Positions 1 to 64,000 of a stretch of 64,000 nt of DNA are shown in pieces. The notes beneath the pieces are model-generated. The model did no database searches. It was given only the letters and a program-made list of their open reading frames with translations, and was not told the DNA's origin. Where the stretch lies: assembly GCF_009914755.1 (NCBI RefSeq), contig NC_060932.1. The stretch is one strand, 5' to 3'. Both the position numbers and the translations under genes were made by a program. Source of the DNA: the human T2T-CHM13v2.0 reference genome, Homo sapiens. The first letter of the stretch is position 1. Each line of letters begins with the position of its first letter.

Positions 1-700
1 TTCACTAATCAGCCTGGCTAGAGATTTTGAGAGCCTCTCAAATATTTTCTATGAATGTTCACATCCTACATCTCTCCATCTCTCCTGGGAAAGAAAGCTG
101 AAGGTTATACACCTTCTCTCAAACTTGCAGAGCCATGTTGACTGCACTAAGCCATCTGCCCCTTTTCCCTAGGGCAGTGCACTGAAAGGTTGAGACATTT
201 AATGCATATTCTACTATTCTTCCTCTCTCCTTGGAGAGGGATCTCAGGGTTATGCACCTTCCTCCAATCTTGCAGAGCCCTGCTGCCTACAGTAAGCCAT
301 CTATCCCTTTTCTTTGTCCTTGGCTGCCTCTAAACATTCAAACTATGCTTGCAGCATTTCAGTAAAGACAGAAACAAGTCCTTTGTGCAGGATCACAAAA
401 GGCTGGGATGTTGAACAAAGGTTTCACTCTCTTTTACCCACTAAAGAAGTCATGAGCCAAGGTGATCTCTCAGCACAGAGCTTTGCTGGCTTGGAGGAGG
501 GCTGACTCAGGTAAAGTGAAATTTCTCTTCTTACCTGTTTCAATGCAGCTGTTCTTTGTTTTGTGCTCATCTGGGTTACCACAACTTCTTAACTGGATTC
601 TGGACTTTTCATAAAGGTATTTTTGTCCATATGTCATCATTAAATCAAAGGTTCTGTTGAAGATGAGGGCTGGAATTCCCACTCCACTTCTTCATGCTTT
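1..700 (-). mobile_element. Old L1 (L1M-type) fragment; boundaries approximate
   Basis: Resembles antisense 5' regions of ancient L1; internally repeated ttgcagagcc...taagccatct motifs. Confidence 0.4.
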
Positions 701-1045
701 TGACTGAAAATTAAAGTTGTGCAATTTTATCAGTTAAGGGAAAAGCAATTAAAAAATAGTGTATCAGTTGACTTAACTATATCAAATAACTGTGGGTGCC
801 TGAAAAGGTCAATGAAGAAAAATTTAGAGTAAACTGAAGAAACTATTTGCCACAAAATGACAGAATCAATACCATTGCCATATACAATTTTTTAAACTAC
901 AGAACTTAACAAATGAGTAAAGGACAAAAGTAGATAACTCATCAAAGAAATACAAAACAAACGAACATTTAAAAGTGTTGAAGATCACTAGCAATAAAAG
1001 TAAATAATATTGAGATTGCATTTTCACTTGGATTTAGGAAAGTTA

Positions 1046-1365
1046 TTATTTTATTTTATTTTATTTTATTTTATTTTATTTTAGACAGTGTGTTGCTCTG
1101 TCACCCAGTCTGGAATGCAGTGGATTAATCACAGTTCACTGCAGCCTCAACGACATAGGCTTAATTGATCCTCCCATCTCAGCCTCCCAAGTAGCTGGGA
1201 CTACAGGTGCACACCACCATGACCAGCTAATTTTTTTTTTATTTTTTGTAGAGTCAGGGTTTTACCATGTTGCCCAGGCTGATCTCAGACTTCCAGGCTC
1301 AAGTGATCTACCTGCCTCAGTCTTTCAAAGTACTGGGATTACAGGCATGACCCTCCACACCCAGA
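1046..1365 (-). mobile_element. AluJ-like SINE with (TTTTA)n tail
   Basis: Antisense Alu motifs (gctctgtcacccag...ctgggattacaggcatga). Confidence 0.9.
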
Positions 1366-2478
1366 TTAAAGTTATTTAAAAATACAAATACTTTGCAGTG
1401 CTGCCAATAATATAGTAAAACCAGAACTCATCTAAATATTGGTGGGAACATAAGCTAGTAAAATATTTCTAAGCTTGTAGTAGTAGGTATTAAAATCATT
1501 TTTTGAAGTTCGTGTTCTTTGAATCAGTAATTTTGCACATACAAATATGTCTTAAGAAAATAATCCAAAAGTTAAACAAATATTTAGGTATAGATACTTA
1601 TTATGGCATTATTATGATACTAAAGAACTGAGGGTACCTAAATTACCAACATTATGGAAATTAAGTTGGCACAATAACTTAAATTTTATTCTGCATCCTG
1701 GAGACCCTCCCAAGAGCAGAGTGGGGAGGGAGTCCTTGTCCTCTCCCTTCCGAAATGCTGAGTCCCAGCTGGAGATCATCCTGATTCCTCTGGGCCTCAG
1801 CTCGTCTGAGAAAAGGGAATTCTCTCACCCCATCACTCACTCTCACACTCTGCTACCTATATCTACAACGTCACTATATCTGGTCCAGGGAGCGTCCTGG
1901 TGTCAGTTACCACCTCTTGGTGGCCATAAACAGAAAAAGGCTAAACCCTCCAAACTTGTGCACTTAGCAGACTCCGCTTCTACAAAGACCAGCCATATCC
2001 AAAGCAGCTCTCTAATGAGGAGTCGGCATGAGAATCGGATTCACACTTCAGAGAGAGGTCAGAGACTCCTGCTGAGGGCACCAGGAAATAGTGGTGCTCT
2101 CCAAGATCATGGCGAACCATACGGTGATTTTAATTTAGAGAGGGAAAGAAAAGAAACTCCATTTTCAAAAATAGCCTATTTCGTATGTGTTGACAAGCAG
2201 GAAGTGAATGAAGTCAGAAGGTTAATCTCATAGCAGAGCCTGCAAGTCACGACCTGACCACTAGGAGGCGAACGAGGCGTCTCTGAACACAATCCAGGCC
2301 TAGGGGTCAAGGGAACCAACCTGGCTTGTGCCAGTGCAGGAAACGCTGGCCTGACACCAAGGACTTAACCCTCACAGCAAGTCAAGAAGGAAAACACTGT
2401 GCGGAACTGTTCAATAATTTCCAATAGCCTCTGCTGTGTAACTTCAGAGGAAATTCGAATCCATCTTTAAGTATCAGC

Positions 2479-3483
2479 TGTTGGGAAAATATAATTAAAA
2501 ACGAAATCTTCCAACCCAGAAAACCTGTATCCATAGGTAGTAGAAAAAGAAAACACTTTTTTTAATTGAATAAGCATTAAACTACAAGCAATCCACTAAG
2601 AGACTGCAAAGACAAGGATAAAATTGTACCCTTTATATATACAAGCAGATATCACCAATTACATACTTGTTTTCAAGATAAGCAATAACTAGTTCCCAAG
2701 TATGAGGATCTGACAGCACCATCTGTCAGACACGGTGCATCCCAGATTCACCTGGAAATTGGTGTGACCACCTGTTAGCGAATTGGCTTTATCCAGAGAA
2801 AAAACAAACCTCTAATATCTTTATGGCAGGAGGTAATTTTGCAATGTGAAGCAAGATACACCCCCTCCCCACCTCGCCTAGTTAGGGTCCTATCTTCCCA
2901 CAGAAAATAGAAGATAAGGTTGTTTCCATTTGAAAGACAGGTAGGTTCTCAGGTCCTTGAGAAAGACATTCCCAAGTCGTCAAGCTGATAAACAACCTAT
3001 CTAGTTTTCAAACGGATTTATATACGGTTTCTTGGGGGTTTTTTTGTTTTTTGTTTTTTGTTTTTTTCTGAGACAGGATCTCACTTTGTCACCCAGGCTG
3101 GATTGCAGTGGTGCAATCACAGCTCGCTGCAGTCACTAACTCTCAAGCAAAAGCGATCCTCCCACCTCAGCCTCCCAAATAGCCAGAACTGCAGGTACAC
3201 AACACCACACCTGGTTAATTTTTGTATTATTTGTAGAGACAGTCTTTCACTGTGTTGCCCAGGCTGGTTTTGAAGTCCTGAGTTCAAGCGATTCCCCTTC
3301 CTCAGTCTCCCAAAATGCCGTGATTACAGAAGTGAGCCACCGCCCCTTATTTATACATTTCAAAGAGAAGAGAAAGTACTTACAAGTTTTCTAAATTTAA
3401 GAAAAAGGAGGCCAGGAAACTCTCTTCCCTTATGTTCAACTGGGAGAATTAGCCTTATTTTTAATTTCTATTTGTCCTTAAAC
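2479..3483. mobile_element. ERV1-class solo LTR (MER67-like; subfamily uncertain) interrupted by an Alu
   Basis: Starts TGTTGGGAAAATATAATTAAAAACGAAATC, resembling a remembered ERV1 LTR consensus; Alu at ~3040-3345 lies inside. Confidence 0.5.
3040..3345 (-). mobile_element. AluJ-like SINE
   Basis: Diverged antisense Alu with T-rich tail. Confidence 0.88.
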
Positions 3484-4222
3484 GGCCTTCTCTCGCAAAT
3501 AATGGAAATGAGACCTTCTCTCCCTGGCTGACGCAAGGAATGGAGTTACATGTCCAGCAATGCAACTGATACCAATTCATCTTCACCTTATCCAGTTCAA
3601 CAGGATCTTTCCCCTAACCTGACAACACGCTCAGGTCTCTGCCATAAACCCTCTTCTCCAAGTGCCTCCCCCCGCCCTCCCCCCCGTTAGTTGTCACCTC
3701 CTCCCACCCATTGTCTCCTCACAGCGACATATTTCAAGAGTCATTTACACGCTGGGTTGCCACTTCCTCCCCTGGCATTTCCATACACCTCAACCACTGC
3801 AGGACACCCTCCAGTGAATTTACTCATTAGCCACTAACAAACACAGCTTGATCACTCCATCATAGGAACTCTCTTCTCCCTGGATACCAAGACACCACGG
3901 TCTGTGGGGTCTCTTTTTATTGGATTCTATTTTGTCCCTTTCAAAGGCTCTTTTCCCCTCCGGAACACTTAACTTTCAGTTTTATGCTACCTTCAGACCT
4001 CAATACATTTCTCTCCATGAATTTGAAATCATCCAAGAAGATGGCGGGCTTGGGAGTGGAGGAGGGAAGGAGGCCCCATGACAGCAAGACCAAGAGCAAC
4101 AGGAAGACAAGCCTGCATGAAAAGGGAGGAAGGAAGCCGAACTTCTTTACCTTATAAAGGCAGTTTTCCAGTGTTAGAGGGCAGAATCATCACTAGAAGG
4201 TCCTATTTTAAATGCAGGCTCC

Positions 4223-4513
<291 letters not shown>

Positions 4514-4882
4514 AAATGCAGGTTGCAAGGCCTTCTTTCAGAGAGCCTGATTCAGAAGATACAGTGAGGTCAGAGATCAATTTAACAATCATTCCAGATG
4601 ATTCTAATGCCAGGGGTGGGGAGCCAGGCCACACTGAGGAAAGCTGCCACACCTGGTCTGACAGAGGGAGCTGGGGAGGCTGAGTGCAGAGCCCATGAAA
4701 GACTAAGCAGCAATGATCTCAGCATCCCTTGGCTTTCCTAACCAGGCAGCTTCTTCTTCCAGCCAGTCTTCTCATCTCAGATGACAATAAGCACAAAATC
4801 TTTCAAGTAGCGGAGTTTCAGAGCTAGGCAGGTCCTCTGCCTGGATCCTGGGCCCTGCTGAGCCCTGACCCCCTTTGGATGC

Positions 4883-6346
4883 TGCTATGGTTTGGATATT
4901 TGTCCCCTCCAAATCTCATGTTGAAATGTGATTCCTAATGTTAGACGTGGGGCCTGGTGGGAGGTAATTGGACTGGGCGGGGGTGGGGGGTGGCGGGGTG
5001 GATCTCTCACAAATGGTTTAGTTCCACGCCCTTGGTGATAAGTGAGTTCTTGCTTAGTTAGATCATACAAAAATCGGGTTGTTTAAAAGAATCTGGGACC
5101 TCTCCCTTCTAATAATATCTGTCCCTCTTGCTCCTGCTCTTGCCATATGACATACTGGCTTCCCTTCACCTTCCGTTATGATTGGAAACTTCCTGAGGCC
5201 TTCACCAGAAGCAAATGCTGGCACCACACTTCCGGTACAGCCTGCAGAACCGTGAGCCAATTAAACCTCTTTTTAAAAAATAAATTACCCAGTCTCAAGC
5301 ATTTATTTATAGCAATGCAAGAACAGCCTAATAAAGGCCTCAATACCATTTCAGAAGTCATCTGAGAGCCCCTCCCATCAGAGACCCAGAGGCCTAGGAG
5401 GAAATAATGGTTTCATAGGCCAGGCCCAGGGCCCCACTGCCCTGCACATTCTCAGGACACGGCTTCCCTCATCCTTGCCACTCCAGCTCCTTCCATGGCA
5501 CAAAGGGGCCCAGGTACAGCTTGGGCCACCACTCCTGAGGGCACAAGCCTTAAGCCTTGGTGGCTTCCACATGGTGTTAAGTCTGCAGATGCTCAGAATG
5601 CAAGTGTGAAGAAGGCTTGTCAGCTTCCACCTAGATTTCAGAGGACATATGGAAAAGCCTGAGTATCCAGGAAGAAGTGTGCCACAGGGGCAGAGCCCCC
5701 ACAGAGAATCTCTACTAGAGTGGTGCCAAGGGGAAATGTGGGTTTGGAGCCCACACAGAGAGTTGCCACCAGAGCACTGCCTAGTAGAGCTGTGGGAAGT
5801 GGGCTACTGCCCTCCAGACCCCAAAATGGTAGCTTCATGCAGCTTATGCCCTCTGCCTGGAAAAGCTGCAAGCACTCAACTCCAACCCATGAGAGCAGAC
5901 ATGAGGGCTGCACTCTCCAAAGCCACAGCGGCAGGGCTGCCCAAGGCTTTGGGATCCCATCCCTCACACCAGAATGCAGCACATGGAGTCAAGAATTATG
6001 TTGGAGCTTTAATACATAATGCCTTCCCTGCTGGGTTTCAGACCTGTATGGGGCCTATTACCCCTTTATTTTGGTCAATTTCTCTCTTTTGGAACAGGAA
6101 TGTATACTCAACGCCTGTACCCCCATTGTGTCTTGGGAGTAAGTAACTTCTTTTTGATCTCACAGGTTCATGGGCAGAAGGAGCTTATCTCCAGATGAGA
6201 CTTTGGGCTTTGAGACTTGGGACTTTTGAGTTAATACTGGAATGAGTTGAGACTTTGGGGGACTACTGTGAAGGTATGAATATATATTGAAATGTGAGAA
6301 GGACCTGAGATTTGTGGGACCAGGAGTGAAATGATATGGTTTGGAT
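4883..6346 (+). mobile_element. MST-type MaLR element: 5' LTR (4883-~5334), partial internal region, and only the first ~15 nt of the 3' LTR
   Basis: TGCTATGGTTTGGATATTTGTCCCCTCCAAATCTCATGTTGAAA start; MST-int-like sequence; second LTR start TGATATGGTTTGGAT at 6332 is truncated. Confidence 0.85.
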
Positions 6347-7269
6347 GGGAAATGGTCAGGTGTCCTCATATAGCCCTTAATTTTTAGCAATAAAATATTA
6401 GGATGCACAGGGCACAGTGCTTCACGCCTGTAATCTCAACACTTTGGGAGGCCGAGGCGGGCAGATTGCTTGAGCTCAGGGGTTCAAGACCAGCTACTCA
6501 GGAGGCTGAGGCAGGAGAATTGCTTGAACCTGGAGGCAGAGGTTGCAGCGAGCCAAGGTTGCACTCCTCGACCTTACATGGAGAACACAAGAAGAAAAAG
6601 TCAGGAGTTCACAGGAGTTGTGTTATCTATTTTTAGAACATAATTAGAGATCACCTAGCCTACTCCTTTGCTTCCCTGAAGCTCAGAGAAGTGAGGTAGC
6701 TGCAATGCCTTCCATGTCACGAGACGGGTTGGTGACCAAGCTGGGCAAGGAAGCCTGTCCCAGACTCCCACAGCAGAGTCAGAGACCAGTGATCCCAGGA
6801 GTACATACTGAGGCCCTTCCTCCCACTGTCCCACCCACTATTGGATAGAATAACTTTCCAAAGGTCAAGAAGCTGGTGAGAAACAGAGCTGGGGTTCAAA
6901 CTAAGGTTTCTCTGACTCTGGCTCTGCTGTGCTTAAAGAGCAGCAGATTGGAAACCCCAGGTGTAGCCCCAGCAACACTTGAGGAGGAGAGGTAGAGGCC
7001 AGGCCTAGATGGAGCCCTGGCTCAGTGGCCGGGGGAGGAAGCGGTCCATGGTCAAGGAACACCGGCCACCAGGTCAAAGCAGGACATCCTCTTCTTATGA
7101 ATCTTCCTCGGGTCCCCGAGACACTGCACAAGAGAAGCTCCAGCCAAATGCACACCTTTATTCCTAAACAGAAAGGCAGAGCTGCCTGCTCCTCCATCTC
7201 TCTATGTAGATCTCCCACTAAGGATGTCATGGAGCCCAACCTAGTTATGAACATCCATGCTACAGGGAG

Positions 7270-8036
<767 letters not shown>

Positions 8037-9257
8037 GCAACCCAGATGTTAAAGTTGGAGAGAACTGGAGAACAAATGCAAGGCGCAGGAATGGCATGAG
8101 AACTGGCAGTCCTCATCGATGCAGGACCCATCCTACTGAAACCCGGCGCTGCAGGTCACCCGCGTCAGCCGCATTAGCAGTGGCCACAAGCTCAAACAGC
8201 CACCCTGGAGCTGTCCCTGCCAGATGCCTGTGGCCCCCACCCGTGCTCTGCCAACTCACCATCGGCTCCTCCCGGTTGTAGGCTATTTCTTCCTGCTCTG
8301 TTAACTCGGACTACACAAGGAGAAGGCTCAGGCGGAAACTGTTTCTCAATGTATAACCGCAGGGCGGCAGCAGAGAGCAGCAATAAAGATGCACTATTTT
8401 CTCAGCGATTTTGAAGCTGGTTTTTATTGGTGGTGGCTTTTTGTTCATTTAAGTACAGCACAGAGGTTAAGACTGCAAACATCATAGCTAGACTGCCCTG
8501 GGTGCAAACCCTAGGGCTGTCACTTACCAGTGGTGTGTCAGGGGCAAGTAACTGAACCTGTGCTTCAAATTCCTATTGTTAAAATAGGGATGATAATAGT
8601 CAACCTCACCGCGTTGTTGTAAATCACCTAAGACATGTGAAGCACCTGGCTGGGACTTCGCACTCAGAAAGCCGGAGCTTGTGTTCGTATACAAAACTGT
8701 TCCGGGATGGCCTCCAGAGAACTTCACATTCAGGTTTCCCAAGCCTCCCCCATCCAAACAGGCCTGGTCCGAGACTCCCTGGGAAGGGCTCAGATCGGAG
8801 CCCCAGGTGCAGTTACTTTGGCTCAGCCGGCGCCTCTCTATGGAACTAACAGCAGGAAAAGCACTTCTTCAAGCAGAAGATGCCTGGGCCTGAGGGGTCA
8901 CACTGAGGGACTCTGGGTCAATTAAGGCAGTCGGAGCTGGGGGGCAGGGTTTAGAGAGAACAGAGTCCCCTCCACTCTCAGGCTGACCCCAAGCCACCTC
9001 TGTCCTGGTTCTCAAAGTGCAGCAGCACCAGCCTCCCGAGGGGGTGGGGTGGGGGCTTGTTAGACCTGCACCTTCTGGGGCTCCATCCTGGACCTGCTCA
9101 GAAACTCTGGGGGCGAGCCCTCCTGGTGATTCTGATGCAGCTAACGTTTGACAGCCACTGCAGTAAATAGATGGAGACTCCTGATTTTGGATGGGAAATG
9201 GTCAGGTGTCCTCATATAGCCCTTAATTTTTAGTAACAAAAATATTAGGATGCACAG

Positions 9258-9956
9258 GGCACAGTGCTTCACGCCTGTAATCTCAACACCCTGGGAGGCC
9301 AAGGCGGGCAGATTGCTTGAGCTCAGGAGTTCAAGACCAGCCTGGGCAACATGGTAAAACCCTGTTGTATTAGTTTGTTTTCATACTGTTATAAAGAACT
9401 GCCCAAGACTGGGTAATTTAAAAAGGAACGAGGTTTACTTGACTCAGTTCAGCATGGCTGGGGAGGCCTCAGGAAACTTACGATTATGGCAGAAGGTGAA
9501 GGAGAAGCAAGGCACCATCTTCACCAGACAGCAGGAAGCAGAAGTGCAGAGAGAAGGTGGAGAAGAGTCCCCTGTAAAACCATCAGCTCTCGTGACAACT
9601 CACTATCATGAGAACAGCATGTGGGAAACTGCCCCCAAGATTCAATTACCTCCACCTGGTCTCTCCCTTGTCACATAGGGATTATGGGAATTACAATTCA
9701 AGCTGAGATTTGGGTGGGGACACAAAGCCTAACCATATTACCCATCTCTACAAAAAATTTAAAAATTAGCCAGGCATGGTGTTCCCGCTACTCAGGAGGC
9801 TTTTAAATTTTTTTAATTTAAAAATTAGCTGGGTGCACCTGTGGTCCCAGCTACTTGAGAGGCTGAGATGTGAGGATCACTTTAGCTCAGCAGGTCAAGG
9901 CTGCAGTGAGCCGTGATTGCACCACTGCACTCCAGCCTGGGTACAGAGTGAGACCC

Positions 9957-9960
<4 letters not shown>
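9258..9960 (+). mobile_element. AluJ-like SINE split by a THE1/MST LTR; followed by (TCTG)n(TC)n
   Basis: Left arm 9258-9365 resumes at 9741 (cccatctctacaaaaa). Confidence 0.85.
9366..9740 (-). mobile_element. THE1D/MSTA-type solo LTR inserted in an Alu
   Basis: tgtattagtttgttttcatactg...cctaaccatatta; TSD CCTGT/CCCAT. Confidence 0.85.
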
Positions 9961-9999
<39 letters not shown>

Positions 10000-10396
10000 T
10001 GCTTTTAAATGTATATAAAGAGAAAGGGAGAGATATCAGGATACTTGATACACAAAGGGCAAGAGGCAGGTAGGGAGAGGAAGGCCAGGTGCCAAAATAA
10101 TGGAATACCTAGATCTTCCAAAAATTCCTGGTGAGTTCAGGATGGAAAATTTCAAATCAGAAGTGTCTAGAAGAAAACTGGGGCATCCATTGCTAGAACA
10201 CACAAAAGCACAACAATTATTACACAAGGCAAGAAGTGTTTCATATGAGATGGTCACAGTCACTTCAGCCTGGGGCAACCAGTGAAGACACAAGCCTTTT
10301 CTGTTCTCATACTACTTGATATTTCAATAGCTTTTGTTTCTCTTTGTTCTTCAGGGGTAAGCAGGATAATGCAATTAGAATAGCACATGGTTTAGA

Positions 10397-10715
10397 TCTG
10401 TGTTGTCCAATTCAATAGCAATTAGCCCATGTGGCTATTAATCACCTGCAATGTACCTATCCCAAATTCAGTTGTGCTGTAAGACTAAACTACATACCAG
10501 ATTTTGAAGGTTTAGTAAGAGAAAAAGTAATGTAAAAGACATAATTAATATTTTTATATTGATGATGTGGTAAAATGTTTTTAATATATTAGGTTAAATA
10601 AAATGTTACATATTACATTAATTTTATTTATTTGTTTTTACTTCTTAAATGTAGCTACTAGAAAATTTTAATTATATATGTGGCTTGTATTGTATTTTTA
10701 TTGGGTAGAACTGAT
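10397..10715. mobile_element. MER3/MER33-type hAT-Charlie MITE
   Basis: ctgtgttgtccaat...catgtggctatt...tgtagctactagaaaattttaatt...atttttattggg. Confidence 0.65.
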
Positions 10716-11468
10716 TTAGAGTAAAGGAAAACAAAAAAAGAATTCACACCCTAGTACTGCTGTGTGTCCTTAGTCAAGTCTCTCAACCTCTCTGTTCCTC
10801 TGTAAAATTGAGATAACTTTCATTATATTTTACTCATCTACTTCAGTAACAGAATTTTCATGACATTTGAATGTGATTGTGGATGTGAAAATAATTGTGA
10901 AGTGTAAAGAATGACTTAAATTTTAATTAATATCAGTCAGTAACAGGCCATGTGTTTATTTCCATTCCTCCCTTCCACCCACCAGTTGATGACATTATTC
11001 TGGAACATTCTCTCCCTGCCTCATTCATCTCAAAAGAAATGACAAGGCACATAAAGATACTCCAGGCCTTGGCAGTGAGACTCAGGAGAAGGCATTCTGC
11101 AGCTACCCCCAAATACCCTCCTTCTCTGGCTCATGGCCCTTTAGGTGCAAAATCTGGCAGCCTCCTCAGCCCCCATGTTCTCTGCCCTGCTCCCTCCTTC
11201 CCCTGAGACAATGAGCAGAGTCCATTTTTTACCTAAATTGGGTGGGAAGGGAATGAGAAAATCAGGAAATACAGAGGATTTTTTAAAAGACACTATCTCA
11301 GTATTTTCTTTTTTTTTTTTTTTTTTTTTTTTCAGAAAAATGTGTATAAAGATACTGCACTGGGTTGAATAGTGTCACCCCCACAAAAATCTGTCTATCA
11401 GCGATCTCAGAATGTGGCCTTTTTTGGAAATAGGGTCTTTGCAGATATAATTAAACTAAAATGAGGTC

Positions 11469-14208
11469 TGACAAAGAGTTTCTCCTTAACCAAACTTTAG
11501 TCAGGCTCCTCTTAATCGTCTTTCCAACTAGGCTTTGACTTTTGGACTTCCATATCTGTCCTGCATTATCCAAATTTTATGAAGAATCCTGCTAAGTCAG
11601 TTTAGCCAGAACCCCCAACCTCATTATCTGCGCACCCTCAATGTCTGACCAAATTCCTCATTCCCACCACCCCCCGAGGTGCTGTGTGATCACTTTGGCC
11701 TGCCCTCAGCAAGAATCCTGTTGGGTCCGTGTATTAGTCTGTTTTCACGCTGCCGATAAAGACATACCCAAGACTGGGAAGAAAAAGATGTTTAATTGGA
11801 TTTACAGTTCCACATTACTGGGGAGGCCTCAGACTCATGGTGGGAGGTAAAAGGCACTTCTTACATGGTGGTGGCAAGACAAAATGAGGAACATGCAAAA
11901 GTGGAAACCCCTGATAAAATCATCAGATCTCATGAGACTTACTCAATACCATGAGAACACTGTGAGGGAATCCACCCCCAGGGTTCAAATTATCTCCCAC
12001 CAGGTCCCTCCCACAACACGTGGGAATTATAGGAGTACAATTCAAGATGAGATTTGGGTGGGGACACAGAGCCAAACCATATCATTCTGCCCCTGGCGCC
12101 TCCAAATCTCATGTTCTCACATTTCAAAACCAATCATGCCTTCCCAACAGTCCCCCAAAGTCTTAACTCATTTCAGCATTAACCCCAAAGCCCACAGTCC
12201 AAAGTCTCATCTGAGACAGGGCAAGTCCCTTCCACCTATGATCCTGCAAAATCAAAAGCAAGCTAGTTACTTCCTAGATACAGTGGGGGTACAAGTATTG
12301 GGTAAATACAGCCATTCCAAATGGGAGAAATTGGCCAAAACAAAGGGGTTACAGGGCCCATGCAAGTCTGAAATCCAGCAGGGAAGTCAAATTTTGAAGC
12401 TCCAAAATTATCTCCTTTGACTCCAGGTCTCACAACAGGTCAGCTGATGCAAGAGGTGGTTTCCAATGGCCTTGAGCAGCTCCGCTTCTGTGGCTTTGCA
12501 GGGTATAGCCTCCCTCCTGGCCGCTTTCATGGGCTGGTCAGTTGAGTGTCTGCAGCTTTTCCAGGCGCACAGTGCAAGCTGTCAGTGGATCTAATATTCT
12601 GGGGTCTGGAGGACGATGGCCCTCTTCTCACAGCTCCATGAGGCAATGCCCAAGTAGAGACTCTGTGTGGGGGCTCCAACCCCACATTTCCCTTCCGCAC
12701 TCCATGAGTGTCCCACGCCTGCAGCAAACTTCTCCCTGGGCATCCAGGCATTTGCATACATCTTCTGAAATCTAGGCAGAGGTTCCCAAACCCCAGTTCT
12801 TGACTTCTGTTCACTTACAGGCTCAACACCATGTGGAATCTGCCAAGGGTTGGGGCTTGCACCCTCTGAAGCCATGACCTGAGCTCTATGTTGGCCCCTT
12901 TCAGCCACAGCTGGAGCTGCTGGGATTCAGGGCACCAAGTCCCTAGGCTGCACAAAGCACGGTGCAGCCCATGAAATCATTTTCTCCTAGGCCCCTGGGA
13001 AGACATCCGACATGCCCTGGAGACATTTTCCCCATTGTCTTGGGGATTAACATTTGACTCCTTGTTACTTATGCAAATTTCTGCAGCTGGCTTGAATTTC
13101 ACCTCAGAAGATGGGTTTTTCTTTTCTATCACATTGTCAGGCTGCAAATTTTCAAAACTTTTATGCTTCGTTTCCCTTATAAAACGAATGCCTTTAACAG
13201 CACCCAAGTCACCTCTTGAATGCTTTGCTGCTTAGAAATTTCTTCCACCAGATACCCTAAATCATCTCCCTCAATTTCAAAGTTCCACCAATCTCTAGGG
13301 CAGGGGCAAAATGCTGCCGGTCTCTTTGCTAAAACGTAACAAGAATCACCTTTGCTCCAGTTCCTAACAAGTTCCTCATCTCCATCTGAGACTGCCTCAG
13401 CCTGGACCTTATTGTCCATATCGCTATCAGGCTTTTGGTTAAAGCCATTCAACAAGTCTCTAAGAAGTTCCAAACTTTCCCACATTTTCGTGTCTTCTTC
13501 TGAGCCCTCCAAACTGTTCCAACCTCTGCCTGTTACCCAGTTCCAAAGTCGCTTCCACATTTTTGGATATCTTTTCAGCAATGCCCCACTCTACTAGTAC
13601 TAATTTACTATATTAGTCCATTTTCACACTGCTGATAAAGACATACCCAAGACTGGGAAGAAAAAGAAGTTTAATTGGACTTACTGTTGCACATGGCTGG
13701 GGAGACCTCATAATCATGCGGGAGGTGAAATGCACTTCTTACAAGGTGGCGGCAAGAGAACATGAAGAAGATGCAAAAGCAGAAATCCCTGATAAAACCA
13801 TCAGATCTGGTGAGATTTATTCACTAAGATAACACCATGGGGGAGACTGCCCCATCCATGATTCAAATTATCTCCCACCAGGTCCCTCCCACAACACATG
13901 GGAATTATGGGAGTACAATTCAAGATGAGATTTCAGTGGGGACACAGCCAAACCCTATCAGTCTGTTTAGTAAGAATTCCCCTGATGTTTCCTCTAAACA
14001 ATTTTCCATTCACCAACCCCACTACTCTGTTACTTGACTTACTTACTCTGTTACTGTCACTACTCTTGTTGTATTTGGAGTTGAGCCTAATCTCTCTCCT
14101 CTACTGCAAAACCCCACTTTAGGGGTCCCTATGCCTATGGCAATGGTCCTGTATAAAGCCTTCCATACCATTCTTTAATAAGGGTCTTGAATAAATTTTT
14201 CTTTAACA
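11469..14208 (+). mobile_element. ERV1 LTR (MER31-like) split by THE1 (11469-11729 and 13961-14208)
   Basis: TGACAAAGAG...AACCAAACTTTAGTCAGGCTCCTC start; ...aataaatttttctttaaCA end; 4-bp TSD GGTC/GGAC. Confidence 0.7.
11730..13960 (-). mobile_element. Full-length THE1 (THE1C-like) MaLR element: LTR 11730-12084, internal region, LTR 13609-13960
   Basis: Two similar ~355-bp direct LTRs flanking ~1.5 kb of THE1-int; TSD GTCCG/GTCTG. Confidence 0.92.
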
Positions 14209-14421
14209 GGACATCCTGAGTGAAAGTGGGCCCTAATCCAATGACTGGTGTTCTTACAGAAGAGCAGATGGAAATACAGAGACCCTCAGAGAAGAGAAGG
14301 CCATGTAAAGATGGAGGCAGAGGTTGGAGTGATGCGTACAAGCCCAGGAACACCAAGGATGCCGGCATCCACCAGAAGCCAGGAAGAGGCAAGGAAGTAT
14401 TCGCCCCTAGAGCCTATAGAG

Positions 14422-14908
14422 CAGTGGTCCCCAACATTTTTGGCACCAGGGACCAGTTTCCTGGAAGACAATTTTTCCACGGATGTTGGGGGAATGGTTT
14501 CGGGATGATTCCAGTGCATTACATTTATTGTGCACTTTATTTCTATTATTAACACATTGTAATATATAATTAAATAATTATACAACTCACCATAAGGTAG
14601 AATCAGTGGGAGCCCTGAGCTGATTTTCCTGCAACTAGACAGTCCCATCTTGAGGTGATGGGAGACAGTGACAGATCGTCAGGCATTAGCTTCTCATAAG
14701 GAGCACACAACCTAGAGCCCTCAAATGCACAGTTCACAAGAGGATTCATGCTCCTATGAGAATCTAATGCCTCCACCGATCTGACAGGAAGTGGAGTTCA
14801 GGTGCTAATGTGAGTGATGGGGAGTGGCTGTAAATATACATGAAGCTTCACTCACTCGCCCACCACTCACCTCCTGCTGTGCAGCCCATTTCTTGCAGGC
14901 CACAGACT
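14422..14908 (+). mobile_element. MER1A hAT-Charlie element (3' end truncated)
   Basis: CAGTGGTCCCCAACATTTTTGGCACCAGGGACCAGTTTC...GAAGACAATTTTTCCACGGA start. Confidence 0.85.
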
Positions 14909-15154
14909 GCAGAGTCCTCCAGAGGATCCAGTATCTCAGGGAGGGGGTCATGGGAGGAAATAGGGAGTCCGGGGCACAGAGGCTAAAATAATCTTTGAAA
15001 ATGTATTGTTAAGAAACAGATCAGATCTTCAGATATCCCTTACTCCATAGCTGGAGACTGCCCCTCCCTTACTTGAGCAGAAGACAGAGTCACTAGGCTG
15101 GGGATCACCCGGCACAACTGTGAACAATGGTATCAAACTGAAAATAAAGGAATA

Positions 15155-15469
<315 letters not shown>

Positions 15470-15929
15470 TCATTTACACTTGAAAGGCTACTTCCATCCA
15501 GCCCAGCTTTTACTGGGTTCCCAAACGGCAGGCAGCCAGGATTTTGCCTTCCAGGCAGAAGACTGGAAGATTCCTCCCTGGGGACTCAGTTTAAGAAAAA
15601 GACCAACTGATACAGACATCTGGTTTCCCTGAGACATCTGATTTCCCCAAGGAAACAGCGGGGCAGATGGTTTGAAACCCTTAGCAGAGGTTTCAGCCCT
15701 AGGTGCAGACAGGAATCCACTGGGGAGCTTTAAAAAAAAAAAAAAACTGATGCCTGGGGTCCACCCCACAATTCTGGTTTAATTGTTCTGTGGTAAGGTC
15801 ATTGAGAAGTTCAAAAGCACTAGATGATTCTAATCTCAACCAAGTTGGGCACCACTGGCCGTTGGTGAAGCTCACTGTTAATAAGCATTGCTCATCTGCT
15901 CAGTACTCCTGATATGCTTTTTAACACCC

Positions 15930-16900
15930 CTCTCCAAAGTGGGAGCAGACAAGGATCACCAGACATTTCAGAAACAGACAGAGACCAAAACAAACCAAAA
16001 AAGCAGATTGGGAGGAATGCATGCAGAAAGAAGAAAGTATATATTGTATTTTTTTCATCATTGACATCCTCAGAGAAATAGAAGAAAAATTATTGCAATA
16101 ATAACAAGATGATATTTTTAAATGAACACTGAGAGAACATAAAAAGAACTCTTAGAAATTCAAACTCTGATGGGAGAAATAAAAAATCCAATAGAGGGAT
16201 TAGAAGATGAAATTGAGGCAGCTTCCTAAAAAGTAAAGCAAAAAGCCAAAAGATGAAAAATAGGAGAGAAACAAGACTTTTAGAGCAGCTGTTCAGTAAG
16301 CCTAACATCTGAATGAAACAAGTTCCAAAATAAAAGAACACACACATTTTTAAAAATGGAGAGGAAATCATCAACAAAATAATTCAAGAAAATATTCCAT
16401 ACTTAAGATATGAGTTTCCAGATCTAAGAGCCCATCAAGTTCCTAACACAAAGGGAGGAAGTTGGGTTCACAATAAAACATATTTTCAGGACATTTCAGA
16501 ACATTCAAACAATGTACAAATCCAGAGAGAAGAACAAAAGTTACTTTAAAAAGACCATATGTGAGAATGACTTTAAACTACAACCACACAGGAAACTAGA
16601 AGTAATCCCTTCCTAAATTTTGAGGGAAAATTATTTCCAACCTAGAATTCTATACCAAGCTTGAAGGTAGAATAAGGACATTTTCAGATAAAGTGGTTTT
16701 TTTTTTTAATGCTTCCCTTGTTTTCATTACCAGAAAGCTGTAAGAGGGTGTGACATACCAAAGTTAAAAGAAATCCAAGAGGAAGACATTGGACACTAGG
16801 AAAAGGAGATTTATGTAGACCAGAGACAGAGGAATTCCCAAGATGATACTGAGTTCCCGAGAGATTTCTCCAGGAAGTGAAATTAATACTTTGAGCATAT
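15930..16900 (+). mobile_element. Ancient L1/HAL1 ORF1-region remnant
   Basis: A-rich, with motifs such as aattcaagaaaatattcc and gaaaattatttccaacctagaattctatacc. Confidence 0.6.
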
Positions 16901-17097
16901 TAGGAGATTTATGCAATTAGCAGCGTTTGAATTTAATTAGATATACATAAGTGCATAGAAAGCAAGGAAAAAAGCAAAAAGGACAAAAGAAGTAAAACAA
17001 AAATTCACCAAGAAAGGAAAAATAATCACAGTTTACTAATAAATGAATAGCATTTTTAGTCTTTAAAATAATAATGAACACAGGAAATTAGGATGTA

Positions 17098-17440
17098 TAG
17101 TAGTCTCTCTATAAAGTTTTGCTTTAGTGGTATGTTACCCCAAAAGTCTTCAATGGAAAATTCAAAAAATAAGCAATTCATAAGTTTTCAATTGCACACT
17201 GTTTTGAGTAGTGTGATGAAAGCTTGTGCTGTCCTCCTCTGTCCTGTGGAGACATGAATCATCCCTCTGTTCAGCATCTTCACACTGTCTACACTACTTG
17301 CCCATCAGTCACTCAGTAGCTATAGGGGTTATCACACCAGAAAAAACAACAGATACAGGAGTCGCTACTATCTGTGGTTGCCAGCATCCACTGGGGGCCT
17401 TGGAACATGGCCATGTGGGTGAGCGGGAACCAGTGTAACT
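17098..17440. mobile_element. MER44-type (Tigger-derived) MITE
   Basis: ggaaaattc...aattcataagttttcaattgcacactgttttgagtagtgtgatgaaa; ggcatccactggggg-like end. Confidence 0.65.
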
Positions 17441-17637
17441 CCACTGGAAAGATGAGGGATGGGACTTGTGGGTGGTACAGAGAGAAGGGGCCCCAGATCC
17501 TCATCTTCCATGGTCAATCCATGGATACTTTCGAAGGCTCAGCAATTGATTAGCAACACAAGCTTGTTATTTAAGAGATGACGGACACAAAGGACCATAT
17601 CTGGTAGGAAATATCCAGAATAGGCAAATCCACAGAC

Positions 17638-18463
17638 TGATGCAGGTGAACCCCAAGACTGGGGCTCACCCGGGGAGAGTTCTTGGCTTCACCCAAGAAA
17701 GAATTCAAGAGCAAGCTTGCAGTGAAAGAAAGAAAGTTTGGCCGGGTGTGGTGGCTCACTCCTGTAATCCCAGTACTTCGGGAGGCCAAGATGGGTGGAT
17801 CACTTGAGCCCAGGAGTTCAAGATCAGTCTGGGCAACATGGAGCAACACTGTCTCTGCTAAAAATACAAAAATTAGCCCAGCTGGTGGCACACGTCTATA
17901 GTCCCAGCTACTCAGGAGGCTGAGGTGGGAGGATGCAGTGAGCCATGACCATCCCACTGCACTCCAGCCTAGGCAACAGAGTGAGACCCTGTCTCAAAAA
18001 AAAGGATGAAAGAAAGTTTATTAGAGCAACAGCATACAGCAAAATAGCTGCTCCACAAAGCAGAACTACCCCATAGGCAGAGGCCCAGAGCAGCACTGGT
18101 GGACTGCTGGTGGACTAGCTATATTTATACACACTCTTAATTATATGCTAAATAAGGGGCAGGTTATTCACAAACTTTCTGGGAAAGGGGCGGGGAGTTC
18201 CCAGAACCATATAAGGTAACTTCCAGGTTATTGCCATGACATCATAAACTGCTATGGCACTGGTAGGAGTGCCATATAATGCATATAATGCAAATGTATT
18301 ATAATTAGTGTATAATGAACAATTAGAGCAATGAGAAGTCACTTACATGGCCTGTTGGTCCTAGCTGGTGTGGGCTAGTTTCTTTGCTATTAGTTCATTC
18401 TGCTTTGATCAGCAGGGTGGTGACCAAGGTGGGGAAAACAAGTCCTGCTGATCTCCTGCCTCA
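17638..18463 (-). mobile_element. ERV1 solo LTR (MER66-like) with an Alu at 17740-18004
   Basis: Minus strand starts TGAGGCAGGAGATCAGCAGGACTTG; flanks AGAC/AGGC; Alu TSD aaagaaagttt. Confidence 0.7.
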
Positions 18464-18565
18464 AGGCCAGGGCTAGCAAGAACAGGGAGGGCCGGGAGGG
18501 AAAGGGGATGGCAAGGAGGGAGGAGGGTCTATTTGGGGGTGATGAAATATTCTCAGATTGACTGC

Positions 18566-19045
18566 GGCCAGGTGTGGTGGCTCATGCTTATAATCCCAGC
18601 ACTATGGGAGGCTGAGCAGAAGGGTTACTTGAGCCCGGGAGTTTAAGACCAGCCTGGGCAACACAGTGAGACCCCATCACTACAAAAAATAAAAAGCTGT
18701 GGCTGGGTGCAGTGGCTCACACCTGTAATCCCACACTTTGGGAGGCCGAGGAGGGTGGATCACCTGAGGTCAGGAGTTCTAGACCAGCCTGGCTAACATG
18801 GCGAAACCCATACAAAAATTAGCCAGACGTGGTGGTGGGTGCCTGTAATCACAGCTATTCAGGAGGCTGAGGCAGGAGAATTGCTTGAATCTGGGAAGCG
18901 GAGATTGCAGTGAGCCGAGATCACACCACTGCACTCTAGCCTGGATGACAGAGTGAGACTCCATCTCAAAAAAATAAAAAAAGTTAGCTGGGTGTGGTGG
19001 TGCCTGCCTGTGGTCCCAGCTACTGGAGTATTGCTTGAGCCAGGC
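18566..19045 (+). mobile_element. Nested Alus (AluS at ~18701-18983 inserted in the middle A-tract of an older Alu)
   Basis: Left arm, then a complete dimer, then resumption at ttagctgggtgtggtgg. Confidence 0.85.
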
Positions 19046-20842
19046 TAGGGGTGCCAGCAAGGTCCCATGTGGGGCACAGCCTGGGCCCTGGAGCAGCGAT
19101 CCAGAGCCTCAGGTACAGGGTTGCCAGAGACCCGGACCTAGGTGGTACCTCAGGTGGCCCCTCTGAGGAGAGCAGGCCAAGGGGCATGAGCGTAGCCACC
19201 TGCCCATCCCTGCCCTCACCCCGCCCCTCTCTGGCCCAGTGGCCTTTGGAGACCCTCTCCCTTGGTCCCGCCCACCTGAGGCGGAACCCGTCTTTGGGTG
19301 GCACCTGCGCAGCTGTCCCCTCCCTGACTACTCCCCACTGCCCAGCGGGCGCACCTCTGGCACCCCCAGAAACAGGCCCCTCTTGGGTCATTGCCTCCTG
19401 CTCCCCACGCTTGTGACTCTCGGGGACCCCAGGCACTTTGGCCTTTGTGGGGCCTTTCCTCCAGAAAAATATGAAAAGTTATCACTTAAGACTGTGTTGG
19501 TATAAAGAATATATTAGTACATTTTTATCTTAGGCATTAAGACATTCTCTTAAACCTACAAGTGTATTTTTTTCTTCTGATTTTAGAATATAGTCAAATG
19601 CTTTCGTGGCCCTTCAATATATATTGTGGGCCTTGGGCCCAGTGCACTGGGTGGCTGCCCTGCTCATAAACCTTCTGTGGCTCCCTGGTGCCCACTGTAG
19701 TAAGACGCTTGCTTCAATGTCCAGTGCTATCACAGACGAGTGAACAAAATGCCACCACAGCTCAGAGGAGAGGAGATTAGAGACTCATCCTAGATCCATC
19801 CACCCAGAACATTTCACTGTTATGTGCCAGGAGGACGACAGAGCGAGATTCTGTCTCAAAACAAAACAAACAAAAAAATTGTGCAGGTTTGCCTAGCACC
19901 CACACTGACTGAGGAAAGTAGCTAAACTAGTACTGTAGATTACTCTAGAATGGGAAACAGTACATGTTAATGGATATAATACCTACTGCGTTTAATGTAG
20001 TCAAATGTCATGATGGCCAGAATAAAACTTCTGATATGCATATGACATTGTAGGCATTAAACTAGCACAATTCTCAGGACCACCCTAGAGAGGTAGCTAT
20101 TTTGAGTATTCCCTGTTATGAGGACACATGAGACTTGCTCAAAGTCATACGGAGTTAAAGAGGGAGACCAGAATAAACTACACTCCACTGCCTAAAGCCT
20201 GTCTTTTAAGTATTCAAACTACTACTGCCTTTGCAGACAGTATATGAGACATGGAATCAGTGTTAGAGATCATCTGTTTCAATTTTCTCATTGTACTGAT
20301 GAGGAAAATAGAGTTTCAAAGAAGAGATATGGCTTGGGTCTCCTGACCCTTGACCCACAGATCTTCGCATTGTACCTTCTATGATTGAATCTTACTCTGA
20401 AGTTTAAAATATGCTTCGAACAGTAAGAACTTCAAAACTGCAGTTAACTGCAATCTCAAATGGAACCAGAAGGACATTTCAACTCAAAAGACCTAGATTT
20501 GAGTACAAATGTCATTAATCCTTATGACAAGTCTAAAATACTTGCAGCAATCTTAAAATGGTCCAGAATGCTTCTTAGCCCAAATCTTTAAAGTGAGAAG
20601 CCAGCCAGTTGAAAAGTTCCACTTATCTATGTTGAGGGCTGTGGAAATGGGGCAGTGGCGAGTTAATTATGGGCATGTTTGGTGGAAGAGATGAGGCAAT
20701 GGATTTCTCTAAATTGTGAAGAAAGGCTGGGGCATAGGCACACTAACCAGGTGCGTTTTAGAGACTAGACTGGGGTTCAAAGGATTTACCTACACCAGAG
20801 CAGACTCATACCTCCCTCCAGTGGGCAGTAATTAATCCCAGC

Positions 20843-21176
20843 TGATATGGTTTGGTTGCGTCCCCACCCAAATCTCATCTTGAATTCCCACGTGTTGTGG
20901 GAGGGACCCAGTTGGAAGTAACTGAATAATGAGGGCAGGTCTTTCCCGTGCTGTTCTCATGACAGTAAGTGTCATGAGATCTGATGGTTATTTTAAGGGG
21001 GACTTTTCCTGCAAAAGCTCTCCTCTCATCTGCCACCAAGTGAGATGTGCCTTTCACCTTCTCCCATGATTGTGAGGCCTCCCCAGCCACATGGAACTGT
21101 AAGTCAATTAAACCTCTCTTTCATAAATTGCCCAGTATTGGGGTATTTATTAGTAGTGTGCAAATGGACTAATACA
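20843..21176 (+). mobile_element. THE1A/B solo LTR
   Basis: TGATATGGTTTGG...CCCCACCCAAATCTCATCTTGAATTCCCACG...ATGGACTAATACA; TSD CCAGC/CTGGC. Confidence 0.9.
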
Positions 21177-21414
21177 CTGGCTAAGTCCATGCCTACCCCC
21201 CATAATACTTCACTCCAAGGACAGACATGAGAACTACAGATAGAGTTGGCAGAGAAGATGCCTGCTTGCTCTCTTTGGCTATCTGACTGGCAAGTACTAG
21301 CTCTGAGGTTGAATCATCTTTTGGCAGCAGAGCTGTCTCCTTTGATCACACTGCAGCCCTCAGCTTCAATCACACTAGGTTCTCAGATAAACCTACTCTT
21401 GGATCTAGTGGAAG

Positions 21415-21735
21415 GAGAGGAAAATTCTTTCTGGAAAGGGCCAGATAGTAAATATATTTTAGCTTTTGAGGGCCATATGGTCTTTGTCACAACTCAATTC
21501 TGCTGCTGTCATGCAAAAGTCTCGATAAATAATGTGTCAACAAATGAGTGAGGCTTAGGTTCCAATAAAATTTTATTTATGAACACTAAAATTTGAATTT
21601 CATATGCTTTTCTCATGCCACAAAATATTATTCTTTTGATTGTATTCAACCTTTTTAAAAACCATTTTTAGCTCACAAGCTGTACAAAAACAGACGGTGA
21701 GTAAATTGGCCCACAGACCGGTTTGCTAGCCCCTG
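21415..21735 (+). mobile_element. MER58B hAT-Charlie MITE
   Basis: aaagggccagatagtaaata...ttccaataaaattttatttatgaacac...tttgctagcccctg. Confidence 0.85.
21572..21577 (-). terminator. Candidate distal polyadenylation signal (inside MER58B)
   Basis: AATAAA on minus ~1.9 kb beyond the proximal site, with downstream tttgttg. Confidence 0.5.
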
Positions 21736-22059
21736 GGCTTAAGAGATCTGTCCACTTACTCCTCAACATGCAGAGTGTGAACTGTGTGAACTGCATAGGC
21801 CACAGCAATCTTACTGCATCCATTCCCGCTGCATCATTATTTTTGATTTGTATTCATTCAGTCCACCGAAGCATTCACTTGGCACCTCTCCAAATCTGGG
21901 TACTGTGCAAGATCCTTCCTTGGGACACTGAAGGAAAATCAGACACGGCCCTTCTCTCAAGTTCGCAGACTCTCCGGTATCCAGATACTACGGCTCTCAT
22001 AGTATCAGAAAACACAGCCACAAGCGCAGGTAAGTATCAGAGGTGTTTTACGAGATACA

Positions 22060-22505
22060 TGTATCAGATTCTTAAGGCTGCTGTACCAAAATACCACAAA
22101 CTGCATGGCTTAAAACAACAGAAATTTATTCCCTCACAATCCTGGAGGCCAGATGTCTGAAATCAAGATATTGGTAGGGTTGGTTCCTTCTCGAGACTCT
22201 GAGGGAGAATCTGTGACATGCCTGTTTTCCTAGCTTCTAGTGACTTCCTCCAATTCTTAGGGTTCTTTGGCTCATAGATGCATTGCTCTAATCTCTGCCT
22301 CCATCTTCCCATGGCCTTCAGCTCTGTGTGTCTATTTCCCCTTCTTTTCTAAGAGCTAGTCATTGAATTTAGGGCCCACCCTACTACAGGTTGATCTCAT
22401 TTCCAGGTCCTTGATTTCATCTGCAAAAACTTTTTCCAAATAATGTCACACGTGGAGATTCCCAGTGAATGTATCTCCTGGGGGCCACTATTCAGCCTAT
22501 TACAC
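22060..22505 (-). mobile_element. MLT1-type MaLR LTR
   Basis: ggctgctgtaccaaaataccacaaactg...ggcttaaaacaacagaaatttatt...ctggaggccaga. Confidence 0.8.
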
Positions 22506-23434
22506 TATTCTTAGAAGATGCCTAGAAGGATATGGCCAATGTTATCCAGAAGGCTTCATGAAGGAGGTAATAGAAGCTAACCCTTCAAAGATGAAAGTTG
22601 GCGTTCATTAGAGGGTCACAAGGGGAGGAAGGGAATGTCAGGTTCAGGGACCAGCCAGACCAGAGCTAAGGAAGTGACATCACATGGAACAATTTGTGAA
22701 CAGCAAGCAGTAGGGCCTGGCTGCAGGACAGGGTGTGAAGTGGGGGAGCAGTGATCAGGAGGGCCAGAGAGATCAGCAGGGATGTGATCTTGAGAAGCTG
22801 TGTGTGCCATGATCTGGCCCTATTAATCCAGAAGGGTCTGATGGAAGCCTCTGTGATTCTCTTCCATGGTTAAACATTTTAATTGTATTATACCTCGGAT
22901 ATTCCTAAATATTTAAAACACTGGCATGGTTGAACTAGACAACCTTTAAGTAGTTTGTTCCAACCATGAGATTTAGATTTCATGATTTAGGTTTTATGAT
23001 CTTAAACTGAAACCTGTTAGTTTTCTACCACTAGTGAGATCATGGCCTCTGCTTTTCTCCTGGGAAGTCCCTCTTATAATCACTCTCTTCCCATGATTAA
23101 AGGGCTACTCTGCCTTCATGTTGCTACCCGCTCCCCTGGAAATGGAGAATCAAGCAAGGATGTGGTTTTCCTTCCATTACTACATCCATACAAGAGTAAA
23201 TCAAGAATAAAAGTCCAGTTAATGAAAAGATCACTGGTCTTAATATACTTAGCAAAATTTTAAAGGCAATTAAAAGTATATACATAGACAATGATCAAAA
23301 TTCTAATGAAAAGACCCGGCTCTCCCCTAAAAGAAGAAAAAATCATGTAATGTATATATGCATTCCATAAAAACATACATGGGGAAAACTTCAGAAGCCT
23401 AAAAACAAAACATCAGTAAACCAAGCCACACTTA

Positions 23435-24103
23435 GAAAAATGAAAGCTGATTTTTATTTTATCATCAACAGCCATTCTTTAGACATGAACATGCATACGT
23501 AATATTCTACGCACACATCACAGCTTTTAACGTTAGTTAATAAAGGTTAAACACACAACATACATCCTTACAAAAAAAGTCAAAATGCAAACTTAAAACT
23601 TTAAACAAAAGTATTACTAATTTAAAAAAAGTTTGTGTTGGGTACCATTTGTACAACACAGTTAATTTAAACATTTTCATTTTGGTTGCACATGAAAAAG
23701 GCGGCAGTAGAAAATAAAGTCATTGAGGGTTTTTAAATAGCAGAATAGGCAGTTTTGCCATGCAGGAGAAGCAATATTAAATATTAGTTTCAAAAAAAAT
23801 CCACATTTAAAAATATTTAGTTCAAGTCACAGAATTTTTCTCAGTAGAGACCCCAATGCAATGCATAATTAGCTGCCTTAGATGGCCCGTTTGAAAGGAT
23901 GATATCCCTTCAGAGTGTAACTTTACTGATTTTGGCACAGAAAAGAAGTCTTAAGAACATGATTAAAAAAGAGGGAAGAGGAACAGAGGAAAGAAATAAA
24001 AGCAAGAATAAATGAGATAGTAATTGCAATCACTAAAAAACTGCATTCTCAGTCATTGCAGAATACTGTCTTCTGTCTACAGCAGGTGCTTATTCCAGAA
24101 TTG
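23435..24103 (-). other. CYRIB: CYRIB 3'UTR (short form; 3' end approximate)
   Basis: Repeat-free AU-rich sequence running from the stop codon to just past an AATAAA. Confidence 0.8.
23453..23458 (-). terminator. Proximal polyadenylation signal of CYRIB
   Basis: AATAAA on minus, followed ~25-55 nt downstream by a GU/U-rich tract (tgtggcttggtttactgatgttttgttttt). Confidence 0.75.
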
Positions 24104-61421
<37,318 letters not shown>

Positions 61422-62335
61422 GTTAAGGTACCTGTCAAGACAAGAATGAGAAAAGAGAAAATATCCCTTTATAAAAAAGAACATCTGAAGTTTACTTAAA
61501 GAAAAATAGTAACAGGGAAAATGTTCATTAGGCCATGAATTCATTCTTCAGGTTACCCAGACTGTGCTCTGGCAGACAGCAAAACGGGTTCTCAAGGTGT
61601 TGATATGTAGGACCTAGAGGTGAAATGTGGTTTTCCTGTACACAATGGCACAACTGTTGCTCTAATTCTTCTCAAAATTCTCCCAAGACAAGTTTCATTA
61701 ATGGCCTTATAATGAAAAATTCTTTAAGTATTCCAATAGTGCTAATATTCTGAAAAAGAAATTTCTGATCAAGAATTATTTACATGTAGTACTGTTAGTA
61801 TAGCACTGAAACAACAATTTATTTCAAAGCCAAATATTAATACATTTGGCCATGTCTCACCTTTGCATCTCATCTTAAAACAGTATAAAACTTTCTTCCT
61901 GCATGCGGTTCAATAAAGCATATATTTCTAACCAAATTTGGATTGTCAATAATTTGTGGAGGTACGGAGACTACTGATTCAAGGTATGCAGCACAATTCT
62001 GATTTTTAAAATAAAATTATTACAGGATTATAAGCGAATATTGTTTGACATAGTCACTAAAGCATACTATTAGAATGTTCATCATAAGGCTACTTGCTTC
62101 ATGGACTAATGAAAGGACAGCACTGGCTACACACTCAACATGATTTTAGCAAATGAAAAACTAAATTATACATATGATGGTGATGTTTGCCTACGATTAA
62201 GAAAAAATCATGCAACCTTTGTTTGATTCCCATGTTTAATTAACAAATATTCTGGCTGGCCTTCACTGTGGTGAGTATAATTCATCTTTCACCTTTACCA
62301 TTATGCACCAGCTGTGAAGGGCTAAAGAGACTTAC

Positions 62336-62408
62336 TTTCAAAGTCCAAGAAAAAATGTGCTGCATTGTGGTCTATGTCCCTGGTTAGCACCTTAATGAGA
62401 TTACCCAT
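62336..62408 (-). CDS. CYRIB: CYRIB alternative (duplicated) first coding exon (whole exon 62336-62418)
   Basis: tttttatttttag|gtttgctggcATGGGTAATCTCATTAAGGTGCTAACC...TTCTTGGACTTTGAAA|gtaagt; encodes MGNLIKVLTRDIDHNAAHFFLDFE plus 1 nt. Same length, leader and phase as the canonical exon. Confidence 0.9.
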
Positions 62409-64000
62409 GCCAGCAAACCTAAAAATAAAAATGGCAACATCATTTAGTTCCAGTAAAAAATTTTAAGCAGAGGCCTGGGATTTGGCAAAGGCTGGCTTGC
62501 TCATAATTATCAACAGGTGCAGGTTTATATGCTTTTGGCATTGAGAATTTGGAACAACAAAAGCACATTTGGCTCTGAGTTTATAGCTCCTGTCCCTCTT
62601 TTCCACATATCAAAAAAGTTACATAAAGCAAGATGGGAAAAAAGATTAGATTTTGACATATAACTTGCAATATTTACATTTTATTACTATCTATGTTAGT
62701 GTTACTCCTTTAAAATTTTTGAGGCATATATTTCTCAATTTAACAGCAAAACTAGATTTCTCAAATAAGTAACTATAGAAACCATTTTTTTAAATAATAG
62801 GGATATTTTCCTTCTTGCAGAGTCAAATCCTATTGGGAACACAAAGAAGAAAGTATTCAAACCACATTTAACCATTAAAGCCTAAAGAAAGTTATCAATT
62901 AATGACCCATCTAAAAAAACTTTACCACACATAAAATGTTTTTGATATCTTCTGTCTCCTAAGATTAATCAAACTTATTATTTAACTCTTAGACTGAATA
63001 ATCAACTATACACAACTATACCATGTATGGAACTTAAAAGTTAACACAGCAAACAGGGAGCCAGCAATTATCACAACTTAGTAGGTTTGCGGAGGACAAA
63101 AAGTGAAAATACGGCATTGGCATAAATGTTGCCCAAGATTTCCATAATGCAGTGAGGATGAAAGTGGGAAATGGGGTCAGAAACATCCAGGAAACCAGGT
63201 TCAAACCTGGAAGGTAGAGTAACAAAAGGGGAGGCAAACTATGGTATCACGGCTACCCACATCCTCCTCCCTCCAACTGCTGTACTTTTCCTCCAATTGC
63301 TATGTGTTTTTCTCCAAAGATCCCGTTGCTGGCAAATGTAAATAAGGCAAAACATAAAACAATATTTTTATTAAGAAAAAAGACAACTTGCCACTCACTC
63401 TCATTATAAGAAGCTTGAAAAAAGTTAGCACTTCCCGTCACCTGTGGCATCCCCCTCTTCCACCTACTCTCCAACATCAGCATATGTTTCTAACTGTAAG
63501 CTTCCCATGAGGAAATACAAATAGCTATTTGCTTTAGAGGTCAAAGTCTGATGTACGGAAACACAAATTTCTTATAAAATGTTAAAAGCAATCCAATTTA
63601 TTCATATATGGTAAGTACTGAATGGTTCTTCCCTTTTGAAACAATATTCCCCCAATGGGGGAGGTGGAGATCTATCTTCTTCTTATATTAACATTTCTAT
63701 TACACAGAATTTCAATGGTCTGATTTTGTACAATACTTTACACAAGTGGATTAGGTGACATTAAGCTAAGAGGGAAATATTTAATATTTTGACTTAATTA
63801 CTGTATACATTGTAAAACATTTAATAATACCAAGCTTTTATATTAAAGGAAAAGATAAACATTTTTCCTAAATCATCACACCCAAATAATTATCTCAAAT
63901 TGGTTACTAAAGTTCTTCAATAGATGTTGGAAGAAACCATTTGGAAATAGCATATTTCACAGCTTTAATTTTTAAAAGCTTTCCAACATATATGGAATGA

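What the first reader, a model, noticed from the sequence alone, without database searches (positions are those of the whole stretch)
62336..62418. Hidden duplicated start exon: an alternative CYRI-B N-terminus lacking Cys10 (possible lipidation switch)
Seen: ~900 nt upstream of the canonical ATG exon is a paralogous exon with the same geometry (83 nt = 10 nt leader + 73 coding, phase 1), strong splice sites and a strong Kozak context. It encodes MGNLIKVLTRDIDHNAAHFFLDFE versus canonical [24 protein letters not shown]: 14 of 24 identical, with many synonymous codon differences, which indicates ancient duplication under purifying selection. Established: CYRI-B Gly2 is myristoylated and Cys10 is a proposed palmitoylation site. 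The paralogue CYRI-A begins, as I recall, [23 protein letters not shown]. Inference: mutually exclusive splicing yields a same-length, CYRI-A-like isoform with myristate only and different membrane targeting of this RAC1 inhibitor. The exon may be in RefSeq/GENCODE, but I know of no functional description.
Basis: partly seen in the sequence, partly recalled or inferred. Interest (0 to 1): 0.85.

Follow-up and report, generated by a model that had tools for sequence, protein, structure and literature searches.

The report
Ancient alternative start exon of CYRIB
Human CYRIB has a second, very old version of its first coding exon that swaps a short loop beside the protein's lipid anchor and removes a cysteine that can carry a fatty acid; the exon is already annotated, but its function has not been studied.

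Summary
Window 62336-62418 (minus) is an 83-nt exon: 10-nt leader, 73 coding nt, phase 1, AG acceptor and GTAAGT donor. It encodes MGNLIKVLTRDIDHNAAHFFLDFE, 14 of 24 residues identical to the canonical exon at 61349-61431.

It is not hidden. RefSeq lists it, and a 2021 paper (PMC8373072) notes in one sentence a homologous CYRIB 5' CDS conserved in sharks. I found no functional study.

- The peptide is 24/24 identical in 13 named bird and mammal proteins and 23/24 in two cartilaginous fishes.
- It is closer to the CYRIA exon on chromosome 2 (62/80 nt, 9/10 of the leader) than to its neighbour (47/83 nt).
- Both exon types ("R", Arg10; "C", Cys10) occur in each of three vertebrate CYRI paralogue clades. 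In 8 of 8 read-through models R lies upstream of C, so the duplication probably predates the paralogue split.
- Teleost fam49ba proteins start with R and fam49bb proteins with C.
- The whale-shark "CYRI-B" crystal structure (6YJJ) is the R form.
- Acyl-RAC data mark canonical Cys10 as formerly S-acylated; the alternative exon has no cysteine.

The lipidation and membrane-kinetics switch is plausible but untested.

The parts
62336..62418 (-). Alternative ('R-type') first coding exon of CYRIB: 10-nt leader 62409-62418, ATG 62406-62408, Arg10 codon AGG 62379-62381, last base is the first base of a split codon (phase 1)
   Evidence: listed among 'exons of other transcripts' in the hub's RefSeq table
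62419..62440 (-). 3' splice site of the alternative exon: AG 62419-62420 preceded by a T-rich tract
   Evidence: 75% pyrimidine in the last 20 nt
62330..62335 (-). 5' splice site GTAAGT of the alternative exon. The same donor hexamer follows the CYRIA exon, and R-type exons read SK into the intron in 46 read-through models
61432..62329 (-). Rest of the 904-nt intron between the two homologous exons. No similarity between the exons' flanks beyond the exons themselves
   Evidence: direct repeat D1 covers only the exon 3' ends
61349..61431 (-). Canonical ('C-type') first coding exon: ATG 61419-61421, Cys10 codon TGC 61392-61394, donor GTGAGA
   Evidence: hub annotation (NM_001353258.2)
53338..53459 (-). 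Shared second coding exon (begins ..AT GCC CAG = [N]AQPTESEK) to which either first exon must splice
   Evidence: proteins join R-type peptide directly to NAQPTESEK

Best explanation
62336-62418 is a real, functional, protein-coding alternative first coding exon of CYRIB. It is one half of a tandem pair of homologous start exons that very probably arose before the vertebrate CYRI paralogues separated. I call the two types R (Arg/Lys at residue 10, upstream) and C (Cys at residue 10, downstream).

The two exons must be used one at a time. Each carries its own ATG, both are 83 nt and phase 1, and including both makes the upstream ATG open a 35-codon frame that ends inside the canonical exon.

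Splicing 62336 to 53459 gives a 324-residue CYRI-B with an unchanged body. It keeps Gly2 and helix alpha1 (only L5I differs in residues 1-9). Residues 10-18, the loop between alpha1 and alpha2 beside the myristoylated N-terminus, change from CTDLEQGPN to RDIDHNAAH.

Inferred mechanism: the canonical form is myristoylated at Gly2 and S-acylated at Cys10, giving stable, regulated membrane attachment. The alternative form has myristate only and behaves like mammalian CYRI-A, with a diffuse pool and short residence on membranes. This would change where and for how long CYRI-B can sequester active RAC1.

Shown: the exon, its geometry, its conservation, its kinship with the CYRIA exon, absence of cysteine, and acyl-RAC evidence for Cys10. 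Inferred: its use in human tissues, myristoylation of the alternative form, and the difference in acylation and membrane kinetics.
For: Anatomy.

Constraint:
- The peptide is 24/24 identical in 13 named proteins: 4 birds and 9 mammals.
- It is 23/24 identical in Callorhinchus (P0038) and in the Rhincodon chain of PDB 6yjj.
- 20 stored clusters carry the exact peptide.

Age:
- The exon matches the human CYRIA exon at 62 of 80 nt and 9 of 10 leader bases, against 47 of 83 nt to its neighbour.
- In a tree of the residues after exon 1 (88 rows), clades A (SH-aLRT 97), B (99) and C (99) each hold both exon types: 5 R + 9 C, 6 R + 49 C + 1 unclassified, and 5 R + 5 C.
- 8 of 8 read-through models have R upstream of C.
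- Lamprey carries the exact human C-type peptide.
- Teleost fam49ba-like proteins start with R (70 of the 97 new clusters), and fam49bb proteins start with C.

Lipid:
- C-type exons have Cys10 in 110 of 115 occurrences. R-type have it in 0 of 75. CYRIB R-type has no cysteine in 0 of 21.
- The mouse brain acyl-RAC peptide [27 protein letters not shown] carries the carbamidomethyl mark that the authors read as a former palmitate (PMC9004782, supplement and passages).
- Fam49b is one of 38 of 1988 proteins found in at least half of mammalian palmitoyl-proteome studies, 10 studies (PMC5468251, Table 2 passages).
- FAM49B is listed among dynamically palmitoylated, Palm M-sensitive proteins (bioRxiv 10.1101/2020.05.21.108316, passage).

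Behaviour:
- CYRI-A (R-type in mammals) is transient with a diffuse pool.
- Canonical CYRI-B is 'much more stable' on tubules and vesicles.

Structure:
Against: - No RNA or peptide evidence for use of the exon in human tissue was seen here. The peptide string occurs in 0 papers of the library. CYRIB is absent from the proteomics-supported list of tandem-exon events, though it was not in the gene set those authors searched.
- The whole 24-residue peptides, not just residue 10, are frozen for hundreds of millions of years. This argues that the loop does more than carry or lack a cysteine.
- The R/C split is not strictly 'no Cys / Cys'. 25 of 75 R-type exons have Cys15 (paralogue C GKDLENCPH and one fish CYRIA). 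5 of 115 C-type exons lack Cys10: hagfish NSP and paralogue C TYN.
- FA49A also appears in one data sheet of the acyl-RAC study. I could not tell whether that sheet is proteome or palmitome.
- The Cys10 site rests on one proteomic peptide, not on mutagenesis.
Confidence: 0.5

Rival explanations
1. The exon is functional and mutually exclusive, but it acts through the alpha1-alpha2 loop as a protein surface, not through acylation. Swapping residues 10-18 would change a contact: with a partner, with the CYRI body, with the dimer, or with an acyltransferase or thioesterase. It could also change how the myristoylated helix is presented. That would tune activity or autoinhibition independently of whether a palmitate is present.
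For: - Both 24-residue peptides are conserved letter for letter far beyond residue 10: C-type identical from lamprey to human, R-type 23/24 from shark to human.
- Some R-type exons carry Cys15 and some C-type exons lack Cys10.
- CYRI proteins form autoinhibited dimers whose regulation is unknown, and the authors ask whether modifications or membrane control it (PMC7955166, passage).
Against: [quoted passage not shown]
- It tolerates insertion of a whole GFP after Pro16/Pro17 with rescue of function, which is hard to reconcile with a tight interface.
- The crystal constructs that define the dimer and the Rac1 complex lack residues 1-25 (7ajl chain starts at AQPTESEK).
- Cys10 is kept in 110 of 115 C-type exons.
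Confidence: 0.3
2. The exon acts mainly at the RNA level as an expression switch. When spliced in together with the canonical exon, its strong ATG opens a 35-codon upstream frame that overlaps the canonical ATG out of frame. This would silence CYRI-B translation or trigger decay, and the protein isoform would be a by-product.
For:: joining both exons gives a 35-codon frame from the upstream ATG that stops inside the canonical exon. The start context GCTGGCATGG is strong. The 10-nt leader is conserved between CYRIB and CYRIA (9 of 10), and the residues RFAG precede the ATG in 29 read-through models.
Against: An RNA-only role does not explain amino-acid identity of 24/24 or 23/24 over the bird-mammal and shark-human distances. 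Nor does it explain 8 synonymous codon differences among 14 shared residues between the paralogous exons. Gene models in many species splice the exon directly to exon 2, and teleost fam49ba proteins use the R-type exon as their start. The R-type protein was expressed and crystallised as a folded CYRI-B (6yjj).
Confidence: 0.08
3. The exon is a decaying relic or an annotation artefact with no present function in human.
For: It was absent from GENCODE v33 (PMC8373072). No functional paper was found.
Against: The open frame, ATG, both splice sites and every residue are intact in human and identical in 13 named birds and mammals. Human CYRIA shows what loss looks like: no C-type exon is detectable there.
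Confidence: 0.02

Closest known systems
Tandem exon duplication-derived substitutions at the N-terminus (Martinez-Gomez et al., NAR 2021, PMC8373072; GBE 2022, PMC9741552)
   Same: Two adjacent homologous exons of equal length and phase, used one at a time, and ancient. The authors count 39-40 N-terminal events among 236 and find most events older than vertebrates. They name the CYRIB 5' CDS as a case still missing from GENCODE v33 and conserved in sharks.
   Different: CYRIB was not in their curated set, so its age, tissue use and peptide support were not analysed. Here the pair is traced through three paralogue clades and to lamprey.
CDC42 and KRAS alternative terminal exons that change the lipid anchor
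   Same: Homologous alternative exons at a protein end that carry the membrane anchor. Both genes are listed as tandem duplicated exon events of chordate age with tissue-specific peptides (Table S2). From memory, not from a call: one CDC42 isoform and KRAS4A can be palmitoylated, while the other isoforms rely on prenylation with or without a polybasic stretch.
   Different: Those swaps are at the C-terminus and involve CaaX prenylation. Here the swap is at the N-terminus beside an N-myristoyl glycine, and the difference in acylation between isoforms is not yet shown.
CYRI-A (CYRIA/FAM49A), the paralogue
   Same: Human CYRIA starts with an R-type exon that shares 62 of 80 nt, the leader GTTTGCTGG and the GTAAGT donor with the CYRIB alternative exon. 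Both have Arg10 and no Cys10.
   Different: The CYRIA exon is one codon shorter, and the rest of the protein is about 80% identical to CYRI-B. Human CYRIA has no detectable C-type exon. Fish, shark and bird CYRIA genes do have one.
Dual acylation (N-myristoyl glycine plus nearby S-acyl cysteine) as a two-signal membrane anchor
   Same: The canonical CYRI-B has a myristoylated Gly2 (Fort 2018 as cited) and an acyl-RAC-marked Cys10.
   Different: In the classical cases that I recall (Src-family kinases, G-alpha subunits) the cysteine is at position 3-6. A cysteine at position 10, after a short helix, is further away. Cys10 has not been tested by mutagenesis.

Membership tests
Tandem duplicated, mutually exclusive homologous exons | Two neighbouring exons of one gene with detectable sequence homology | tested here: met
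   14/24 residues, 47/83 nt, BLASTP E 7e-9; 904 nt apart
Tandem duplicated, mutually exclusive homologous exons | Same length and phase, so either exon keeps the downstream frame | tested here: met
   Both are 83 nt (10 + 73) and phase 1. Either one joined to 53338-53459 reads ...[15 protein letters not shown]
Tandem duplicated, mutually exclusive homologous exons | Inclusion of both exons is non-productive | tested here: met
   Joining both in silico gives a stop after 35 codons inside the canonical exon
Tandem duplicated, mutually exclusive homologous exons | Transcripts contain one or the other exon, never both (junction evidence) | not testable with these tools
   No RNA-seq data were available. 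The only support is indirect: the RefSeq listing (hub table) and gene models in other species that join R-type directly to exon 2
Tandem duplicated, mutually exclusive homologous exons | Both exons conserved as coding sequence across species | tested here: met
   R-type 24/24 in 13 named birds and mammals, 23/24 in 2 cartilaginous fishes. C-type 24/24 in lamprey through mammals
CYRI/FAM49 proteins (Pfam PF07159, DUF1394) | N-terminal MG... peptide joined to a DUF1394 body | tested here: met
   Proteins carrying the R-type peptide have precomputed PF07159 and match PDB CYRI-B chains at E 1e-208
CYRI/FAM49 proteins (Pfam PF07159, DUF1394) | N-myristoylation at Gly2 of the alternative isoform | not testable with these tools
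   Residues 1-9 differ only by L5I from the canonical form, which papers report as myristoylated. This is inference only
Lipid-anchor switch by alternative homologous exons | An acylated cysteine is present in one exon and absent in the other | tested here: met
   Canonical Cys10 carries the acyl-RAC mark. The alternative exon has no cysteine. Cys10 is present in 110/115 C-type and 0/75 R-type exons
Lipid-anchor switch by alternative homologous exons | The two isoforms differ in acylation and in membrane localisation or kinetics | not testable with these tools
   Only the CYRI-A versus CYRI-B contrast in PMC8236918 is available as a proxy

The most novel reading that the evidence does not exclude
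The R/C pair of start exons is a membrane-anchoring switch more than 450 million years old and shared by the whole vertebrate CYRI family. C-type N-termini are dually acylated and dwell on membranes. R-type N-termini are myristoyl-only and cycle fast. Lineages have repeatedly hard-wired the choice: mammalian CYRIA kept only R, teleost fam49ba uses R and fam49bb uses C. [quoted passage not shown] Human CYRIB could produce a 'CYRI-A-like' CYRI-B in particular cells.
Probability: 0.35. Interest if true: 0.7.

Novelty: new member of a known kind. Interest (0 to 1): 0.55.

Why it matters
CYRI-B is a studied brake on RAC1-driven actin assembly, with roles in cell migration, macropinocytosis, T-cell activation and defence against Salmonella. 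Almost all work uses the canonical N-terminus.

- **A gap in the field.** In the library searched, no paper holds both 'CYRI-B' and 'palmitoylation'. Yet FAM49B is among the most reproducible palmitoyl-proteome hits, and its Cys10 peptide has been captured.
- **A natural experiment.** An evolutionarily frozen alternative exon that removes exactly this cysteine tests what the second lipid does. It may also explain why CYRI-A and CYRI-B differ in membrane kinetics.
- **A correction to the structural literature.** The full-length 'CYRI-B' crystal structure is the R-type isoform. The 'poorly conserved' residues 10-18 are a difference between isoforms, not between species.
- **Practical consequences.** The myristoylated tryptic N-terminal peptides of the two isoforms differ only by Leu versus Ile, so mass spectrometry cannot tell them apart. 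Exon-targeting guides or antibodies against the N-terminus may hit only one form.

Tried and rejected
- **C-type remnant in human CYRIA.** I searched 9.7 kb of intron downstream of its R-type exon (L004). The best hit (14 residues, 50%) has a nucleotide local score of 26-28. Thirty shuffles scored 24-35 and six control window chunks 26-33, so it is at chance level and was rejected.
- **Third copy of the exon.** None was found in the window or the genome. That genome tool scores only its best candidates.
- **Splicing-regulator motifs** (GCATG, YCAY clusters, YGCY pairs, ACTAAY, CU-rich, GGT-rich) around both exons: a handful of single hits, nothing above what 2 kb gives by chance.
- **Competing RNA structures.** There are 8 inverted pairs of 12-20 nt in 1.5 kb. 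One (I4) has an arm inside the alternative exon. This cannot be judged without other species' DNA, and no claim is made.
- **Catalogues of mutually exclusive exons.**
  - FAM49B/CYRIB is absent from the text and the 3 held supplementary files of Hatje 2017.
  - It is absent from the text and held supplement of PMC9741552.
  - It is absent from the held supplement of PMC8373072.
  - It is present only in one Discussion sentence of PMC8373072.
- **Other literature searches** found no functional description: peptide string (0 papers), CYRI-B + palmitoylation (0 papers), and three broader term sets.
- **The careful maximum-likelihood search** did not finish in 300 s. The quick IQ-TREE result is reported.
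- **No structure prediction or complex prediction** was run, because a crystal structure of the R-type form already exists.
Full report
**1. What is in the sequence**

On the minus strand, 62336-62418 reads ag|GTTTGCTGGC ATG ... GAA A|gtaagt. It is 83 nt: a 10-nt leader, then 73 coding nt ending in phase 1. It translates to MGNLIKVLTRDIDHNAAHFFLDFE.

The canonical first coding exon, 61349-61431, has exactly the same geometry and encodes [24 protein letters not shown].

- The two share 14 of 24 residues and 47 of 83 nt.
- Of the 14 shared residues, 8 use different codons.
- BLASTP gives E = 7e-9 for the pair.
- Both ATGs sit in strong contexts, and both exons have consensus-like splice sites. 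I had no quantitative splice-site scorer.
- Either exon joined to the next exon (53338-53459) reads ...[15 protein letters not shown].
- If both are included, the upstream ATG opens a 35-codon frame that stops inside the canonical exon and runs over the canonical ATG out of frame. A productive alternative isoform therefore has to skip the canonical exon.

**2. Already annotated and already mentioned in print**

The hub's RefSeq table lists 62336-62418 among exons of other CYRIB transcripts. In the Discussion of Martinez-Gomez et al. [quoted passage not shown] They add that it was missing from GENCODE v33 and was not reported by three earlier surveys.

- CYRIB/FAM49B does not occur in the text or held supplements of Hatje 2017.
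- It does not occur in those of the 2022 follow-up.
- It does not occur in the held supplement of the 2021 paper.

Searches for a functional description found nothing:
- 'CYRI-B' + 'palmitoylation': 0 papers.
- The isoform-specific peptide string: 0 papers.
- Three broader searches.

PDF supplements and subscription-journal papers were not visible to me.

**3. Conservation**

I searched a 5.8-billion-protein collection with the 46-codon open frame around the exon. It returned 57 proteins at E <= 10 from 58 candidates.

- The 24-residue peptide is identical in 13 named proteins.
  - Four birds: Melospiza, Columba guinea, C. livia, Phasianus.
  - Nine mammals: camel, two whales, Pteropus, Tupaia, Cricetulus, pangolin, colugo, tamarin.
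- It differs by one residue (A17S) in elephant shark.
- Seven further unnamed clusters carry the exact peptide.
- Most named models join it directly to NAQPTESEK.
- Two bird models read through the intron and contain both exons in the human order.
- The canonical peptide is equally frozen. It is letter for letter the same in lamprey, elephant shark, coelacanth, sturgeon, amphibians, reptiles, birds and mammals (41 of 115 C-type occurrences).

**4. The alternative exon is the CYRI-A-type exon, and the pair is older than CYRIB**

The only other match to the alternative-exon peptide in the human genome is the first coding exon of CYRIA on chromosome 2. That exon encodes [23 protein letters not shown]. 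It has the leader GTTTGCTGGG (9 of 10 bases shared with the alternative exon) and the donor GTAAGT.

- Nucleotide identity between the alternative exon and the CYRIA exon is 62 of 80.
- This compares with 47 of 83 to the neighbouring canonical exon.
- Canonical versus CYRIA is 53 of 80.

Protein searches then showed that both exon types occur in other paralogues.

- Teleost, shark and bird CYRIA proteins can start with a C-type exon (TCTELEQGPN and variants).
- A third vertebrate paralogue has both an R-type (GKDLENCPH) and a C-type (ACAELEHGPIV or TYNELDQGPN) start. It was not found in the human genome searches.
- Eight models or open frames read through both exons, always with R upstream of C: two bird CYRIB, five CYRIA-type, one of the third paralogue.
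- In read-throughs, R-type exons are followed by SK (donor GTAAG) 46 times and C-type exons by SE (donor GTGAG) 26 times.

I built a quick IQ-TREE tree of the residues after exon 1.

- It had 88 rows: 84 vertebrate rows with at least 270 residues after a recognisable exon 1, plus 4 distant outgroups. Shorter rows were left out.
- It recovers three clades with SH-aLRT 97, 99 and 99.
- Each clade holds both exon types: A has 5 R + 9 C; B has 6 R + 49 C + 1 unclassified; the third has 5 R + 5 C.
- Lamprey and hagfish fall outside these clades.
- The careful search did not finish, and there are no bootstraps.

The simplest reading is one tandem duplication before the paralogues separated, followed by retention or loss in each lineage.

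- Human CYRIA has lost a recognisable C-type exon. The genome search found none, and the best match in 9.7 kb of intron is at chance level.
- Teleosts point to subfunctionalisation. Proteins named fam49bb start with the C-type exon. Of the 97 new clusters in the last search, 70 are fam49ba-like and start with an R-type exon, MGNLIKVLTRDIDNN[AGT]GNFFLDFE.
- Which type is older is only hinted at. Several distant, unnamed homologues have [ST]-R-[DE] at residues 9-11.

**5. Structure**

- PDB 6yjj/6yjk, the full-length 'CYRI-B' of whale shark, starts (after a cloning serine) with MGNLIKVLTRDIDHNASHFFLDFE. That is the R-type exon, 23 of 24 identical to the human alternative exon.
- The 7ajk chain has the canonical N-terminus.
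- The 7ajl chain starts one residue into the part encoded by exon 2.

Kaplan et al. (PMC7543656, passages) state three things:
- Most whale shark-human differences lie in residues 10-18.
[quoted passage not shown] The comparison above shows that this is a difference between splice isoforms. The human genome encodes the shark-type loop almost unchanged. One of the other species they cloned, Tupaia chinensis, has a database FAM49B entry that starts with the R-type exon (P0031).

The same paper places the myristoylated Gly2 at the accessible base of the structure. Le et al. (PMC8236918) inserted GFP after Pro16/Pro17, inside this loop, and retained function. The loop is therefore exposed.

**6. 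Lipidation**

Myristoylation of Gly2 of CYRI-B is reported by Fort 2018, as cited in the passages read. The alternative exon changes only L5I within residues 1-9, so I infer that it is myristoylated as well.

For Cys10 there is direct proteomic evidence.

- In the supplementary data of Gorenberg et al. 2022 (PMC9004782), the mouse FA49B peptide [27 protein letters not shown] carries carbamidomethyl on its fourth residue.
- In that acyl-RAC design the mark denotes a formerly palmitoylated cysteine (passages).
- FAM49B is listed in their table of PPT1 substrates.
- Edmonds et al. 2017 (PMC5468251) list Fam49b among the 38 of 1988 proteins found in at least half of mammalian palmitoyl-proteome studies (10 studies).
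- A preprint lists FAM49B among dynamically palmitoylated, Palmostatin M-sensitive proteins.

Across all stored sequences:
- Cys10 is present in 110 of 115 C-type exons. The exceptions are hagfish and the TYN variant of the third paralogue.
- Cys10 is present in 0 of 75 R-type exons.
- The CYRIB R-type exon has no cysteine in 0 of 21 cases.
- Against a clean rule, 25 of 75 R-type exons have a cysteine at position 15 (third paralogue, plus one fish CYRIA).

**7. Mechanism proposed**

Myristate alone gives weak, reversible membrane binding, and a second signal such as palmitate stabilises it. This is established knowledge of dually acylated proteins and was not tested here.

I therefore propose the following.

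- Canonical CYRI-B is a myristoyl-plus-palmitoyl protein whose membrane residence is set by an acylation cycle.
- The alternative isoform is myristoyl-only and behaves like mammalian CYRI-A.
- Le et al. describe CYRI-A as diffusely localised and recruited in flashes of about 50-100 s.
- They describe canonical CYRI-B as 'much more stable' on tubules and vesicles.
- They remark on a possible difference in membrane kinetics.

This fits the proposal, but it compares paralogues that also differ elsewhere. The complete freezing of both loops suggests that they also carry information beyond residue 10 (rival 1). An RNA-level role for double inclusion is possible, but it cannot explain the amino-acid conservation (rival 2).

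**8. Verdict**

The exon is real, coding, constrained and ancient. Its existence and its conservation in sharks are already on record.

New here:
- Its kinship with the CYRIA exon.
- The origin of the R/C pair before the paralogues split.
- The teleost partition between fam49ba and fam49bb.
- The isoform identity of the crystal structure.
- The link to an experimentally captured Cys10 acylation site.

The lipid switch remains a well-motivated hypothesis that is easy to test.

Noticed in passing
PDB 6yjj/6yjk versus window 62336-62408: The published full-length 'CYRI-B' structure (whale shark) carries the R-type N-terminus. The paper's 'poorly conserved residues 10-18' reflect comparison of different splice isoforms, not species divergence.
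   Followed up: yes
L002/L004 (chromosome 2, CYRIA first coding exon and 9.7 kb of the following intron): Human CYRIA keeps only the R-type start exon, whereas fish, shark and bird CYRIA proteins can start with a C-type exon. A weak 14-residue match in the intron (L004 about 3860-3901) is at chance level.
   Followed up: yes
Proteins P0306-P0372 versus P0115, P0125, P0151, P0154: Teleost fam49ba-like proteins start with an R-type exon and fam49bb proteins with a C-type exon. This looks like partition of the two alternative exons between whole-genome-duplication copies. Whether each gene has lost the other exon was not checked.
   Followed up: partly
Proteins P0160, P0165-P0172, P0179, P0180, P0190, P0192, P0376-P0388, P0398, P0400, P0401: A third vertebrate CYRI paralogue (variously named A-like or B in the sources) is present in fish, amphibians, reptiles and birds. 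It has its own R-type and C-type start exons. The peptide searches of the human genome found no trace of it.
   Followed up: partly
window 62353-62365 and 61986-61998: A 13-nt inverted repeat (92% complementary) has one arm inside the alternative exon and the other in the intron between the two exons. It could matter for exon choice or be chance. No comparative data were available.
   Followed up: no
window 62394-62405 and 61407-61418 (codons 2-5 of both exons): After removal of Met1 and trypsin cleavage, the N-terminal peptides are GNLIK (alternative) and GNLLK (canonical and CYRIA). They are isobaric, so myristoylome mass spectrometry cannot tell the isoforms or paralogues apart.
   Followed up: no
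PMC9741552, supplementary Table S2: CYFIP1, the distant DUF1394 relative of CYRI proteins, is itself listed with a tandem duplicated exon substitution of gnathostome age that has peptide support.
   Followed up: no
Proteins P0198, P0213: Some distant, unnamed CYRI homologues (about 45-50% identical) have a Cys-Cys pair around residues 14-17 of the N-terminal peptide. This could be an independent acylation site.
   Followed up: no
Literature: No paper in the searchable library holds both 'CYRI-B' and 'palmitoylation', although Fam49b ranks among the 38 most reproducibly detected palmitoyl-proteins. The CYRI and palmitoylation literatures appear unconnected.
   Followed up: partly
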